Shown piece by piece: positions 1-64,000 of a stretch of 64,000 bases of DNA (positions within the stretch are counted from its first letter, which is position 1; every line of letters begins with the position of its first letter). The stretch lies in IMG/VR virus record IMGVR_UViG_3300012944_000002, positions 1-64,000 of that record, one strand, 5' to 3'. A program made the translations under genes and the position numbers. Source of the DNA: a virus. A model generated the notes under the pieces. That model ran no database searches and was not told the DNA's origin. It saw nothing but the letters and a program-made list of their open reading frames with translations.

Positions 1-1
1 A

Positions 2-340
2 GCGTCCGGCGCGGACAGCATCGCCGCCGACTGGGCAAAGGCCAACCGCGAGCACGGCGTTGGCCACCAGCCGACGCCCGCCCGCTGGGAGCACTGCGCA
101 CCCAACTGCCCGCCCGGCCACCGCAAGCAGGCTCACGACCGCACGTACTGCCCCACCGCCGGCCACCGCCGCAACCAGGACATGGTCGACGCCGGGCCGC
201 TGATCGCCCTCGCCTTCATCGACGGCTGCGCCAGCACCCGCTGCACCGAGCCCAAGCCGCACGACTCCCACGGCGTCACCCACTGCATCAAGGCCGCCCG
301 CAAGGCCGGAGTGCCGGTCAGGGAGGTGCGGGCTGCATGA
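2..340 (+). CDS. hypothetical Cys/His-rich protein, 5' end outside window
   Basis: Frame 2 is open from the window edge to TGA 338-340. Third codon positions are almost all G/C. The stop overlaps the next start (ATGA). Confidence 0.55.
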   Translation, partial: ASGADSIAADWAKANREHGVGHQPTPARWEHCAPNCPPGHRKQAHDRTYCPTAGHRRNQDMVDAGPLIALAFIDGCASTRCTEPKPHDSHGVTHCIKAARKAGVPVREVRAA

Positions 341-450
341 ACCCCGAGACCCGCTGGCTGCTGTACGCCACCGCCCTGTCCGCTGCCGGCCTGATCCTCC
401 TCACCGTCGCGTTCCTCCTGTCCGGCCGCGAGCACCGGAGGCGGACGTGA
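337..450 (+). CDS. small membrane protein (37 aa)
   Basis: ATG 337 overlaps the upstream stop. The translation MNPETRWLLYATALSAAGLILLTVAFLLSGREHRRRT has one hydrophobic helix. The stop overlaps the next GTG. It is below the ORF-track size cutoff. Confidence 0.5.
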   Translation: MNPETRWLLYATALSAAGLILLTVAFLLSGREHRRRT

Positions 451-782
451 GCCTCGACCACCAGGCGCTGGCCGCCACCGTCCTCGGCATGGTCGCCATC
501 GTCGTGCTCGGCCTGGCGGTACTCGGCGCGGGCGTGGCGGTTCGCGCGGCCCTTCACTTCGCCGACGACCTGCGGGCCGAACGGGCCTGGCGACGGAGCA
601 CCCGAACCGTGCCGCTGCTGCCGGCCGACGAGGACGGGTGGACCGCGCTCGCCGACGCCGTGCACGAAGCGCCCCAGCCGCAACTACAACCCGACCTGCG
701 CGACGACCGCCGCGGCACCGACGACGACCTGCTCCAGCAGGTCCGCGACATCTGGCCGAACAGCCCGAGAGGAGACCAGTGA
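447..782 (+). CDS. hypothetical membrane protein
   Basis: Track ORF 447..782. N-terminal TM helix ATVLGMVAIVVLGLAVLGAGVAV, high GC3, translationally coupled on both sides. Confidence 0.6.
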   Translation: MSLDHQALAATVLGMVAIVVLGLAVLGAGVAVRAALHFADDLRAERAWRRSTRTVPLLPADEDGWTALADAVHEAPQPQLQPDLRDDRRGTDDDLLQQVRDIWPNSPRGDQ

Positions 783-1627
783 CCACCGCGACCAAGCCTG
801 CGCCGCACCACGACAACCTCACTTGCTACACCGACTACCGCTGCCGCCGCCCCGCATGCGTCGAGCGGTACAACGTCCGCAATCGGGAACGCCTCCAGGC
901 CCGCCGCCTCGGCACCTACGACCGGCTCATCGACGCCGAACCCGCCCGCCGCCACATCCTCCGCCTCCAGCACGCCGGTATGTCGTGCGCCGCCGTCGCG
1001 GTAGCGGCAGGACTCACCACCCAGTCCATCCTCGAATTCGTCCGCCCCATCCCCTCGCAGGGCCGCGGCCGACGCCAGCGCACCACGCCCACCACCGAGG
1101 CGAAGATCCTCGCAGTCACCCTCGGCGACCGCACTACGGGCCGCATCGACGCCACCGGAACGCTCCGCCGCGTACAAGCCCTCGCCGCACTCGGCTGGCC
1201 CACCCGGCACATCGCTGTCCACGCCGGACTCCAGGCAGCGAACGCTCACCACCTCGAAGGACGCGCCCGCGTCTACGTGGCCACCGCCAACGCCATCGCC
1301 AAGACCTACGACGAACTCCGCCGCAAGCGGCCCGAGAAGCACGGCGTCACCAAGTCACATGCCCAGAGGGCCAGGAACCGCGCCGCGCTCGCCCACTGGG
1401 CGCCGCCCAAGTACTGGGACGACCCCGACCATCCCATCGACGACGCCGGATTCGAGCCGGACTACGGCGTCACCCGGCGCCAGCAGATCGCCGACGACGC
1501 CCGCTGGCTCATGACCGTCGGCGGGTTGAACAAGGAGCAGGTCGCGCTCCGACTCCGCCGGTCCGCCTCCTACGTCAACGAGGCCCTGCGCGACTACCCC
1601 GCCGACGACGGGCAGGCCGCGGCATGA
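779..1627 (+). CDS. hypothetical DNA-binding-type protein (Cys-rich N-terminus)
   Basis: Same frame and stop as track ORF 638..1627. GTG 779 is preferred because of the GAGAGGAG RBS and the GTGA overlap with the upstream stop. Contains motif CYTDYRCRRPAC. Confidence 0.6.
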   Translation: MTTATKPAPHHDNLTCYTDYRCRRPACVERYNVRNRERLQARRLGTYDRLIDAEPARRHILRLQHAGMSCAAVAVAAGLTTQSILEFVRPIPSQGRGRRQRTTPTTEAKILAVTLGDRTTGRIDATGTLRRVQALAALGWPTRHIAVHAGLQAANAHHLEGRARVYVATANAIAKTYDELRRKRPEKHGVTKSHAQRARNRAALAHWAPPKYWDDPDHPIDDAGFEPDYGVTRRQQIADDARWLMTVGGLNKEQVALRLRRSASYVNEALRDYPADDGQAAA

Positions 1628-2031
1628 GCCGCCCCCGCGGTCCGGTCACCGCGAGCATCCAGAAGGCGTGGGCCGCACGCACCCGGCCGATCCCCGGCGG
1701 CCACCTGAAGTGGGTCGGCGGGTACGTACTGCGCCGCGGCGGTCAGACCTACAGCCCCGCCGCCGTGGCGTTCCGCATCCGCACCGGGCGCGACCCCGAG
1801 GGATCGGTGCGCGCAACCTGCCCGGCGTTCCGGTGCGTGGCCCCGGAACACGTGGACGACGCCGCCGGGCGGGCCCGCACCCGGGCACAGATCCGGGCCG
1901 ACAAAGGCTTGCCGCCACCGCCGCCCATCTGCAAGCGAGGCCACGACCAGGCCGTCCACGGACGCCTGCTCGCCAATGGCGCGCCCTACTGCGACGCCTG
2001 CGCCAACCACCGCGAGCAGGTCGTGGCATGA
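1624..2031 (+). CDS. hypothetical zinc-binding protein
   Basis: Tail of track ORF 823..2031 from ATG 1624 (ATGA overlap). Cys pairs CPAFRC and CDAC. High GC3. Confidence 0.55.
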   Translation: MSRPRGPVTASIQKAWAARTRPIPGGHLKWVGGYVLRRGGQTYSPAAVAFRIRTGRDPEGSVRATCPAFRCVAPEHVDDAAGRARTRAQIRADKGLPPPPPICKRGHDQAVHGRLLANGAPYCDACANHREQVVA

Positions 2032-2774
2032 CGCGCCGCGTAGACGCCCGCCCCGCCCGGCGCCAACTGCGGGACCTGCGCGCCATCGCCGGAGCACACG
2101 TCACCCGCGACGACTGCATGGACCTGCTCGTCCAACACGCCCTGACAAAGCCGCTGTTCGACGCGCTATTTACCCGGCCGTACCCGTTCGTCGCGCAGAC
2201 CCGCATCAGCCGCGCCCTCGCCGGCCCGCTCCAGATCCTCGAAGCCACCATCAGCGACGCAGACACAGCGCCCCTGGACGGCCTCTACCGGCAGGCGGCA
2301 GACCGGGCAGCGGCCGTCACCAACCACGCGGAACGCCAGCCCCTCATCACCGCGCTGTACGAGCACTTCTTCCGAACCGCGCTCCCGCGAGTCGCCGACC
2401 GGCACGGCATCGTCTTCACCCCAGTTGAGGTCGTCGACTTCATCCTCCGCGGCACCGACCAGGCGCTCCGCAAGAGCCACCGCTGCGGCCTTGCCGACGA
2501 ACGCGTACAGATTCTCGACCCGTTCGCCGGCACCGGCATCTTCACTGTCCGCCTCATCCAGAGCGACCTCATCGCGGACGCCGACCTGTCCCGGGTCTAC
2601 CGCCAGCAGATGCACGGCCACGAGATCGTCCCGCTGAGCTGGTACATCGCCACGGTCAACATCGAGATCGCCTACGCCGAACGGACTCAGCGGTACCTGC
2701 CGTTCACCGGCCTGCGGCTGGTCGACACGTTCGACAACCCGCCCTGCTGCGACAGGGGGCGGACCGATGGCTGA
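2028..2774 (+). CDS. gamma-class N6-adenine DNA methyltransferase-like protein, N-terminal half only (type ISP/IIG-like), ending at a degenerate motif IV
   Basis: Tail of track ORF 1668..2774 from ATG 2028 (ATGA overlap). Has GIVFTPVEVVDFIL (motif X) and ILDPFAGTGIF (motif I). DNPPCC replaces NPP[YFW], and the stop follows 8 codons later. No motifs V-VIII or target-recognition domain. Confidence 0.7.
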   Translation: MTRRVDARPARRQLRDLRAIAGAHVTRDDCMDLLVQHALTKPLFDALFTRPYPFVAQTRISRALAGPLQILEATISDADTAPLDGLYRQAADRAAAVTNHAERQPLITALYEHFFRTALPRVADRHGIVFTPVEVVDFILRGTDQALRKSHRCGLADERVQILDPFAGTGIFTVRLIQSDLIADADLSRVYRQQMHGHEIVPLSWYIATVNIEIAYAERTQRYLPFTGLRLVDTFDNPPCCDRGRTDG

Positions 2775-2982
2775 ACCGACAACGCCCCCGGCCGCCACCA
2801 GGCCCACGGACGGCTCGTGCTCGCGCTGGGTGGGGGACCGGTACTGCCGCGAGGTGGGCGGGGTCCGGTACTTCGTCAGCGGCCACCGATGCGAGCGGCA
2901 CACGCCGGCCGCGCTGCTGGGGCGGGCCGAGGTCGTGGCCGGTCCCGGAGCTGAGCGGAACCGCGGGGAGGGGGAGCGGTGA
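2767..2982 (+). CDS. hypothetical Cys-rich protein
   Basis: Track ORF 2767..2982. ATG overlaps the upstream stop (ATGGCTGA). High GC3. Confidence 0.45.
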   Translation: MAEPTTPPAATRPTDGSCSRWVGDRYCREVGGVRYFVSGHRCERHTPAALLGRAEVVAGPGAERNRGEGER

Positions 2983-2984
2983 GG

Positions 2985-3299
2985 TCAGTCGGAGCCAGTC
3001 ATCTCGCTGTACCAACGGACCAGAAAGCCGGGCACCTCTTCCGGATCCAGCCCCTCGAACGCTTTCGACAGCGATTCCAGGGCGCGCCGGTCCTGCTTGG
3101 CCTGGTCGTAGAGCTCGGGCGTGACCACGTAAGCGCTGCGTTCGCCGCGCTCGGTGAAGGCGCCTACGCCCGCGCCGTACCGCACGCCGCGCAGCAGGGG
3201 CGTCAGGTTCGCACGGGCCTCGGTCATGGACACCTCGGCGACGCCGTCTTCGGCGATCCGGATCCCCTGGTCAGCAGGCATGAACAGAGTGTAAGTCAT
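2985..3299 (-). CDS. Phd/YefM-family antitoxin-like protein, solitary
   Basis: Track ORF 2985..3323 minus. ATG at 3299 is preferred (GGAAGGA RBS 7 nt upstream). VSMTEARANLTPLLRGV...AFTERGERSAYVVTPELYD fits the Phd/YefM pattern. No toxin-like ORF lies downstream. Confidence 0.65.
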   Translation of the reverse strand: MTYTLFMPADQGIRIAEDGVAEVSMTEARANLTPLLRGVRYGAGVGAFTERGERSAYVVTPELYDQAKQDRRALESLSKAFEGLDPEEVPGFLVRWYSEMTGSD

Positions 3300-3408
3300 G
3301 GCCAATCCTTCCAATATTGCCAATCTTTAAAGTAGTATGGCGGAGCGCACCCGGCAACGCCAGACCGCGACACCCAGACCTGCCCGAGCGCAACCGAAAG
3401 AAGAACCG
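3300..3408. promoter_or_regulatory. AT-rich divergent intergenic region with CCAAT direct repeats
   Basis: The most AT-rich stretch I noticed, lying between divergent genes. CCAAT occurs at 3302-3306, 3311-3315 and 3320-3324 (9-bp spacing). Palindrome CAATATTG at 3312-3319. Confidence 0.45.
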
Positions 3409-4704
3409 ATGGCCGTCTCCAAGCGCCTCCGCTACGAGATCCTGCGGCGGGACAACTACACCTGCCGGTACTGCGGCGCCAAGGCGCCCGACGTACCGCT
3501 GCGCGTAGATCACGTCACGCCCGTGGCGCTCGGGGGAAGCGACGACCCGACCAACCTGGCGACGTCCTGCCACGACTGCAACGCCGGAAAGACCTCCAGC
3601 TCGCCCGACGCCACGCTCGTCGCCGACGTGGCCGATGGTGCACTCCGGTGGGCCGCGGCCATGGAGCAGGCAGCCGATGTGCTCCTCCGCCAGGACGAAC
3701 CGAAGGTCGCCTACCGCGAAGTGTTCGTCAGCGAGTGGAACCGCTGGGGCTACGGCGAAGGCGACGACCGCAAGAAGATCGAGCTCCCCAGCGACTGGAA
3801 GGCCGGCCTCGAACGCTTCCGTGTCGCCGGTCTGCCCGACTGGGCGTGGGCCGAGATCGTCGACGCGTCCATGGGCAACAAGAAGGTCAAGCATGAGAGC
3901 AAGTTCAAGTACTGCTGCGGCATCGCCTGGAACCAGGTCACGGTCATCCAGCACGAAGCCCGACGGTTGGTCGGTGCGAGCGCGTCGACCGCCGCTCCCC
4001 GAGACTCCACCGCCGACGCCATAGTGGCTGTCGTCCTGGCTGTGTGGACGGAAGTTACGGGCGAAGATCCGCAGCCCGATCAGCATAAGGAACTGGTACG
4101 TACTGCGCTTGCCTCGTATGCGGCCGAGCGCGAAGCCGAGGACATCGTGCGCGCCAGCCGCCAGGCCGCCTACTTCGGCCAATCCAGCATCGACGAGGGC
4201 TTCGAGGGGCTCGCGCGCGACGAGCAGTTCCGTGCGTACATCAACTGGCAGAACGCGTGGACGGCAACTGGAGAGGTCCCCCCGAACGAGGCCTTCACCC
4301 CTTTCTGGGAGACCTGCGAACGGCTCTTCGCTGCCGGCGTCGGCCTCCCCGAGGTGAAGACTGCGGCGTTCGTTGCCGGGTACCACCGTTCGACCGCGCC
4401 TCACTACGGCATCCCCGGCAAGACCCTGCGTGCGCTCGATATCCACCCCACCATCGAGCGGGCGACCGATGCATGGAAGCGCGCCTTCTACGGGTCGGCT
4501 GGCCGCTGGCCGGAGGCGGGCGAGGAGCGCAAATTCCGCGCTCAGCTTGAGCGGCTCGCGGACTGCGTATACCGCACCGGCGATGCCCTGAACGCCGCGA
4601 TCTCCGCCGGTGCGGTACAGGAAGCCGACATCTACTGGAACATGCCGCACCAGCTCTCTGCGCTGTTCGCCGCAGCCCTCCCGTTCGACGGGAGCAAGAA
4701 CTGA
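3409..4704 (+). CDS. HNH endonuclease domain protein with long C-terminal extension
   Basis: Track ORF 3337..4704. HNH motif CRYCGAK...DHVTPVALGGSDDPTNLATSCHDCNAGK. ATG 3409 is favoured because codons 3337-3408 have poor GC3. Confidence 0.8.
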   Translation: MAVSKRLRYEILRRDNYTCRYCGAKAPDVPLRVDHVTPVALGGSDDPTNLATSCHDCNAGKTSSSPDATLVADVADGALRWAAAMEQAADVLLRQDEPKVAYREVFVSEWNRWGYGEGDDRKKIELPSDWKAGLERFRVAGLPDWAWAEIVDASMGNKKVKHESKFKYCCGIAWNQVTVIQHEARRLVGASASTAAPRDSTADAIVAVVLAVWTEVTGEDPQPDQHKELVRTALASYAAEREAEDIVRASRQAAYFGQSSIDEGFEGLARDEQFRAYINWQNAWTATGEVPPNEAFTPFWETCERLFAAGVGLPEVKTAAFVAGYHRSTAPHYGIPGKTLRALDIHPTIERATDAWKRAFYGSAGRWPEAGEERKFRAQLERLADCVYRTGDALNAAISAGAVQEADIYWNMPHQLSALFAAALPFDGSKN

Positions 4705-5789
4705 TGGCGCGCATCCGTTCGATCAAGCCGGAGATGCGCACGTCGATCACGGTGTCGATGTGGCCGCGGGAGGTCCGGTACTTCTTCATCCTGCTGTGGG
4801 GCTACCTCGACGACTACGGCCGCGGCGTTGACGACGAACTGCTCATCGCCTCCGACTGCTTCCCGCGCGACCGGGACATCACGCCCGAGCGCGTTGACGC
4901 CTGGCTGGAGCTGATCGCCGACGCGGGGCCGCTGTGCCGCTACGAGGTGGACGGCCGGCAATACCTTCACGCCCCGAACTGGCGCGAGCACCAGAAGCCG
5001 TCTCACCCGACGCGGTCGAAGGTCCCGCCGTGCCCGGACGACGAGCCGGAGGACTTCAAGGCGTGGCGTGCGAAGAACCCGCAGCGTCTCCGGAATCGCT
5101 CGCGAAAGTCTCGCGAAGGATTCGAGAGCTTCCCGGAAGGTCTCCCAGCGGCCTCCCAGACCCCTTCTGGAGGGGCTCCGCAGGCCACTTTTGACGCCTC
5201 CGCGTCTGACGTGGGCACGACCAACGTTGAAGGCGTGCCCGGGGAGCCGTGGGTAGACGAACCCGCAGGTCATGGCGTGTACGAGAGCGCTCCGGATTCT
5301 TTCGCGAACAGCTCCGGAACCGCTCGGGATTCTTTCGCCCCTGAGCAAGGGAGCAAGGGAGCAAGGGAGCAAGGGGTTAAACCCCCCGCTGGCGCGCCTG
5401 CATCGACGACTGCACCTGGCGCCGTAGTGACCGGCGAGGGGATTCCAGACCGCATGGCGGCCGCGTTCATGGACCGCTTCGCCCGCGGCAACTCTTACCG
5501 ACTCAAGCCGGTCCGCCAGGTGATCGCCGACACGATCGCCAACCGCACCGACCCGGACGAGCTCTGGGAGGCGCTCATTCGCATCGGCGAATCGAGCAAG
5601 CCCGTCACCCCCGGCACCCTCCAGTTCGCCTTCCACGAGATCCGCAAGCCCAACAACGTCACCCAGCTGCGCCCGTCCACCACCGACGAACGCGTCGCCG
5701 CCGGCCTCGCCCTCGCCGCGAAGTACCGCGCCGAAGAGGAACGCGCCGCCCTCGAAGCCGCCCCGACCAAACCCCAGGAGTCAGCGTGA
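4704..5789 (+). CDS. replication initiator / replisome-organizer-like protein
   Basis: Track ORF 4704..5789 (TGATG overlap). N-terminus MARIRSIKPEMR. Lies just upstream of the helicase. A low-complexity central linker coincides with DNA repeats. Confidence 0.65.
   Translation: MARIRSIKPEMRTSITVSMWPREVRYFFILLWGYLDDYGRGVDDELLIASDCFPRDRDITPERVDAWLELIADAGPLCRYEVDGRQYLHAPNWREHQKPSHPTRSKVPPCPDDEPEDFKAWRAKNPQRLRNRSRKSREGFESFPEGLPAASQTPSGGAPQATFDASASDVGTTNVEGVPGEPWVDEPAGHGVYESAPDSFANSSGTARDSFAPEQGSKGAREQGVKPPAGAPASTTAPGAVVTGEGIPDRMAAAFMDRFARGNSYRLKPVRQVIADTIANRTDPDELWEALIRIGESSKPVTPGTLQFAFHEIRKPNNVTQLRPSTTDERVAAGLALAAKYRAEEERAALEAAPTKPQESA
5294..5385. repeat. ori-like repeat cluster inside the organizer gene
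   Basis: GGATTCTTTCGC at 5294-5305 and 5327-5338. Four perfect tandem octamers AGCAAGGG at 5344-5375. Palindrome GGGGTTAAACCCC at 5373-5385. Inverted partners TCGCGAAAG and TCGCGAAGG at 5100-5119. Confidence 0.5.
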
Positions 5790-6028
5790 CCCGCTCCGAG
5801 GCAGCCCAACTCCTCGCCGTCGCCGCCGGCATCGACCAGCGCACCATTGGCGACGCCGACGTCCAGGCGTGGCAGATGGTCCTTGCCGACATCCCCCTCG
5901 CTGATGCCATCGCCGCACTCACCGCCCACTACCGGGCCACCACCCGGCGCGTCATGCCCGCCGACATCGTCCAGCGCGTCAAGCCCACACCCGGCTACGA
6001 GGCCAACACCGAGCGGGGCGTTTTCTGA
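5786..6028 (+). CDS. hypothetical protein between organizer and helicase
   Basis: Track ORF 5786..6028. GTGA overlap upstream and TGATG overlap downstream. High GC3. Confidence 0.6.
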   Translation: MTRSEAAQLLAVAAGIDQRTIGDADVQAWQMVLADIPLADAIAALTAHYRATTRRVMPADIVQRVKPTPGYEANTERGVF

Positions 6029-7338
6029 TGGCCTTCGACGACGAGCAGCACATCAATCGGGTACCCCCCAACGACCTCGGCGCCGAGCAGGGTCTCCTCG
6101 GCGCCTGCTACTACAGCGTCCGCGTCCTCCAAGGCGCGCTCGAAGCCGTTCAAGGCGCCGACTACTACCGCCCGGCCCACACCACGATTCACAACGCCAT
6201 GGCCGCCATGCACGCCGCCGGCCAGCGCGTCGACCCCATCACCCTCGCGAAGTACCTCGCCGACGAAGGCACCCTCGGACTCGTAGGCGGCATCCCGTAC
6301 CTGCACACCCTCGCCACCGTCGGCCAGGGAGTCTTCAACGCCACCGAGTACGCCGAGATCGTCGTCGACCGGGCCCTGCGCCGCTCCCTCGTCGAGCACG
6401 GCATCGAAACCGCAGAGACCGCCTACGTCAACAGCGGCGAAACCTTCGCTCTCGTCGAACGGGCGGTTGCCCGCGCCCGCGAAATCCGCGACCGCGGCCA
6501 GGCCAACAGCGACCTGCCGACGCTGGATCTCCTCGACTTCGTTGCCGTTGAGGACACGTACAACTGGCTGATCCCCGACCTGCTGGAGTACGGCGACCGG
6601 CTCGTCCTCACCGCGAGCGAAGGTGGCGGCAAGAGCACGCTCCTGCGGCAGATCGCTGTCACCATCGCCGCCGGACTTCACCCGTTCCGGACCACGCAGT
6701 ACGTCGACCCCCACCGCGTCCTCGTCCTCGACTGCGAGAACGGCGCCCCCGTCTCCCGCCGCAAGTTCCGCCCCCTCCTCGACGCCGCCGCGAAGGTCAA
6801 CCGACCGCTGCAGCGCGGCATGTTCCACATCGAATGCCGCCCCGAAGGCTTGGACCTCACCCGGCCTGCCGACCGTGCCTGGCTCATGCGGCGCGTCGAA
6901 AAGCTCAAGCCCGAACTGTTGATCATCGGGCCGATCTACCGGCTCCACGCTGGCGACCCCAACTCCGAGGAACTGGCCCGCAAGGTCTCCGCCGTCATCG
7001 ACGAAGCCCGCGCCACCGCCAACTGCGCCGTCCTCATGGAAGCCCACGCCCCGCACCACAACGGCCAATCCGCGCACCGCAACCTCCGCCCTCTCGGCTC
7101 CAGCTTGTGGATGCGCTGGCCCGAGTTCGGCTTCGGGCTGCGCCCCGTCGAGGACGAGAAGTCCGCGTCCAACGCTGACGGCGCCCGCGGCCGGCGGTTC
7201 CTGCCCTGGCGCGGGATGCGCGACGAGCGCGCGTGGCCCGAGTTCATCAAGCAGGGCGAGCACTGGCCCTGGGAGGCGTACACGCCCATCGACACCGACC
7301 AGTTCACCGGGCTCTCGCAGACGGGAGCGATCTGGTGA
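6028..7338 (+). CDS. DnaB-like replicative helicase (DnaB N-terminal domain plus RecA/AAA_25-type ATPase)
   Basis: Track ORF 6028..7338. N-terminus PPNDLGAEQGLLGACYYS resembles the DnaB N-domain. Walker A in LTASEGGGKSTLL. Confidence 0.85.
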   Translation: MAFDDEQHINRVPPNDLGAEQGLLGACYYSVRVLQGALEAVQGADYYRPAHTTIHNAMAAMHAAGQRVDPITLAKYLADEGTLGLVGGIPYLHTLATVGQGVFNATEYAEIVVDRALRRSLVEHGIETAETAYVNSGETFALVERAVARAREIRDRGQANSDLPTLDLLDFVAVEDTYNWLIPDLLEYGDRLVLTASEGGGKSTLLRQIAVTIAAGLHPFRTTQYVDPHRVLVLDCENGAPVSRRKFRPLLDAAAKVNRPLQRGMFHIECRPEGLDLTRPADRAWLMRRVEKLKPELLIIGPIYRLHAGDPNSEELARKVSAVIDEARATANCAVLMEAHAPHHNGQSAHRNLRPLGSSLWMRWPEFGFGLRPVEDEKSASNADGARGRRFLPWRGMRDERAWPEFIKQGEHWPWEAYTPIDTDQFTGLSQTGAIW

Positions 7339-7604
7339 CCTACGCCCCGTACTCCGACACGTGCGAGAACTGCCTCCGCATCACCCGCACCGTCGCCCGC
7401 CCTGCCATGGCGGTCCCCGACGGAGACGGCGGTCTCATCGCCGCTTATCGCTGCCCCGCCTGCGGCCACACCTGGACCTGCTCGTGGGGCATACAGGCCG
7501 GCCCGCAGCCGCCACTGCCGCCAAAGGACCCGGTCGGCCTCGAAGACCTCGTTGCCCAGCTCCACATCCGCGCCGCCACCCAGAACCGCCCACCCGCCGC
7601 CTGA
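7335..7604 (+). CDS. hypothetical zinc-ribbon protein
   Basis: Tail of track ORF 7233..7604 from GTG 7335 (GTGA overlap). Contains CENC ... CPACGHTWTC. Confidence 0.55.
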   Translation: MTYAPYSDTCENCLRITRTVARPAMAVPDGDGGLIAAYRCPACGHTWTCSWGIQAGPQPPLPPKDPVGLEDLVAQLHIRAATQNRPPAA

Positions 7605-7618
7605 AAGGAACCGCCGCA

Positions 7619-7870
7619 ATGTCCCGTATGTCTGTTGTCATCCTCTCCGACTCCGGCCACCCCGACCGGTTCACGCACACCGATGTCGACGGCGACAAGC
7701 TGCTCATCACCACCGCGTTCGTGCCCGGCCACGGTTCGGGCGTGTACTTCCGCACCAGCCCCAACGGCTCCAGCGTGCTGCTCGCCGACATCCCCGCGCT
7801 GATCGCCCAGTTGCAGGTCATCGCTGACGCCGCGAAGGCCGACGCCGAGGCGGACGGGAGCGCCGTCTGA
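7619..7870 (+). CDS. hypothetical protein
   Basis: Tail of track ORF 7361..7870 from ATG 7619, preceded by AAAGGAA. High GC3. Confidence 0.55.
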   Translation: MSRMSVVILSDSGHPDRFTHTDVDGDKLLITTAFVPGHGSGVYFRTSPNGSSVLLADIPALIAQLQVIADAAKADAEADGSAV

Positions 7871-8112
7871 TGGCCGACTTCGAGCACACCGTCAGCAAGT
7901 CCACCGTCCACCGCCGGTCCGTCCCCGCTGCTGAGCCCTGGGGTGCCGCAGTTGAGGAGATCAGCAAGGCGTGGGGTGCGGCCACCGCCGTCTACCGCGA
8001 GGCGCACGGGCTCGCCAGCGACGCCGTCCTGTCCGGCAACGCGCTCACGTTCCACGTCGCCGACGACGCCGTGGTCATCGCGTTCACCGTCGAGACGGCG
8101 GGGGAGGCGTGA
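7870..8112 (+). CDS. hypothetical protein
   Basis: Track ORF 7870..8112. TGATG coupling on both sides. Confidence 0.55.
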   Translation: MADFEHTVSKSTVHRRSVPAAEPWGAAVEEISKAWGAATAVYREAHGLASDAVLSGNALTFHVADDAVVIAFTVETAGEA

Positions 8113-8657
8113 TGGGCGCCAACACCCCGCAGGAGACCGCAGCGGAGTTCGGCCTGCTGCTGAGCGCCGACGGCTGGCAGGTCTCGACCGATGTCGATTC
8201 CGCTGCGGCCCGCGTCGAGGGCATCCGGGACGACGCGGCGGTCATGGTCACCCACAAGGTGCGCCGCCGCCCCCGCCGGTTCTACGTCCTGCGCCCCGCC
8301 GGGTGGGGCATGCCCGGATGGCACGAGGTTGGCCGCGCGGTCTTCGAATACTTCGTTGGCCACCTGGACCTGCCGCCCGGTATCCGAGGGAAGCGAATTC
8401 GGAGCGCCTGCCACTGCGGCAAGTTCCGGTACCCGACCGAACAGCGCGCGGCCCGCGGCCTGCTGAACGTCAAGGTGCAGCGCGCGCTCGCCGGTGAGGG
8501 CCGCGCCGAGCGCCGGGCGGAATGCCGGGCGTACCGGTGCGATGACGATCAGCGGGTCTGGCACCTCACCAGCCGAGCCCACTGGCATGCCGCCACCCCC
8601 GCCTCTGAGCGCCCGCTTAGCCCTGTTCCCACCACCGACCGTTCGGACGGTGCGTGA
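8112..8657 (+). CDS. hypothetical protein with Cys/His cluster
   Basis: Tail of track ORF 7971..8657 from ATG 8112 (TGATG overlap). Contains CHCGKFRYP ... CRAYRCDDDQRVWHLT. Confidence 0.55.
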   Translation: MGANTPQETAAEFGLLLSADGWQVSTDVDSAAARVEGIRDDAAVMVTHKVRRRPRRFYVLRPAGWGMPGWHEVGRAVFEYFVGHLDLPPGIRGKRIRSACHCGKFRYPTEQRAARGLLNVKVQRALAGEGRAERRAECRAYRCDDDQRVWHLTSRAHWHAATPASERPLSPVPTTDRSDGA

Positions 8658-8845
8658 TGTCGGCCCTGAACCTGCGCGACGAGCGCCTGCTCCACCGGGC
8701 CCTGGACGCGGCGGCCGACGAACTGGATCTGCCGGTGACGCCCCGCCAGGTCGCGGCGCTGGCCCGGGTGGCGTCGCGGCGGCTGGCCGAGGCGGATGCG
8801 GTGCGGCCTCCGGTGGCGCCGCCGACGTTCCGGGGGCCGACGTGA
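8654..8845 (+). CDS. hypothetical protein
   Basis: Track ORF 8654..8845, coupled to the upstream gene. Confidence 0.45.
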   Translation: MMSALNLRDERLLHRALDAAADELDLPVTPRQVAALARVASRRLAEADAVRPPVAPPTFRGPT

Positions 8846-8995
8846 GCGCAATCCGATCCTCCGCGTCGGGCCCACCACCCCCGTCCCGCTGTCGCCATCG
8901 CGCTCAGAGCGCCTAACCCGCGTTCCGGGCCCCGTTCCTCCGCTGGCGCTCTGCGCGCCTCTCACAGCCCCGATATCGAACCGAAGGAGAAGCAC

Positions 8996-9250
8996 ATGAT
9001 CACGCACGGCGCTTGTGGCAAGACCTGGACCGGACTCCGCCGGGCGCATTGCCCCGTTTGTCACGAGACGTTCAACTCCGACTCTGCCGCCGAGAAGCAC
9101 CGCACCGGCAAGCCGGGCCCCGACCGTCGCTGCCTCCCGCCGACCGAAGCCGGACTCGTCGGAGTCGAGCAGCCGTGGGGCGCCTGCTGGCAGACCCCCG
9201 GCAGCGACGGTCGGTGGGTCGAGCGGGGCGAACAGGCCGCAGTCGCGTAG
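8996..9250 (+). CDS. putative zinc-binding protein
   Basis: Track ORF 8996..9250. Strong RBS GAAGGAGAAG. Contains CGKTW...CPVCHETF...EKHR. Confidence 0.65.
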   Translation: MITHGACGKTWTGLRRAHCPVCHETFNSDSAAEKHRTGKPGPDRRCLPPTEAGLVGVEQPWGACWQTPGSDGRWVERGEQAAVA

Positions 9251-9329
9251 CCACCCCGCCCCCGCCGGAACTCCACCCGCCCAACTCCCGCCCCGCCGAA
9301 CCCCACCCCAACCGAACGGAGACCCGGAC

Positions 9330-10751
9330 ATGACAACGCCGTACTACGCCAGCCTCGACGGGGAGGTGATCCTGCATCACGCCGATGCGCTGGACGTGCT
9401 GCCCACGTTGTCCGACGCGTCGGTCGACGCGGTCGTGTGCGACCCGCCCTATGGCCTCGCCGAGCTCGCTACCGAGACCGTCCTCCAGGCCATAGCCGCA
9501 TGGATGGCGGGCGATCGCACCCACGTCCCCGACGGTCCGGGGGGATTCATGGGCAGGAACTGGGACCGCTTCGTGCCCCCGCCCGGCGTGTGGGACGAAT
9601 GCCTGCGGGTGTTGAAGCCGGGCGGCCACCTGCTCGCCTTCGCCGGCTCGCGCACCGTGGACCTGATGGGCCTGTCCATCCGCATCGCGGGGTTTCAGCT
9701 TCGCGACACGATCACGTGGCACTACGGCAGCGGGATGCCGAAAGGCATCGACGTGTCCAAGGCCATCGACAAGGCGGCGGGTGCCGAGAGGAAGACCATC
9801 GGGCCGCCACGGGGAATCGGGGGGCGCGACCCCCAGCAGCACCAAGTGGTGCCCGGTTCCGAGGTCTACACGGGGCGGTGGGGTAACCGCTGGGCGGCAA
9901 ACGAAACGGCCCCGTCCACCGACGATGCTGCCCGGTGGTCGGGCTGGAACACCCAGCTCAAGCCTGGCGCCGAGCCGATCGTCGTGGCCCGCAAGTCGCT
10001 TGACGGCACGGTGGCCGCCAACGTGCTGCGGCACGGGACGGGCGCTCTCAACGTGGACGGGTGTCGGACCCCGATCGGCGCCGCCGATGCCAAGGCAATG
10101 GAGCGGGCCAACAGCCCTGGCAGCGCCCGCATGAAGCCCGGCGGCAGCAACATCGGCGCGTTCTCCCGCGCTTCCTCATCCGGGCCGCTGGACACCACCG
10201 CAGGCCGCTGGCCCACCAACGTCCTGCTGACGCACTCGCCGCTGCTGGCCGCTGACGGCGAGATCATCGGCGACGCCTGCGCCGACGGGTGCGTGGCCGG
10301 TTGCGCGGTGGCGGAGATGGACCGGCAGAGCGGGGTGCGCACGTCCGGTGCGATGCGCGCTGGGACGCCTCGCAGCAACCGCTCTGGGTGGTCCGGCGAC
10401 ATGCCCGCCGAGACGGGCGCCGAGACCTACGGCGACACCGGCGGCGCGTCCCGCTTCTTCCCGATCTTCCGCTACGAGGCGAAGGCCCCGGCGTCCGAGC
10501 GTCCCCGCCTCCCGGACGGCACCGCGTGGCCGACGGTGAAGCCCCTCGACCTCATGTCCTGGCTGGTGCGGCTCGTCACCCCGCCCGGCGGCGTCGTCCT
10601 CGACTGGTGCGCCGGCACTGGCACCACGCTGCAAGCCGCGGTTGCCGAGGGCATGCGCGCGATCGGCATCGAGCGGGAGCAGGACGGCGCGGACCTGTGC
10701 GTGATCCGCCTCGCCCGGCCCGTCGCGCTCGGCCTGTTCCCCGCCTCCTGA
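9330..10751 (+). CDS. beta-class N4/N6 DNA methyltransferase
   Basis: Tail of track ORF 9015..10751 from ATG 9330 (GGAGAC upstream). Catalytic VVCDPPYG lies near the N-terminus and the AdoMet motif VLDWCAGTGTT near the C-terminus (order IV then I). Confidence 0.85.
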   Translation: MTTPYYASLDGEVILHHADALDVLPTLSDASVDAVVCDPPYGLAELATETVLQAIAAWMAGDRTHVPDGPGGFMGRNWDRFVPPPGVWDECLRVLKPGGHLLAFAGSRTVDLMGLSIRIAGFQLRDTITWHYGSGMPKGIDVSKAIDKAAGAERKTIGPPRGIGGRDPQQHQVVPGSEVYTGRWGNRWAANETAPSTDDAARWSGWNTQLKPGAEPIVVARKSLDGTVAANVLRHGTGALNVDGCRTPIGAADAKAMERANSPGSARMKPGGSNIGAFSRASSSGPLDTTAGRWPTNVLLTHSPLLAADGEIIGDACADGCVAGCAVAEMDRQSGVRTSGAMRAGTPRSNRSGWSGDMPAETGAETYGDTGGASRFFPIFRYEAKAPASERPRLPDGTAWPTVKPLDLMSWLVRLVTPPGGVVLDWCAGTGTTLQAAVAEGMRAIGIEREQDGADLCVIRLARPVALGLFPAS

Positions 10752-10792
10752 CTCACCCTCCCCGCCCGTCAACCCGAACCGAAAGGCCCACT

Positions 10793-11158
10793 GTGACCGA
10801 GCCCGAGTCCACCACCGCCGCCCGCCTCCGCGAAGCCGCTGGGGTGGTGCGCGCCACCGCCGCTACAGCCACGAAAGGCCCGTGGTTCGCCGAGGACCCG
10901 AACGTCCGCTGGGGCGATGAATACGACCACCGCCTCGTTGGCGGAGGGAAGACTCTCGGCAGCCTCAGCACCGAGCACAACGGGCCGCTCAACCTGGAGT
11001 GGATCGCCCTGATGCACCCCGGGCATGGCGCGTTGCTGGCCGCGATGTTCGACCGGTGGGCGCGGATGGTCGAGTACGACGCCACGCAGATCAACCGCGT
11101 CGGCGGCCCGGAGACCCTCGCCCTGGCCGACGCCATCCTCGCGGCGGTGACCCGGTGA
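10793..11158 (+). CDS. hypothetical protein (KGPW motif, paralog-like to 33901..34284)
   Basis: Tail of track ORF 10289..11158 from GTG 10793 (GAAAGG upstream). ATKGPWFAEDP...WIALMHPG resembles the 33901 gene. Confidence 0.55.
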   Translation: MTEPESTTAARLREAAGVVRATAATATKGPWFAEDPNVRWGDEYDHRLVGGGKTLGSLSTEHNGPLNLEWIALMHPGHGALLAAMFDRWARMVEYDATQINRVGGPETLALADAILAAVTR

Positions 11159-11406
11159 GCGCCGCCGAGGTGGAGCCGTGGGCCGCGATGCGTGACGCGT
11201 CCTGGTACGCCCGGCCGAACACCCGCTCCGACAAGGCCATCCACGTGGCCGGCCGCACCGTCTCCGAGGGCGTCATGTCCCGCTGCGGCCGATCGCTCCT
11301 GGACGACGGGCTGACGTGGCCGCTCACCGACGCGCCCGCTGACGCGCGCTGCCGCAGCAACGGATGCCGCCAGGCGTGGCCCACGACGGACGGGGTGACC
11401 CGGTGA
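11155..11406 (+). CDS. hypothetical protein
   Basis: Tail of track ORF 10999..11406 from GTG 11155 (GTGA overlap). Confidence 0.5.
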   Translation: MSAAEVEPWAAMRDASWYARPNTRSDKAIHVAGRTVSEGVMSRCGRSLLDDGLTWPLTDAPADARCRSNGCRQAWPTTDGVTR

Positions 11407-12167
11407 GCGCGGGGCACGGGGCGGGGACGGCGGGGGGAGGGCTGCGTCTGCTGGCCGCGTTCTGCGGCGTCGGCGGCTGCACCCGCGGCTACCAGCAGGC
11501 CGGCTTCCACGTCACCGGCGTGGACATAGCCCCGCAGCCCCGGTACTGCGGCGACCGGTTCATCCAAGGCGACGCCGTGGCCTACATCCGCGAGCACGGC
11601 CACGAGTACGACCTGATCCACGCCGGGCCGCCCTGCCAGCACGACTGCACCCTGACCGCGGGCACCAACGCCGCCCGCCGCGGCCAGTACCCGGACCTGC
11701 TCGACCCGACGCGCGACGCCCTGGAGGCCACGGGCCGGCCCTACGTCATCGAGCAGCCCCCGGGCCGTGCCGCGAAGCGCATGCGCCTCGACGTGACGCT
11801 GTGCGGGGAGATGTTCGGCCTCGCCGTGATCCGGCACCGCAACTTCGAGTTGGGCGGCTGGGCCACCGCGGCGCCCGCGCACCTGAGGCACCGCGGCAGG
11901 GTCGCCGGCATGCGCCACGGCCAGTGGTTCACCGGCCCGTACTTCGCGGTGTACGGCGACGGCGGCGGCAAGGGCACGGTCGCGCAGTGGCAGCAGGCCA
12001 TGGGCATCGACTGGACGGACGTCCGCAAGGAGATCGCCGAGGCCATCCCGCCGGCCTACGCGCAGTGGCTCGGCGAGCGGGCCGCGGCGCACATCCTCGC
12101 CGCCCGCCGGCCGGTGCAGTTGGCGCTCGACCTGGACACCGCCCGCACCACGGGGGCCGCCGCGTGA
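11403..12167 (+). CDS. short C5-cytosine DNA methyltransferase-like protein
   Basis: Tail of track ORF 11364..12167 from GTG 11403 (GTGA overlap). Motif I LAAFCGVGG, motif IV HAGPPCQ. Later motifs are degenerate (AEAIPP). Confidence 0.7.
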   Translation: MSAGHGAGTAGGGLRLLAAFCGVGGCTRGYQQAGFHVTGVDIAPQPRYCGDRFIQGDAVAYIREHGHEYDLIHAGPPCQHDCTLTAGTNAARRGQYPDLLDPTRDALEATGRPYVIEQPPGRAAKRMRLDVTLCGEMFGLAVIRHRNFELGGWATAAPAHLRHRGRVAGMRHGQWFTGPYFAVYGDGGGKGTVAQWQQAMGIDWTDVRKEIAEAIPPAYAQWLGERAAAHILAARRPVQLALDLDTARTTGAAA

Positions 12168-12364
12168 GCTCCGTGGTGATCCACCGCATCCGCTGCGACG
12201 CCCCGTGGCCCGACGGAGGGCAATGCCTCACCGAGTGGGACGCCCCGTTCGAGACGCGCACCGCAACCGATCTGCGCGCCTGGCTGAAGACCAAGGGCTG
12301 GCACATCGGGATGCCCGGCGGCCGCGACATCTGCCCCGGCTGCTGGGCGGAGGGGCGGCGATGA
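12164..12364 (+). CDS. hypothetical Cys-rich protein
   Basis: Tail of track ORF 11801..12364 from GTG 12164 (GTGA overlap). Ends with CPGCW. Confidence 0.5.
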   Translation: MSSVVIHRIRCDAPWPDGGQCLTEWDAPFETRTATDLRAWLKTKGWHIGMPGGRDICPGCWAEGRR

Positions 12365-12501
12365 CCCCCACCGCCCCGTCGCGGCCCTCAGCGCCCCCGT
12401 AGGCCTCCTGGGGCCGCGCGCCCGTCCCCGAGTCGCCACGAACCCGCGGACGGCCCGCACAGACCCGCACGCCGATCCGACCAACCCACAAGGAGCCCCG
12501 C

Positions 12502-13038
12502 GTGCCCAAGACCTGCGACAACACGTCCGTCGGCGTGATCATCACGAACGCCGCCGGTGAGTACCTGATGTTCGACCGCAACACGTTCCCGTCCGGCGTC
12601 GCACCCGTCGCCGGTCACGTCGATACCCACGGCACGCTGCGGCAGGCCGCCGAGGCGGAGGTGCGTGAGGAAGTCGGGCTCGTAGTCCTCTCGCTGACCG
12701 AGGTGGCCACCGGGTGGCGCAACAACCGCTGCCGCCGCCAGCCCGGCCCGCGCGGCATCGGCCACCAGTGGACGATCTACCGCGCCATCGTCACCGGCGA
12801 CCTGGACCCGTCCGAGCGAGAGACCCGCAACGCCCGCTGGATCAACCACAGCGACCTGCAAACCCTCGCCGAACGCACCTCCACCTACGCCCGAGGCGGC
12901 CTCACCGACGCACAGTTCGCCAAGGCGCCCGGCCTCGAACCGGTCTGGGTGCAGTGGTTCTACGAGGCCGCCGCCATCGAGTTGGAGCCCGGCGAACTGC
13001 GGCTCATCGACCAGATCGCCAACGCCACCACCCCCTGA
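12502..13038 (+). CDS. NUDIX hydrolase
   Basis: Track ORF 12502..13038. RBS CAAGGAG. Nudix box GHVDTHGTLRQAAEAEVREEVGL. Confidence 0.85.
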   Translation: MPKTCDNTSVGVIITNAAGEYLMFDRNTFPSGVAPVAGHVDTHGTLRQAAEAEVREEVGLVVLSLTEVATGWRNNRCRRQPGPRGIGHQWTIYRAIVTGDLDPSERETRNARWINHSDLQTLAERTSTYARGGLTDAQFAKAPGLEPVWVQWFYEAAAIELEPGELRLIDQIANATTP

Positions 13039-13053
13039 CCCACCCCACCCCCT

Positions 13054-13081
13054 GCCGGCCCGGTCACCCACCCGGGCCGGC
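13054..13081 (+). terminator. GC-rich hairpin after the NUDIX gene
   Basis: Perfect 10-bp stem GCCGGCCCGG / CCGGGCCGGC with an 8-nt loop, 16 nt after the stop. No T-tract. Confidence 0.4.
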
Positions 13082-13099
13082 ACCCACCGAAGGAGCACC

Positions 13100-13585
13100 G
13101 TGTCCGCGTTCGACGACACCCTCGCCGCGCTGGAAGGCATCAGCCTCCAACGGCTCCGCGCCGAGGTCTACAACCTCCGCGCCATCAAGGCCTGGGCCCT
13201 GGACCAACTCGCCGTGGACTTCAAGCCCGGCGACCGCGTCACCATCACCAGCCCGAAGCCATCCGAAACGGGCGGCGGATGGAGCCACTACCGCGAGGCT
13301 CTCGCGCCCGGCCGCACCGGCAGCGCCGGGGAGATCACCTTCAATGAGCACGCCAACCGCTGGCAGTGCCTGGTCGGCATGGACCGCACCTGGTCTGTCC
13401 ACTGCGAAGAACGCTACGGCGCCCCGGACACGTACACCCGCTACTGGTTCGGTCCAGTCGGCGAGACCCCCGACGGTCACGAGCCGCCGTCCGGCTACGA
13501 CCAAGAGCGCCACCCCGAGGGCCAAATCAAGTACTTCGCGATGGACGTCGCGTGGCTCGCGTCCACCCCCATCAAAGGAGCCTGA
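13100..13585 (+). CDS. hypothetical protein
   Basis: Track ORF 13100..13585. RBS GAAGGAG. High GC3. Confidence 0.6.
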   Translation: MSAFDDTLAALEGISLQRLRAEVYNLRAIKAWALDQLAVDFKPGDRVTITSPKPSETGGGWSHYREALAPGRTGSAGEITFNEHANRWQCLVGMDRTWSVHCEERYGAPDTYTRYWFGPVGETPDGHEPPSGYDQERHPEGQIKYFAMDVAWLASTPIKGA

Positions 13586-13586
13586 C

Positions 13587-14096
13587 ATGGGCTACGCCCA
13601 CTACACCGTCGTCCGCAGCGACGGCAAAACCATCGAAGCCGGATACGGCGTTGACGCCGTCTGCGAAGAGCCCGGCTGCACCGAGGAGATCGACCGCGGC
13701 CTCGGCTGCCTCTGCGGGACCACGCCCGGCGACCCGGAGGACGGCTGCGGCAAGTACTTCTGCGGCAAGCACCTGTACGGCGCCAACCAGTGCGGTCCCT
13801 GCTCCGACGCCGCCGACGGGGCCAACGAGTGGGTCCATCCGGGCACTGGCGAAGAGTTCGACCTGCGCGACGACTTCCTGCCCGCCGACGCCCGCTACGA
13901 CGATCGCATGCCCGTCTGGCACCACACCGGGGAGTTCGCCCCGGACGGCGCCCCGGTTCTCGCCAAGATCGGATCGCACACCCGTCTGCCCGCCGACAGT
14001 CCGGACCGTCGAACCCTCGGCGAAGGCGACTGGGTGAATGCCGCGCTTCTCATGTACCGCCAGAGCACCACCACCCCGGAGGCGTCCGATGCCTGA
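13587..14096 (+). CDS. hypothetical Cys-rich protein
   Basis: Tail of track ORF 12714..14096 from ATG 13587 (AAAGGAG upstream). Contains CEEPGC...CLCG...CGKYFCGKH...CGPC. Confidence 0.6.
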
Positions 14097-14262
14097 TGCC
14101 TGCGCCGACCAGCTCTTCGGATGGACCTGCACCCTCCCGCCTGGACCGCACCCCCGCTGGCGGCACGTTGATGCCAACTCCGGGGCCTGGTGGACGCAGA
14201 GCGCCGAACCGCCGCACAGCAACCGCGAGCAGAGCGCAGCCGAGGAGGCGCCCCGTGCCTGA
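14089..14262 (+). CDS. hypothetical small protein
   Basis: Internal ATG 14089 of track ORF 14038..14262, overlapping the upstream stop by 8 nt. Confidence 0.4.
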
Positions 14263-14458
14263 CACGCCCGATCCCGCGACCAGCCGCCCGGAGCGGCCTC
14301 ACCGCCACGACTCCACCCCCGTTCTCAAAGCAGCCCTCGCCCGCGTTGGCCAGGATGCGAAGCGCTACGCCCTGACCGGGCCGAAGGTGCACGAGGACGC
14401 CCTGCACGTCATCGCCGACGAATTCCTCGACGAACTCCAGACCCGAGGTGAACTGTGA
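14255..14458 (+). CDS. hypothetical small protein
   Basis: Tail of track ORF 13790..14458 from GTG 14255, with GAGGAGG 7 nt upstream. Confidence 0.5.
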
Positions 14459-15384
14459 CCACCGAGCCCACCGTCCCCGCGCAGCCGACCGCCCCGCCCT
14501 CGTGCGCCGGGTGTGTGGGTTGCGGCGGACCCGACTGCGCCGAACGGCCGGACGCCGAGGGCCGTCCGTCGTGCACGTGGCCCAGTTGCCTCACTCCGGA
14601 GCAGCAGACCCAACTCGCCGATCAGGTGACCGCGTCGATGCTCGGCGAGGCCACCACGCCCATGCCCGACCAGCGGGTGGTGTGCGGATGCCGGGAGCCC
14701 GCGCCCGACCTTGGCCCCGCTGAGCTCACCGCCGAGGAGGCCCGCGCCGAGGTTGACCGCCTCAGCCTCGACCTGTACCGCGCCGGGGACGCGCTGCTGT
14801 TCGCCCGGGAGATGTGCGACCACGCCGAGGACGGGGGCCTGGCCGAGGTGCCGATCGCCCGCGTCCGGGAGTGGCTGGAGGGCGCCAAATGCGGGCGGGC
14901 GATCATGGCCGAACGGGGGCGGAGCATCACCGAGTTCGTCCAGCAGGCCGACGCCCCAACGGAGCTTGGCACCCCGGCCCCCAGTCCCAACGAAACCGGG
15001 GGCGGCGTTGGCACCAGCCACTCCTGCCCAAGCTGCGACCAGCCCGAGGCCATCGTCCCCAGCACCGAGACCGTGCGCGGCGGACGACGACTGTACCGAC
15101 CCGCCCCGTCCGCCGGCCGCGACACGATGCGCGAGGCCATCGCCGGGGGCGGCTGTGACAGCTGCGAGACGTGCGAACTGGCCACCGAGCTCGCCACAGA
15201 ACGCACCCGCACCCAGCAGGCCGGAATCCGGATCGCCGAACTGACCGCGCTGGTCGCAGCCCAGCAGCAGGTCATCGAACGCCTAGCCCGGGAAGCACTC
15301 GCGGCGATCGCCGTGCCCTACACGCCACGGGCACGCACCGCGCCGGTCGGGCCGGACGGACGGGGCGACGGGGGCGGGAAGTGA
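14455..15384 (+). CDS. hypothetical protein with multiple Cys clusters and coiled-coil segment
   Basis: Track ORF 14455..15384 (GTGA overlap). Contains CAGCVGCGGPDC, CPSC and CDSCETC. Confidence 0.6.
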   Translation: MTTEPTVPAQPTAPPSCAGCVGCGGPDCAERPDAEGRPSCTWPSCLTPEQQTQLADQVTASMLGEATTPMPDQRVVCGCREPAPDLGPAELTAEEARAEVDRLSLDLYRAGDALLFAREMCDHAEDGGLAEVPIARVREWLEGAKCGRAIMAERGRSITEFVQQADAPTELGTPAPSPNETGGGVGTSHSCPSCDQPEAIVPSTETVRGGRRLYRPAPSAGRDTMREAIAGGGCDSCETCELATELATERTRTQQAGIRIAELTALVAAQQQVIERLAREALAAIAVPYTPRARTAPVGPDGRGDGGGK

Positions 15385-15623
15385 CCGCCGAGCCCGAAGC
15401 CCACCCCACCCGCGTCGAGTACGTCGTCGAACGCGCCCTGTCCGACGGCCGCTGGATCGTGGAGAGCATCAGCCCCGCGCCCACCCCCGAGCGGGCGCTC
15501 GCCGACGCCGCATGGTTCATGGGCGACCCGGAGCTCGGCGGCGGCAACTACCGCACCGTCTGCCGAACCATCACCAGCACCGTCGTCGCCGAACACCCCG
15601 GCAAGCAAGGAGACCGGTCATGA
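15381..15623 (+). CDS. hypothetical protein
   Basis: Tail of track ORF 15171..15623 from GTG 15381 (GTGA overlap). Confidence 0.5.
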   Translation: MTAEPEAHPTRVEYVVERALSDGRWIVESISPAPTPERALADAAWFMGDPELGGGNYRTVCRTITSTVVAEHPGKQGDRS

Positions 15624-16153
15624 CCGAACCCCGCCGCTTCCATCTCCAGCGCACCACCGACATCACCGGCGTGTCCGGTACTGGCCGTGTGGCCGACGGC
15701 GTGCTCTGGCCCGACCAGACCGTCAGCATCCACTGGCGCGGTGACCGCCCCAGCACCGTGATCTGGCCCCGCCTCGAAGACGCCGAGGCGGTCCACGGCC
15801 ACGGTGGCGCGACGCGCATCGTGTGGGACGACGACCGTCTTGCCGCTCGCCTGGGCCGCATCGCCGCCGCGCACTCCAAGTACGTCGACCAGCACGGCGG
15901 GACCACCGGCGAATGCGTCGAATGCGGCAACCGCTGGCCCTGCCCTACTTACGCCTGGGCCACCGAGGACCGTGGGCCGCTCGCGACGTGGGACCCGGCC
16001 GACGACGAGCCGCCGCCCGCCTGCCCCGCCGGACTCCTCTCCGCCGACCCGGACGTGCCCGACGAGCGCTGCATCGTAGAAGGCCCCCACGACCGGCACG
16101 TCAGCCGCATCGGGACGCGCTGGACCAACCCTGACGACGGGAGTGACCTGTGA
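15620..16153 (+). CDS. hypothetical protein
   Basis: Tail of track ORF 15512..16153 from ATG 15620 (ATGA overlap). Contains CVECGNRWPC. Confidence 0.55.
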   Translation: MTEPRRFHLQRTTDITGVSGTGRVADGVLWPDQTVSIHWRGDRPSTVIWPRLEDAEAVHGHGGATRIVWDDDRLAARLGRIAAAHSKYVDQHGGTTGECVECGNRWPCPTYAWATEDRGPLATWDPADDEPPPACPAGLLSADPDVPDERCIVEGPHDRHVSRIGTRWTNPDDGSDL

Positions 16154-16281
16154 GCCACCGCTGCCGGTCGTGGCGCTGGCACCTGTGGCGGCCCGTGCGC
16201 TGCACCTGGCCGGCCGCCCACCGGACCCGCAGCAAGTGGCACTGCCACGAGCCGAGCGGGCGCACCTGGAGGAACCGGTGA
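16150..16281 (+). CDS. small Trp/Cys/His/Arg-rich peptide (43 aa)
   Basis: GTG 16150 overlaps the upstream stop (GTGA). This frame has nearly 100% G/C in third positions, whereas the track frame 16143.. is only about 75% over the same bases. Confidence 0.4.
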   Translation: MSHRCRSWRWHLWRPVRCTWPAAHRTRSKWHCHEPSGRTWRNR

Positions 16282-16445
16282 CCAGACCCCCGCGCGACCC
16301 CGAGGTGGAGCGGGTGTTCGGCCCCCCGGTCGGCCCGGACTGCGACCCCGAGTGGCCACCTCCCCGCGACACCGACGTACTGCCCGACATCGGCGACTAC
16401 CAGGAGGAACCCCATGATCTGCGCCCCATGCGGCCGAGCCGCTGA
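16278..16445 (+). CDS. hypothetical small acidic/Pro-rich protein
   Basis: GTG 16278 (GTGA overlap with the 16150 ORF) lies in the frame of track ORF 16143..16445. GC3 becomes high only from here on. Confidence 0.4.
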   Translation: MTRPPRDPEVERVFGPPVGPDCDPEWPPPRDTDVLPDIGDYQEEPHDLRPMRPSR

Positions 16446-16566
16446 CCAGCGCGCACCCCGCGACCAGCACTGTGACGACCCCGGGTGTGCCTGCGGGCAC
16501 CGGGTGGAGCGGTACGGGACGGTCACGGCGAAAAGCGCGGCCGGACAGGAGGCGAAGGCGCGGTGA
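16414..16566 (+). CDS. small zinc-binding protein (50 aa)
   Basis: ATG 16414 lies 6 nt after AGGAGG (16402-16407). Translation MICAPCGRAADQRAPRDQHCDDPGCACGHR.... The stop overlaps the next GTG. Below the track size cutoff. Confidence 0.55.
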   Translation: MICAPCGRAADQRAPRDQHCDDPGCACGHRVERYGTVTAKSAAGQEAKAR

Positions 16567-16748
16567 CTACCCACCTGTACGAGACGCCGCAGACGGAGAC
16601 CGACCCGCCCGGCGAGGAGCGGATTCGCATCGAGACCAGGCCCACCGTCCAGACGTGGCTGCCGGGCAACCCGGTCATCCCGGGCAAGGTCTGGTGCTGG
16701 TCGCACCGGGCGTGGGAGAAGCTGTCGGACCACGAGGAGACCAAGTGA
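16563..16748 (+). CDS. hypothetical small protein
   Basis: Tail of track ORF 16485..16748 from GTG 16563 (GTGA overlap). Confidence 0.5.
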   Translation: MTTHLYETPQTETDPPGEERIRIETRPTVQTWLPGNPVIPGKVWCWSHRAWEKLSDHEETK

Positions 16749-17071
16749 GCTACGACCTGTACCTGCGCATCGACACTGGCGGCGAAGAACCGGCCACCGT
16801 GCACAGCGTCGGCAACTACACCAGCAACGTCTCCGGGATGTGGTCGCAGGCCCTCGGCTACCCGTTGGCCGATCTCGACGGGCGTCTCGCCGACGCCGCA
16901 ATCCCCGACCTGCGCAGAGCCGCCTGGAACATGGCCAACAACCCCGACGTCTACCGGGCCATGGAGCCGGGCAACGGCTGGGGCAGCTACGAGGGCGCCC
17001 GCGACTACCTTGTGAGCCTCCTCGGAGCGTGCTTGGAACACCCGAAGACCATCATCGGCGTCAGCCGCTGA
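16745..17071 (+). CDS. hypothetical protein
   Basis: Tail of track ORF 16472..17071 from GTG 16745 (GTGA overlap). Balanced composition. Confidence 0.6.
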   Translation: MSYDLYLRIDTGGEEPATVHSVGNYTSNVSGMWSQALGYPLADLDGRLADAAIPDLRRAAWNMANNPDVYRAMEPGNGWGSYEGARDYLVSLLGACLEHPKTIIGVSR

Positions 17072-17088
17072 CGCGCCAGACTGGGGCC

Positions 17089-17310
17089 ATGACTACCCCC
17101 GCCGCGTCCCCGCTGCCCGGCTTGGCCACTGACACCGAGCTGGCGGCGGGGGTGCGCGTGGTGGAGTGCGCCGACTGTCATCGGCCGCTGAAGGGCTGGG
17201 CGGCTCGGCTGCGAGGCCGCGGCGATGCTTGCGCGCACAAGGCGGGAGAGCGGGACGTTCGCGGGCCCGGCCGGTTCGACGTGGCACAGGAGACGCTGCC
17301 GGGGGCGTAG
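17089..17310 (+). CDS. zinc-ribbon protein (CxxC...GxGxxC type)
   Basis: Tail of track ORF 16840..17310 from ATG 17089. Contains ECADCHRPLKGWAARLRGRGDAC. Confidence 0.55.
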   Translation: MTTPAASPLPGLATDTELAAGVRVVECADCHRPLKGWAARLRGRGDACAHKAGERDVRGPGRFDVAQETLPGA

Positions 17311-17331
17311 CCGAACCCCTGGCCAACGCTT

Positions 17332-17343
17332 TGGCATATGCCA
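17332..17343. promoter_or_regulatory. perfect 12-bp palindrome upstream of the TA-like pair
   Basis: TGGCATATGCCA lies in the 107-bp lower-GC gap before ATG 17418. Confidence 0.35.
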
Positions 17344-17417
17344 GACCGTGAGCTGATACCAGCCCGAGGGGGGACACGACTACCCTCAGATCATTCGGAA
17401 CATCTGGAGGATTCGCC

Positions 17418-17702
17418 ATGAGCGAGCAGACGTGGACCATCGAGACCATCTGTGATGCCCTCGGCGCCCCGCAGCTCGCTACCCGCTTCCTCGGCGAGAT
17501 CAACCGTGCGCCGGCCCACGAGCTGCTCAACGTGTTCGCGAAGTGGCAGGGCATCGCCGCCCGCACCCTCGAAGCAGTCGCCCGCGGCCGTGAACTCGCC
17601 GAGTACGACGCCCGCGGCGAACAGCCCCCCGGCGAGTGGATCGACGCCACCGACCGTATCCACGCAGAAGCTGAACGGATTCGGACCCGCGGCGCCGCCT
17701 GA
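17418..17702 (+). CDS. putative antitoxin partner (family not recognised)
   Basis: Track ORF 17418..17702. RBS TGGAGGA. Lies 17 nt upstream of a RelE/ParE-like gene. Confidence 0.5.
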   Translation: MSEQTWTIETICDALGAPQLATRFLGEINRAPAHELLNVFAKWQGIAARTLEAVARGRELAEYDARGEQPPGEWIDATDRIHAEAERIRTRGAA

Positions 17703-17719
17703 CCTGACAGGCTGACCGG

Positions 17720-17962
17720 GTGTACCGGCTCACCTACGATCTCGGCGTCGAAGCCGTCCACGACGCGCTCCCGCCGAGCATCTCCGAGGCCCTCACCGTC
17801 GCCCTCGACACGGCCTGCCAGGACCCGCTCGGAGCAACCGAGCCCTACGGCGAGGACGACGGCGTCATGAGATGGCTCATCACCCGCCAGGCGTCGGCCA
17901 TCCTCCTCATCGGGCACACGCTCAAGACCGTGACGGTGCTGCAAATCCACTACCTCGGCTGA
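17720..17962 (+). CDS. RelE/ParE-fold toxin-like protein
   Basis: Track ORF 17720..17962 (GTG start). YRLTYDLGVEAVHDALPPSI...DPLG...RWLITRQASAILLIGHTLKTVTVLQIHYLG follows the RelE/ParE layout. Confidence 0.5.
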   Translation: MYRLTYDLGVEAVHDALPPSISEALTVALDTACQDPLGATEPYGEDDGVMRWLITRQASAILLIGHTLKTVTVLQIHYLG

Positions 17963-17987
17963 GCCGCCGCCGGGTTGCCGTTCTTCT

Positions 17988-18007
17988 CCGGAGCCGGCTG
18001 GCTCCGG
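17988..18007 (+). terminator. hairpin after the TA-like pair
   Basis: CCGGAGCC GGCT GGCTCCGG: 8-bp perfect stem with a tetraloop, 26 nt after the stop. Confidence 0.4.
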
Positions 18008-18141
18008 TGGCGTACCAGGAAGCAGCTCATGCAGGCGGCCCCGTTCCCACGCGGCGACCGGGCCGGTCACAGCTCGGACACAGCCAGGGCGGGACGCGCT
18101 GACCCCTGCCACGCTCGGGGGCTCAACCACTAGGGGGACCC

Positions 18142-18546
18142 ATGCGCCGCACCACCGCAGCCGCACTACTCGCCGCCGGACTCGCACTCGCCGGCTGCTC
18201 GGCCAGCACCACCGCCACACCCGACAAGGCCACCAGCACGCCGACCGTCAGCAAGCAGGACCAGTTCCTCGCCGCCATCCACGGCGCCACCATCCAGAGC
18301 TGGGCAACCGCCGCACCCACCGACGACGAGATCGCCGCCTACCCGCAGCAGTGGTGCGACCAACTCGCCGCCGGCCACAGCCTGAACGACATCCTCGCCG
18401 TCCGCTCCGGCCTCTACCCGTCCGGCGACAACTGGGGCACCCAGATCAGCGACACCTACCAGGTCGTCATCCTCGGCGTCACCACGTACTGCCCGCAGTA
18501 CAGGGCGCAGGTCGTCCAGGAAGCGCAGGCCAGCGGGAACTACTGA
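18142..18546 (+). CDS. secreted lipoprotein (DUF732-like)
   Basis: Track ORF 18142..18546. Signal peptide with lipobox LALAGC. Isolated by noncoding DNA on both sides. Confidence 0.75.
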   Translation: MRRTTAAALLAAGLALAGCSASTTATPDKATSTPTVSKQDQFLAAIHGATIQSWATAAPTDDEIAAYPQQWCDQLAAGHSLNDILAVRSGLYPSGDNWGTQISDTYQVVILGVTTYCPQYRAQVVQEAQASGNY

Positions 18547-18553
18547 CCGGACG

Positions 18554-19003
18554 TCACGCCTTCGGGTCGAACGCCTCCGTGCACCGCCCGCACCACTTCG
18601 AGCGCGCCCACACTGCTCGCTTCCCGTCCGCCACAGCCACCTGCCGGGACATCACCACACCCCAGCCGATACCGCCGGCCAGCACCACAACGCCCGGCAG
18701 GACCGCGCCCGTCATCAGCAGCGCCACACCCAACAGCGCAACCCCGAGCGCGTACAGATACCGGACTTCCGCCTCGGACGGCTGCTTCAACCGGGCGTAG
18801 TGCACAGACCCGGGCGTCAGATCATTCCAATGACCCGACAGGCTCTTCGTCTGATCATCCCGCTTGCACAACGGGCATATGTCCGCCACCACGACCCCCT
18901 CGGTTGGCGGCCAGCCTGCCGGATAGAGGGAGGGCGTGGCGAGAGAGGAACCGGACAGGGTGCGCGGCGGTCGGTCAGAATCCGCCCGGCCGGTACTTCT
19001 CAC
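18554..19003 (-). CDS. membrane protein with zinc-ribbon-like CxxC pairs
   Basis: Track ORF 18554..19003 minus. CPLC ... CGRC flank two hydrophobic helices. The start lies 3 nt after the upstream stop. Confidence 0.55.
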   Translation of the reverse strand: MRSTGRADSDRPPRTLSGSSLATPSLYPAGWPPTEGVVVADICPLCKRDDQTKSLSGHWNDLTPGSVHYARLKQPSEAEVRYLYALGVALLGVALLMTGAVLPGVVVLAGGIGWGVVMSRQVAVADGKRAVWARSKWCGRCTEAFDPKA

Positions 19004-19006
19004 AGG

Positions 19007-19579
19007 TCAGCACGCCGGCCCGATGGTCACCTGTACCCCCTGGGGACGCTTCGCAGGCTCAGCGTCGGCGCTGTACCCCGGGTTGTCGCTCGCCCAAGCC
19101 GCTTCCGTGCAGTAGCCGGCGTCGGTCGGCGACGTCTCCTGAAGCCACTGGAACGTGGGCTCGCAGGTCGCCAGGTTGTAGTTCCCCAGCACCTGAGCAC
19201 TGTCGGGCAGGTCGGGCACCTTCATCCAGACGACGACGTCCCGCTCTGGGCCGCAAGTTTTCTCGGTGGGCGAGGCCGTGGTCGGTGGGTTCGTGGTCGG
19301 CGCCGTGGTTGCCGGTTCCGGTTTGGGCGACAGCGTGGTGGCGGTCGGCGCCGATGGCCTGCCGGAGCTGGGCGCCGCCGAGGAACTCGACTCGGCCGCG
19401 CTCGCCGCGGCCTTCGCGATCGGCTTGCTGTCGCCCTTCTTCGGCGGTCCGGCGATCGTGCCGATGATGAACATCAGCACGAGGAACCCGACGACTCCCG
19501 ATACTGACCACACCGTGACCTTCTTCCGCCGCGACCAACTACCCGGCCGGCCGCGCCCTGATCCATCGTTCAGCGTCAT
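19007..19579 (-). CDS. membrane-anchored secreted protein with Ser/Ala/Pro/Thr linker
   Basis: Track ORF 19007..19594 minus. ATG at 19579 is preferred. Has a TM helix VWSVSGVVGFLVLMFIIGTIAG, a low-complexity linker, then a Cys-containing domain. Confidence 0.6.
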   Translation of the reverse strand: MTLNDGSGRGRPGSWSRRKKVTVWSVSGVVGFLVLMFIIGTIAGPPKKGDSKPIAKAAASAAESSSSAAPSSGRPSAPTATTLSPKPEPATTAPTTNPPTTASPTEKTCGPERDVVVWMKVPDLPDSAQVLGNYNLATCEPTFQWLQETSPTDAGYCTEAAWASDNPGYSADAEPAKRPQGVQVTIGPAC

Positions 19580-19699
19580 GATGGTGCCCCCCAAAAATCA
19601 GTGAAGGACGGGAGCATTGCAGGATCGACGCGGCAAAGCAGGGCGTGTTGCGCGTCTGTGACAGAGCCTCACCGCTGCATCCGGATCGCGGGGGCCGAA

Positions 19700-20956
19700 C
19701 TATCCGAACTGAAAGCCCGGGTGGCATTTCGTGCAGGGGTGATCCGTCTTGTAGCCGTTACTGTCGATGCGTTCGCGCATGCGGCCGATGGGTTCGCACT
19801 CGACGTCCCCGCACCATGGGATCCCCGCGGCCTCGGTCGGGTTGGCCGGCGTGGTCCAGACGTCGTTGGTGTACGGCCGGTGGGGTTCGCGGCGGCCGAG
19901 GTCGGCGGCGACGGCAGCCCAGCCGGCCACCGTGCTGTCCGTGCCCCCGCCCATGCGGGCTCGGGCGCGAGCGGTGGCCTGTTCCCACATCCCGCCGGCC
20001 GGAGCTTCCTGGCGACCCGCGCCGAGGATGTCCTCGACCGTCAGGTTCGCGTACTCCTCGGCGGTCGGCATCCGGCCACGGACGCCACCACGGGCAGCAG
20101 GAGGAGCGGGGAGGGGTTCGGCGTCGGGCAGCACCTCGGGCTTCAACCGGTGGGCGTACACGGCGGCTGGTGAGTCCACGGCGGCCGTCCCGAGGTCGAG
20201 GTAGAGCGCCAGCCCGTCCACCGTCCAGCCGGACGCCAGAGCGGCCGTCAGCCGATCGGCGATCGTCCGTCGCTGCCGCTTGTCTGGCGTCTTGCCACGG
20301 TAGTCGAGAGCGGACGCGATCTCTTCGGCTGTGGATCTCGAATCATCGAGAGAACCGCCGCCTCCGCCCTCCTCGGTGTCAGGCGCGACTGCGGATGGGT
20401 CCGTGGAGGGCTCAGCCACGGAGGAGGAGGTAATACCCGAGGGGGTTTTAGAAGAGGGGTAAAGAGGGGTTGGGGTCACCTGAGAGGTGACCCGTTCTGC
20501 ATCCCAGAGGTGACCCGTTTCCTCTGACAGGTGACCCTCTCCATCCGAGAGGTGACCCGTTTCCAGCCCATCGCCCTCAGAATGGGTCACCTGAGAGGTG
20601 ACCCTCTCGACTCTCGCGCACTGCCCCAAGAACCCGTCATGCGGCGCCTCGGGACAGAGCGGCGCGATGCGGTAGACGGCAGCCTGCCCAGGGAACCCCG
20701 ACAGCTCACGGCCGCCGTGCACTGCGTAGGCCAAGACGCCCTTCTTCATCAGCTTGCCGATGGCGTTCTTCCATCCGCCAGCGCTCTTGCCCGTGCGCTT
20801 GAGGATGTACGACTGGTGAACGCCCCCCTTGGGCCAGGTCTCGCGGGTTCGGTCGTTGGCGTTCTCGGCGAGGACGAGCAGGTCATTCCGCTCACCAGCC
20901 GTCAGGCCCGCGTCCTGCCAGTGATCGAGGACTTCAACGATGATCCTGATCCCCAT
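19700..20956 (-). CDS. winged-helix initiator-like protein (AICE/plasmid Rep-like) with C-terminal zinc motif
   Basis: Track ORF 19700..20998 minus. ATG at 20956 is preferred. N-terminal wHTH-like domain, a central repeat RVTSQVT...GHLS x3, and a C-terminal PWCGDVECEP...HPCTKCHP. Carries an iteron array in its own coding DNA. Confidence 0.6.
   Translation of the reverse strand: MGIRIIVEVLDHWQDAGLTAGERNDLLVLAENANDRTRETWPKGGVHQSYILKRTGKSAGGWKNAIGKLMKKGVLAYAVHGGRELSGFPGQAAVYRIAPLCPEAPHDGFLGQCARVERVTSQVTHSEGDGLETGHLSDGEGHLSEETGHLWDAERVTSQVTPTPLYPSSKTPSGITSSSVAEPSTDPSAVAPDTEEGGGGGSLDDSRSTAEEIASALDYRGKTPDKRQRRTIADRLTAALASGWTVDGLALYLDLGTAAVDSPAAVYAHRLKPEVLPDAEPLPAPPAARGGVRGRMPTAEEYANLTVEDILGAGRQEAPAGGMWEQATARARARMGGGTDSTVAGWAAVAADLGRREPHRPYTNDVWTTPANPTEAAGIPWCGDVECEPIGRMRERIDSNGYKTDHPCTKCHPGFQFG
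20473..20604. repeat. iteron array (five GGTGACCC direct repeats, two 21-bp palindromes)
   Basis: GGTGACCC at 20486, 20509, 20530, 20551 and 20597, spaced 23, 21, 21 and 46 bp. GGGTCACCTGAGAGGTGACCC at 20473-20493 and 20584-20604. Confidence 0.7.
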
Positions 20957-21109
20957 CAGGCGCGTCCCCGCGATCGAGTCGAGACGCTCGGAGCGCACCG
21001 GCCGAAGCCAGGAATGGACAGAGTCATTGCGCGCAGGCGCCTTTCGTGCCGGTGGGGTGACCTGTTGATCGGCGGCCGGGCGGCTTTACGTCGCCCGGCC
21101 GTGGGGTGT

Positions 21110-21631
21110 TCAGCTCGGCCGAATCTCCAGCTCCATCGGCCAGTCCGCGACATCCACGCCGTGCGCTGCTGCGAGCAGGCCGCGGATCGTCAACTCCTGC
21201 TCCAGCGGGTCTTGGCCGATCGGCATCGACAGCACCCAGAGCCAGTGCCGGCTGTTCGTGAGGCGGCGGATGGAGCCCCGGAAGTCCAGGCTCGGCGCAG
21301 CGATCTCGCGGTACTCCGCCCGCGCCATCAGGATCAGCGTGTTCAGCGGCATCGACAGGAAGTCCCACCGATCCAGGGCTTTCGCGTCGTGCAGGCCGCG
21401 AGGGCTCAGGTCGTAGTCCGGCACGTCGATGGGAATCGGCGTCGTCTCGCTGCCGGGGCACCTGTCGCCCGTCCACGACGACCGGTGCTTGCGCAGCAGG
21501 CCGTCGAGGCGGACGTACTCACGGTCTTGGCATCCGGGGCACACGGCTCGGCGACGCTGCGGGCTGGGCGTGACGGTCGACACAGGGGTGGCTGGCGCGG
21601 GAACGGCAGACCCCTTCGTTGGTAAAGTCAA
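21110..21631 (-). CDS. hypothetical protein
   Basis: Track ORF 21110..21631 minus. TTG start preceded by AGGAGAG. Contains CPGCQ. Confidence 0.55.
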   Translation of the reverse strand: MTLPTKGSAVPAPATPVSTVTPSPQRRRAVCPGCQDREYVRLDGLLRKHRSSWTGDRCPGSETTPIPIDVPDYDLSPRGLHDAKALDRWDFLSMPLNTLILMARAEYREIAAPSLDFRGSIRRLTNSRHWLWVLSMPIGQDPLEQELTIRGLLAAAHGVDVADWPMELEIRPS

Positions 21632-21735
21632 GACGGAGCTCTCCTATCTAGCGACTGGATCTCTACCGATCAGCGGGCTGCAACCCGCTGGTTCTTGCGG
21701 CGGCCGGGTGGTGGTACACCCGGCCGTTCGTGCGT

Positions 21736-22245
21736 TCAGGTGACGGTCGCGCCGATCTCTGCGACTGCGGCCTCTACGACTTCAACGGGATCACCGAGCG
21801 GCGTGAAGTCGAACCATTCGCCGCGCACTCGATGTCCTGCGAACCGCCGATGCAGGGCCCTCTCGTAGGGACCTTTCGTCACCCAGAGAAGGGACAACAC
21901 CATGGGATGCCCGATCTGAAGAAGGGCGAGACGCTTCTTCGGATCCTTAGCCCATCCGATCTTCACCAGACCTGAACCCTTGATCCCGATCAGGTAGGTG
22001 TGAGACGAGTCGGGTTGGTAGCTGCTCCCGAGACGCTTCTGTCGCGGCGGCTCCACTTCCCTGGGGGCGGCTTTGGTGTGATCGCTCTGACAGTGATGGG
22101 TCGGCGGGAATCGCAGATCGTCCACGGAGATGGGCGGCGAGTCCGAAGTGGCGTCCAGGTCGAGGCCGAGGCGCCGAGGGTCCTCCCAGGTATACGCGGG
22201 GCGCTCGTGTCGAGCTGGCAGGGTTGGGTGTAGCGGATCGGGCAT
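21736..22245 (-). CDS. T5orf172 / GIY-YIG-superfamily domain protein
   Basis: Track ORF 21736..22245 minus. YLIGIKGSGLVKIGWAKDPKKRLALLQ...YERALHRRFAGHRVRGEWFDF. Confidence 0.75.
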   Translation of the reverse strand: MPDPLHPTLPARHERPAYTWEDPRRLGLDLDATSDSPPISVDDLRFPPTHHCQSDHTKAAPREVEPPRQKRLGSSYQPDSSHTYLIGIKGSGLVKIGWAKDPKKRLALLQIGHPMVLSLLWVTKGPYERALHRRFAGHRVRGEWFDFTPLGDPVEVVEAAVAEIGATVT

Positions 22246-22319
22246 ACGTGTCCCCTTCGATACGCACGGTCACCACTTCCCAGCGTGAAGCGGCGTTGCG
22301 TAGCATTGAGTCTGACCGC

Positions 22320-22331
22320 TTCTTCGAAGAA
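22320..22331. promoter_or_regulatory. candidate Kor/GntR operator
   Basis: Perfect palindrome TTCTTCGAAGAA in the divergent gap between 22245 (minus start) and 22410. The same motif recurs at 23255 and 23290. Confidence 0.55.
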
Positions 22332-22409
22332 CTTCAAGGGTTTCGCAGAGTTCGCACCTCAACTGGTCGGTGGCTAGCATCTCTGAAGAAGCCGATCTAG
22401 GAGGAAACC

Positions 22410-23159
22410 TTGCCCAGCAAGCCCGAGCGCGGGCCGCGCCGCCATCAGGAGATCGCGGACGAGCTGCGCGCGAAGATCCTCAGCGGCGAGCTAGCACCGG
22501 GCTCGAAGCTCGAAGGCGAGAATGGCCTCATGGAGCGGCATGTGGCCGCTCGATCCACAGTGCGGCAAGCCCTGGACGCCCTGCGCGCCGAAGGCCTCAT
22601 CGAGAGCAAGCAGGGCGTCGGCGTCACGGTCCGGGCCTTCCGTCCGATCAGACGGCCCGCAGTTCAGCGCCTCTCCTCAGAGGTGTGGCACGCCGGGCGG
22701 TCAATCTGGGACGTGGACCTAGAGGACCGCCCGCGTCGCGTTGAGGTGGACGTCAACGAGGTCGATGCGCCTGATCATGTGGCCCAACTCCTGGAGTCCG
22801 ACGAGCGCATGTGCCGCCGCAGCCGGCGCTTCCATGTGGAGGGGCGGCTCATCCAGACGGCCGTCTCGTATGTGCCAATGAGCTTGGCGGCTGGCACGGC
22901 CATCACCCAGCCCGACACCGGCCCTGGTGGCATGTATGCCCGACTTGCCGAGATCGGCCATGCGCCTGCGCGGTTCAAGGAGGAGGTGAGGACGAGGATG
23001 CCCACGCCCCAGGAGGCGGCCGATTTCAGCTTGGGCCCCGGTACTCCCGTCTTCCAGATCATCCGCATCGCGGCAGACCAGAATGACCGCCTCGTAGAAG
23101 TCAACGAGATGACGCTCGACGGGTCCAACTACATCCTGGAGTACGTCTTCTCCTCCTGA
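22410..23159 (+). CDS. GntR-family transcriptional repressor (HTH plus UTRA domain), KorSA-like
   Basis: Track ORF 22410..23159. TTG start after AGGAGG. N-terminus IADELRAKILSGELAPGSKLEGENGLMERHVAARSTVRQALDALRAEGLIESKQGVG. Confidence 0.85.
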   Translation: MPSKPERGPRRHQEIADELRAKILSGELAPGSKLEGENGLMERHVAARSTVRQALDALRAEGLIESKQGVGVTVRAFRPIRRPAVQRLSSEVWHAGRSIWDVDLEDRPRRVEVDVNEVDAPDHVAQLLESDERMCRRSRRFHVEGRLIQTAVSYVPMSLAAGTAITQPDTGPGGMYARLAEIGHAPARFKEEVRTRMPTPQEAADFSLGPGTPVFQIIRIAADQNDRLVEVNEMTLDGSNYILEYVFSS

Positions 23160-23174
23160 CCTGCGAACTCCTGC

Positions 23175-23209
23175 GCCCCCCATCGCTTCGGCGGTGGGGG
23201 GCTTCTTCG
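23175..23209 (+). terminator. rho-independent terminator after the GntR gene
   Basis: 12-bp stem GCCCCCCATCGC / GCGGTGGGGGGC (one G-U pair) with a TTCG loop, followed by TTCTTCGT. Confidence 0.6.
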
Positions 23210-23254
23210 TGCGTCGGGGGCGCGCCGGGAGCGTGCGAACTAGAAGAGCTTGCC

Positions 23255-23301
23255 TTCTTCGAAGAACTCGGCTTCACTGAGGATGTGCCTCTTCGAAGAA
23301 G
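23255..23301. promoter_or_regulatory. two candidate Kor/GntR operators upstream of the transfer-type operon
   Basis: TTCTTCGAAGAA at 23255-23266 and core TCTTCGAAGA at 23290-23299, in the lower-GC gap before GTG 23337. Confidence 0.55.
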
Positions 23302-23336
23302 ATAAGCACCCCTTCAACCGCGCCTCAGGAGCCCCC

Positions 23337-23582
23337 GTGTGCCACGACCCGACTGCCCCGACTACGGCCCCCGCCACCGTTGAGCCGTTGCTGCGGGCAC
23401 AGCAGGTCGCGGACCGCCTCGACGTCCACGTGTCCACCGTGTACCGCCTCGCCGACTCCGGACGCATCCGCGCCCACCGCATCGGCGAAGGGCGGCTGCG
23501 GAAGCGCGGACTGCGCATCCCCGAGTCGGCCGTGGCCGAGTTCCTCCAGGCGTCTCAGATCTCCGCCGAGGAAGTTGCCTGA
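23337..23582 (+). CDS. excisionase-family (HTH_17/MerR-like) DNA-binding protein
   Basis: In frame with track ORF 23250..23582. GTG 23337 is preferred (CAGGAG upstream). LLRAQQVADRLDVHVSTVYRLADSGRIRAHRIG. Confidence 0.7.
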   Translation: MCHDPTAPTTAPATVEPLLRAQQVADRLDVHVSTVYRLADSGRIRAHRIGEGRLRKRGLRIPESAVAEFLQASQISAEEVA

Positions 23583-23662
23583 CCGCACAAAACCCCGGCC
23601 GGCGCTGTGAACGCCGACCGGGGCCCGACCGCCCGAAGCCTGCAAGCACCCGGGAGATCATC

Positions 23663-23923
23663 GTGAACAGTACTGCCACCGCAACCCACCCCACCCCGCC
23701 GCGTTTCCCCGACCACGTCGCGGCCCGTGTTGCCGCGGCGTGGGAGGACTCACGGTCCGCCATCCCGCGCCTGCCGATTCCTGGCCCGCGCGGGCCGGTC
23801 GACCATGACGGCGACTCGGACCCGGACATGGACGAGGCGTACCGCCGGGTGCGCGAGAGCGGCCGGGCGATCCGCGCCGGTCTCGCCGAGTACCGCGAGT
23901 GGGCTGCGGGGGCTGCGGCATGA
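23663..23923 (+). CDS. hypothetical protein
   Basis: Track ORF 23663..23923. GTG start after GGGAGA. Confidence 0.5.
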   Translation: MNSTATATHPTPPRFPDHVAARVAAAWEDSRSAIPRLPIPGPRGPVDHDGDSDPDMDEAYRRVRESGRAIRAGLAEYREWAAGAAA

Positions 23924-24126
23924 GCGCCGACCAGCCCGTCATGTCGTTCCCGACCCGCAAGGGCGCGGTGGTCGAGGTGACCGCGACCGGCAACAACCTC
24001 TTCCCGTACCGGTTCGAGTGCTCGGGCTCGGAGAAGCACCGCAGCCTCGGCTACTCGGCGCTTCCCTTCGCCCGCGATGGCGCCAAGAAGCACGCCGACG
24101 GCTGCCGGAAGCGGGGTGCGAAGTGA
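23920..24126 (+). CDS. hypothetical protein
   Basis: Internal ATG 23920 of track ORF 23899..24126 (ATGA overlap). Confidence 0.5.
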   Translation: MSADQPVMSFPTRKGAVVEVTATGNNLFPYRFECSGSEKHRSLGYSALPFARDGAKKHADGCRKRGAK

Positions 24127-24191
24127 TCACCTCCTGCGACTGGTGCGGCCAGGACGACCGCGAGTCGTTCCCCGCCGGAGCCGACGACTGA
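24123..24191 (+). CDS. very small ORF (22 aa)
   Basis: GTGA overlap upstream and TGATG overlap downstream. Translation VITSCDWCGQDDRESFPAGADD. Supported only by coupling and GC3. Confidence 0.3.
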   Translation: MITSCDWCGQDDRESFPAGADD

Positions 24192-24286
24192 TGACCGCCG
24201 AGGAAGAGCTCGCCCAGGCCGCCCGCGACTACGAGGTCGCGCAGGAATGGCTCAACCCCACACCCGTCCGCGAAGAGACCGACTAG
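24191..24286 (+). CDS. very small ORF (31 aa)
   Basis: ATG 24191 in the frame of track ORF 24077..24286. Supported only by coupling. Confidence 0.3.
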   Translation: MTAEEELAQAARDYEVAQEWLNPTPVREETD

Positions 24287-24329
24287 ACCGCCGGGGCCGC
24301 CGGCACCCAACCCGAGAGAGGAGCCCGTC

Positions 24330-24497
24330 ATGGGCTGGAGCACCAACGACATCGCCTCCGAACTGATCATCGCCTCCGGTGACCCGGCCCGGTTCCACCG
24401 GGTGAACGAGCAGGTTCAGGCGCTCCCGCCGAAGGACCGGCAGGCCGTGTACGAGCGGCTCGCCGACACCACCCCCAACCCCACCGGGGACCGCTGA
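24330..24497 (+). CDS. hypothetical small protein (55 aa)
   Basis: ATG 24330 after GAGAGGAG. High GC3. Below the track cutoff. Confidence 0.5.
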   Translation: MGWSTNDIASELIIASGDPARFHRVNEQVQALPPKDRQAVYERLADTTPNPTGDR

Positions 24498-24576
24498 CGG
24501 CCGCTGCGTCGCCCCCGGGCCGCCACGGTCGGGGACGGCGCAGGACCGGACAGCCCGGCCCAGACAGGAGAACCAC

Positions 24577-24744
24577 ATGCCCATCGTGCTCGGTTTCAGC
24601 AACGGCGAGCCCACTGACCCGACAGACCAGGGACTCATCCCCACTCACAGCTACACCGTGAACCCCGGCGAAACGGTCACCGAGACAGCCGCGGACGGCA
24701 CCACCCACACCTACGCCGCCACCAACGCGGACAGCACCGAATGA
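24577..24744 (+). CDS. hypothetical small protein (55 aa)
   Basis: ATG 24577 after CAGGAGAA. The stop overlaps the next ATG (ATGA). Below the track cutoff. Confidence 0.5.
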   Translation: MPIVLGFSNGEPTDPTDQGLIPTHSYTVNPGETVTETAADGTTHTYAATNADSTE

Positions 24745-24929
24745 GCCTCCGCGACAAGCTGCTCGGCCGCCCCGAGGACGTCAAGGCGTCCAAGGCCGCC
24801 GACTCCGCACTGCACGCCAACCAACGCGCCGACGAGGCCGCCGGGATCCACGACGAAACGCCCGAGTACCTGGAGCTGAACCGCGCGGCCAATGAGGCCG
24901 CCGCAAAGCTCCCCTGGCACCTCCGCTAG
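24741..24929 (+). CDS. hypothetical small protein
   Basis: Track ORF 24741..24929. Confidence 0.5.
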   Translation: MSLRDKLLGRPEDVKASKAADSALHANQRADEAAGIHDETPEYLELNRAANEAAAKLPWHLR

Positions 24930-24973
24930 CCACCGACTGACGGCTGCCCGCAACAACCCGAGAGGAACTGCGA

Positions 24974-25729
24974 ATGTCCACCGCTACCGAGGCAGCCGCT
25001 GTCGCAAAGGCGGTTATAGACATCGCAGTTCGCCATGGCGTCGGCGACGAGGCACGCCGGCAGATCGACTGCCTACTCACGGGCTGCGGCGCCGACGCCA
25101 TCTCCGATGTAGTCCGGCTCCTGGAAGTCGGGGCTAAGAGCATCCGTAGAGCCGTCCGCCAGGAGTTGCCGGTGATGGCTACGGGGCTCGCCGAGAACGA
25201 AGGCAACGTGGATGGGGAGCAGTGGCTACCCATACCTGGCTACGAGAACTTGTACAAGGTCAGCACCCAAGGGCGCGTCTACAGCATGGCGCGGAGAGCC
25301 CGCAACGCCATGACGCTCAAAGGCCGCTTCATGGCCCAGCAGCCAACGCGGTTCGGCCACACAAGGGTGAACCTGCGGGATGCCACAGGGCGCCGCATGA
25401 CGTGGTCAGTACACCGCTTGGTGGCCTTGGCCTTCCTTGGGTCGCAGCCCGGGGGTTGCGAGGTGAGACATCTCAACGGAGTCCCAAACGACAACCGCCT
25501 CGAAAACCTCGCGTGGGGGACCAAGGTCGAGAACTCCCAGGACACCCTGCGCCACGGCCGGCACAACTGGGCTTCCAGGACGGAGTGCGCGGAAGGGCAT
25601 CCGCTTCGCGGAGCAAACCTCTCCCGGGACGGCAAGGGCGCCCGCGTGTGCTTGGCCTGCAAGCGCGGTCGCCAGCGCCGATACGAAGAGCGCAAACGCC
25701 AACGGCTCGGCAGATCTCAGATCACCTGA
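24974..25729 (+). CDS. NUMOD4 plus HNH (HNH_3) homing-type endonuclease
   Basis: Track ORF 24974..25729. WLPIPGYENLYKVSTQGRVYS (NUMOD4) and HRLVALAFLG...VRHLNGVPNDNRLENLAWGTKVEN (HNH). Third-position GC is visibly lower than in neighbouring genes. Confidence 0.85.
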   Translation: MSTATEAAAVAKAVIDIAVRHGVGDEARRQIDCLLTGCGADAISDVVRLLEVGAKSIRRAVRQELPVMATGLAENEGNVDGEQWLPIPGYENLYKVSTQGRVYSMARRARNAMTLKGRFMAQQPTRFGHTRVNLRDATGRRMTWSVHRLVALAFLGSQPGGCEVRHLNGVPNDNRLENLAWGTKVENSQDTLRHGRHNWASRTECAEGHPLRGANLSRDGKGARVCLACKRGRQRRYEERKRQRLGRSQIT

Positions 25730-25780
25730 GGCTCGCGGAGAACCGCCAGCCACACCCGCCACCGAGAGAGGAGCCCCTCC

Positions 25781-25936
25781 GTGGGATGGAACCCGTTCGC
25801 CCCGACCTACCCGGAACCCGACACCCCCGCCGACACCACCCTGACCCCCAACCAAGCCCGGCAGGCGGAAGAAGCACGCCAGACCACCGCCCGACTGCGA
25901 GAGCAAGTCCAGCGCCGCGCAACCCGGAACCCGTAA
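25781..25936 (+). CDS. hypothetical small protein (51 aa)
   Basis: GTG 25781 after GAGAGGAG. Below the track cutoff. Confidence 0.45.
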   Translation: MGWNPFAPTYPEPDTPADTTLTPNQARQAEEARQTTARLREQVQRRATRNP

Positions 25937-25974
25937 ACCACCCGACCACCCGCCTCACCCCGAAGGAGCCCGCA

Positions 25975-26172
25975 ATGCGTAACCCCATCACCGCCGCGAA
26001 GGCCGTCGTCCGACTCAAGGCCGCCGACAAGGCCATGGACGCCTACTTCGAGCAGGTCGCCGACCCGACCGTCGAAACCACGCAGTCCCGGTACCTGTAC
26101 CTGGACGTCGAAGACGCCTACGACAACCCGGCGTTGCCCGACCGGTACCGCGACCCCCGCGACCGCACCTGA
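25975..26172 (+). CDS. hypothetical small protein
   Basis: Tail of track ORF 25222..26172 from ATG 25975 after GAAGGAG. Confidence 0.55.
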   Translation: MRNPITAAKAVVRLKAADKAMDAYFEQVADPTVETTQSRYLYLDVEDAYDNPALPDRYRDPRDRT

Positions 26173-26204
26173 TCCGGCACCCACCACACCCGAAGGAGCT
26201 CACC

Positions 26205-26414
26205 GTGCGCGCCATCCTCGGCGGCATCCTGTTCGGCCTCACCGCCGCCTACCCCACGCTCGCCGCGCTGCTCTGGCACGCCACCAGTTGGGCCGCGTCC
26301 CCCGCGGTGGCCGCGGCCGCCTGGTCGCTGCACCAACCCGCCGCCGTCGTAGCGCTCGCCGTGGCCGTCGGCTGGCGGTACGTCGTGCGGCGCATGAGGG
26401 GGCGGACGGCGTGA
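26205..26414 (+). CDS. small membrane protein
   Basis: Track ORF 26205..26414. GTG start after GAAGGAG. Two hydrophobic helices. Confidence 0.55.
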   Translation: MRAILGGILFGLTAAYPTLAALLWHATSWAASPAVAAAAWSLHQPAAVVALAVAVGWRYVVRRMRGRTA

Positions 26415-27433
26415 ACGAGAAGCCCCCGTTCAACCTCGTCGAGTCCTTCACCCTCGCGCCCGGGCTCACGCCGGCCGCCACCCCGCGCGGCGACCGGTGG
26501 CGCACCGTCGGCCACTGGCTGCGCGACACCGGCCTCGGTGTCGTCGGGTTCCTCATCGTCCTCGTCGTCGCCGTGTCCGGCTGGACCGCCAGCTTCATCG
26601 GCCTGCACTCGTTCGGCATGACCCACATGGGCTTGACTGCGCACACCGGCTGGCTGGTGCCCGCGACGTTCGACGGCGCCCCCCTCGGTCTGTCCCTCGT
26701 CGTGTTCCGCGCGTCGATCCATGGCCGCAGCGCCACCGTGTGGCGGCTCCTCATCGTCGTCTTCACAGGCCTGTCGTCGTGGATCAACTACCAGCACATC
26801 AGCGACCCCACCGGCCGGTGGATCGCCTCGTTCATGCCGCCCGCCGCAGTGCTGCTCTTCGAGGGCCTGATGTCCGAGGCCCGCGCCGCGGCAGCCCGGC
26901 GCGACGGGCAGGAACGGCCCCGCCTCCACCCGCTTCGGTGGGTCATCGACCGGTCCGGAACCTGGGCGATCTACCGCGCCTACGTCCTCGGCATCGAACT
27001 CCCCGAGGCGCTCAAGGAAGCGGCCGGAGAGGTCGCGGCGAGCGCCGAGAGCGAGCGCCCCATGGACGCTCAGCCCGAGCGCGCCCCCGACGCTCACACC
27101 GAGGCCCCGGTGAGCGCTCACGGTGAGCGCCCAAGCGACGCTCAGCCCACGCGCTCATCCAGGACCAACCGCGGGCGCTCAGCGGGCGGCCAGAAGAGCG
27201 CGCCCAGGAAGACCACAACCGAGCGCCGCCGTGAGCGCGTCCGTGCGCTCTACGACGAGCTGGACAAGCGGCCCGAGTGGACCGAGATCCGTGACGTCCT
27301 CGTTGAAGCGAAGCTCGCCCCCAGGGCGATCTCCCGCCCCACATGCCAGCGGATCCGCGACGCCGTCGAGAAGAACGAACCGCACCTCGCCGCCCTCGGC
27401 CAGACCAACGTCCGCACACTCACCGGAAGCTGA
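26411..27433 (+). CDS. DUF2637-like membrane protein with C-terminal DNA-binding-type tail (Spd-like)
   Basis: Tail of track ORF 26288..27433 from GTG 26411 (GTGA overlap). Four TM helices in the N-terminal half, then a charged linker and a basic C-terminus. Confidence 0.65.
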   Translation: MNEKPPFNLVESFTLAPGLTPAATPRGDRWRTVGHWLRDTGLGVVGFLIVLVVAVSGWTASFIGLHSFGMTHMGLTAHTGWLVPATFDGAPLGLSLVVFRASIHGRSATVWRLLIVVFTGLSSWINYQHISDPTGRWIASFMPPAAVLLFEGLMSEARAAAARRDGQERPRLHPLRWVIDRSGTWAIYRAYVLGIELPEALKEAAGEVAASAESERPMDAQPERAPDAHTEAPVSAHGERPSDAQPTRSSRTNRGRSAGGQKSAPRKTTTERRRERVRALYDELDKRPEWTEIRDVLVEAKLAPRAISRPTCQRIRDAVEKNEPHLAALGQTNVRTLTGS

Positions 27434-27442
27434 ATCACCGCG

Positions 27443-28210
27443 ATGGATCAACTCACCTGCCAAGCCCAGCGCGACGGCGCGCCCTGCATCCACGCGGCGA
27501 CGCTGGTCGTGCCGGTTCGGCTGTGCGACGAGCACAAGTTGCAGGTCGCGGCGTTCGTCGTGCCGGAGATGCTGGTCGGCGCGTTGCGTGATGCTCGCGC
27601 GCTGAGTAGCCGAACCCTGCCGCCTGACCTTGCGCACCTGGTGGCGAGCGCGCAGGCCGCGCAGATGCCGGCGACGGACCCGCATTCGGCGCTGGTGTAC
27701 TTCATGGCCAACGGCGGCCGGGTCAAGATCGGATACACGAAGTCCCTGTTCAGCCGCGTGCAGTCGCTATCGCTCAGGGAAGACGCGGTGCTACTTCTGC
27801 TGCACGGCGGGATGGATCTGGAGCGGGCGCTGCACGCGAAGTTCGGGGCCTATCGCGTGGCCGACAGCGAGTGGTTCGAACTCGCCCCGGACGTCGTCCA
27901 CTTCATCTCCGGCAAGGGGCCGAAGCACCGCGCCGGCGCCGCGCCCCGTCCGACCAGGGCAAAGGCCCGAGCCAGTCGTTCGCGCGCAGCCAAGAAGGCA
28001 CCGCGCCGATCTCTCGATGAGTGGGTGGATGCCGCCGCGCCGATCTTCCATATCGAGTTCGCCCGACTCCGTCGAAACCCCACGGCTACCGAGTTTGCAT
28101 CCGCACTCGCCGCCGCCGGCCTCGGCGTCGTCTCCGACTCCACAGCCAAGAACATCCGCGCCGAAATCCTCGACCGCGCGCCCCTGCCCAGCCTCGACGG
28201 AGAAAGCTGA
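27443..28210 (+). CDS. T5orf172 / GIY-YIG-superfamily domain protein with basic C-terminal tail
   Basis: Track ORF 27443..28210. VYFMANGGRVKIGYTKSLFSRVQSL...LERALHAKFGAYRVADSEWFEL. Confidence 0.75.
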   Translation: MDQLTCQAQRDGAPCIHAATLVVPVRLCDEHKLQVAAFVVPEMLVGALRDARALSSRTLPPDLAHLVASAQAAQMPATDPHSALVYFMANGGRVKIGYTKSLFSRVQSLSLREDAVLLLLHGGMDLERALHAKFGAYRVADSEWFELAPDVVHFISGKGPKHRAGAAPRPTRAKARASRSRAAKKAPRRSLDEWVDAAAPIFHIEFARLRRNPTATEFASALAAAGLGVVSDSTAKNIRAEILDRAPLPSLDGES

Positions 28211-28212
28211 CC

Positions 28213-30369
28213 ATGACCATCACCGACGGCACCGTCATCAACGGGCACGAGCAGCCGCTGAGGCTCGTGAAGATCGGCGACCCGCCGGCCACGCAGCCCA
28301 GCGCCCCGCCCGTACAGCCGGCCACGCAGCCGACGCCGCCGGCCGAGCGTCCCGCCGCCGACCCGCTGCTGCGCCGCTCCGTCCGCCGAGTGCGCGTCGT
28401 CGTCACCCACGACCGCACCAAGAGCGGTGCCCGTCTGGTCGCTCGCCATGGCGCTTTCGTCGCGGGCGGAGCGGGCATCCTCGCGAAGCGCACTTGGGAC
28501 GGCCGCAGCGCCGCCCGGTACGAGCGGATGATGCGCACCGCAGAAGCCGCAGGTCAGCGCGAGGAAGCCATGATCTGGGAGGAGCGCGGCCGGGCCTTCC
28601 GTGCCGCCCGCCACCAGCGGCGAATGGACCTGCTGAAGGCGCCGCAGCAGATCGCCAAGGCCACCGCGGTCGGCACTGCGGCAACGGCCGGCGGGCTGCT
28701 CGGCCTGGGCGTCCTCATGGCCATCGCCGAGAAGGACCCCTTGCAGGTCATCGTGCCCGTCATGGGCACCATCGAGGCGATCCGGTGGGCCGTGGTCTTC
28801 GTGTCGATCATCTGGGGCCCGGCCGTGTTCCTCGCCCCGTGGATGATCCTCCTGGGCCTGTGGCACACCGGCCACCAGCGGCAGACCGCTCCGCAGTGGG
28901 CACTGCCCCCGCGTCAGCGCAGCGATGGTGAGCCGATCACCCCGTCGATCGTTGTCACCGCCCTGCGCGACCTGGGCATTGGCCAACTGCGGGGCGCCAT
29001 CAAGAACATGGAGGACGCAGGCGCGGGCATGCTCGGCCCCATCGTCATCGCAGGCTGCGGCGTCGAACTCGACGTGCTGCTGCCGTCCGGCGTCAGCACC
29101 GAAGAGGTCATGAACCGGCGGCGGAAGCTCGCCGAGAACATGGGCCGGCACGAGCACGAGGTGTTCGTCACCAAGGCGACCGCCGCCCGCACCGTGCACC
29201 TGTGGATCGCCGACTCCGGGGCGCTCGATGAGCCGATCGGCCCGTCGCCGCTGGTCATCGACCCGGACTCGACCGCCGACTACAAGAACGGCCGCGCCCC
29301 ATGGGGCGTTGACCTGCGCGGCGACGCCGCCCTGATCAGCGTCTACCAGTGCCACATGCTCATCACCGGCCTGTCCAACCAGGGCAAGACCGCGTCGCTG
29401 CGGTCCCTGTTCCTGTGGCTCGCCCACGACGTCGCCGTGGAGTTCCGCGTCGCCGACCTCAAGGGCATCGGCGACTGGTCGTGCGCGGACGGCATCGCCA
29501 CCGAGCTGATCGAAGGTCCCACCGACCAGCACGTCATCGCCGCCACGCTGATGATGGAGGACGGCGTCGCCGAGATGCAGTGGCGCCTCCAGCAGCCCAA
29601 GGGCACCGTGTTCACCCCGCTGGTCCTGATCTGCGACGAAGCCCAGGTCGCTTACGGATCCGGGGCGGTCGGCGACGACAAGCGGCCCTACGGCGGCGCC
29701 AAGGCCACCTCCCGGTACTTCCAGGCGGTCAAGGCGATCCACGACCAGGGCCGCGCGGTGAACGTCACCGTCTGGGAAGGCACCCAGGACCCCACCGACC
29801 AGAACCTGCCCAAGCGCTCCCGCGAGGGCAACCACATCCGCGCCTCACTGGTCCTGGGCACGGAGTCGCAGGCCAGGATGGCGCTGGGCGACAAGGCCAT
29901 CGACGGCGGCGCCGCCCCCCACAAGCTCCGCCAGGGCCTCGACAAGGGCGTACTGGTCGTCGCGGGCGACGGCGTGAAACTGGCGCCCGGCCAATCGTCG
30001 ATCACCATCCGCACGCACTTCATCAACGACGACGAGGCCGACGAGCTCGCCGACCGCATCAAAAACCGCAGGTCAGGCGTCAAGTCCCGCAATGGCGAAG
30101 GCCAGGGCGAGCCGGCCGACCACCTCGCCGACATTGTCCAGGTGGTCGGGGCCGAGCCGCGCGTGCGTACCCCCGAAGTGCTGCACCGCCTTATCGAGCT
30201 CAACCCGGACGAGTACCGCGGGTGGACGTTCCCGGACCTGACGCGCGTCCTCGGCGAGTTCGGTGCTGCCCCCCACCGGTACGACGGCTACCCCGTCGTC
30301 GATCGCCAGAAGGTTGTCAACGCTCTCTCCGAGCGGGACTGGGACGCCGAAATTGACGACTCTGAGTAA
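28213..30369 (+). CDS. traB: FtsK/SpoIIIE-family DNA translocase, TraB/TraSA-like
   Basis: Tail of track ORF 28021..30369 from ATG 28213. TM helices, Walker A ITGLSNQGKT, Walker B LVLICDEAQ, and a C-terminal winged-helix-like segment. Confidence 0.85.
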   Translation: MTITDGTVINGHEQPLRLVKIGDPPATQPSAPPVQPATQPTPPAERPAADPLLRRSVRRVRVVVTHDRTKSGARLVARHGAFVAGGAGILAKRTWDGRSAARYERMMRTAEAAGQREEAMIWEERGRAFRAARHQRRMDLLKAPQQIAKATAVGTAATAGGLLGLGVLMAIAEKDPLQVIVPVMGTIEAIRWAVVFVSIIWGPAVFLAPWMILLGLWHTGHQRQTAPQWALPPRQRSDGEPITPSIVVTALRDLGIGQLRGAIKNMEDAGAGMLGPIVIAGCGVELDVLLPSGVSTEEVMNRRRKLAENMGRHEHEVFVTKATAARTVHLWIADSGALDEPIGPSPLVIDPDSTADYKNGRAPWGVDLRGDAALISVYQCHMLITGLSNQGKTASLRSLFLWLAHDVAVEFRVADLKGIGDWSCADGIATELIEGPTDQHVIAATLMMEDGVAEMQWRLQQPKGTVFTPLVLICDEAQVAYGSGAVGDDKRPYGGAKATSRYFQAVKAIHDQGRAVNVTVWEGTQDPTDQNLPKRSREGNHIRASLVLGTESQARMALGDKAIDGGAAPHKLRQGLDKGVLVVAGDGVKLAPGQSSITIRTHFINDDEADELADRIKNRRSGVKSRNGEGQGEPADHLADIVQVVGAEPRVRTPEVLHRLIELNPDEYRGWTFPDLTRVLGEFGAAPHRYDGYPVVDRQKVVNALSERDWDAEIDDSE

Positions 30370-30532
30370 AGGGAGGCCGTCAGGGAGGCAGGGAGTTCTC
30401 CCTAGCCGCCTCCCTGAACCCTCACTTCGCGTCTGACCTGCTGAAACGCTTCCGTCAGGGAGGCAGTGAGGCGCCCTTGATCGGCCCCGCAAGCCCCCGA
30501 ATTGACGCACAGAGCGACCCGTCCCCTCCCTG
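30369..30532. repeat. clt-like repeat cluster directly after traB
   Basis: CAGGGAGG at 30381-30388 and 30456-30463. Its complement CCTCCCTG at 30409-30416 and 30525-30532. A 15-bp perfect direct repeat CCGTCAGGGAGGCAG at 30377-30391 and 30452-30466. Confidence 0.55.
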
Positions 30533-30558
30533 TCAGCTCACCGAAGGAGTCACACCCA

Positions 30559-30744
30559 GTGATCCGCACCCACCCCAACGACCCGCCGCTGACCACCGTG
30601 GAGGCCGGCCGGATCGCCCGCATCACTGCCATGGCCGTGGTCCGCGGCGGAGTCCTCACCACCCGCCAGCAGAACACCATCGACCGCATCATCATCGGCG
30701 CCTGGAAGCGCGCCGCCCGAGCCGCGGCCCCCGCCAAGAAGTAA
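30559..30744 (+). CDS. hypothetical small protein
   Basis: In frame with track ORF 30502..30744. GTG 30559 is preferred (GAAGGAG upstream). Confidence 0.5.
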   Translation: MIRTHPNDPPLTTVEAGRIARITAMAVVRGGVLTTRQQNTIDRIIIGAWKRAARAAAPAKK

Positions 30745-30756
30745 GGAGCCCAACCC

Positions 30757-31176
30757 ATGTCCCCGCCGACGCTGCCCGAGCCGGTGCAGCCCACCTATCT
30801 GACTCCGACCGGGCAGCAGCCCATCGGCGTGCCGCCCGGCTACATCGTCGGCTACACCGCCGGCGGCGTGCCCACCTACGTGCCGCAGCAGCCCGCCGTC
30901 GTCAACCTCCAGGCCCCGGAGGCGACGATCCCGCCGTGGCTGGTGCAGCTGATCATCGTGACGTTCCTGATCCTCGCCGTGGTCACCGTGTGCGTGGGTG
31001 CAATCTGCGCGGTCGTCGTCCTCATGGGCGGAACGCTCATCGGGATCATCGGCGTGGTCGGCGCACAGCTGCCCCTGGTCGCCGCGACGCTGATCGGCGC
31101 GATCCTCGCCGCCGGCTGGGCCGCATCCAAGCTCAAGGGCGTCGTGCCGGCGGCGAAGGGCCGGGGGAAGCGATGA
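30757..31176 (+). CDS. Pro-rich membrane protein (Spd-like)
   Basis: Track ORF 30757..31176. RBS TAAGGAG. Long hydrophobic C-terminal half. Confidence 0.6.
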   Translation: MSPPTLPEPVQPTYLTPTGQQPIGVPPGYIVGYTAGGVPTYVPQQPAVVNLQAPEATIPPWLVQLIIVTFLILAVVTVCVGAICAVVVLMGGTLIGIIGVVGAQLPLVAATLIGAILAAGWAASKLKGVVPAAKGRGKR

Positions 31177-31331
31177 CCGGAGCCTGCCAGTCCTGCCATG
31201 CCCCCGGCCGCGCGCCGTACTGCAACGCCGACTGCAAAGCCGCCTCCGCCGGACCCGACGGGGTGAACGTGCCCGCACCGCGCGATCCGGTCGACCCGCT
31301 GCCCTCACGCTCCAACCCGACCCACATCTGA
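31173..31331 (+). CDS. small Cys-rich protein (52 aa)
   Basis: ATG 31173 (ATGA overlap) in the frame of track ORF 30477..31331. Contains CQSCH...YCNADC. Confidence 0.45.
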   Translation: MTGACQSCHAPGRAPYCNADCKAASAGPDGVNVPAPRDPVDPLPSRSNPTHI

Positions 31332-31344
31332 CCAGGAGACCGCC

Positions 31345-31524
31345 ATGTCCCGCACCTACCAGACCCCCGCCGGCCAGACCGTCGAGCTCGACGAGCGCGT
31401 CTTCGGCGACCACCTCAGTTGCACCGGCTGCACGACGGACTGGCAGGCGCCCGTCGGCGCCGGTCCGAAGGATGCCGCCACGCACGCGGCGAACTGCCGG
31501 GACGAACCCGAACGGAGCCGCTGA
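31345..31524 (+). CDS. hypothetical small protein (59 aa)
   Basis: ATG 31345 after CAGGAGA. The stop overlaps the next ATG. Below the track cutoff. Confidence 0.5.
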   Translation: MSRTYQTPAGQTVELDERVFGDHLSCTGCTTDWQAPVGAGPKDAATHAANCRDEPERSR

Positions 31525-31919
31525 TGTTCGCCACGACCTTCGTCCTGCTGCTCGTCGCCCACCTGCTCGCGGACTACGCCTTGCAGACGGACCGGCAGGC
31601 CACCCTGAAAGCCGAGCGATCGGCGGCCGGCTGGTGGGCGAACCTGTCCCACGCCGGAACCCACGTCCTTCTGTGCGCGGTCGCCCTCGGCGCGGGGGCG
31701 GCGCTCCTGCCCGGGACCCACCTGCCCGCGGCCCGGACCGTTCTGGCCGTGGCGTGGGTCGGCGTCAGCCACGGATTCGTGGACCGGCGCTGGCCCGTCG
31801 CCTGGTGGATGGACAACACCGGCTCAGCCGCGTTCCGCACCCGCGGCGGTGCGCAGCACGTCGACCAGACCGCACACATCCTCGCCCTCGCCGTGGCCGC
31901 CCTGGCCATCGCAGCCTGA
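31524..31919 (+). CDS. DUF3307-like integral membrane protein
   Basis: Tail of track ORF 31419..31919 from ATG 31524. N-terminus FVLLLVAHLLADYALQTD and several TM helices. Confidence 0.6.
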   Translation: MFATTFVLLLVAHLLADYALQTDRQATLKAERSAAGWWANLSHAGTHVLLCAVALGAGAALLPGTHLPAARTVLAVAWVGVSHGFVDRRWPVAWWMDNTGSAAFRTRGGAQHVDQTAHILALAVAALAIAA

Positions 31920-31964
31920 CCGCACCCCAGAGCCCGAACCACCTCAACCCGAACGGAGTTCCCC

Positions 31965-32252
31965 ATGAACACCACCGACAGCCTCATCGCCGACTACGCC
32001 AAGCCGATCGCCAACAGCGTCGACCTCGCCGCATCCGACTACGACCAGACCGCCGAAGGGCTCGCCAGTCTCCTCCGGGACGCCGCGAACTGCCTCGGCT
32101 CCATGGATCAGACCCGCGACTGGCTGGACGCCGCCGCCGCCGACCTCGACGCCATCGCCCGGCTCGGAGACGGCGGCGCCAAGACGCAGCGGCTGCTCGA
32201 CCGCATCGACAGCACGTTGTACGAGGCCAAGTCCGAGCTGGAGATGCACTGA
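31965..32252 (+). CDS. hypothetical protein
   Basis: Track ORF 31965..32252. Balanced, acidic composition. Confidence 0.55.
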   Translation: MNTTDSLIADYAKPIANSVDLAASDYDQTAEGLASLLRDAANCLGSMDQTRDWLDAAAADLDAIARLGDGGAKTQRLLDRIDSTLYEAKSELEMH

Positions 32253-32387
32253 CCGTCCGCTCGACGTGACCCCCGCGCCCTCGTCGTGTACGCCACGGCG
32301 GGGGCGCGGTGCTGTCGGCGGGGGAGATGGGTGCGGCCGGCCGATAACCCCCGCGGCGGTGTCGGGCGGCCGGTGCACACTGGCGGC

Positions 32388-32735
32388 ATGGCTGAACTCG
32401 ATGCTGATGTGGTCGTCCAGCAGTACCTCGACCGGATCCCGCGCGGTCACGAGCTCCACAACCGCGACCCGCTGTTCCACGGGCACATCACCTGGCTGCG
32501 CACCATCTGGCCCCCGCTGAACCGGGTGCTCGCCGAGGATGGCGTCAGTGGGGAAACGCGTGAGCGGGCGCTCAACACCATCGTCTACGGGTCACCGGAC
32601 CCGACGGAGGCCATTGGGCGCCTGCGCGACTTCGAAGCGAAGCTCGACCTCATGCAACGGGACATGCTCGGCGACCTGCGCCCCGGCCACCAGTTCACGG
32701 GTATCGACGGACTGTTCGGCGGCGAGGGGCCGTGA
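32388..32735 (+). CDS. hypothetical protein
   Basis: Tail of track ORF 32286..32735 from ATG 32388. Confidence 0.55.
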   Translation: MAELDADVVVQQYLDRIPRGHELHNRDPLFHGHITWLRTIWPPLNRVLAEDGVSGETRERALNTIVYGSPDPTEAIGRLRDFEAKLDLMQRDMLGDLRPGHQFTGIDGLFGGEGP

Positions 32736-33226
32736 CGTACCGCACGAGCGCGGAGCGCGCCAATCTGGCCTGGTGGCTTTATGGGCTGTCCCCGATCTTT
32801 ACGCAGGCCGCCCGCGCAGGGATGAAGCAGATTGATGCGGAGGAGCACTACTACGCCGTGGCCCGGGCCATCGGCTTCGCCGAGGCGGATGCCTACGCGC
32901 TTCTGGGCGACGTGCTGCCGACGACCGAGGACGAGTGGCGGGCGGCGCGACAGCCGCTCTACGCCCCACCCTCCCGCCTCGCCGAACTCAAGGACGTGGC
33001 CCGCAGGGGTGGCATCTCCGGGGTGCGCGCATGGCTGGCTGGCGAGGGCTTCTGTACGCAGATGGACTTGCTGACCGCGCAGATGGGCGCCGCCCTCGCA
33101 GAGGTCGAGCGCCTGCGGGGCGCCGTCCTGCGAATGGCCGCCGACTGCGGGCCGCCGCCTCTCGCCATCGACGGGCACGCCTACCGGCAGCGGCAGCGCA
33201 ACAGGGTGAAGAGGGGGCGGCGGTGA
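32732..33226 (+). CDS. hypothetical protein
   Basis: Track ORF 32732..33226 (GTGA overlap). Confidence 0.55.
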   Translation: MTYRTSAERANLAWWLYGLSPIFTQAARAGMKQIDAEEHYYAVARAIGFAEADAYALLGDVLPTTEDEWRAARQPLYAPPSRLAELKDVARRGGISGVRAWLAGEGFCTQMDLLTAQMGAALAEVERLRGAVLRMAADCGPPPLAIDGHAYRQRQRNRVKRGRR

Positions 33227-33327
33227 GCGACATCAACTGGTGGCTTGGCGCGCTGACCGGGTTCTGCGTTGGCGTCGGGCTCGTGGGGACGCTCCTGTTC
33301 CTGAACGCTTGGGGGCGTCGACCATGA
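33223..33327 (+). CDS. small membrane peptide (34 aa)
   Basis: GTG 33223 (GTGA overlap). Translation VSDINWWLGALTGFCVGVGLVGTLLFLNAWGRRP. The stop overlaps the next ATG. Confidence 0.4.
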   Translation: MSDINWWLGALTGFCVGVGLVGTLLFLNAWGRRP

Positions 33328-33608
33328 CCGAACCGTTGAGTTGGGACCAACTCGCCGCCGAGCTCGGCTTCCTCGACATCGTCCGCGAGGAGTCCAAGCG
33401 GACGATCTACTGCGAGCCGCACCGTGTGCACCAGATCCGGGCGGCCGTTGACCAGAAGGGCGCGACCGACATCCTCACCGTGCGGGCGAGCGCGGCGCGT
33501 CCGCCCGGCCAACTCATCATCATCGACGAGGGCGCCATGGCCGCAGCAGAGGCGGAGTTCATCCAGGGGCTCGGCCGCGCGCCGTGGCGATTCGGAGGAA
33601 GACCGTGA
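33324..33608 (+). CDS. hypothetical protein
   Basis: Tail of track ORF 33240..33608 from ATG 33324 (ATGA overlap). Confidence 0.55.
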   Translation: MTEPLSWDQLAAELGFLDIVREESKRTIYCEPHRVHQIRAAVDQKGATDILTVRASAARPPGQLIIIDEGAMAAAEAEFIQGLGRAPWRFGGRP

Positions 33609-33904
33609 GCAACGTCGTCGTGTCCGTCGCAGAGCCGGGTCGCGAACTGAGTCTCGCGGAGCCGGTACGCGTCGGGGACATTCTGCGGATCGGGCAGCCC
33701 ATGCAGTCCTACTACAGCGACGGCAGCCCGGGCGGGGTGCGGGACCTCGTGGTGCACGTCGCACAAGCGTTTCCCGGGGCGCCTTGCAATGTGATCGTCG
33801 GCGATCCCACGCCATACGCCGGAATGGGCTACGTCTGGCGGTACGTCAACGCTGGCGAGCCTGTTGTGGTCGTTGGGAACGCCCGGGCCAAGGTGAGCCC
33901 GTGA
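33605..33904 (+). CDS. hypothetical protein
   Basis: Tail of track ORF 33584..33904 from GTG 33605 (GTGA overlap). Confidence 0.55.
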   Translation: MSNVVVSVAEPGRELSLAEPVRVGDILRIGQPMQSYYSDGSPGGVRDLVVHVAQAFPGAPCNVIVGDPTPYAGMGYVWRYVNAGEPVVVVGNARAKVSP

Positions 33905-34284
33905 CCACCTCCCCCCTGGCCTTCCTGCACGCCACCCTGGACGCGGCGCAGGCCGAAGCCGAAGCGGCGACGAAGGGCCCGTGGGAGGCGGAAGGCGATG
34001 ACCCCACCGACGACACCGTTTACTCCGTCTGCGAAGACCCCGACCTTGTCGGCCACCAGGTGGCCTTCACTCGCGGCCCGGAGTCCTACGCCAACATGGT
34101 CCACATCGCCAGCCACGACCCCGCCGCCACCCTCCGCCGGATCGCCGCCGACCGGAAGCTGATCGAGGTCTGCGAGGAGGTGCTCGCCGTGGACGGCTGG
34201 GAGTACGACGACGCGCCGAAGTTGGCCGAGCACGTCATCAGTAACCTAGCCGAGGGCTGGGGCTGGATGGGGGAGCCGACGTGA
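33901..34284 (+). CDS. hypothetical protein (KGPW motif, paralog-like to 10793..11158)
   Basis: Tail of track ORF 33424..34284 from GTG 33901 (GTGA overlap). Contains ATKGPWEAEGD...VHIASHDPA. Confidence 0.55.
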   Translation: MTTSPLAFLHATLDAAQAEAEAATKGPWEAEGDDPTDDTVYSVCEDPDLVGHQVAFTRGPESYANMVHIASHDPAATLRRIAADRKLIEVCEEVLAVDGWEYDDAPKLAEHVISNLAEGWGWMGEPT

Positions 34285-34607
34285 AGCGCACCGAATCATC
34301 GACGATCACCACGCGGCACCGGCTTGAGCCCGGCTGCCGGATCGCGCTCGACGGCGAAGACCTCCTCTGGGTCATCGCCACCACGGCCACCGGCAGGTAT
34401 TACACGTCCACGGTCCGCCGCACCCCGACCCTGCGCATCCGTGCCCGACAGGTTTGGGCGCGACTCACCCGTCCGTACCGAGCGTGGTGGCAGAGCCGCT
34501 GCCGTCCCAGCGACGACCGGCGCACCGTCTGCCCGCGCCGCGAGACGTACAACGGGCGCTGCGACCGGCACACCCTCTGGGCCATCGAGGAGGGCGAGGA
34601 GCTGTGA
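34281..34607 (+). CDS. hypothetical protein
   Basis: Track ORF 34281..34607 (GTGA overlap). Confidence 0.5.
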   Translation: MKRTESSTITTRHRLEPGCRIALDGEDLLWVIATTATGRYYTSTVRRTPTLRIRARQVWARLTRPYRAWWQSRCRPSDDRRTVCPRRETYNGRCDRHTLWAIEEGEEL

Positions 34608-34990
34608 CGGCCGTTGACACGCGCGCGGAGTCCTGGGCTGCGCATATCGCCCACCAGCACTGGTGCTGCTGGGTCGTCGGCGACGACCCGTGCGGGTTGT
34701 GGTGCGGCCACGACGGCGAGCACCTGCCCTACGCGCCCGGCGACTACCTGTCGGCGCCCATCGTGGACCCGATCGCCATGTGGCGACTGCGCGACTTTCG
34801 AGTCCCGGCCGCTTTGAAGCGCTGCCCCATCTGCGGAAGCGCAGGGGACCGGTGGGGCTTCGGTTTGGGCATCGACTGCTCCACCGGACTCATCTCCCGG
34901 CAGGTCGGCGACGAGATCCACCTGTCGACCGAAGCCATCTGGCGGTTCTGGCCGTGCGGCTGCGAAGGCCGCGAGATCCTGCCGGACTGA
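34604..34990 (+). CDS. hypothetical Cys/Trp-rich protein
   Basis: Tail of track ORF 34454..34990 from GTG 34604 (GTGA overlap). Contains HWCCWVVGDDPCGLWCGHDGEH and CPICGS. Confidence 0.55.
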   Translation: MTAVDTRAESWAAHIAHQHWCCWVVGDDPCGLWCGHDGEHLPYAPGDYLSAPIVDPIAMWRLRDFRVPAALKRCPICGSAGDRWGFGLGIDCSTGLISRQVGDEIHLSTEAIWRFWPCGCEGREILPD

Positions 34991-35053
34991 CGCCTCCGGG
35001 CACTGTCGGGCGGACCCCGCACAATGGGGCCAGCCGCACACCTGGGAGCGAAC

Positions 35054-35215
35054 ATGACCGACAACCCTCAGCCCCCGCTCACCGAACTCGCCGCTGAAGC
35101 CGCCCTGCACCACGAGATGTTCAACGCCTGGACCGAGGCGGGATTCACCGAGGGGCAGGCCATCAAGCTCCTCGCCGCGATCGTCACGGCTAACGCGACT
35201 GGCGGTGCGAAGTGA
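35054..35215 (+). CDS. hypothetical small protein
   Basis: Internal ATG 35054 of track ORF 35024..35215, after TGGGAG. Confidence 0.5.
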   Translation: MTDNPQPPLTELAAEAALHHEMFNAWTEAGFTEGQAIKLLAAIVTANATGGAK

Positions 35216-35934
35216 TCGCGCCGACCGCCTGCCCTGGCCGCTGCAACACCGCGTACCGCCGCGCCGAGAAGGACCGCACCACTCTCGGCACCCTGCACGA
35301 CCTCAGCCCCCGGTGGGGCGCCCCTCTGCACTGCGAGCCCTGCGCAGTCCGGGCCCGCCAGCAGTTGGCCGAACTGCCCGAGTTGGTCGCGGCGATCTGG
35401 CTGGAGGCCGCCCACGGCTCGCGGGGCCCGAAGGTCGGCACCATCGGCCGGTCGGCGGCCACGCACGCATCGTGGCCCGGACAGGCGTCCCGGCTCCTCA
35501 CGGACCTCATCGTGGGCGGGATGCTGGAACTGGAGGACGACATCCGGGAGTTGTGCCGGCTCCGCATCCGGCCGGGCCGCGGCATCGAGGGCCACGACGT
35601 CACAGGGGCCGTGCAGTTCCTCGGCGTGCACCTGGACTGGGCGCTGATCTCCCACCCTGCCGCGAACGAGATCCACGAGCGGGACAGCGCCAACCCCGCC
35701 TCGCAGATCGGCGGCTGGCACCGGGCGGCACAGAGGTTCACCGCGCGAGACCCGCGGCTCGAACACCACCGCGTACCGTGCCCGCGCTGCCAGCTGCTGA
35801 CCCTGTTCCGGGCCGACGGGGACGACTACATCGAGTGCCGGAACACGGCCTGTGGGTCACTGCTGACCCCCGCCGAGTACCTGGACTACACGCGCGAAGT
35901 CGCCCGTGGATACCAAGGCGAAAGGGTCGCTTGA
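35212..35934 (+). CDS. hypothetical protein with terminal zinc-ribbon motifs
   Basis: Track ORF 35212..35934 (GTGA overlap). CPGRC...CEPC at the N-terminus and CPRC...CRNTAC at the C-terminus. Confidence 0.6.
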   Translation: MIAPTACPGRCNTAYRRAEKDRTTLGTLHDLSPRWGAPLHCEPCAVRARQQLAELPELVAAIWLEAAHGSRGPKVGTIGRSAATHASWPGQASRLLTDLIVGGMLELEDDIRELCRLRIRPGRGIEGHDVTGAVQFLGVHLDWALISHPAANEIHERDSANPASQIGGWHRAAQRFTARDPRLEHHRVPCPRCQLLTLFRADGDDYIECRNTACGSLLTPAEYLDYTREVARGYQGERVA

Positions 35935-35995
35935 CCTTTGATCGTCGGAACCGTAACGTTCTGGCCAGAGGCGTATGTCTCCAGCCAAAACGCAA

Positions 35996-36024
35996 GCCCC
36001 GAACTCGACCCGGTTCGGGGCTTT
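35996..36024 (+). terminator. rho-independent terminator
   Basis: GCCCCGAAC / GTTCGGGGC: 9-bp stem with an 8-nt loop, followed by TTTCC. Lies 60 nt after stop 35934. Confidence 0.65.
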
Positions 36025-36044
36025 CCGCATGCACGGAGGTGAAC

Positions 36045-36263
36045 ATGACCTCCATCGAGGGGAGTCTCCTCGACGCCGTCTGGTCGACCGCCGAAGCCGC
36101 CGAAGCGGTTGGCGTCGAACCGGGCGTCATCCGGATCTGGGCGCACCGGGGGCACCTCAAGCGCATCAACGGCAGCGGTCGTCCGCTCTACCGCGCGATG
36201 GACGTGCTCGCCGCCGAGAAGGCCACCCGCGAGCGCGCCCGCCGCGCCTACGCAGCCGCCTGA
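36045..36263 (+). CDS. excisionase-family (HTH_17) DNA-binding protein
   Basis: Tail of track ORF 35205..36263 from ATG 36045 after ACGGAGG. STAEAAEAVGVEPGVIRIWAHRGHLKRI. Confidence 0.65.
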   Translation: MTSIEGSLLDAVWSTAEAAEAVGVEPGVIRIWAHRGHLKRINGSGRPLYRAMDVLAAEKATRERARRAYAAA

Positions 36264-36326
36264 CCCCAACACGCCCCGCGCTGTCGTCGCCGGGGCCCGC
36301 AGGTGGTGCCTGAAGGCCGATCCTGC

Positions 36327-36358
36327 CCGCGCGGCCCGGCGAGGGCTGGGCCGCGCGG
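36327..36358. terminator. bidirectional GC hairpin between convergent genes
   Basis: CCGCGCGGCCC / GGGCCGCGCGG: perfect 11-bp stem with a 10-nt loop, between 36263 (+ stop) and 36362 (minus stop). Confidence 0.5.
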
Positions 36359-36361
36359 CAC

Positions 36362-36574
36362 TCACTCGTCTTCGTCGTCGTACAGAGCGCCGAAGCTGCG
36401 GTGGGCTACGAACTCGGCGTGGGCGAACATCGCCGCCATTTGCTCCGCCTGCTCTTCGGGCGTACCGGTCGGCTCCTCGGTCATGCCGCGCACCATGGCG
36501 TCGATGAGCTGGCCGCCAAGCCTCGTGTATGCCTTGCTGATCGACTCGCGGCGGCGGAACGGGTTCGGTCTCAT
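36362..36574 (-). CDS. hypothetical small acidic protein
   Basis: Same stop as track ORF 36362..36817 minus. ATG at 36574 is preferred because GC3 is high only downstream of it. No clear RBS. Confidence 0.45.
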   Translation of the reverse strand: MRPNPFRRRESISKAYTRLGGQLIDAMVRGMTEEPTGTPEEQAEQMAAMFAHAEFVAHRSFGALYDDEDE

Positions 36575-36662
36575 CCGGCCAGTATCGCCGCCCCCAACTC
36601 CCGCTGCTCCGCCACCGGCCCACGGAACCCGCGGGGCGGCGGGGAACTCGAACACCTCATCG

Positions 36663-36715
36663 CCTGCCGTTGATCGCGGCAGGTAGGCGGCCCCGGCGTT
36701 CCAGGCGCCGGGGCC
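36663..36715. promoter_or_regulatory. two hairpins in the divergent gap before gene 36738
   Basis: CCTGCCG / CGGCAGG at 36663-36683 and GGCCCCGGCG / CGCCGGGGCC at 36689-36715. Confidence 0.3.
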
Positions 36716-36737
36716 TCCGCACACCTGGAGGAACACC

Positions 36738-37163
36738 ATGGCCGACCAGCGGCAGACCCGGCAGCCCACCCCGGAAGAGGACATCCGCGTCCTGTACAAG
36801 CGCGTCGCCCGGCTCAACGATCAGGTCGCCGCCCTCCTCAACCCCGAGTGGGGTGCGAGCAACGGCATCCTGCCTGAAGGCCACCCGCTGCACCCGGACA
36901 CCATGAAGTCCGACGCCGCCGACCCGCAGAGCGAAGCGGACCCCGAGCGGCTGACCGCGACTACGGCACCGTGCACCGCTTCCTTCCGCGACGTGAGGGG
37001 CACCGTCCGGGCCTGCAACCAAGCGGCCGGACACTACGACGAGACCCGTGAACCCGCCTGGCCGACGCCGCTCGGACCACCCACACCCGGGGGCTTGCAC
37101 ACTGACGGCGAATCCATCTGGCACGACCGGGCCGACGGCGCCACCCCGCATCGGGGCGGGTGA
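36738..37163 (+). CDS. hypothetical protein
   Basis: Track ORF 36738..37163. RBS TGGAGGAA. Confidence 0.6.
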   Translation: MADQRQTRQPTPEEDIRVLYKRVARLNDQVAALLNPEWGASNGILPEGHPLHPDTMKSDAADPQSEADPERLTATTAPCTASFRDVRGTVRACNQAAGHYDETREPAWPTPLGPPTPGGLHTDGESIWHDRADGATPHRGG

Positions 37164-37351
37164 CTGTGCGCCTCACCATCGTCTCCGGCGACAAGCAGGT
37201 CCACGTCACCGTCAAGGGCAAGAGCCGCAAGAAGCTCGCGGCAGCCGAAGCGACCGCCCACCGACTTCTCGCCGCCACACCCGAACGCGACGCCAAGGCG
37301 TCCATCGGATTCAGCGCGGTCGCCGACACCGAACGCGACGGGGGGGCGTGA
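37160..37351 (+). CDS. hypothetical small protein
   Basis: Track ORF 37160..37351 (GTGA overlap). Confidence 0.5.
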   Translation: MTVRLTIVSGDKQVHVTVKGKSRKKLAAAEATAHRLLAATPERDAKASIGFSAVADTERDGGA

Positions 37352-37650
37352 TGAGCGTCGACCTGCATGTGTCCGAGGAACTGCTCAATGCCATCGGCGT
37401 CGACCGGTTCGAGGCGCATCTGAAGCTGTTCGATGCCACCGTCGTGGAGAGGGTCGATGCCGACCGCTACAGCGACAACCCTTTCACGGTCGTGTACCGC
37501 CTCGACGTTCCTGGAGCCCCGGAACGCGCGACCAGGATAGTGCCGATCTTCCAGAGCATCGGCGCGAGCCGCCGCGTGAGGCTGCAAAGCATTGAATGGA
37601 TCGACGCTGTCGGCCGCATCGTCGGACCTACGGAGGCCGCTGATGTCTGA
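37351..37650 (+). CDS. hypothetical protein
   Basis: Tail of track ORF 37048..37650 from ATG 37351 (TGATG overlap). Confidence 0.55.
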   Translation: MSVDLHVSEELLNAIGVDRFEAHLKLFDATVVERVDADRYSDNPFTVVYRLDVPGAPERATRIVPIFQSIGASRRVRLQSIEWIDAVGRIVGPTEAADV

Positions 37651-37939
37651 CGATCAGTCCGACCCGGCCCCCGCCATCACTCAGCCGGCCGCGTACTGCA
37701 CCGCGACTCCGCGCATCGGCGACCGCCTCACCGACGCCTGCCCGGACTGCGCCCACGCCACCGTGCTGCACATCGGCGTCGACCACTGCCCGGTGTGCGA
37801 ACTGGTCGACCTCAACCAGCGGGCGCGGGCGGAGACGCACCTGACGGTCAACGTCACCGACGCAGCGATCGACAAGGCCATTGAGCGCTACGAGCGCAAC
37901 AGGCGCGCCATCAACCGGACCGCCGCGTTCGGACGCTGA
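37643..37939 (+). CDS. hypothetical zinc-binding protein
   Basis: Tail of track ORF 37592..37939 from ATG 37643. Contains CPDCAH ... CPVCE. Confidence 0.55.
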   Translation: MSDDQSDPAPAITQPAAYCTATPRIGDRLTDACPDCAHATVLHIGVDHCPVCELVDLNQRARAETHLTVNVTDAAIDKAIERYERNRRAINRTAAFGR

Positions 37940-37951
37940 CGGGAGGCGACG

Positions 37952-38323
37952 GTGCCGCAACTCCCCAACCAGGTCAACTTCGCCACCGCCGCCGGGAGCG
38001 TGTGGCAGCAGACGTTCACCCTGACCGACGCGTCCGGCGTGGCGATCAACCTGACCGGGCTGACGTGGGAGTTCGTGATCCGGCCGAACGTCACCGACGC
38101 CACGGCGCCCGCGCTCGTACAGGTCACCACCACTGCCACCGCGCAAGGGCAGATCACCGTCGTGCCGCTCACCGGCACCGTGACCGTCACCCTCACTCCC
38201 GCCGCGACCGCGCTCCTCGGCCAGAACACCCGGCCGCACGCCCTCTGGTCCAACCCCGGCACCGCGACCGCGACCTGCTGGACCGAAGGCCGGTTCAACA
38301 CCGCGCTCGTCAGCCAGCCGTAG
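37952..38323 (+). CDS. hypothetical beta-rich (Ig-like?) protein
   Basis: Track ORF 37952..38323. Thr/Val/Ala-rich beta-strand-like sequence. Adjacent to the collagen-repeat gene. Confidence 0.55.
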
Positions 38324-38331
38324 GGGGGACG

Positions 38332-39042
38332 ATGCCCGTCAACGTCAGCGTCCCGGCCACCGTGACCGTGGCAGCGGCCGGAACCCAGGGACCGCCGGGC
38401 GCCAACGGAGCGGCCGGAGCTACTGGTCCCGCCGGAACCAATGGGACGAACGGCGCCGCTGGAGCAACGGGGGCGGCCGGGCCAGCCGGTGCCACCGGCT
38501 CAACCGGTCCCGCAGGACCCACGGGCGCAACCGGGGCCACCGGCCCCCAGGGACCAGCCGGGCCCGGCGGCGGCGCACCAACCCCCTACGACGACCCGAT
38601 CGGCGCGGGCATCATCGTGCTGACCGCCGCCTCGGACTGGACGCAGGTGATCGGCTCCAACGGCGTGCACGTGCGGCGCGTCATTCCGGCTGCGGTCGGC
38701 AACCTCATGATGTGGTCGGCGTCGTTCCTCCGAACCGGGACCGTCTACGACCTCGACGCCAGGATCCTCAAGGGCGACGGCTCGGTATCGCGCTACATCA
38801 GCTCCGGAACCGCAACGGCCAACGACCAGGGCTACGCCCCCTGGTACGGCCAGAGCGTCAGCTTTCCCGGCGCGGCCGGCGTCCGGTTCTTCACCGTGGG
38901 AGCCGACGAGATCGACGGCTCCGGAAACTGGACCATCGAGATGGTGTACCGCGGCCCGAGCATCTCCGGCACCGACAGCCGCCTGTACTTCGGAACGGGC
39001 TACGACGGGTACTGGACCGTCGCCAAATGGGCCGTGAGCTGA
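38332..39042 (+). CDS. collagen-like repeat protein with globular C-terminal domain (fibre-like)
   Basis: Tail of track ORF 38002..39042 from ATG 38332. About 21 uninterrupted G-X-Y triplets followed by a 150-aa non-repetitive domain. Confidence 0.75.
38380..38577 (+). repeat. coding G-X-Y (collagen) triplet repeat
   Basis: [63 protein letters not shown]. 9-nt periodic GGN-NNN-NNN DNA. Confidence 0.8.
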
Positions 39043-39052
39043 GGAGGCGACC

Positions 39053-39436
39053 GTGACCACCGAACCCGTAGCCCCCGACGGCCCGGCGTGCACCCTGTGC
39101 GGCGCCCCTGCGGTCGTCCACTGGCAGCGGCGCCTCACCCCCACCGAGGTGGGCGCGGCCCAAGCCATCGAGCAGGACCGCCGCGACCAGGCAGACCTCC
39201 TCGCCGACCCGCAGAAGCCCCCCGCGCTGTGGCCGCCGCTACCCGACTGCGCCGACTGGACCCGCATCGTCCACGGCTGCATGGTGCACGCCATCAGCCG
39301 GGACGCCGCCGCACTCGTACACCAGGCGACGTGCACCGCGCCCGGCGTTGGGCTGCCCGGATGCGACTGCGAGCCCGAAGCCGCGCCCGCCGACGAGCCT
39401 GAGCCGGTGGCGGCCGAGCTGCCGGCCGGCTGGTAG
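39053..39436 (+). CDS. hypothetical Cys-rich protein
   Basis: Track ORF 39053..39436. Contains CTLCG ... HGCMVH ... CDC. Confidence 0.55.
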   Translation: MTTEPVAPDGPACTLCGAPAVVHWQRRLTPTEVGAAQAIEQDRRDQADLLADPQKPPALWPPLPDCADWTRIVHGCMVHAISRDAAALVHQATCTAPGVGLPGCDCEPEAAPADEPEPVAAELPAGW

Positions 39437-39450
39437 GAGAGGAGGCGGCG

Positions 39451-39981
39451 ATGCCCACCAAAGCCCAATCGGTCGGCCCGACCAAAGCAGTCCGCGCCAC
39501 AGTCGCCGAACGCCGCACCAAACTCATCGACGCACGCCTCGAAGGGCGCCGCTTCGAAGACATCTGGCGCGAGCTCGGCTACAGCTCCCGCAGCCACGCC
39601 ACCAAGGACTTTCACCGCACCCTCGAAAAGCACATCGCCGAACAGTCCGCCAGTACGGAGGTGTACCGCGAAGCCGAGTTGATGCGGCTCGATGACGAGC
39701 TCGCTCGCCTCACCAAGCTTTACGCCAAGGTCGAACGCCTTGCGGCTAAGAACGGCGACACCCAGTACCTGCCCTACGTCGACCGGCTCCTGCGCATCGA
39801 GGACAACCGCCGGCGCGTCGCCGAGCGCCGCGCGAAGCTCCAAGGGCTCGATGCCCCGCTGCGAGCGGAGGTGCGGACCCTCAATGCCATCGACGAAGAG
39901 ATCGCCGATCTCACCAAGCAACTCGCCGCTCTTGACAGCGAAGATCGAGAGACTGCGGACCCTGAAGGGGCTGAGGACTGA
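39451..39981 (+). CDS. terS: terminase small subunit (putative)
   Basis: Track ORF 39451..39981. HTH-like N-terminus (RRFEDIWRELGYSSRSHATKDF) and a coiled-coil C-terminus. Lies immediately upstream of TerL. Confidence 0.65.
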   Translation: MPTKAQSVGPTKAVRATVAERRTKLIDARLEGRRFEDIWRELGYSSRSHATKDFHRTLEKHIAEQSASTEVYREAELMRLDDELARLTKLYAKVERLAAKNGDTQYLPYVDRLLRIEDNRRRVAERRAKLQGLDAPLRAEVRTLNAIDEEIADLTKQLAALDSEDRETADPEGAED

Positions 39982-40006
39982 GGTCAACCGGCGCCGCGGA
40001 GAACAG

Positions 40007-41485
40007 ATGCGCGGCATCGACGTGTTCGGGAAGCTCGAATATGTACCCACGCCGAAGCAGAGCATCTTTCACGAAGCCGCCGAGTTCGACGTGTTGTACG
40101 GCGGAAGCGCGGGCGGGGGCAAGACCAGGGCCCTCCTCATGGACGACCTGCTGGACTGCGTTCGCCACCCAGGCATCCGCATCGGAGCGTTCCGCCGAAC
40201 CTACGGCGAGCTGAAAGAGTCCCTGCTCGCCGAACTGGCGCAGGTCGGCTACGCGGGCGCCCTGGGTGCGTCCTGGAATGGCACTGAGTACGAACTGCGC
40301 TTCCCCAACGGCTCATTGCTGATGTTCCGCTACGCCGAGTCTGTGAAGGACGCGTCCCGCAGACAGGGCGGCCAGTACCAGAAGTTGACCTTCGACGAGC
40401 GGACTCTTACACCTCCGGACGTGTGCAGCTTCCTCGAATCCCGGCTTAGGTCCGGGCGCGCTGATATCCCAGTCCTCGGGATCCGGTCCGGCACCAACCC
40501 CGGCGGCGCTGGGCACGGCGCGGTCAAGACTCGATACATCAAGCCGACCAACTACGGCGAACGGACCGTCATCGACGAGCGCGGACGCACAGTGCGGTTC
40601 ATCCCGTCCAAGCTCGCCGACAACCCGCACGTCAACCCTGAGTACGCCCGCGACCTACAGGCGCTCGACGGGAAACTCCGTGCCGCATTCCTGGACGGTG
40701 ACTGGGACGTGTTTGCCGGCCAGATGTTCCCCGAAGTCAAGCGCGACCGACACGTCATCGACCCGATCACGCTGCCCGCATCGTGGAAGCGGTACAACGG
40801 CATCGACTGGGGCTTCACCAAGCCCTGGGCGGTGCTGTGGGCCGCTGTCGACGAAGACGGCCGCGTGTGGGTTTACCGGGAGCTGTACAAGACGCACGTG
40901 GGGGAGATCGACCAGGCTGAGCGGATCCTCGCCGCGGAAGCCGCGGACGAGCACGTCGCAGTCCGGTTCGCGGACGATGCCATGTGGGCTACCCGCGGTG
41001 ACGCCAAGCCGATCGCACAGGTGTACGCCGAGAATGGGGTCCACCTCACCCAGGCCGGGAAGGGCGCCGGGTCTCGGGTCACGGGCTGGCAGCGTGTTCG
41101 CTCCTACCTGGCCGAGGCTCCCGCATGCTCGCACCACCGCGCACACGGTTGGGACACCTGTCCTGGAATTCACGTGTTCAGCACGGTCACCGAGTTGTAC
41201 CGGGAGCTCACTGACCTGCCGCACGCCACCAAAGGCAACCCGGAAGACGCGGACACCACCGCAAGCGACCACGCGGTCGACGGTCTCCGCTACCTGCTGA
41301 CCAACATCGGTGGCGGCCCCGAGTTCCTGATGCTCGACGCCATCCCCGACGCGTCCGCTCTCCCGGTCGGTGAGCAGTTCGGCGGGGTGTACGCGGTACG
41401 GCCGGCCGAAAGCGCCGACGACTGGTGGAACCACGCAGACGACGATGACGGCCCGCGGCCCGGGGGGACGGTGATCGCCCCGTGA
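40007..41485 (+). CDS. terL: terminase large subunit
   Basis: Tail of track ORF 39692..41485 from ATG 40007 (GGAGAA upstream; an in-frame TTG at 39932 is an alternative start). Walker A YGGSAGGGKT, Walker B-like QKLTFDE. The C-terminal half was not examined for nuclease motifs. Confidence 0.85.
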   Translation: MRGIDVFGKLEYVPTPKQSIFHEAAEFDVLYGGSAGGGKTRALLMDDLLDCVRHPGIRIGAFRRTYGELKESLLAELAQVGYAGALGASWNGTEYELRFPNGSLLMFRYAESVKDASRRQGGQYQKLTFDERTLTPPDVCSFLESRLRSGRADIPVLGIRSGTNPGGAGHGAVKTRYIKPTNYGERTVIDERGRTVRFIPSKLADNPHVNPEYARDLQALDGKLRAAFLDGDWDVFAGQMFPEVKRDRHVIDPITLPASWKRYNGIDWGFTKPWAVLWAAVDEDGRVWVYRELYKTHVGEIDQAERILAAEAADEHVAVRFADDAMWATRGDAKPIAQVYAENGVHLTQAGKGAGSRVTGWQRVRSYLAEAPACSHHRAHGWDTCPGIHVFSTVTELYRELTDLPHATKGNPEDADTTASDHAVDGLRYLLTNIGGGPEFLMLDAIPDASALPVGEQFGGVYAVRPAESADDWWNHADDDDGPRPGGTVIAP

Positions 41486-43008
41486 GCATCCGGACCTGGT
41501 GGCAGGGCGTCACCGGCGGTGGTCGGGCGGAGATCGAAGAGAAGGCGTCGGCCACTCCGGCGACGCTGCCGCCGCGGACTGGTTTCGAGTACGGTATCGG
41601 CCAGTCGGGTCTGAACGAGTGGGACCAGGGCGTCGGCGCGGCTACCGGTTCGGACCGCCGCTCGATGCTCTCGCAGCTCAACGAGGCGTACCTGGCCTGC
41701 CCGTGGGCGTGGGCGTGCGTCAACGCCATCGCCCGGACCATCACCGCGGGCGGTCTGGAGATGGAGTGGGACCCGGCCGACGGTGAGGAGCGGGAGCAGC
41801 CGCCTAAGCCTGCCGAGGTGCTGGCGCTGGAGCGGATGCTCGCGTACTGCAATCCGACCGAGTCCATCGTCAAGATTCTGCGCGGTGTCATCGCCGACCT
41901 GCAGGTCTTTGGTGACGCCTACCTCGAAGTGGTGTGGGTCGGCGCACAGCCCGTCGCTTTGTACTCGCTGGACTGCCCGTCGATGATGCCCGTCACCGAC
42001 CCGCATGGCGCGATCATCCGCTACGTGCAGCAGACCGACCACGGGCAGCGCGCCGAGTTCGAGCCCCGCGAGGTCATCCACATCTCGCTGGACTCGCCCC
42101 GGTCCTCGATCTTCGGCGTCTCCCCGACGCAGGCCGCACTGCTGCCCATCACCGGCTACCTGTTCGGCGCGGCCACCCTCAAGGAGATCTTCCGCAAGGG
42201 CAACCCGCCATTGCTCCATGTGGACCTGCCGGCCGCGACGTCCGCTGGCGAGGGCAACAAGTGGGTTGCCCAGCACATGACCCGCAACGTTGGGCCGAAA
42301 AACATCGGCGTCCCGGTCATGACCAAGGGCGGCGCGACCGTCAACGAACTCGCGGCCAACCGGACCGTCGACTACATCAAGTACCTCGACCAGCGACGCG
42401 ACGAGATCCTTGCCTGCTACGGCGTACCCCCGGCAAAGGCTGGCGTCATCGAGTCCGGGAACCTCGGAGGCGGCACCGGCGAGGCGCAGGATCGCACGTT
42501 CCTCGTCAACACCTGCCAGCCGACCGCCGAACTGGTACTGGAGGCCCTGAACTGGCATCTCGCCCGACTCGGGTTCGGTATCGACGGCTGGCGGATCAAG
42601 TTCCGTGACGTCGACATGCGCGACTCCAAGACCGTCGAGGACATCCGCGACATGCGGATCCGCAACGGCATCTGGACGCTGGACCGCGCCCGCGCCGACG
42701 TTGGCGAACCCGCAGTTCCCGGTGGTGACGAGCCGGTGCTGATCGACCGGCAGAACCTCGTCCTCTGGTCGCACATGGCCGACATGTCCGCAGCCAACAT
42801 CGCATCCAAGGCGGCGAAGGCCGCACCCCTCGCCCCAGCCGATCATCCACCCCCCGAGGACCATTCAGCGGCCGACGCGGAACCCCCGGAGGCGGAGGCG
42901 CCCGACGAGCCCGAGCAGCCGGCCGAGTCCCACCGGCTCCTCTACCGGCGCCGACTTCGTGAGGCGCTGGCCACGCTGCCAGGAGGCGTCGATGAGCGAG
43001 CAGCCTGA
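41482..43008 (+). CDS. portal protein
   Basis: Track ORF 41482..43008 (GTGA overlap with terL). The size, the position and ACPWAWACVNAIARTI are typical of HK97-type portals. Confidence 0.8.
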   Translation: MSIRTWWQGVTGGGRAEIEEKASATPATLPPRTGFEYGIGQSGLNEWDQGVGAATGSDRRSMLSQLNEAYLACPWAWACVNAIARTITAGGLEMEWDPADGEEREQPPKPAEVLALERMLAYCNPTESIVKILRGVIADLQVFGDAYLEVVWVGAQPVALYSLDCPSMMPVTDPHGAIIRYVQQTDHGQRAEFEPREVIHISLDSPRSSIFGVSPTQAALLPITGYLFGAATLKEIFRKGNPPLLHVDLPAATSAGEGNKWVAQHMTRNVGPKNIGVPVMTKGGATVNELAANRTVDYIKYLDQRRDEILACYGVPPAKAGVIESGNLGGGTGEAQDRTFLVNTCQPTAELVLEALNWHLARLGFGIDGWRIKFRDVDMRDSKTVEDIRDMRIRNGIWTLDRARADVGEPAVPGGDEPVLIDRQNLVLWSHMADMSAANIASKAAKAAPLAPADHPPPEDHSAADAEPPEAEAPDEPEQPAESHRLLYRRRLREALATLPGGVDERAA

Positions 43009-43081
43009 ACCACCGCCCGAACCCCCGCACCCGCTGCGGGCCAAGGACGTGCTGCCGCTCATCAAGAAGAGGATCGGATGA
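42992..43081 (+). CDS. very small ORF (29 aa)
   Basis: ATG 42992 lies 5 nt after AGGAGG (42981-42986). The stop overlaps the next ATG (ATGA). Below the track cutoff. Confidence 0.4.
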   Translation: MSEQPEPPPEPPHPLRAKDVLPLIKKRIG

Positions 43082-43347
43082 GCGGCGGAAGCTACGACTA
43101 CCTCTACTTCAACGCTCCCGAGATGGGTGGCCACCGAGGGCAACTGGAAGCGATGGCTGAGCGTCTGGACCAGCTGCCCTACGCCAAGGAAGCCGCAGCG
43201 GCGACTCGCCGCATCCTCCTCGCGCTTGATGACGAGGCGCTCGCCGAGGTGTGGCATGCCGTCGAGTGGTGGGACTCGGGTGACTACGGCGAAGACCAGG
43301 TCCGATCGGCCACCAGCAAATACGCGGAGAAGACCAGCCGGGGGTGA
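43078..43347 (+). CDS. hypothetical protein
   Basis: Track ORF 43078..43347, coupled on both sides. Confidence 0.55.
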   Translation: MSGGSYDYLYFNAPEMGGHRGQLEAMAERLDQLPYAKEAAAATRRILLALDDEALAEVWHAVEWWDSGDYGEDQVRSATSKYAEKTSRG

Positions 43348-45455
43348 TCGTGGCGTCCCCGGATTTCTCCGACGGTCTACTCGATCACCCCATGGCCGCG
43401 CCCGCGCGGGAAGCCTTTGCGGCCGGCTGGGCAATCTCGGGCGGGCCGATGACGGAACGGATCCGAGTCGCCAGTACCACCGCGGTCCGACTTGCCATCG
43501 AGTCCGCCGACGACCCGGACGCCCTCAAGGTCACCATCGACCTCGGGCGGCTGGAGGGCATGTGGGCGCTGCTGTTCCAGCGACGCGAGGAGCAGCAGGC
43601 CGCCCATATCAAGGCCGTTCGCAGCGAGTGGCGATCGCTCATCGACCGCGACGTCCTAGCCGCCGCAGTGGATCGCCTGCGAGGGCTGCTCGGTCTCGGT
43701 GAAGCCGACCGTGACCACTCGATCCGGGCGGACGCCCTCGCCGCCGCACAGGCCATGCTCCACGCTCTGCGAGACCTGACCGGCTGGCACGCGCTCCGCG
43801 ACAAGCTCACCGACGCCATCCGCGCCGGCCGGGCGGAGGGAATGGTCAACGCCGTCGCCATCGCCGCAGAACAGACAGCGGTCCTGGGGCTGGACTGGAA
43901 CATCGCCTTCCGCGACGCCTACGACTCCCTGGCGCGCCTCGACGAGATCTGGACCGACACCGACGGATGGCTCGCCAAGACCCTCGACCGGGCCACCGCC
44001 GACCTCGGCAGCACCCTCGCCGATGCTGCCGAACAGGGCCTGTCGCGCGAAGAGATGATCGACGCCGGGATGGACATCCTCACCGCCGACCGGGACGCCG
44101 TGGCGTTCGTCACCGACTGGGCCATGACCACCGCCGCCGACCAAGGCGCCCTGTCGCTGTACGCCAGCGAGGGTGTCTCGCAGATCGACATCATTTCGGC
44201 TGGCGACGGAAGGGTGTGCCCTGCATGCCTCGATGCCGAAGCGAAAAGTCCGTGGACCATGGGCGACCAGCCGCCCATGCCACTCCACCCGCTGTGCGTG
44301 GTCGGCTCAACTCGCGTTGCGGTCCCGGGTCGCGTTGTGCCCGCTGATATAGCGGACCGGCTGGCCCCTGACCCAACCCATGCGGGAGTTAGTGACTTTG
44401 GCGAGATTGGTTCGTCCGCCACATCCGCAGTGACAGGAGCCGGGAGCGACTTCGGCCGGGCGAATGTTGGGGCGGTTGCTGTTCGGGATTACGTCGGGGA
44501 TGTTGTCATCGTCCGCACGGCCTCCGGCAAGGAGTTGACCGCTACCCCGAATCACCCGGTAGCAACGCGGCTCGGCTGGGTTCCGATCGCGGAACTCAAG
44601 GTGGGAGATCACGTACTTAGCAGCACCCGGTCCGAGTGGAGTAGCTTCAGTGGCCCACACGTAGACGACGTCCCACCCAGAATTGAGGAGGTAGCGGAGT
44701 CGTTTCCCGTGACTCTTGGACCGGTGCCAACCTCCTCCGAGGATTTCCACGGCGACGGAGCCGGAAGCAACGTCCACGTTGTACGTACCGACGGCTTTCT
44801 GTGGGATCGCGGGGAACCCGGCAGTCAGCAGCATGTGGGCGAACCTGATCTCGGCGGGGGATACGTTGCTGGTTATGCGTCCTTCTCTGTGGAGCGCAGC
44901 GCTCATGAGTTCCTCATGGGTGCGCCGGACTCCGCGCCGCGCGGTGTGGGCAGCTTCGGAGAGGCGCGCTCTTTCCTCAGGGCTGGTGGCCGCCATGCGG
45001 ACGTACATGGCGGCACTGCGATCGCGGGGCTCAATCCCAGCCCTGCGCAACCTGATGCGGATGGCAGTGCGCCCGATGCCGAGCGCCTCCGACAGGGCCT
45101 TCTCGCTCTCCCCGGCCAGGTAGCGGGTGATCAGCGCCGAAGTGTCCACCGTGACGTGCTCGCGGCCCATGTTGCGCTCGCTGGAATTCCGGAGAGGAAT
45201 GTCGGCAGCCTTGAGGCGCGAATTGATCACACCCCTGCTGACGCCGAGGGATTTTGCGAGCGCACTCTGACTCTCGCCAGCGACGTAACGTCGGACGAGG
45301 TCGTCAATATCGAACTCCAGAGGTTTTCCGGGCACGTATACAACCTCGAAACGGTTGAGGGCTGGTATGTGGCTAATGGAATTCTAACCCACAACTGCCG
45401 TTGCACATACGCCGCCGATGTCGATCTCGCCCACTTCGCCAGCTGGTTCACCTGA
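43344..45455 (+). CDS. MuF / SPP1 gp7-like head morphogenesis protein, interrupted by an intein
   Basis: Track ORF 43344..45455. The MuF C-terminal motif DGRVCPACLD...PPMPLHPL-[367-codon insert]-CRCTY is split by Hint sequences. Confidence 0.85.
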   Translation: MIVASPDFSDGLLDHPMAAPAREAFAAGWAISGGPMTERIRVASTTAVRLAIESADDPDALKVTIDLGRLEGMWALLFQRREEQQAAHIKAVRSEWRSLIDRDVLAAAVDRLRGLLGLGEADRDHSIRADALAAAQAMLHALRDLTGWHALRDKLTDAIRAGRAEGMVNAVAIAAEQTAVLGLDWNIAFRDAYDSLARLDEIWTDTDGWLAKTLDRATADLGSTLADAAEQGLSREEMIDAGMDILTADRDAVAFVTDWAMTTAADQGALSLYASEGVSQIDIISAGDGRVCPACLDAEAKSPWTMGDQPPMPLHPLCVVGSTRVAVPGRVVPADIADRLAPDPTHAGVSDFGEIGSSATSAVTGAGSDFGRANVGAVAVRDYVGDVVIVRTASGKELTATPNHPVATRLGWVPIAELKVGDHVLSSTRSEWSSFSGPHVDDVPPRIEEVAESFPVTLGPVPTSSEDFHGDGAGSNVHVVRTDGFLWDRGEPGSQQHVGEPDLGGGYVAGYASFSVERSAHEFLMGAPDSAPRGVGSFGEARSFLRAGGRHADVHGGTAIAGLNPSPAQPDADGSAPDAERLRQGLLALPGQVAGDQRRSVHRDVLAAHVALAGIPERNVGSLEARIDHTPADAEGFCERTLTLASDVTSDEVVNIELQRFSGHVYNLETVEGWYVANGILTHNCRCTYAADVDLAHFASWFT
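44295..45395 (+). mobile_element. intein (Hint domain with non-canonical interior)
   Basis: Cys1 at 44295 (CVVGSTRVAV). Block B GKELTATPNHPVATRLGWVPIAELKVGDHV. C-terminus HVYNLETVEGWYVANGILTHN, followed by +1 Cys at 45396. Confidence 0.8.
44307..45335 (-). CDS. antisense-nested endonuclease gene: two HTH repeats plus Vsr/DUF559-like PD-(D/E)xK domain and Cys/His tail
   Basis: Track ORF 44307..45335 minus. GTG start with GAGG 9 nt upstream. Balanced composition, unlike other antisense ORFs. Third-position GC favours the minus frame here. Internal duplication LVRRYVAGESQSALAKSLGVSRGVINSRL / LITRYLAGESEKALSEALGIGRTAIRIRL. Nuclease-like core YNVDVASGSVAVEILGGGWH. Confidence 0.65.
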   Translation of the reverse strand: MPGKPLEFDIDDLVRRYVAGESQSALAKSLGVSRGVINSRLKAADIPLRNSSERNMGREHVTVDTSALITRYLAGESEKALSEALGIGRTAIRIRLRRAGIEPRDRSAAMYVRMAATSPEERARLSEAAHTARRGVRRTHEELMSAALHREGRITSNVSPAEIRFAHMLLTAGFPAIPQKAVGTYNVDVASGSVAVEILGGGWHRSKSHGKRLRYLLNSGWDVVYVWATEATPLGPGAAKYVISHLEFRDRNPAEPRCYRVIRGSGQLLAGGRADDDNIPDVIPNSNRPNIRPAEVAPGSCHCGCGGRTNLAKVTNSRMGWVRGQPVRYISGHNATRDRNAS

Positions 45456-45468
45456 CCCCGGAGATTCC

Positions 45469-45876
45469 ATGAGCAGCTACAAGCCGGCCCGGGTCCTGTG
45501 GAACCTGACCAGCGGCGCCACGATCCCCACCCTGTCCGGAGCGGCCACCACGAACGGCCCCACGATCAGCCTCGGCGACATCAGCGACGTGTGGCTCGCG
45601 GTCAACGTCACCGGCACTCCCACCGGCACGCTGCCGACTCTCGATGTCGGGCTGGATGTGCAGGACGCCGACGGCAACTGGTTCCCGACCGTCGTGAAGA
45701 TCACGCAGTTGACGGCCAGCGCGGGCCGCGGTTCGGCCTACGCCGGGCTGCACATGCCGATCGTCGCCTCCAACAGTGCTGCCCTCGTGCTTCCCGCCAA
45801 CGGGCGCGTCACCTGGACCCTCGGCGGCACCACGCCCGTCTACCCGCAGACGTCGATCTGCCTCTACGGCCGCTGA
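45469..45876 (+). CDS. hypothetical structural-region protein
   Basis: Internal ATG 45469 of track ORF 45418..45876, after GGAG. Confidence 0.55.
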   Translation: MSSYKPARVLWNLTSGATIPTLSGAATTNGPTISLGDISDVWLAVNVTGTPTGTLPTLDVGLDVQDADGNWFPTVVKITQLTASAGRGSAYAGLHMPIVASNSAALVLPANGRVTWTLGGTTPVYPQTSICLYGR

Positions 45877-45900
45877 AGGCCCTGACACCTTGGAGGATGC

Positions 45901-47550
45901 GTGGCCGCCATCGCCACGGTGTCCGGGACCGCCATCCGGCCCGGCATCTCCCGCAACAACCGGCTCTACACCCCACAGGCCATCGGCCGCATGGTGGAGC
46001 GCGCCAACGAACGCCTCGCCGAGGGCGACATGCCCCTGACGACGCTCACCCACCACGAGGCTGGTGACGACTCCACCCGCATTGTCGGCCGCATCACCCG
46101 CATCAACCAGGAAGCCGACGGATCCGCCTCATACGAAGCGGAGATCGCCGACACCAGTCACGGCCGCGACATCCTCGGCCTCGTCTCCGGCGACAGTCCG
46201 GCCCTCAAGGGCGTATCCATCCGCGGCGCATGGGTCGGCCCGGTCCGTCGCGAAGCCGGCCCCGGCGGCGTCGCCCTGGAGGCCGGCGACGACTTGGAAC
46301 TTCACGGCCTGGACTACACCCACAAGCCCGGCGTACCTGGCGCTGGCATCGAATCGGTGGCACTGGCCGGCGCAGAACCTCGCGAGTCCGACGGCACTGC
46401 TCGCGTTCCCATCACCGAGAGCGCCCCGGAGGCGAGTGTGACCATCACCGAGACCGCGGCCGAGAATGGCCCGTTCGCCGATCACGGCTACCGCGGCGAA
46501 CCCCGCTTCCCCGTCGGCACCCGTTCCGAGGCGAAGGCCGCGTGGCTGGCCCTGACGGAGTCGGCGAACACGCGGGACTACACCGCGGCGCAGCTCAAGC
46601 GCGTCAAGCAGCGAGCCGGCAAGGCCCTCAAGACCCACGGCGTGACCGTCGAATCCGTGGGTACCGAGAGCTGGCTCATCGACCCGCCCGCGCCCCTGAG
46701 CGAGTGCTTCGGCTACGGCGACGATCCCGGACACGGCGGCGATCTTGCCGTCACCATGTCGAACGGTCCGGTGACCGTCACGATCTCGTCCTGGTGCGTC
46801 GACCCCCACGATTTGATGGCCGTCGGCCGCGCGGCGATGACTGGGGCCTGTGGGGCGCTGGCCACCATCGACCCCGACATGGATGCCGACATCGACGTGC
46901 CCGGGGCCGACGCCGAGGACACCGACGGCGACTTGGGTGCAGCCGAGACTGCACCGTCCACCGAGCCGGCCGCGACTGTGGACGAGTCCGCCGCCACCAT
47001 CACACCCTCCACCCAGACCCCGGCCCCGGAGACCCCGGCCGCCGAACGCCCCACTCCTGAGGAGGAGCCCGCCATGGCGGAGCCCATCAACGCAGCGGAG
47101 ACCGCTGCCGCCCCCGCCGCCGGTGGGGTCGCCCTGACCTACGACCAGTTCCAGGAGCTGCTCGCGGCCGTCCGCGGCCAGGGAGGTTCGACGCCCGCGG
47201 AAGCGGCCCCCGCCGCTGCCGCCTCGGTCGCCGAAGCTGCCCCCGTGGTGGAAACCCCGGCTGCGGTCGCCGAGACCGAGGACCAGCGCATCCAGCGCCT
47301 CGTCCGGGAGGGCATCGCCGCCGCCCTCCCTGCGGCGATCCAGGAGAGCGTCGAGCAGAACGGCCCGCCCGCCCGCAAGGGCATCGTCCCCGGAGTCACC
47401 GAGCACACCGCCACGGTCACCCCCGGCCTGCCCGAGGGCGCCCCGGCGAAGCCCCTGCACGAGTACACCGACGAGGAATGGCGCGAGCACATCGCGCCGG
47501 CCGTCGTCGGGGCCGTGCTCGGCGGGCGCACCGTCGCCCCGGCCGCCTGA
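45901..47550 (+). CDS. prohead protease fused to scaffold-like Ala/Pro/Glu-rich C-terminal region
   Basis: Track ORF 45901..47550. RBS TGGAGGA. Lies between MuF and the major capsid gene. Globular N-terminal domain and a low-complexity acidic C-terminal half. Confidence 0.7.
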   Translation: MAAIATVSGTAIRPGISRNNRLYTPQAIGRMVERANERLAEGDMPLTTLTHHEAGDDSTRIVGRITRINQEADGSASYEAEIADTSHGRDILGLVSGDSPALKGVSIRGAWVGPVRREAGPGGVALEAGDDLELHGLDYTHKPGVPGAGIESVALAGAEPRESDGTARVPITESAPEASVTITETAAENGPFADHGYRGEPRFPVGTRSEAKAAWLALTESANTRDYTAAQLKRVKQRAGKALKTHGVTVESVGTESWLIDPPAPLSECFGYGDDPGHGGDLAVTMSNGPVTVTISSWCVDPHDLMAVGRAAMTGACGALATIDPDMDADIDVPGADAEDTDGDLGAAETAPSTEPAATVDESAATITPSTQTPAPETPAAERPTPEEEPAMAEPINAAETAAAPAAGGVALTYDQFQELLAAVRGQGGSTPAEAAPAAAASVAEAAPVVETPAAVAETEDQRIQRLVREGIAAALPAAIQESVEQNGPPARKGIVPGVTEHTATVTPGLPEGAPAKPLHEYTDEEWREHIAPAVVGAVLGGRTVAPAA

Positions 47551-47608
47551 CCCACCTCCTCCTCGACCGCCAGCCTGGCTGGTGCCGCCCCGGCAGCGAT
47601 GGTCACCC

Positions 47609-47634
47609 GCCCCGCCCACCTCCGTGAGCGGGGC
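47609..47634 (+). promoter_or_regulatory. hairpin between protease-scaffold and capsid genes
   Basis: GCCCCGC / GCGGGGC stem followed by TTCGTC, 33 nt before ATG 47667. Confidence 0.3.
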
Positions 47635-47666
47635 TTCGTCATACCTGCCGAGAAAGGCACCTCACC

Positions 47667-49037
47667 ATGACTGGTGACCTCCGCGAGGCCCTGACCGCCG
47701 CAGGCGCGTCCCCCCTCGTCCCGACAATCGTCGACCCGATGCTGCTGGAGTACCAGCGCCGGTACGCCCCCCTGGTGCGGGCGATCCCGTCCCGCAAGTG
47801 GGACTCGACGGTCTACTACTTCAACCAGCGCACCGCCCGCGCGGCCGGCGGCTTCGTGTCCGACGGCGGCGCCCGCCCCGTCACCAACTCCACCTACGCG
47901 CAGAACGCGTTCCCCATCCGCAACCTGCAGTCCGTCGGGTCCGTGACCGGCTACGCCCAGGCCGTCACCCGGGGCCTCGCCGGAGACCTGCGCGCGCAGG
48001 AAATCGAAGGCTCCATCCAGGGCCTGTACTGGGACATCGAGAACGCCGTCCTGTGGGGCAACTCCGGCTCCACCAGTCTGGGTGGCTACCCGCAGTTCGA
48101 CGGCCTCGACACCCAGGTCTCCACCTTCTCCGGCGGAACCCAGAACGCACAGGACGCCGCGGGCGCTTCCCTGTCGCTGGGGTGGCTGGACAAGCTCATC
48201 GACATGGTGGAGCAGCAGGCCGCCATGAAGATCAACGGGCCGGGTTGGATGTTCGTCCTGAGCTCCACCGCCGAGTCGCGGATCGCGCAGCTCGCCATCG
48301 CCAACCAGCGCTACCTGACCTCCACCGAGGTCGCGGCCGGTCTGAACGTGCAGGCGTACCGCGGTGTACCGCTGGTGACGAGCTCGTTCCTGTCGGCCCG
48401 CTCTTACCTGATGGGCGCAGTCACTACGGCGACCGCCACCACCGGCGGCACCCTCGCCGCAGCCACGTACTACTACCAGATCGCGCCGGTCATCGCCCGC
48501 CAGGGCGAGATCCTGCCCTCCGTCGAGGTCTCGCAGGCCACCACCGGCGCCACCTCAACGGTCACCCTGTCGTTCTCCACCCCGGGCGGCCTGGACGGCG
48601 CACAGCCCAACCTCTACAAGGTGTTCCGGTCCACCACCACGGGCCTGGAGACGTTCCTCGGCTACGTCGATGCCACCGTCGGTATCGCCGCGGACGGCGT
48701 CACCCCGATTCTCACCACGTCGATCCTGGACGACGGGGCGAAGCTCACCCCGAAGAACGGCTCCACCGTCCCGGCGAACATCCCCGCCGCCTACGTCGGC
48801 ACCAACGCCGCGATGAAGCCGCAGGCGTCGGGCAGCGAGAACATCTACCTGATGGCCCGCGACCCCCAGTTCGTCCTGCGGCCCTACGTGCGCGAGCTCC
48901 AGAGCCTCGACGTGTACCCCACCGCTGCGGCGCCGGACCAGCTGCCCTACGCCATCGCCTCGGACTGCACCCTCGCCGTGCGTGCGCCGAAGTACCTGGG
49001 CCGAATCAGCCGGGTCTCCAGCTCGCTGACGTCCTGA
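47667..49037 (+). CDS. major capsid protein (HK97-fold type)
   Basis: Track ORF 47667..49037. The size, the position after protease-scaffold and the balanced composition are typical. Followed by a strong hairpin. Confidence 0.8.
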   Translation: MTGDLREALTAAGASPLVPTIVDPMLLEYQRRYAPLVRAIPSRKWDSTVYYFNQRTARAAGGFVSDGGARPVTNSTYAQNAFPIRNLQSVGSVTGYAQAVTRGLAGDLRAQEIEGSIQGLYWDIENAVLWGNSGSTSLGGYPQFDGLDTQVSTFSGGTQNAQDAAGASLSLGWLDKLIDMVEQQAAMKINGPGWMFVLSSTAESRIAQLAIANQRYLTSTEVAAGLNVQAYRGVPLVTSSFLSARSYLMGAVTTATATTGGTLAAATYYYQIAPVIARQGEILPSVEVSQATTGATSTVTLSFSTPGGLDGAQPNLYKVFRSTTTGLETFLGYVDATVGIAADGVTPILTTSILDDGAKLTPKNGSTVPANIPAAYVGTNAAMKPQASGSENIYLMARDPQFVLRPYVRELQSLDVYPTAAAPDQLPYAIASDCTLAVRAPKYLGRISRVSSSLTS

Positions 49038-49043
49038 CCCCAC

Positions 49044-49073
49044 CCGCGGCCGGCCATTCACGGCCGGCCGCGG
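49044..49073 (+). terminator. strong GC hairpin after the major capsid gene
   Basis: CCGCGGCCGGCC / GGCCGGCCGCGG: perfect 12-bp stem with a 6-nt loop, 7 nt after the stop. Confidence 0.5.
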
Positions 49074-49117
49074 CTCCCGGGTCCGCCATCGGGCCCCAAC
49101 TTGCCCGAGGAGGGCTC

Positions 49118-49465
49118 ATGCCGCACATCCGTAAGGCCCAAGCGGGTAGCGACAGCTTCGGCAACACCTGGGACAGCGACGGCTCGGTCGTTGAAGTCCC
49201 GCACGAGCAGGCCGAGCAGCTGCTCGCCATCGACGACGCCGGGTTCACCCTCGCTGAGGGTCCGGCCGTCGAGTCCGATCCGGACGGGGACGACGACCCC
49301 GACGACGGCAAGGAGAACCCCGAGTTCTCCGAGGTCAACCCGGACGTCCCGACCGGCAGCCCGGAAGTCGACCCCGAGCCGCTGCCCGAGGTCGAGGACA
49401 AGCCCAAGCCCGCGGCGAAGAAGACCGCGGCCCGCAAGACGGCCGCCAGCAAGCCGCAGGAGTAG
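49118..49465 (+). CDS. acidic head-region protein with Lys-rich tail
   Basis: Tail of track ORF 47798..49465 from ATG 49118 after GAGGAGGG. Confidence 0.6.
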   Translation: MPHIRKAQAGSDSFGNTWDSDGSVVEVPHEQAEQLLAIDDAGFTLAEGPAVESDPDGDDDPDDGKENPEFSEVNPDVPTGSPEVDPEPLPEVEDKPKPAAKKTAARKTAASKPQE

Positions 49466-49468
49466 CCC

Positions 49469-50140
49469 ATGCCGACGGACTCTCCGGTACCGCTCGCGAC
49501 GTCGGCGGACATGCAGACCGGGCAGTTCGCCGACCTGGTCCGCGACCTCTCCGCCGACGCACTCGACCAACTGATGGTCGACTCGACCCGGGTGTGCGAG
49601 GGCATCGCCGGACGACGTCTCGCCCCGTTCACGGCCGTGCCGGAAACCCACCGGGCCACTGGCATCGACCCCGATGAGGCATCCGACTCCAGCGGCATCC
49701 CCGTCAGCATGCAGGCGACGCTGGCCACGTCGTACTCCAACGCCCTTGCGGGCAGCGGCAACATGGTCCGTCACATCTGGCTCAACGAGCACGCTCCCCG
49801 ATACCCGGAGATGTGGACCTACTCCAACCTGTCGGTGCAGGTGTTCCTGTCAATCGGCGGCTCGCAGTCGTTCCCAAACGTGCAGTTGATCGGCGCAGAG
49901 CCGGACAGCGGCCACATCTGGTTCTACCTCGGCTCGTACATCCCGGCCGGCTCCCTGATCCGGGTCACATACGGCGGCGGATACACCACAGTGCCCGCCG
50001 ACCTGGTCCGCGCCGGCAAACTCCAGGCCGCGGTCCTGGTTCTCGGGGAGATCGACCCGGCGGGCGACCAGTACGGCCACGACCCGAACAGCCTCGCTGC
50101 GCAAGCCGAGAAGATCCTCACCCGCTACCAGCCGACCTGA
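49469..50140 (+). CDS. head-tail connector/adaptor protein (putative)
   Basis: Track ORF 49469..50140. The call rests on its position after the capsid genes. Confidence 0.55.
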   Translation: MPTDSPVPLATSADMQTGQFADLVRDLSADALDQLMVDSTRVCEGIAGRRLAPFTAVPETHRATGIDPDEASDSSGIPVSMQATLATSYSNALAGSGNMVRHIWLNEHAPRYPEMWTYSNLSVQVFLSIGGSQSFPNVQLIGAEPDSGHIWFYLGSYIPAGSLIRVTYGGGYTTVPADLVRAGKLQAAVLVLGEIDPAGDQYGHDPNSLAAQAEKILTRYQPT

Positions 50141-50154
50141 GCGGGGGTGGTGCG

Positions 50155-50661
50155 GTGACAACGCCAGTACCGAGCTCAGCAACTGCCGTCACCCGCGAGG
50201 CGGAGTGGCTGGCCGCGTACAACCCGAACGACGGGCTGTCGGCGCTTCTGCGGGGGCAGGGCGGCCCCTTCGATGTGGTGCAGCCCTACTGGCGCCGCAC
50301 GCCGGGTGGGCGCCAGAACAGCCTGTACGTGCTGCGGCGGCGCATCGAGTCGGGCCGTACCGCGAACGTGCGGACCATGAACCGCTACGAGTTCCTGCTG
50401 CGGATCATCTGGCCGATGTCATCGACCACCGGCTCGGCCGAGGTCGCGCAGCAGGCCCTTGATGAGGCCGTCGAACTCGTCCTCCAGCGGGTCGGCGGCC
50501 TCTTCATGGACAAAACCCACGGCGGCCGGTTCCTGTCCGTCGCCGAGAACCCGCCGCAGTCCGACGCGGACTTCACCGACCCCGAAGCGTCCATCGCCGC
50601 GAAGGCGGACCTGCGGGTCGACATCACGTACTGGGCCGACGACTTCGAAACCAGCGGCTGA
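50155..50661 (+). CDS. head-tail joining protein (putative)
   Basis: Tail of track ORF 49813..50661 from GTG 50155. Confidence 0.5.
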   Translation: MTTPVPSSATAVTREAEWLAAYNPNDGLSALLRGQGGPFDVVQPYWRRTPGGRQNSLYVLRRRIESGRTANVRTMNRYEFLLRIIWPMSSTTGSAEVAQQALDEAVELVLQRVGGLFMDKTHGGRFLSVAENPPQSDADFTDPEASIAAKADLRVDITYWADDFETSG

Positions 50662-50737
50662 CCCACACCCCCGCCCCTCCAGCCCCCGCGCCTGTCTGGC
50701 CGGGGGCTTTCCCACGCCCCGACCACGGGAGAGCCCT

Positions 50738-51055
50738 GTGCGCCAGCGCAACGACACCCCACACGCCTGGTCGTTCGCGGCCACGCCCGCCACCGACGAC
50801 ACCCCTGAGCAGCCGCCCTTCGTGGTGGAGCCCGGCGAAACCACCGACCGCCCGAACCTCCTGGACGGCTGGACTGCCGTCGACGAGCCCGAGCCGGACT
50901 CCAGCCAAGACAGCGGTACCACCGCCAGCGAGACCGGCGACGCCTCGACCACGAGCGAGAACGCCGCTGCCGACAGCCCGCCGGCCAGAACCCCGAGTAG
51001 GACCAAGCGCGCCGCCGCGGCGGACACCGACAAGGACGGAGGTGAGCCGCAGTGA
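50738..51055 (+). CDS. hypothetical acidic protein
   Basis: Tail of track ORF 50459..51055 from GTG 50738 after GGGAGAG. The stop overlaps the major tail start. Confidence 0.45.
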   Translation: MRQRNDTPHAWSFAATPATDDTPEQPPFVVEPGETTDRPNLLDGWTAVDEPEPDSSQDSGTTASETGDASTTSENAAADSPPARTPSRTKRAAAADTDKDGGEPQ

Positions 51056-52203
51056 CGCTCCTCTCCCGGCTCGGCTGGATCGGCATCGCCAAGGAGAGCG
51101 TGCAGGGCACGTTCCTGGCACCCACCTTCTACCTGCCCGTGACGAAGGCCGACTTCACCATCGACTACACGCAGCTTCGTGACGAGTCGTACCGGGCCAA
51201 CGACAGCAACTTGCAGGGCAACTACCAGGGCGTCGGCGAGGGCACCGCCGACATCGAGCTCGCCGCGTACCCGGACGCGATCGGCTACGGCCTGCGCATC
51301 ATCGGCCCAGACACCGTCACCGCGGGCGTTTCCACCACGCTGTCGTCGTCCACGACCATCGGCGCCACGTCGATCAGCACGGCGGCGTCAATCCCGCTGG
51401 GCACCACGATCGCGATCGACACCGCGGCCAACCTGGAGTACGCGACCACCGGCACCCCCACCGGCGCCGGCCCCTACACCATTCCGATCGTCACGCCCGT
51501 GGGCGGTCTGACGAAGGCCCACAGCTCGGCGGTCGCCGTCCTCGGCCAGACCACGCACACGTTCAAGCAGTCCACGACCGTCCTGAAGCCCACCTACTCG
51601 TTCGTCGACTACAACGTGCTGGAGACGTGGGGCTACCCCGGGATGATGCTGTCCGAGGTAGACATCAAGATCGACCCCAAGGGCATGGTGACCCTCGGCT
51701 ACAAGTGCACCGGCTGGATCGGCACAGTCCAGACAGGCCTGGCCGCGCCAACGTTCACCGCCGTGCAGCCGATGCTCGGATGGCAGTGGGCCATGACCAA
51801 CTCCGGCTCCACCAGCACCCGCGGCCTGTCCTACGAGCTGACCCTCAAGCGGGACATCGAGGCCATCCACGCGAGCAACGGGAGCCAGGGCCCCCGCGAG
51901 GTCTTCAGCGGCGTGATGGACGCGGACATCAAATACAAGGCGCTCTACGAGTCGGACACCGACTACAACCAGTATCTACAGGCCCTGCAGACGTCCCCGA
52001 CGTCCGCCGTGGTCACGCAGCCCCTGGTGACCGGCGGCGCCTCGCTGACGATGACGACCACCACGCCCGCCTGGACGAAGGGCACCTACGACAAGTCCGG
52101 GACCTACGTGACCTTGGACGCGGAAATCTCCGGCATCTACAACGCCACCGACGCCGGCGCCATGCAGGTCGTCCTTCGCAACTGGACCACGGTCGCGTAC
52201 TGA
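51052..52203 (+). CDS. major tail protein
   Basis: Track ORF 51052..52203 (GTGA overlap). Lies upstream of the chaperone pair and the tape measure. Followed by a hairpin. Confidence 0.7.
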   Translation: MTLLSRLGWIGIAKESVQGTFLAPTFYLPVTKADFTIDYTQLRDESYRANDSNLQGNYQGVGEGTADIELAAYPDAIGYGLRIIGPDTVTAGVSTTLSSSTTIGATSISTAASIPLGTTIAIDTAANLEYATTGTPTGAGPYTIPIVTPVGGLTKAHSSAVAVLGQTTHTFKQSTTVLKPTYSFVDYNVLETWGYPGMMLSEVDIKIDPKGMVTLGYKCTGWIGTVQTGLAAPTFTAVQPMLGWQWAMTNSGSTSTRGLSYELTLKRDIEAIHASNGSQGPREVFSGVMDADIKYKALYESDTDYNQYLQALQTSPTSAVVTQPLVTGGASLTMTTTTPAWTKGTYDKSGTYVTLDAEISGIYNATDAGAMQVVLRNWTTVAY

Positions 52204-52216
52204 GATCCCCCCACCT

Positions 52217-52262
52217 CCCCGACCGTGGCCCGCGCATGAGGGTGTCGCGCCCACGGTCGGGG
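52217..52262 (+). terminator. hairpin after the major tail gene
   Basis: CCCCGACCGTGG / CCACGGTCGGGG: 12-bp stem with a 22-nt loop. Confidence 0.4.
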
Positions 52263-52306
52263 ACTCCACACCCTCAACACCCTCACCGCACAAGGAGACC
52301 GCCCCC

Positions 52307-52705
52307 ATGGGCTACAACGAGCCTTACGTCCTGCTGCCCTTCCCGGACCTCGGCGCGGACTGCAGCGTGCTGCTGAAGAACCCGCAGCTGCTGGCGCCGT
52401 CGGAGATTACCCCAGAGGACGTGCCGCTGGACGACAAGGGACAGCCGGTCGACCCGCAGGGCGCCAACGAGGCCATGTACAAGGTCATGGCGAAGATCAT
52501 CGTCGCCTGGAAGGTCTACGAGGCATTCGCCGCGGACTTGCCGCAGGTGGACCCCGACGCGGACCCGGCCGACGTGCTGGCCACCTTGCAGGCGATGGAG
52601 CAGCGCCGGATCGGCGCGGTCACCCCGGAGAACGTCGGCCGCCTGCCGCTGGCCATCATCAACCGCATCGGCGAGGAGATCGGCCGCGTCGCGGACCCCA
52701 AGTAG
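52307..52705 (+). CDS. tail assembly chaperone (G-like)
   Basis: Track ORF 52307..52705. RBS AAGGAGA. Lies just upstream of a -1 frame extension and the tape measure. Confidence 0.75.
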   Translation: MGYNEPYVLLPFPDLGADCSVLLKNPQLLAPSEITPEDVPLDDKGQPVDPQGANEAMYKVMAKIIVAWKVYEAFAADLPQVDPDADPADVLATLQAMEQRRIGAVTPENVGRLPLAIINRIGEEIGRVADPK

Positions 52706-52959
52706 GCCCCGGGTCGCCGTACTACGAAGACGTCCTCATCCCCGTCGAATCGATCATCGAGGGTACATGGGCGTCCGACGAGGCACCCGCCGAGTGGGCC
52801 GACTTCATCCTGATGCAGCGTATGCGCTGGTCGTGGGAGCAACTGCGGGCCACGCCGCTGTACGTGCGGCGATACACGCTCGACTTCCTCGGCATGATCT
52901 CCGAGCACGAAAACCAGGAGCAGCGCCGCGCAGAGGCCAGGGCCAAACGGGCGGGGTGA
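52307..52959 (+). CDS. tail assembly chaperone, -1 frameshift product (GT-like)
   Basis: The -1 frame is open from before 52690 to TGA 52957-52959. It reads ...YYEDVLIPVESIIEGTWASDEAPAEWADFILMQRMRWSWEQLRATPLYVRRYTLDFLGMI. The C-run GAC-CCC-AAG-TAG at 52694-52705 is the candidate slip site. Confidence 0.55.
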
Positions 52960-52962
52960 CCC

Positions 52963-53424
52963 ATGGCAGCCGAGTTGCGACCTGGCACGTTCGTCCGCCT
53001 GTTCGCCGAGATCAACGCCGCGCATGAGGCGAAGGTGCGCCGGGTGCTGACGCAGATCGCACTGGTCGCCGAACGGCAGGCAAAGATCAACGCTTCGGTG
53101 GGCGCGCATAAGCGCGGCACCCCGACGCCTGCCCGGCCCGGCGCCGGTCCGGCTGTCATCTCGGGGACGCTGCGGCGCTCCCTCACCCACACCACGCCCG
53201 TTCGTACCGGCGTCGGGTGGGAAGTGAAAGTCGGCACCGCCGTCGGATTCACGCCGCCCTACGGCAAGACTTCCGCCAGCCAGTACGGGCTGATCTTGGA
53301 GAAGACCGGGCTGAAGAACGGCAACACCTACCCGTTCCTGGTGCCCGCCGCAACGTTCGCCATGCGAGTAGCAGCACCCGCCTTGTATCGGGCCTCGTTC
53401 GGCGGCGCCTGGCCCCGCATCTGA
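52963..53424 (+). CDS. HK97 gp10-like tail/neck component (putative)
   Basis: Track ORF 52963..53424. SGTLRRSLTHT...VGT resembles the gp10-family pattern. Confidence 0.5.
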   Translation: MAAELRPGTFVRLFAEINAAHEAKVRRVLTQIALVAERQAKINASVGAHKRGTPTPARPGAGPAVISGTLRRSLTHTTPVRTGVGWEVKVGTAVGFTPPYGKTSASQYGLILEKTGLKNGNTYPFLVPAATFAMRVAAPALYRASFGGAWPRI

Positions 53425-53472
53425 CCACAGCTCGCCACCCCCCTTTCCGCAGCGGATCCGCCAGGGGGTGTC

Positions 53473-56400
53473 ATGGGCGCCGAAGTCGCCGACCTCTACA
53501 CGGTGCTCCGCGCGGAGACCGCGCCGTTCTCCCGGGGCATGCGCGCGGCCGCCGAAGAGGGCGAGTCGCTCACCACCCGCATGGGCGGCCTGCGGCAGAC
53601 GATGATCAAGCTCGGTGCGGCCACCACGCTGGTCGGCGTCGGCTTCGTCGCCTACGGCGTCAAGGCGGCCGGAGACTTCCAGCAGAAGATGAACCTGCTG
53701 GTCACGGCATGCGGTGAGTCCACGTCCAAGCTGAAGCAGGTCTCTAACGGCGTACTGTCCCTGGCCCGCGAGACCGGCACGTCGACCAACGAACTGGCCG
53801 ACGGTATGTACCAGGTGGAGAAGGCCGGCTACCGGGCTGGCGACGGCCTGACGGTGCTCAGAGCGGCGGCGCAGGGTGCGCGCGAGGAAGGTGCGAACCT
53901 CAAGGACGTCACCAATGCGATGACGTCGGTGATGGCCTCGTACCACCTCAAGGCCAGCGACTCCGTCCGCGTCATGAACGCCCTCAAGACCGCGGCTGGC
54001 GAAGGCAAGATGACCATGGAGGAGTTCTCCAGGTCGCTGTCCACGGTCATCCCCATCGCGTCCGCCAACAAGATCTCGTTCGGTGAGATCGGCGGCGCCA
54101 TCGCGACCCTGACCCAACACGGCACCACTGCGGCCGAAGCCACCCAGGAACTCTCCAACACGATCCGCAACCTGGCCGCGCCGAACAACGTCGCCGTTCA
54201 GCAGATGCAGCGCCTCGGCCTGTCCTCCGTAGATGTGGCCACCAACCTCGGGAAGCGCGGACTGACCGGAACTCTCGATCTGCTGTCGCAGACCGTCCTG
54301 TCCAAGATGGGCAAGTCCGGCACATTTCTGCTGTCGTCGTTCAACCAGACGAAGCAGGCCAGCGCCGACCTCAAGATCATGCTCGGGTCGATGCCGAAGA
54401 CCGTCAAGGATCTCGCATCGAGCCTGCAGAGCGGCTCGATGTCGCTCGGCGACTACAAGCAGGGGATCAAAGCCCTCCCGGCCGATCAGGCCGCGATGGG
54501 CATGCAGTTCCTCACTTTGTATCAGCGCAGCCACGGCTTCAATGACGCGCTGAAGAAGGGCGGCCCGGCTGCACAGACGTACACCGACGCCATCAAGAAG
54601 ATGACTGGCGGCGCGACCGGGCTCAACACCACGCTGCAACTCACCGGCGAGAACATGGCCGGGTTCAAGTCTCGCAGCGACAAGGTCTCCACGAGCCTCA
54701 ACCACGCATCGAAGGACGTCGAGGGCTGGAAGGTCACGCAGGCCAGCTTCAACGTGCAGATGGGGCGCCTCAAAGAGGTCGTGACCACCGCGGCCATTAC
54801 GGTCGGCCTGAAACTGATCCCGGTCATCCTGCGCGTCATCGGGTACTTCGAGACGCACAAGGCCGCCTCCATGGCCCTGGCCGGCGTCATCGGGGGAATC
54901 CTCGTCTCGTCAGTCCTGATGTTCATCGGGACCGCCCTCAAGCCCCTCCTGTCGATGCTGCAACTCGTCGGCAAGGGCGCCCTCGCGCTTGGTCGGGCCT
55001 TTACGAAGATCCCGTGGGGCTCGATCGGCGGCGGATTCACCAGTCTGCGACTGCGGGCGATGTACGCCTGGGACGGCATCAAGGCGGGTGCGGGCAGGGC
55101 GGCAACGGCCGTCACCTCGTTCGGCCGGAGAGCCGCTACGGCTACGGCCAGCGCAGGAAAAGCAGCGTGGTCAGGTCTCGTGACTGGCCTCAAGAGCGTC
55201 GGCACGGCGTTCAAAACCGCCGGGCTGGCCGCGCTCGATTTCGGCAAGAAGATGGCGCTGTCCGCACTGTCCGGGCTGCGGGCTGCGGCGGCGTGGACGA
55301 TCCAGAAGGTCGCGCTCGTTGCGTCGGCCATCGCGGAGAAGGCTGCGGCGCTGGCTCAGTGGGCTCTGAACGTGGCGATGGACGCGAATCCGATCATGCT
55401 TGTGGTGCTCGCGATCGCGGCCGTTGTCGCAGCGCTCGTGTTCGCCTACACGCACTTCGCGTGGTTCCGCACGGGCGTGCAGGCCGCGTTCCACGCGATC
55501 GCGGACGCGGTGATGTTCGTCGTGAACTTCGTGAAGGCCCACTGGCTTCCGATCCTCGCGATCATCACCGGGCCGGTAGGGCTCGCTGTCATGCTCGTGA
55601 TCAAGTACTGGTCGCAGATCAAGTCCGCCATCATGACCGCGATCAATGCGGTCGTCGGCTTCGTGCGCGGACACTGGCCGCTGTTGCTGGCGATCCTGAC
55701 GGGCCCGATCGGCATCGCGGTCCTGCTGATTACCCGCTACTGGGGCAAGATCAGCTCCGCTTTCTCATCCGCCTACCACGCCGTGGTCAGCACCGGGCGG
55801 AGCCTCGTCGGCTGGGTCTCCGGCCTGCCCGGGATGATCCTGAGCGGCCTGGCATCCCTCGGCGGGAAACTCGCATCGTGGGCGTCGGCCGCTTTCGGCC
55901 GAGCCAAGTCGGCGGCCATCGCCAAAGCGAACGACCTCAACACCTGGATGGGTGGACTTCCGCGCCGGATACTCAGCTCGCTCGGCGACCTCAGCAAACT
56001 GCTGTACACCGCGGGGCAGGACATCATGACCGGCCTGTGGAACGGGATTTCGTCCATGGGCTCGTCGATCGCCGGGAAGATCGGCGGCCTGGTCAAGTCC
56101 GTCGTCCCCGGGCCCGTGCTCAAGGTGCTGGGGATCAACTCGCCGTCGAAGGTTTTCCACGACATTGGCCTTGGCGTCACCGAGGGCCTGGTTAACGGCC
56201 TGACCGTGAGCATGCCGCAGGCCGCACAGGCGTCGGTGGCAGTGGCGCAGGCCACCGTCGACTCCTTCTCCTCCGAACTCGGCATCAACTCGCCGTCGAC
56301 GGTTTTCCGGCAGCTCGGCATCTACGTCAACGAGGGACTGGTCGACGGCCTCACGGGCTCGACGGCCAAGGTCAAGGCGGCGACTCGACGTATCGAGACG

Positions 56401-57423
56401 CTGCTGATCCAGACCAAGAACAAGGCCACCGACCTGCTCTCCAGCAGCGCCGCGCAGGGCAAGAAGGGCGCCGGCCTGCGCGATTGGGTCGCGGCCCAGG
56501 AAAAGACCGTCAGCCGCCTGCAGGTCTACGCAGCGCGCGAGGACAAGGAGTTGCGGAAGCTCGCCTCCAACCGGGATGCGGTCGCCGGCCGACTGAAGAC
56601 CGCGCAGAAGAAACTGTCGGACCTCCAGAAGTCGTGGGCGAGCGAGAAGAACAGCGTCGCGAGCGGCATCACGCAGGGCACGTCGCTCATCACGGAATCC
56701 CCGCAGGAGGGCGCCGCGCTCACGGGCGCTGACGTCCTGAACAACCTCAAGACCCAAGCCGCGAAGGTCGCAGCGTTCTCCGCGCAACTGCAGGCCCTGA
56801 AGAAGAAGGGGCTGTCGGCCTCCCTCATCGAGCAGATTGCGTCGGCTGGCGTCGACCAGGGGGGGGCGACCGCAGCAGCGCTGGCCAGTGCGAGCAGCGA
56901 CACGATCGCGCAGATCAACAACACCCAGAAGGGCATCACCACCGCCGCGAACGCGACGGGCAAGACCGTTGCTGATGCGATGTACGGGGCCGGGATCAAG
57001 AGCGCCCAGGGCCTCGTCAAGGGGCTGCAGTCGCAGGAAAAGACCATCGAGAAGCAGATGCTCAAGATCGCCAAATCCATGGAGTCGGCGATCAAGAAGG
57101 CTCTCGGGATCAAGAGCCCGTCGCGGGTGTTCGCGGCGCTCGGCCGGTTCATCCCGCAGGGCCTCGCCCAAGGAATCGGCGATGCCGCGCACCACGCCAC
57201 GACCGCCGCCAGCGGTCTCGCGGCATCGGTGGCCGGCGCCGGATCCTTCGGTGGTGCCGCCATGGTCGGCGCGGGCGGAGGAGGAACGGTCGTCCACAAC
57301 CACTACGAGTTCCACATCGCGGGCAACGTCCGGACGATCAAGGACTTGGCTGCAGACGTCGAGACCGAGTTCCTGAAGCGCGCCAGGAGCAACCCCACCA
57401 CCTACACGCCGTTCAAGCGCTGA
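53473..57423 (+). CDS. tape measure protein
   Basis: Track ORF 53473..57423 (1316 aa). Long helical and Gly/Ala-rich segments, central TM-like helices, canonical position. Confidence 0.9.
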   Translation: MGAEVADLYTVLRAETAPFSRGMRAAAEEGESLTTRMGGLRQTMIKLGAATTLVGVGFVAYGVKAAGDFQQKMNLLVTACGESTSKLKQVSNGVLSLARETGTSTNELADGMYQVEKAGYRAGDGLTVLRAAAQGAREEGANLKDVTNAMTSVMASYHLKASDSVRVMNALKTAAGEGKMTMEEFSRSLSTVIPIASANKISFGEIGGAIATLTQHGTTAAEATQELSNTIRNLAAPNNVAVQQMQRLGLSSVDVATNLGKRGLTGTLDLLSQTVLSKMGKSGTFLLSSFNQTKQASADLKIMLGSMPKTVKDLASSLQSGSMSLGDYKQGIKALPADQAAMGMQFLTLYQRSHGFNDALKKGGPAAQTYTDAIKKMTGGATGLNTTLQLTGENMAGFKSRSDKVSTSLNHASKDVEGWKVTQASFNVQMGRLKEVVTTAAITVGLKLIPVILRVIGYFETHKAASMALAGVIGGILVSSVLMFIGTALKPLLSMLQLVGKGALALGRAFTKIPWGSIGGGFTSLRLRAMYAWDGIKAGAGRAATAVTSFGRRAATATASAGKAAWSGLVTGLKSVGTAFKTAGLAALDFGKKMALSALSGLRAAAAWTIQKVALVASAIAEKAAALAQWALNVAMDANPIMLVVLAIAAVVAALVFAYTHFAWFRTGVQAAFHAIADAVMFVVNFVKAHWLPILAIITGPVGLAVMLVIKYWSQIKSAIMTAINAVVGFVRGHWPLLLAILTGPIGIAVLLITRYWGKISSAFSSAYHAVVSTGRSLVGWVSGLPGMILSGLASLGGKLASWASAAFGRAKSAAIAKANDLNTWMGGLPRRILSSLGDLSKLLYTAGQDIMTGLWNGISSMGSSIAGKIGGLVKSVVPGPVLKVLGINSPSKVFHDIGLGVTEGLVNGLTVSMPQAAQASVAVAQATVDSFSSELGINSPSTVFRQLGIYVNEGLVDGLTGSTAKVKAATRRIETLLIQTKNKATDLLSSSAAQGKKGAGLRDWVAAQEKTVSRLQVYAAREDKELRKLASNRDAVAGRLKTAQKKLSDLQKSWASEKNSVASGITQGTSLITESPQEGAALTGADVLNNLKTQAAKVAAFSAQLQALKKKGLSASLIEQIASAGVDQGGATAAALASASSDTIAQINNTQKGITTAANATGKTVADAMYGAGIKSAQGLVKGLQSQEKTIEKQMLKIAKSMESAIKKALGIKSPSRVFAALGRFIPQGLAQGIGDAAHHATTAASGLAASVAGAGSFGGAAMVGAGGGGTVVHNHYEFHIAGNVRTIKDLAADVETEFLKRARSNPTTYTPFKR

Positions 57424-57432
57424 GGGGGACTC

Positions 57433-60400
57433 GTGGCGAAACTGTCCACCCTGGTCGACGCGTTCACCGCATCCGCGATCAACACCACCCTGTGGAACTC
57501 AATCACGGGTGCGGCAACCCTGGACACGGTCAACGACCAGATCACGCTGGCGGTCCCCACGGTCAGCGGCACAACCAACGCGCTCGGCACGACGTCCACG
57601 TGGGACGCCACGGCCAGCAGCATCTACGCGCAGGTCGCCGTCGCACCGAACGGCAACGGCGGCACCACCACCGCGCTCCGCCTGTCCCTGAACGCCAACA
57701 ACAACATCGCCGTCCGGCTCGCGGCCGGCGTGTTTGGCGCGGCCCTCACCACCGCCGGCACGCCGGTCGTCACCACGCTGGCCACCTACGACCCGCACGC
57801 CCACCGGTGGTGGCGCATCTCGGAGGCGAGCGGATCGTTCCTCATCGCGGCCGGCCCGGACGGCCTCAACTGGACGACCCTGGCGACCCTCGCCTACTCG
57901 TGGTCGGCGACCGCCGTGACCGTGGCGTTCCAGACCGCGGCCACAGTGACCGAGGCCGCAGGGAACACGGCGACGATCGGCCGCATCAACACCCGCCTCG
58001 GTGGCACCCTCAACCCGAACTGGCCGCAGGTCGAATACGGCAGCGGCCTGTGGTGGGGCGCCAACGGCGGGGCGATCCCGACCGACCTGTACGTGGACGT
58101 ATCCCAGCGCACCCAGGGCGCGACGACGGCAACCAGTGGCAAGCAGTACGAACTGGACCAGGTGCGGGCCGGCGAGGAATCGGTGACGCTGGCCAACACC
58201 GACGGCGTCCTGGATCCCACCAGCGCCAGCAGCCCGTTCACCGGCCACATCAAACCGTTCCAGCCGTTCCGGGTGCGCACTCAGTGGCCGGGCACCGTCA
58301 ACCTGATGTCGCAGGGCATTGCGTCCGGCGGCTCCTACGGCGGCGTGGCGCTGGGCGCCATCACTCCGTCGAGCGCGCTGGATCTGTACTCGGACACCGA
58401 TGTCACCGGCGGCTCGGTGGTCGCGTCCGCCTCGGCGTGGATCGGCCCGAACGTCACCCAGTTCTCGGTGCCGAACGCGACTGCGTCCGGGCAGCGGATC
58501 GTTCGCTGCGCGCAGGTCGCGGTCATTCCCGGCCAGCCGTACACGATTCAGATCCGCGTCCGGGACGTCACCGCGTCCACCAGTCTCCAGGTCAAGGCGC
58601 TCATCGGCTGGTACGGGCCGATCCTGAGCAGCCCCACCACCTGGTCCTACGGCTCGGCCGTGACCCTCACCGGGTCCAGCACCGCCGGATGGTCGTACCT
58701 GACCGTCTCCGGCACCGCCCCGGCGGCCTGCTACGGCATGGAGGTCGGCGTCGCGGTGGCCGCGACCGCGGGCGCACTGTGCAGCGTGCAGAGCAGCGGC
58801 TGGCAGTTGGAGCACGGCTCCACAGCCTCGGCGTGGGCGATGCCCGGCGCATGGTCCCCGCTGGCCGCGGTGTTCACGGCGGACTACCCGGCCCAGTGGA
58901 CGATGTCCGGGACCTACGGCACGGTCGCGCCGTCGGGCGCGGACGCGTTCAGTTTGCTGAGCCAGCTGCAATTGGACGACGCGCTGACCGCCGAGATCAA
59001 CAGCCACTCACCGACGTACCTGTACACCCTGAGCGACCCGGCGGGGTCGACCGGCGCCACCGATCTGATCGGCGCGTACCCGGCGGCGCCCATCATGATC
59101 AGCAAGGGCGGCGCCGGCAGCATCGCATTCGGCACGGCCATCACCGCGACCGCCCCGACGGGCATATACACCGGCTCAACCGGCACGGTCGCGGCCGTCA
59201 CCAACGCCTCGCCCGGATCGGCCGCCGCCGGGCCCGCGAGCTTCCTGTCGCTCAACGCCGCGGGCATCAAAGGGCCCGTCACCACCATCTACAGCCGCGT
59301 CATCGCGTTCCGGTACACCGGGCCGGCGCCCGCGAGCGCAGTGGACATCTGGACCGCGATGGACGGCGGCCACCAGATCAGCCCGAGCAGTTTTTTGCGC
59401 CTCTTCATCGACGGTGCGGGCAAGCTGAACGTCACCACGAGCTCCCTGTCCACCGGCGGGATCACCCTCACCTCCACCCCCACCGTCAATGACGGCAACT
59501 GGCACCTGGTCGTGTTCGGGCAGACCACCGCCGCGGGAGGCCTCTTTTTTCTCAGCCTCGACGGTGCCTACACCTCGACCGCCGCGAGCCTGAGCTACTT
59601 CCCCGCGGGGGCGCTGTGGGACAACGTGGGCTGCCAGGCGGACGGAACCACGGGCTACGGCACGAGGTACAACTTCACCGGCGCGGTGTCGTTCGTCGGG
59701 GAGTTCCCGGTGGCGCTCAACGGCACCGACTGCGCGAACCTCTACACGGCGTGGCGTTCGGCGTGCGCGGGGGAGTCCACCGACACCCGGTACGCGCGGA
59801 TCCTGCGGTACGCCGGATACACCGGCACCACGAGCATCCAGGCCGGACTGACCACCTCGATGGGTCCGGCGGCGTTCGGCGGCCAGGACGTCGTCAGCGC
59901 CTTGGAAGACGTCGTCACCACGGAGAGCGGCGCCCATTTCGTGGCGGGCGACGGCACGATCACGTTCCTCTCCCGCTCCGCCCGCTACAACGCCCTCACT
60001 CCGGCCTACGTGTTCGGGGAGCGGGCGGACCTGGGGGAGTGGCCGTATGAGGACTGCAAACCGGTCTACGACTCCACGCACCTCGGCAACCAGGTCGAAG
60101 TCACCCAGCCGTCCACCTCGCAGATCTTCTACGCCCGCGACGACGCGTCACGCACCGCCTACTTCCCTCGGACGATCACCCGCACCATCAACTCGTCGTC
60201 CGCCCTGGAATGCCAGGACGCCGCGAACTACCTGGTCAGCAGGTACGCGCAGCCGCTGACGCGCATCACCAGCCTGGTCCTGCACCCGGCGGGGAACCCG
60301 GCGATGTGGCCGGTCTGCCTGGCGCTGACCCTCGGCACCCGGGTACGGGTGATGCGCCGGCCGCCGGGCTTGACGGCGACGCAGTTGGAGGTGTTCGTCG

Positions 60401-60828
60401 AGAACCTTGCCTGGTCGTTGGACGACAAGGGCGAGGCGATGCTCACCCTCCAGTGCTCCCCGGCGGACACCACCCCCTACGCCGTTTTCGCCGCCTGGCA
60501 TACGACGCTGCACACCACGATCTCCTCCGGCGTCTCCTCGATCACCGTGGACGCCAGCGCCGACACCACCAACGTGCTCGCCGCACAGCTCGCGCCGGGG
60601 CAGCAGCTGACCCTCGGCCAGAACAGCGCCAACGCCGAGACCGTCCACGTGCTGTCCGTGGGCGCCACATCGCCCGGCTGGACTACCGCGGTCCTCACAC
60701 TGACCGCGCCCACCACCAAGGGCCACACCGCCGGCGACCTCGTCAACGAACCGCTGCCCCCCGGGGTCACGGACCCGTCCACCTACGACGCGGCCTCCGC
60801 GTTCGACGCCTCAGCGTTCGCTTACTAG
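57433..60828 (+). CDS. large minor tail protein (distal tail / fibre-type, lectin-like repeats)
   Basis: Track ORF 57433..60828 (1131 aa). Thr/Ser/Gly/Ala-rich beta-type sequence immediately after the tape measure. Confidence 0.75.
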   Translation: MAKLSTLVDAFTASAINTTLWNSITGAATLDTVNDQITLAVPTVSGTTNALGTTSTWDATASSIYAQVAVAPNGNGGTTTALRLSLNANNNIAVRLAAGVFGAALTTAGTPVVTTLATYDPHAHRWWRISEASGSFLIAAGPDGLNWTTLATLAYSWSATAVTVAFQTAATVTEAAGNTATIGRINTRLGGTLNPNWPQVEYGSGLWWGANGGAIPTDLYVDVSQRTQGATTATSGKQYELDQVRAGEESVTLANTDGVLDPTSASSPFTGHIKPFQPFRVRTQWPGTVNLMSQGIASGGSYGGVALGAITPSSALDLYSDTDVTGGSVVASASAWIGPNVTQFSVPNATASGQRIVRCAQVAVIPGQPYTIQIRVRDVTASTSLQVKALIGWYGPILSSPTTWSYGSAVTLTGSSTAGWSYLTVSGTAPAACYGMEVGVAVAATAGALCSVQSSGWQLEHGSTASAWAMPGAWSPLAAVFTADYPAQWTMSGTYGTVAPSGADAFSLLSQLQLDDALTAEINSHSPTYLYTLSDPAGSTGATDLIGAYPAAPIMISKGGAGSIAFGTAITATAPTGIYTGSTGTVAAVTNASPGSAAAGPASFLSLNAAGIKGPVTTIYSRVIAFRYTGPAPASAVDIWTAMDGGHQISPSSFLRLFIDGAGKLNVTTSSLSTGGITLTSTPTVNDGNWHLVVFGQTTAAGGLFFLSLDGAYTSTAASLSYFPAGALWDNVGCQADGTTGYGTRYNFTGAVSFVGEFPVALNGTDCANLYTAWRSACAGESTDTRYARILRYAGYTGTTSIQAGLTTSMGPAAFGGQDVVSALEDVVTTESGAHFVAGDGTITFLSRSARYNALTPAYVFGERADLGEWPYEDCKPVYDSTHLGNQVEVTQPSTSQIFYARDDASRTAYFPRTITRTINSSSALECQDAANYLVSRYAQPLTRITSLVLHPAGNPAMWPVCLALTLGTRVRVMRRPPGLTATQLEVFVENLAWSLDDKGEAMLTLQCSPADTTPYAVFAAWHTTLHTTISSGVSSITVDASADTTNVLAAQLAPGQQLTLGQNSANAETVHVLSVGATSPGWTTAVLTLTAPTTKGHTAGDLVNEPLPPGVTDPSTYDAASAFDASAFAY

Positions 60829-60837
60829 GAGGCTGGC

Positions 60838-61371
60838 ATGACCCGTACCGCCCCCGTCATGCCCACCGAGGTCCCCGGAAACTACAACACCGCCGCGCTG
60901 TTCGCCGCCGCCACCGGGGCCGTCGGCAACTGGCAGATCAACGTTCCGCGTTTCAAGGGCTACTCGGGCACGGGCCAGGCGTTCACCACCGGGACCACTT
61001 TCGTCAGCGTGACGCTGGACAGCGAGTACCTCGACTCCGACGGCGGCCACTCCACCGTCACCAACACGTCCCGGTACACCTGCCAGGTCGCCGGTTGGTA
61101 CTGGTGCCACGGATCCATGAACTTCCCCACCAACTCCACCGGCAACAGGTCCCTGCAGCTCGCCGTCAACGGAACCACCTACCCGGGCACGTCCGTTCTC
61201 CTGGCGGCACCTGCCGGCAACAGCTGGATCGGCATGACCGCCGGACTCGTACAGCTCGCCGTGGGTGACTACCTGGAGCTCCAGGCGTTTCAGAACTCCG
61301 GCAGCACCCTCACCACCACGGTGATCAGCGGCATCCAGCCGACGCTGTCCGCGGTATGGATCTCCAGCTGA
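60838..61371 (+). CDS. minor tail protein with C1q/TNF-like jelly-roll pattern
   Basis: Track ORF 60838..61371. RBS TAGGAGG. YTCQVAGWYWCHGSMNF...LQLAVNG...LVQLAVGDYLELQAFQNSG. Confidence 0.6.
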   Translation: MTRTAPVMPTEVPGNYNTAALFAAATGAVGNWQINVPRFKGYSGTGQAFTTGTTFVSVTLDSEYLDSDGGHSTVTNTSRYTCQVAGWYWCHGSMNFPTNSTGNRSLQLAVNGTTYPGTSVLLAAPAGNSWIGMTAGLVQLAVGDYLELQAFQNSGSTLTTTVISGIQPTLSAVWISS

Positions 61372-61413
61372 CCGTCCGTCACCCGGCCCGCCCTCCCGAG
61401 AGGTCCCTTCCGC

Positions 61414-62583
61414 ATGCCCATGCGCCTCCGCACCGTCGCCCTCGCAGTGGCTGGCCTGCTCGCCGCGGCCGCGGTCATCCTGGCCCCCGCCCCGGCCCAC
61501 GCTGTCACCTGCACGACGACGCTGTGGACGGCTGGCACCGGCGGCTACGCCTCCTACCGCATCCCCGCCGTGGTGGCCGAGGGCAGCGTCGTCCTGGCGT
61601 TCGCCGAGGGGCGCCGCGATTCCGCCGCGGACAACGGGTCGATCGCGGTGGTCGAGCGCAGGTCGACCGACGGCGGCTGCACGTGGACGGCGCAGCAGCG
61701 TGTCGCCGCGGACGGCGGACAGACCGTCGGCAACCCGCAGCCGATGGTCGCCGCCGACGGCACGTTGGTGCTGCTGACGACGTGGCAGGGCGGCGCCTAC
61801 ACCCAGACGCAGATCGTCGCCGGGCAGGTGCCCGCGCCGTGGGGGCGCCGGGTGTACGTACAGACCAGCGCGGATCAGGGCGTCACGTGGACGGCCCGCC
61901 GCGAGATCACCAGTAGCGTCAAGATCGCCGACTGGCTCTGGTACGCCACCGGTCCCGGCCACGGCCTGACCCTCACGACCGGCCCGCACTCCGGGCGCCT
62001 GGTCGCCGCCGCCGACCACTGGAACCTGGACGGCGTCGAGCACGGCGTCGTACTGATCACCAGCGACGACGCCGGCGCGACCTGGCAGATGGGCGCGGAC
62101 GACACGCAGTCCGGCGCGCTGCACCCGGATGAGGCGTCGGCGGCGCAACTCCCCGACGGGCAGATCTACATCTCGGCGCGCGACCAGGGCGGCACGGATC
62201 CCAGCAGCCGCGACGACACCTACAGTGCGGACTCCGGCGAGACGTACACCCAGCCGTTCCAGGCGCAGCCCCAGATCGTCACCAGCGAGGTTGAGGGGTC
62301 CGTCCTCCAGGACTCGGGCCTGCCCGCCGGGGTCTCCTGCCACCCGCTGCTGTACTCCGGACCGGAGGATCCTGCGGCCCGCCAGCACCTGACGATCCGG
62401 CGCAGCGATGACGACGGGGTCACCTGGCGCACCGTCACCACCATCACCGCGGCCACGGTCCCGGCCGGGTACTCCGACATCGCCAAGACCTCGCGGACGA
62501 CCCTCGGCGTCCTCTACGAGACCGGGACGACGGGCTACGCCGAGCGGATCGACTTCAAGAGCGTCGCCGTTGTCTGCCCCTGA
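61414..62583 (+). CDS. secreted exo-alpha-sialidase (GH33-like, BNR/Asp-box beta-propeller)
   Basis: Track ORF 61414..62583. Signal peptide ending APAHA. YRIP motif. Asp boxes STDGGCTW, SADQGVTW, SDDAGATW, SADSGETY and SDDDGVTW. Confidence 0.85.
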   Translation: MPMRLRTVALAVAGLLAAAAVILAPAPAHAVTCTTTLWTAGTGGYASYRIPAVVAEGSVVLAFAEGRRDSAADNGSIAVVERRSTDGGCTWTAQQRVAADGGQTVGNPQPMVAADGTLVLLTTWQGGAYTQTQIVAGQVPAPWGRRVYVQTSADQGVTWTARREITSSVKIADWLWYATGPGHGLTLTTGPHSGRLVAAADHWNLDGVEHGVVLITSDDAGATWQMGADDTQSGALHPDEASAAQLPDGQIYISARDQGGTDPSSRDDTYSADSGETYTQPFQAQPQIVTSEVEGSVLQDSGLPAGVSCHPLLYSGPEDPAARQHLTIRRSDDDGVTWRTVTTITAATVPAGYSDIAKTSRTTLGVLYETGTTGYAERIDFKSVAVVCP

Positions 62584-62609
62584 CCACCACCTCGCCCCGG
62601 GAGAGCGCC

Positions 62610-63548
62610 ATGGCATCTGTCAGTTACGCGGTGGACGTGTCGGGGAACCAGGACGCCCACCAGCCGTGGGCGTCCTTCGGGGTGCACCTCGGCTTCGCGA
62701 AAGCCAGCGAGGGCGAGCACACCCACGACCCGTGGTTCGTCCGGCACATCACCGATATCAAGGCGGCCGGGCTGATCCCGGGCGCGTACCACTTCGCCTG
62801 GCCGAACCAGAGCGCGGCCACCGAGGCGGCCAACTACATCTCAGCGGTGCAGCTCGCCGCCGGCCACGGCTTCGTCCACGCGCTCGACCTGGAGCGGTAT
62901 CCCAACGGCGCCCGGAACTACGCCGGCCTGGACGACGCGCAGGTTCGGAAGTACGCGCACGACTGGATCGCCGCGGTGAAGGCCGCGTTCCCCGGCCAGA
63001 AGGTCGGGATCTACACGAGCGGCGATGACATCCTCGACGGCCACCTCCCCGGCAACGAGGACTTCCTGTGGTACCCGGCGTACCCGGTGCAGGGCCGCAC
63101 CTTCGCGCAGGCCGCGGCCGCCACCCGCCCGGCGCCCAGCGGAAAGACCGTGTGGGGCTGGCAGTTCGCCTCGGTGCCCCGCGATCAGACCGTGATCTAC
63201 ACCTCTCCGGCCGTGCTCCGCACGTGGGCCGCCGGCACCCCGCAGGAGGACCCCATGCCCACCGCAGACGAGATCGCCAAGGCCGTCTGGACCTACCCCC
63301 TCGCCAGCCCTACCGCCGCCGAGGGCACCAACCCGAACCGGTCCGCGGGAACGTTCCTGCGGTACGACGACGCCCGGCACGCCGATGTCGTGAAGCGCCT
63401 CGCCGCGCAGGACGCCGCGATCACCACCCTGGTCGCGCACCTTGGCCAGGACGTCGACACCGCGCAGGTCGTGGCCGCGGTGCAGCAGGCCATCGCGGCC
63501 GCCGTCGTCCACGTCCAGGTCGACGTCACCGGCCGACCGGCCGCCTGA
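62610..63548 (+). CDS. endolysin, GH25 muramidase domain plus C-terminal domain
   Basis: Track ORF 62610..63548. DVSGNQ...GFAKASEGEHTHDPWF...GAYHFAW is the GH25 pattern. Confidence 0.8.
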   Translation: MASVSYAVDVSGNQDAHQPWASFGVHLGFAKASEGEHTHDPWFVRHITDIKAAGLIPGAYHFAWPNQSAATEAANYISAVQLAAGHGFVHALDLERYPNGARNYAGLDDAQVRKYAHDWIAAVKAAFPGQKVGIYTSGDDILDGHLPGNEDFLWYPAYPVQGRTFAQAAAATRPAPSGKTVWGWQFASVPRDQTVIYTSPAVLRTWAAGTPQEDPMPTADEIAKAVWTYPLASPTAAEGTNPNRSAGTFLRYDDARHADVVKRLAAQDAAITTLVAHLGQDVDTAQVVAAVQQAIAAAVVHVQVDVTGRPAA

Positions 63549-63583
63549 CTTCCCCGCACCCTTCCAGAAGAACGGATTCCGCC

Positions 63584-63955
63584 ATGTCCTTCAAGATCTT
63601 CGACAACGAACCGGCTGTCATCGTCGGCACCATCTCCGCCGCCCTGTCCCTCGTAGTCACCCTCGGCGTGGGCCTGTCGGCCGACCAGGCGGGCGCGTGG
63701 GTCGCGGTCATCACCGCGGCGTTCGCGGTCGTCACCGCGGTCATGACCCGCCCGATCGCCCCGGCAGCGTTCACCGGCCTCGTCACCGTCGTGGCGGTCC
63801 TGCTCGCCGCCTACCACTTCAACGTGTCCGGCGGCACCGTCGCGGCCGTCAACGGGACCGTGCTCGCCGTGCTGACGCTCCTGACCCGCGGCCAGGTGTC
63901 GCCGGCGCTGGCGGCCACGAAGAGCGCCGACGCCCCGCCCGTCTCCAGCGTCTGA
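63584..63955 (+). CDS. holin-like membrane protein
   Basis: Tail of track ORF 63068..63955 from ATG 63584. Three or four TM helices. Lies directly after the endolysin. Confidence 0.6.
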   Translation: MSFKIFDNEPAVIVGTISAALSLVVTLGVGLSADQAGAWVAVITAAFAVVTAVMTRPIAPAAFTGLVTVVAVLLAAYHFNVSGGTVAAVNGTVLAVLTLLTRGQVSPALAATKSADAPPVSSV

Positions 63956-64000
63956 TCCTCCGTACCTGATCCACTGCACCACCGGAGGACTCCGTGGCCG

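Follow-up and report, generated by a model that had tools for sequence, protein, structure and literature searches.

A class-1 intein in a MuF-like head-morphogenesis gene carries on its antisense strand, in codon register, a complete gene for a modular Vsr-like nuclease. The locus lies within a stretch of 64,000 nucleotides of viral DNA (IMG/VR record IMGVR_UViG_3300012944_000002, positions 1 to 64,000), here termed the window. In our assessment the locus is likely a composite mobile element that uses both strands, with an intein on the plus strand and an antisense homing nuclease on the minus strand. Documented below are its anatomy, its homology and folds, the selection acting on each frame, its conservation across the family and its sporadic distribution. 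A first-pass annotation made from the sequence alone had placed an open reading frame (ORF) at 43344..45455 (plus strand) and a GTG-initiated one at 45335..44307 (minus strand); both are present, and all motifs quoted there, i.e. two helix-turn-helix (HTH) repeats, YNVDVA...VAVEILGGGWH and CHCGCGG...YISGHN, were found again.

The MuF-like host gene and its intein

The plus-strand ORF comprises 703 amino acids (start according to the gene caller, 43392) and is organized as follows; a slash in motifs marks a splice junction.

43344..44294, plus strand: N-extein of the MuF-like (SPP1 gp7-like) head-morphogenesis gene, ending ...DGRVCPACLD...PPMPLHPL
44295..45395, plus strand: class-1 intein of 367 codons (Cys1 ... 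His-Asn367), defined by PF14890, TIGR01445/TIGR01443 and a colinear gap
44331..44450, plus strand: disordered loop of 40 residues in the Hint N-lobe, intein residues 13-52 (pLDDT 27-41)
44451..44708, plus strand: folded Hint N-lobe with block B, intein residues 53-138 (pLDDT 80-94)
44709..45251, plus strand: intein interior, an open unstructured linker, intein residues 139-319 (pLDDT 24-41)
45252..45395, plus strand: Hint C-lobe with blocks F/G GHVYNLETVEGWYVANGILTHN, intein residues 320-367 (pLDDT 79-95)
45396..45455, plus strand: C-extein (CRCTYAADVDLAHFASWFT plus stop), 15 of 19 residues identical to the C-terminus of P0096

The assignment of the host gene as MuF-like is based on several lines of evidence, the profile match to TIGR01641 (phageSPP1_gp7) being weak (E 5e-4, 20.3 bits, cutoff 39.65) and a Pfam search giving no match to PF04233 at E<=1. 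The C-terminal motif D.R.C..C...HP./CRC and the adjacency to the portal gene fit MuF/SPP1 gp7, the gene order portal - MuF-like gene - ... - major capsid is that of a head module, and homologous inteins occupy the identical site in bona fide, PF04233-positive MuF proteins. The nearest orthologs of the host gene are found in Streptomyces genomes.

The proposal that the insert is an intein was borne out both by Hint profiles and by an exact in-frame insertion relative to an intein-free ortholog. PF14890 matches with E 2e-9 (37.7 bits, cutoff 35.8), TIGR01445 (intein_Nterm) covers aa 318-408 (25.3 bits, cutoff 24.5) and begins at Cys318 of block A (CVVGSTRV), and TIGR01443 (intein_Cterm, aa 664-685) scores at its cutoff. 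Block B reads TPNHP and agrees with TxxH, and the C-terminal junction is ...GILTHN/C, the +1 Cys being encoded at 45396..45398. The N-extein shares 77% identity over 317 aa with the intein-less ortholog P0096, and P0096/L008 is colinear on both sides of the 367-codon gap at the protein and the DNA level, the borders being ...MPSHPV/CRCVPAATVDLAHFATWFT in P0096 and ...MPLHPL/367 aa/CRCTYAADVDLAHFASWFT in the window.

For the plus-frame interior of the intein, a profile search revealed no Pfam domain and no match to an endonuclease domain. Its description as filler is upheld by this lack of domains, by pLDDT values below 50 (residues 139-319) and by a pN/pS of 0.8-1.2. Its third codon positions had been estimated as roughly half A/T, which is too high: GC3 is 0.60-0.68, so that about one third are A/T, compared with 0.76-0.94 in the exteins and 0.74 in the minus ORF, the latter being below the host-typical value of about 0.9. 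The loop in the N-lobe is likewise plus-frame filler, lies opposite the Cys/His tail of the nuclease, and is short or missing in the inteins of Vibrio and Salmonella phages.

The antisense nuclease gene

The minus ORF is nested in the intein as described before, covering all of it except 12 and 60 nt at the ends. The two frames are codon-aligned, so that position 3 of a nuclease codon corresponds to position 1 of an intein codon, and nuclease residue i faces residue 665-i of the plus ORF. Its order of modules is two HTH, a helical region, a Vsr/DUF559/I-Bth0305I-like core and a Cys/His module.

44307..45335, minus strand: antisense nuclease gene of 342 codons (GTG start 45335..45333, TGA stop 44309..44307)
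45042..45308, minus strand: two tandem HTH modules, nuclease aa 10-43 and 65-98 (Pfam, AF2, PDB profile)
44517..44886, minus strand: Vsr/DUF559/EDxHD-like nuclease domain, nuclease aa ~150-273 (PDB profile, Foldseek, Pfam)
44325..44453, minus strand: C-terminal Cys/His module (EVAPGSCHCGCGG...GQPVRYISGHN; phrog_25114, E 2e-9; pLDDT 83-90)

Pfam matches of the HTH part, homologs, fold and PDB profile matches all confirm that a genuine gene, coding for an HTH and Vsr-like nuclease, lies on the antisense strand. Of its homologs, 88 are gene-called, several under the JGI name very-short-patch-repair endonuclease, and homologs have an ATG start at the position of the GTG of the window. The AF2 model of the antisense protein has a mean pLDDT of 88. 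The HTH region, which is helical in this model, matches Sigma70_r4 (E 4e-6), Sigma70_r4_2 and HTH_58, and its profile matches the tandem-HTH structure 2lvs (E 1e-3); the first HTH is missing in about half of the relatives. When the profile of the nuclease domain was compared with the whole PDB, only 3hrl (E 9e-4) and 3r3p, the structure of I-Bth0305I (E 2e-3), were retrieved; Foldseek aligned the core with 3r3p (prob 0.94, TM 0.56-0.57), and the Pfam match to MTES_1575 has an E value of 0.027. The Cys/His tail, which is probably a DNA-binding module resembling a Zn ribbon, shows 54% and 46% identity to two tandem N-terminal copies in the HNH_3 protein P0087.

The conserved residues of the nuclease are E162, D188, E197, H204, H209 and R212. 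In the alignment of the A1 set, E162, D188 and E197 do not vary and H204 hardly does, and the window keeps all invariant residues. E162, D188 and H204 align with E170, D196 and H213 of I-Bth0305I in the EDxHD alignment; D222 of I-Bth0305I aligns with His209 of the window, a position taken by Asp in the Vibrio and Salmonella branch, where H204 is replaced by Ser or Ala. The Gordonia, Vibrio and Salmonella copies have other residues in place of GGGWH. As active-site residues thus differ between branches, activity of the window's copy is not assured.

Frame-resolved selection and dual coding

Selection was estimated for each frame by pairwise NG86 pN/pS and JC dN/dS. In the intein interior pN/pS was 0.35-0.57 for the nuclease frame versus 0.7-1.2 for the plus frame, and JC dN/dS was 0.26-0.43 versus 0.83-1.16. 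All these pairwise values pool pairs that are not independent, and NG86 has a bias where genes overlap; reliance can be placed on the internal contrasts only. Within the interior, substitutions hit position 3 of the nuclease codons, and the nuclease core has a pN/pS of 0.35 (JC 0.26) in its own frame. In the Hint C-lobe the relation is reversed, with a pN/pS of 0.18-0.21 (plus frame) versus 1.4 (nuclease frame) and a JC dN/dS of 0.10 versus 1.48. The pN/pS of the Cys/His module is 0.55 (JC 0.39) in the nuclease frame and 0.92 (0.89) in the plus frame, and that of the N-lobe loop is 0.53-0.65 and 0.84-0.92, respectively. The crossover lies at block B: in the surrounding zone the nuclease frame has 0.55 and the plus frame 0.45, and in block B itself the plus frame dominates (0.39 versus 0.75). 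Thus the nuclease frame is under selection in the interior, the plus frame in the C-lobe, and both around block B.

44517..44708, both strands: dual-coded stretch of 64 codons, nuclease aa 210-273 and intein residues 75-138, with confident models

Within this stretch helices and strands of the nuclease core face the Hint N-lobe, both being modelled with confidence; YRVIRG of the nuclease is the exact antisense of TPNHP in block B. Conservation is highest at codon position 2 and reaches similar levels at the other two positions. The first-pass annotation had assumed dual coding over the last ~115 nuclease codons. Dual coding as such is real, but its extent is smaller, since ~64 codons fold in both proteins and, of the ~130 nuclease codons facing the Hint N-terminal region, ~40 (the Cys/His tail) face the disordered loop. 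A further overlap of ~28 codons is located at the Hint C-lobe.

Related loci, avoidance of stop codons and distribution

A set of 118 non-redundant related loci with GC contents of 0.40-0.72 was assembled. All 118 contain a codon-aligned antisense nuclease gene within an open intein frame, and a Hint C-lobe is present in 116. Neither of the findings named in advance as evidence against an antisense nuclease gene was obtained, as the plus interior matches no endonuclease and the antisense ORF is kept throughout the set. Annotated carriers include the phages Fosterous, SGPC, PK2 and Vibrio 1.113.A; tblastn matches include the Gordonia phages Fosterous, Vivi2, Affeca and Angelicage, and relatives occur beyond actinophages in phages of Proteobacteria, including those of Salmonella and Vibrio.

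That both frames stay open had been put down to high GC content. Taken by itself, the window gives a chance of about 0.05 for a plus frame open across 340 nuclease codons under extein codon usage. However, double openness persists in phages of 40-50% GC (median per-locus chance ~10^-3.1), and the nuclease genes of the family contain no TTA, CTA or TCA codon where ~340 are expected. High GC content is therefore not the explanation, and the double openness is selected.

About 80 of the nearest exteins (65-81% identity) have no intein, the identities of inteins and exteins are decoupled, and inteins are distributed sporadically on the extein tree. One copy in a Nonomuraea genome has a non-head-module neighbourhood.

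Candidate expression signals within Hint blocks F and G

45344..45347, minus strand: Shine-Dalgarno sequence GAGG, 8 nt upstream of the GTG (sequence reading and frame mapping)
45381..45386, minus strand: candidate -10 hexamer TAGAAT, 45 nt upstream of the GTG (from sequence only)

The GTG start is the antisense of the block F codon for His664, and GAGG lies opposite the codons for Leu-Glu in that block (YNLE). The hexamer TAGAAT is written in rare codons (ATT CTA) for Ile-Leu of block G. Opposite the last eight intein codons, TAnnnT occurs in 48 of 61 GC-rich loci versus 1.0% of control windows, and A-ending Val, Ile or Leu codons are found there in 41 of 50 cases versus a background of 3.6%. 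A scan for a two-hexamer sigma-70 consensus gave no promoter, and no -35 element was found. Block G probably contains a -10 element. [quoted passage not shown]

Proposed life cycle and alternative explanations

On the plus strand, the MuF-like gene would be translated straight through the class-1 intein, whose Hint lobes are parted by a 181-residue unstructured linker, with the 40-residue loop in the N-lobe. Protein splicing would then restore ...HPL-CRC... and yield functional MuF. MuF is essential, and from this, the intact catalytic residues and the constrained Hint C-lobe we infer that the precursor splices. The minus strand would be transcribed and translated as an independent modular endonuclease gene, lying in codon register within the intein. 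Most likely, MuF alleles lacking the intein are cleaved by its product close to the conserved HP(x)/CRC coding site when phages co-infect a cell or a phage meets a prophage, and recombinational repair would copy intein and nuclease together (homing). The phage would select against stops in the plus frame, forcing the nuclease gene to avoid TTA, CTA and TCA, and the element would select for nuclease function, with ~64 codons near block B serving both proteins.

That the antisense ORF is a non-coding shadow of a plus-frame domain in a high-GC genome, its translation looking conserved merely through the conservation of that domain, appears at first plausible: at ~69% GC, long open frames frequently arise on the antisense strand, with many spurious ones in the ORF list of the window, the chance of double openness there is the ~0.05 given above, and the plus interior matches a PHROG "head protein" profile (E 1e-28). 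That match, however, is itself a shadow of the nuclease gene. Moreover, the plus interior is predicted to be disordered and has no Pfam domain, whereas the antisense protein folds with HTH and Vsr-like parts, its tail module recurs in the unrelated HNH_3 protein, and double openness extends to the phages of 40-50% GC. Selection in the interior (pN/pS 0.35-0.57 for the nuclease frame versus 0.88-1.11 for the plus frame) refutes the shadow reading, for which we see practically no room. A decaying element, i.e. a nuclease inserted once in an ancestor and now an eroding passenger, with an inactive copy in the window retained by the need for plus-strand readthrough, would agree with the endonuclease decay after fixation predicted by the homing-cycle model (bioRxiv 10.1101/2025.01.02.630785), with K211 in the window where most relatives have E, and with the lack of any relative of the window's nuclease above 62% aa identity in the collections searched. 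Yet an open antisense frame with a pN/pS below 1 would not result from selection for an open plus frame, no locus has a disrupted antisense ORF, the invariant residues are retained in the window and synonymous codons are biased at the expression signals; we consider decay very improbable.

Somewhat less improbable, though still unlikely, is a real antisense gene that is not, or no longer, a homing endonuclease, but a DNA-binding regulator (e.g. of late-gene or MuF expression) or a conflict nuclease residing in the intein. The HTH modules resemble sigma-70 region 4 and the anti-terminator Q, catalytic-motif positions differ by branch with the last EDxHD Asp being His in the window, several VSR-like intein groups look vertically inherited (bioRxiv 10.1101/2025.01.02.630785), and the surroundings of the Nonomuraea copy are compatible with such a role. 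Against it stand the strict tie to an intein at the same MuF site in the same register (118/118), the sporadic occurrence on the extein tree with decoupled intein and extein divergence, the conservation of E162, D188, E197 and nearly of H204 in the A1 set together with the low pN/pS of the core, and the closest solved relative, which is a proven homing endonuclease (PMC3239194). A homing nuclease housed antisense in an intein remains the preferred explanation.

Implications

Genome annotation assumes one strand per gene, and for this reason such antisense nuclease genes are almost never annotated; the ORF was called in one of four annotated phage records checked. Profiles such as phrog_15127 contain meaningless plus-frame "shadow" sequence. 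As a clean natural case of two opposite-strand proteins in codon register, in which every region is attributable to either frame or to both, the locus is useful for studies on the evolution of overlapping genes and on how bifunctional inteins arose under the "splicing-first, endonuclease-invades-later" scheme. The Gordonia phages Vivi2 and Fosterous and the Salmonella Jerseyviruses are carriers that can be cultivated, which makes antisense expression in a highly transcribed late operon and homing by an intein nuclease acting in trans directly testable.

Comparison with known systems

Canonical bifunctional inteins contain an in-frame LAGLIDADG or HNH domain between the Hint blocks. The element of the window shares with them the Hint splicing blocks, the position of the endonuclease within Hint and a presumed homing life cycle, but its nuclease is predicted to be a separate antisense gene product and not a domain of the excised intein. 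Endonucleases in a frame other than that of the intein have precedents: antisense LAGLIDADG inteins date, as cited in bioRxiv 10.1101/2025.01.02.630785, from Gorbalenya (1998), and antisense or out-of-frame LAGLIDADG genes are listed for Synechocystis dnaX and Chloroflexus SpoVR (Gorbalenya 1998; Gogarten 2002). In cyanobacterial dnaX, dN/dS within the overlap is low for the endonuclease frame and raised for that of the intein (bioRxiv 10.64898/2026.09.14.751524). The present locus differs from these cases by its Vsr-like nuclease and by other host genes and lineages.

I-Bth0305I of the EDxHD family of Vsr-like homing endonucleases (Taylor et al. 2011, PMC3239194) has a homologous catalytic domain and N-terminal HTH-type modules and is likewise phage-borne and tied to a self-splicing element. 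It is, however, encoded on the sense strand inside a group I intron, uses NUMODs instead of sigma-70 r4-like HTHs and a Cys/His module, and has D222 at the position of His209. In fractured genes, a free-standing Vsr-like or GIY-YIG endonuclease gene lies between the halves of a split intein (Dassa et al. 2009, PMC2677866). The Vsr-like gene between the Hint N and C subdomains of a phage gene and short coding overlaps are common features, but there the host is split into two ORFs joined by trans splicing, whereas the host frame in the window is unbroken. A fractured gene or split intein is ruled out by the plus ORF, which is single and uninterrupted here as well as in all 118 relatives; as the host frame is open through the nuclease gene, splicing would occur in cis.

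The first-pass annotation knew of no described intein of this kind, but the architecture itself is not new: actinobacteriophage inteins with an antisense VSR-like homing endonuclease, including some in minor capsid proteins, were published in a 2025 preprint (Gosselin, Arsenault & Gogarten, bioRxiv 10.1101/2025.01.02.630785), with AlphaFold matches to Vsr (1CW0), HHpred matches to 3R3P and extra helical regions. Both there and in the window, a contiguous full intein with an unstructured in-frame interior carries a separate antisense Vsr-like ORF, and the hosts there include minor capsid (MuF) proteins, the host here being MuF-like. Unlike those inteins, the one described here stems from a metagenomic contig of a presumed Streptomyces-like phage or prophage and shares 38-40% aa identity with the Gordonia copies (Fosterous, Vivi2); its antisense ORF leaves only 12 and 60 nt at the intein ends uncovered and has ~64+28 codons in common with the folded Hint lobes. 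The survey by Gosselin et al. is confined to actinophages and, for the antisense VSR-like class, does not include analyses of frame-resolved selection, stop avoidance or promoter and ribosome-binding sites. To this the present analysis adds the spread to Salmonella, Vibrio and other phages, the ~64 codons used twofold, the evidence for selection, and the -10-like, Shine-Dalgarno and start signals within blocks F/G.

Intein and MuF-like host gene

The MuF-like (SPP1 gp7-like) head gene of the window is interrupted by an intein, the opposite strand of which carries an open reading frame (ORF) for a Vsr/EDxHD-like nuclease. Both ORFs were recovered at the coordinates given by the first-pass annotation:

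43344..45455, + strand, MuF-like gene, 703 aa
44295..45395, + strand, class 1 intein (Hint), 367 codons
45335..44307, - strand, antisense nuclease ORF, 342 aa, GTG start

The two frames are in codon register, with nuclease residue i opposite residue 665-i of the + ORF. The intein splicing domain of Pfam matches in split form over residues 375-684 (E 2e-9), and it is the sole Pfam domain of the + interior. NCBIfam recognizes intein_Nterm (residues 318-408), intein_Cterm (residues 664-685) and, weakly, SPP1-gp7 in the N-extein. The borders were checked against an intein-less ortholog (P0096, locus L008), whose head module is syntenic (portal, MuF-like, 135 aa, 551 aa, capsid). With the junction marked by an arrow, the ortholog reads ...MPSHPV↓CRCVPAATVDLAHFATWFT and the window ...MPLHPL↓intein↓CRCTYAADVDLAHFASWFT; the junction sequence of the L008-type intein-less allele is ...CACCCCGTG↓TGCCGCTGC... 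Since the ortholog is colinear on both flanks of a gap of 367 codons, the intein occupies exactly 44295..45395, followed by the +1 Cys at 45396. In the tested relatives the exteins are MuF proteins (PF04233) and the intein site is ...HP(x)↓C(R/Q/D)C.

An N-terminal 2H phosphoesterase / 2'-5' RNA ligase-like domain (PF13563) is present in about 80 intein-less Streptomyces orthologs (~485 aa) and is kept in some intein-bearing relatives (P0090 and P0091; 862-863 aa), and the gene of the window (start, 43344..43400) lacks it. Its first ~11 residues resemble ortholog residues 1-11 and the alignment picks up again at ortholog residue ~150, a jump which suggests that some 140 codons may have been deleted internally. 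ARAGORN found no tRNA or tmRNA genes in the whole 64-kb window, which belongs to a metagenome contig of 86 kb in ENA (ERZ27253147 k141_3893502).

An AlphaFold2 model of the intein (24 homologs) is confident only for the Hint lobes (residues 1-12, 53-138 and 320-368). The pLDDT stays <50 over residues 139-319 and over residues 13-52, a 40-residue loop that is the + frame counterpart of the nuclease tail. The description of the + interior as filler thus held, and its GC3 (0.60-0.68) is indeed lower than that of the exteins (0.76-0.94) and of the antisense frame (0.74), although not the roughly one half estimated initially. The PHROG profile phrog_15127 ('head protein') matches the + frame intein including the unstructured interior at 44709..45251 (E 1e-28); having evidently been built from MuF-intein proteins, this profile includes what the nuclease gene reads on its opposite strand, and annotation by homology can be misled by it.

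The antisense nuclease

That the antisense ORF is a real gene, as proposed, was corroborated by helix-turn-helix (HTH) matches, gene-called homologs, a confident fold and frame-specific selection. Pfam matches to Sigma70_r4 (E 4e-6) and HTH_58 are significant, and that to the PD-(D/E)xK family MTES_1575 is weak. Homologs of this frame have been gene-called on 88 contigs, several of them named 'very-short-patch-repair endonuclease' by JGI, and with their alignment as input AlphaFold2 yielded a model of mean pLDDT 88 with the following parts (nuclease residues, - strand):

10-43, HTH1
65-98, HTH2
106-171, helical region
177-273, alpha/beta core
~300-330, structured tail

Searched against the entire PDB, a profile of the catalytic domain matched only 3hrl, which is DUF559-like (E 9e-4), and 3r3p, the homing endonuclease I-Bth0305I (E 2e-3); Foldseek ranked the latter with probability 0.94 and TM 0.57. 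Residues E162, D188 and H204 align with E170, D196 and H213 of I-Bth0305I, from which the roles of the aligned residues are taken (PMC3239194), and His209 is aligned to its D222. Because the protein is multi-domain, a whole-chain Foldseek search returned nothing at E<=1e-3 and the domain-level matches alone are informative; single-sequence phmmer against the PDB gave only noise. The active-site string of the window's group is VAVEILGGGWH...H209. Phages of Vibrio (L003, 1.113.A) and Salmonella (L002, SGPC) have GGGWS/GGGWA and an Asp at the 209-equivalent, and Gordonia phage Fosterous (L001) and the Nonomuraea copy (L169) have VEVHR... without GGGWH.

In the alignment of nuclease homologs the relatives fall into two lengths, ~340 aa and ~288 aa, and the number of HTH modules varies; the short homologs were at one point taken to be devoid of the C-terminal tail, which was wrong, the missing module being the first HTH. 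The Cys/His tail matches phrog_25114 (E 2e-9), and it recurs as a tandem pair in the N-terminal part of a metagenomic HNH_3 endonuclease (P0087, 256 aa), with 54% and 46% identity to the two copies and the common motif C.CGCG...G.P.R[YF][IV].GH. As this protein is unrelated, conservation of the tail cannot reflect the Hint frame; the likeness suggests a common, putatively DNA-binding module shuffled among phage homing nucleases.

Related loci

In a tblastn search of GenBank phages the antisense protein matched 129 records (Gordonia, Salmonella Jerseyvirus, Pseudomonas, Klebsiella, Vibrio and others), and in all four regions inspected, from three phage lineages, the match lies antisense to an annotated MuF or intein-containing head gene. 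From contigs of metagenomes and of IMG/VR, 160 further loci were collected (best 80 matches per collection; ~1,000 relatives detected), and removal of duplicates left 118 loci with GC 0.40-0.72. An opposite-strand ORF spans the entire nuclease-homologous stretch in 117 of these, always in the same codon register, and includes the Hint C-lobe in 116; both frames are open in the low-GC Vibrio and Salmonella phages, too. The apparent exception (L035, opposite ORF over 59%) was a parsing artefact in which two HMM domain hits had been merged, and its intein frame is intact. The antisense ORF is thus conserved in the related inteins of the 118 loci checked, contrary to the outcome that the first-pass annotation had named as speaking against it.

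No free-standing relative of the nuclease was seen at the loci covered, the best 80 matches per collection, and the copy of Nonomuraea basaltis (L169; VCJS01000035.1, 55913-63920), checked as a possible one, is intein-borne as well. In this bacterial genome the intein and its antisense gene have as neighbours an RHS/PT-HINT toxin with Barstar, an Endonuclease_7/HTH gene and FtsK, which do not form an obvious head module; both overlapping genes are annotated by NCBI, and the host protein has only 575 aa with a short MuF-like N-extein. Of the four annotated phages checked, Salmonella phage PK2 (L004, PV446483.1) is the only one with an antisense CDS over the nuclease ORF in its record (XRA40007.1, hypothetical protein); the remaining ones show the head morphogenesis gene only, in one case labelled NAD+--asparagine ADP-ribosyltransferase. 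A megablast search with the gene found no match in 50,697 phage records, and a scan of genome contigs with the single protein gave 75 pattern matches, 0 of them confirmed.

Selection on the two frames

Differences per codon position were counted on a codon alignment of 118 nuclease ORFs. They are highest at nuclease position 3 in the interior (0.42-0.58, versus 0.27-0.42 at position 1) and, in the Hint C-lobe, at nuclease position 1, the third position of the intein codons (0.46 vs 0.16). Over the stretch that faces the Hint N-lobe, positions 1 and 3 have similar values and the value of position 2 is very low. The pairs behind the dN/dS values in the table are pooled and not independent of one another, and NG86 estimates are biased where genes overlap; the argument is carried by the within-locus contrasts.

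Table. dN/dS per frame (NG86, Jukes-Cantor corrected, 87 pairs)
Region; nuclease frame; intein frame
Hint C-lobe; 1.48; 0.10
HTH modules; 0.43; 0.83
Helical region; 0.33; 1.16
Nuclease core; 0.26; 0.87
Opposite block B; 0.55; 0.45
Cys/His tail; 0.39; 0.89

In a 20-codon sliding profile (uncorrected pN/pS) the frames cross over at block B, where nuclease YRVIRG is the literal antisense of Hint TPNHP. The catalytic SVAVEIL casts an antisense shadow, the string EDFHGDG that is conserved in the + frame. One stretch of ~64 codons encodes two folded domains.

Owing to the codon register, stops in the + frame can arise only from TTA, CTA or TCA codons of the nuclease gene. At the 103 loci with usable N-exteins, 0 of 28,146 nuclease codons are of this kind versus ~340 predicted by extein usage, which shows active selection for + readthrough, as would follow from a need of the host for spliced MuF. 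Per locus, the median chance of an open + frame is 10^-3.1 at GC <0.5 and 10^-0.5 at GC >0.66, and ~0.05 for the window. High GC, initially offered as the reason for the double openness, lowers the cost of the arrangement in the window, but over the family as a whole the pattern is one of selection.

Putative expression signals on the nuclease strand

The nuclease probably has its own expression signals, written into Hint blocks F and G:

45335..45333, - strand, GTG start, reverse complement of the codon for His664 (block F, GHVYNLE)
45347..45344, - strand, Shine-Dalgarno GAGG, antisense of the block F Leu-Glu codons
45386..45381, - strand, TAGAAT, 45 nt upstream of the GTG

The last of these results from Ile-Leu of block G being written ATT CTA, which is very rare at the window's GC; its spacing refers to the window only, as the start-codon heuristic was inconsistent across loci. 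Strict detection of intein junctions succeeded at 31 loci, and a tolerant search covering 116 was used for hexamer counts. TAnnnT (mostly TACAAT, TATAAT, TACGAT and TAGAAT) occurs opposite the last 8 intein codons in 48 of 61 loci with GC of at least 0.62 versus 1.0% of N-extein control windows, and where the dipeptide is Ile-(Val/Ile/Leu), its second codon is A-ending in 41 of 50 GC-rich loci versus 3.6% in the extein background. A promoter function of TAnnnT is hypothetical, since a sigma-70 two-hexamer scan of 44000..46000 gave 0 sites; one terminator-like site, at chance level, was recorded there.

Mobility and probable mechanism

Some 80 of the extein's closest relatives, for the most part prophage genes of Streptomyces with 65-81% identity, have no intein; among exteins that bear one, the nearest is 51% identical, and intein identity (42-52%) does not track extein identity (29-51%). 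So sporadic an occurrence agrees with the intein having been acquired horizontally, through homing or ectopic invasion. We consider it most likely that cis splicing, an antisense endonuclease and homing act together. The MuF precursor would be made from the + strand and spliced in cis by the Hint lobes, held on a disordered linker; a modular Vsr/EDxHD-like endonuclease would be expressed from the - strand under signals of its own within blocks F/G; and this enzyme would cut intein-less MuF alleles near the conserved HP↓CRC site, with repair copying the whole cassette.

The alternative that the antisense ORF is a mere shadow ORF is refuted: over the HTH modules, helical region, core and tail the lower dN/dS is that of the nuclease frame. 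A domesticated DNA-binding or conflict protein instead of a homing enzyme is improbable: the HTH matches would suit it as well, and the intein-borne copies and their sporadic distribution sit better with homing. That the nuclease is a decaying passenger is less probable still; dN/dS of its frame in the core is 0.26.

Comparison with known systems

The arrangement was confirmed as described and its interpretation was largely right; the premise that an antisense intein nuclease had not been described fails. [quoted passage not shown] 2009, PMC2677866). In the literature consulted we did not find the spread of the element beyond actinophages, a frame-resolved selection map for such inteins, the complete avoidance of stop-generating codons, a ~64-codon stretch coding for two folded domains, or the putative expression signals within Hint blocks F/G. 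The arrangement is rare and elegant and these new details are testable, but in view of the published antisense and out-of-frame intein endonucleases it is not itself novel: the window contributes a divergent new member to a kind known before, the closest described system being the anti-sense VSR-like inteins of actinobacteriophages (Gosselin, Arsenault & Gogarten, bioRxiv 10.1101/2025.01.02.630785).
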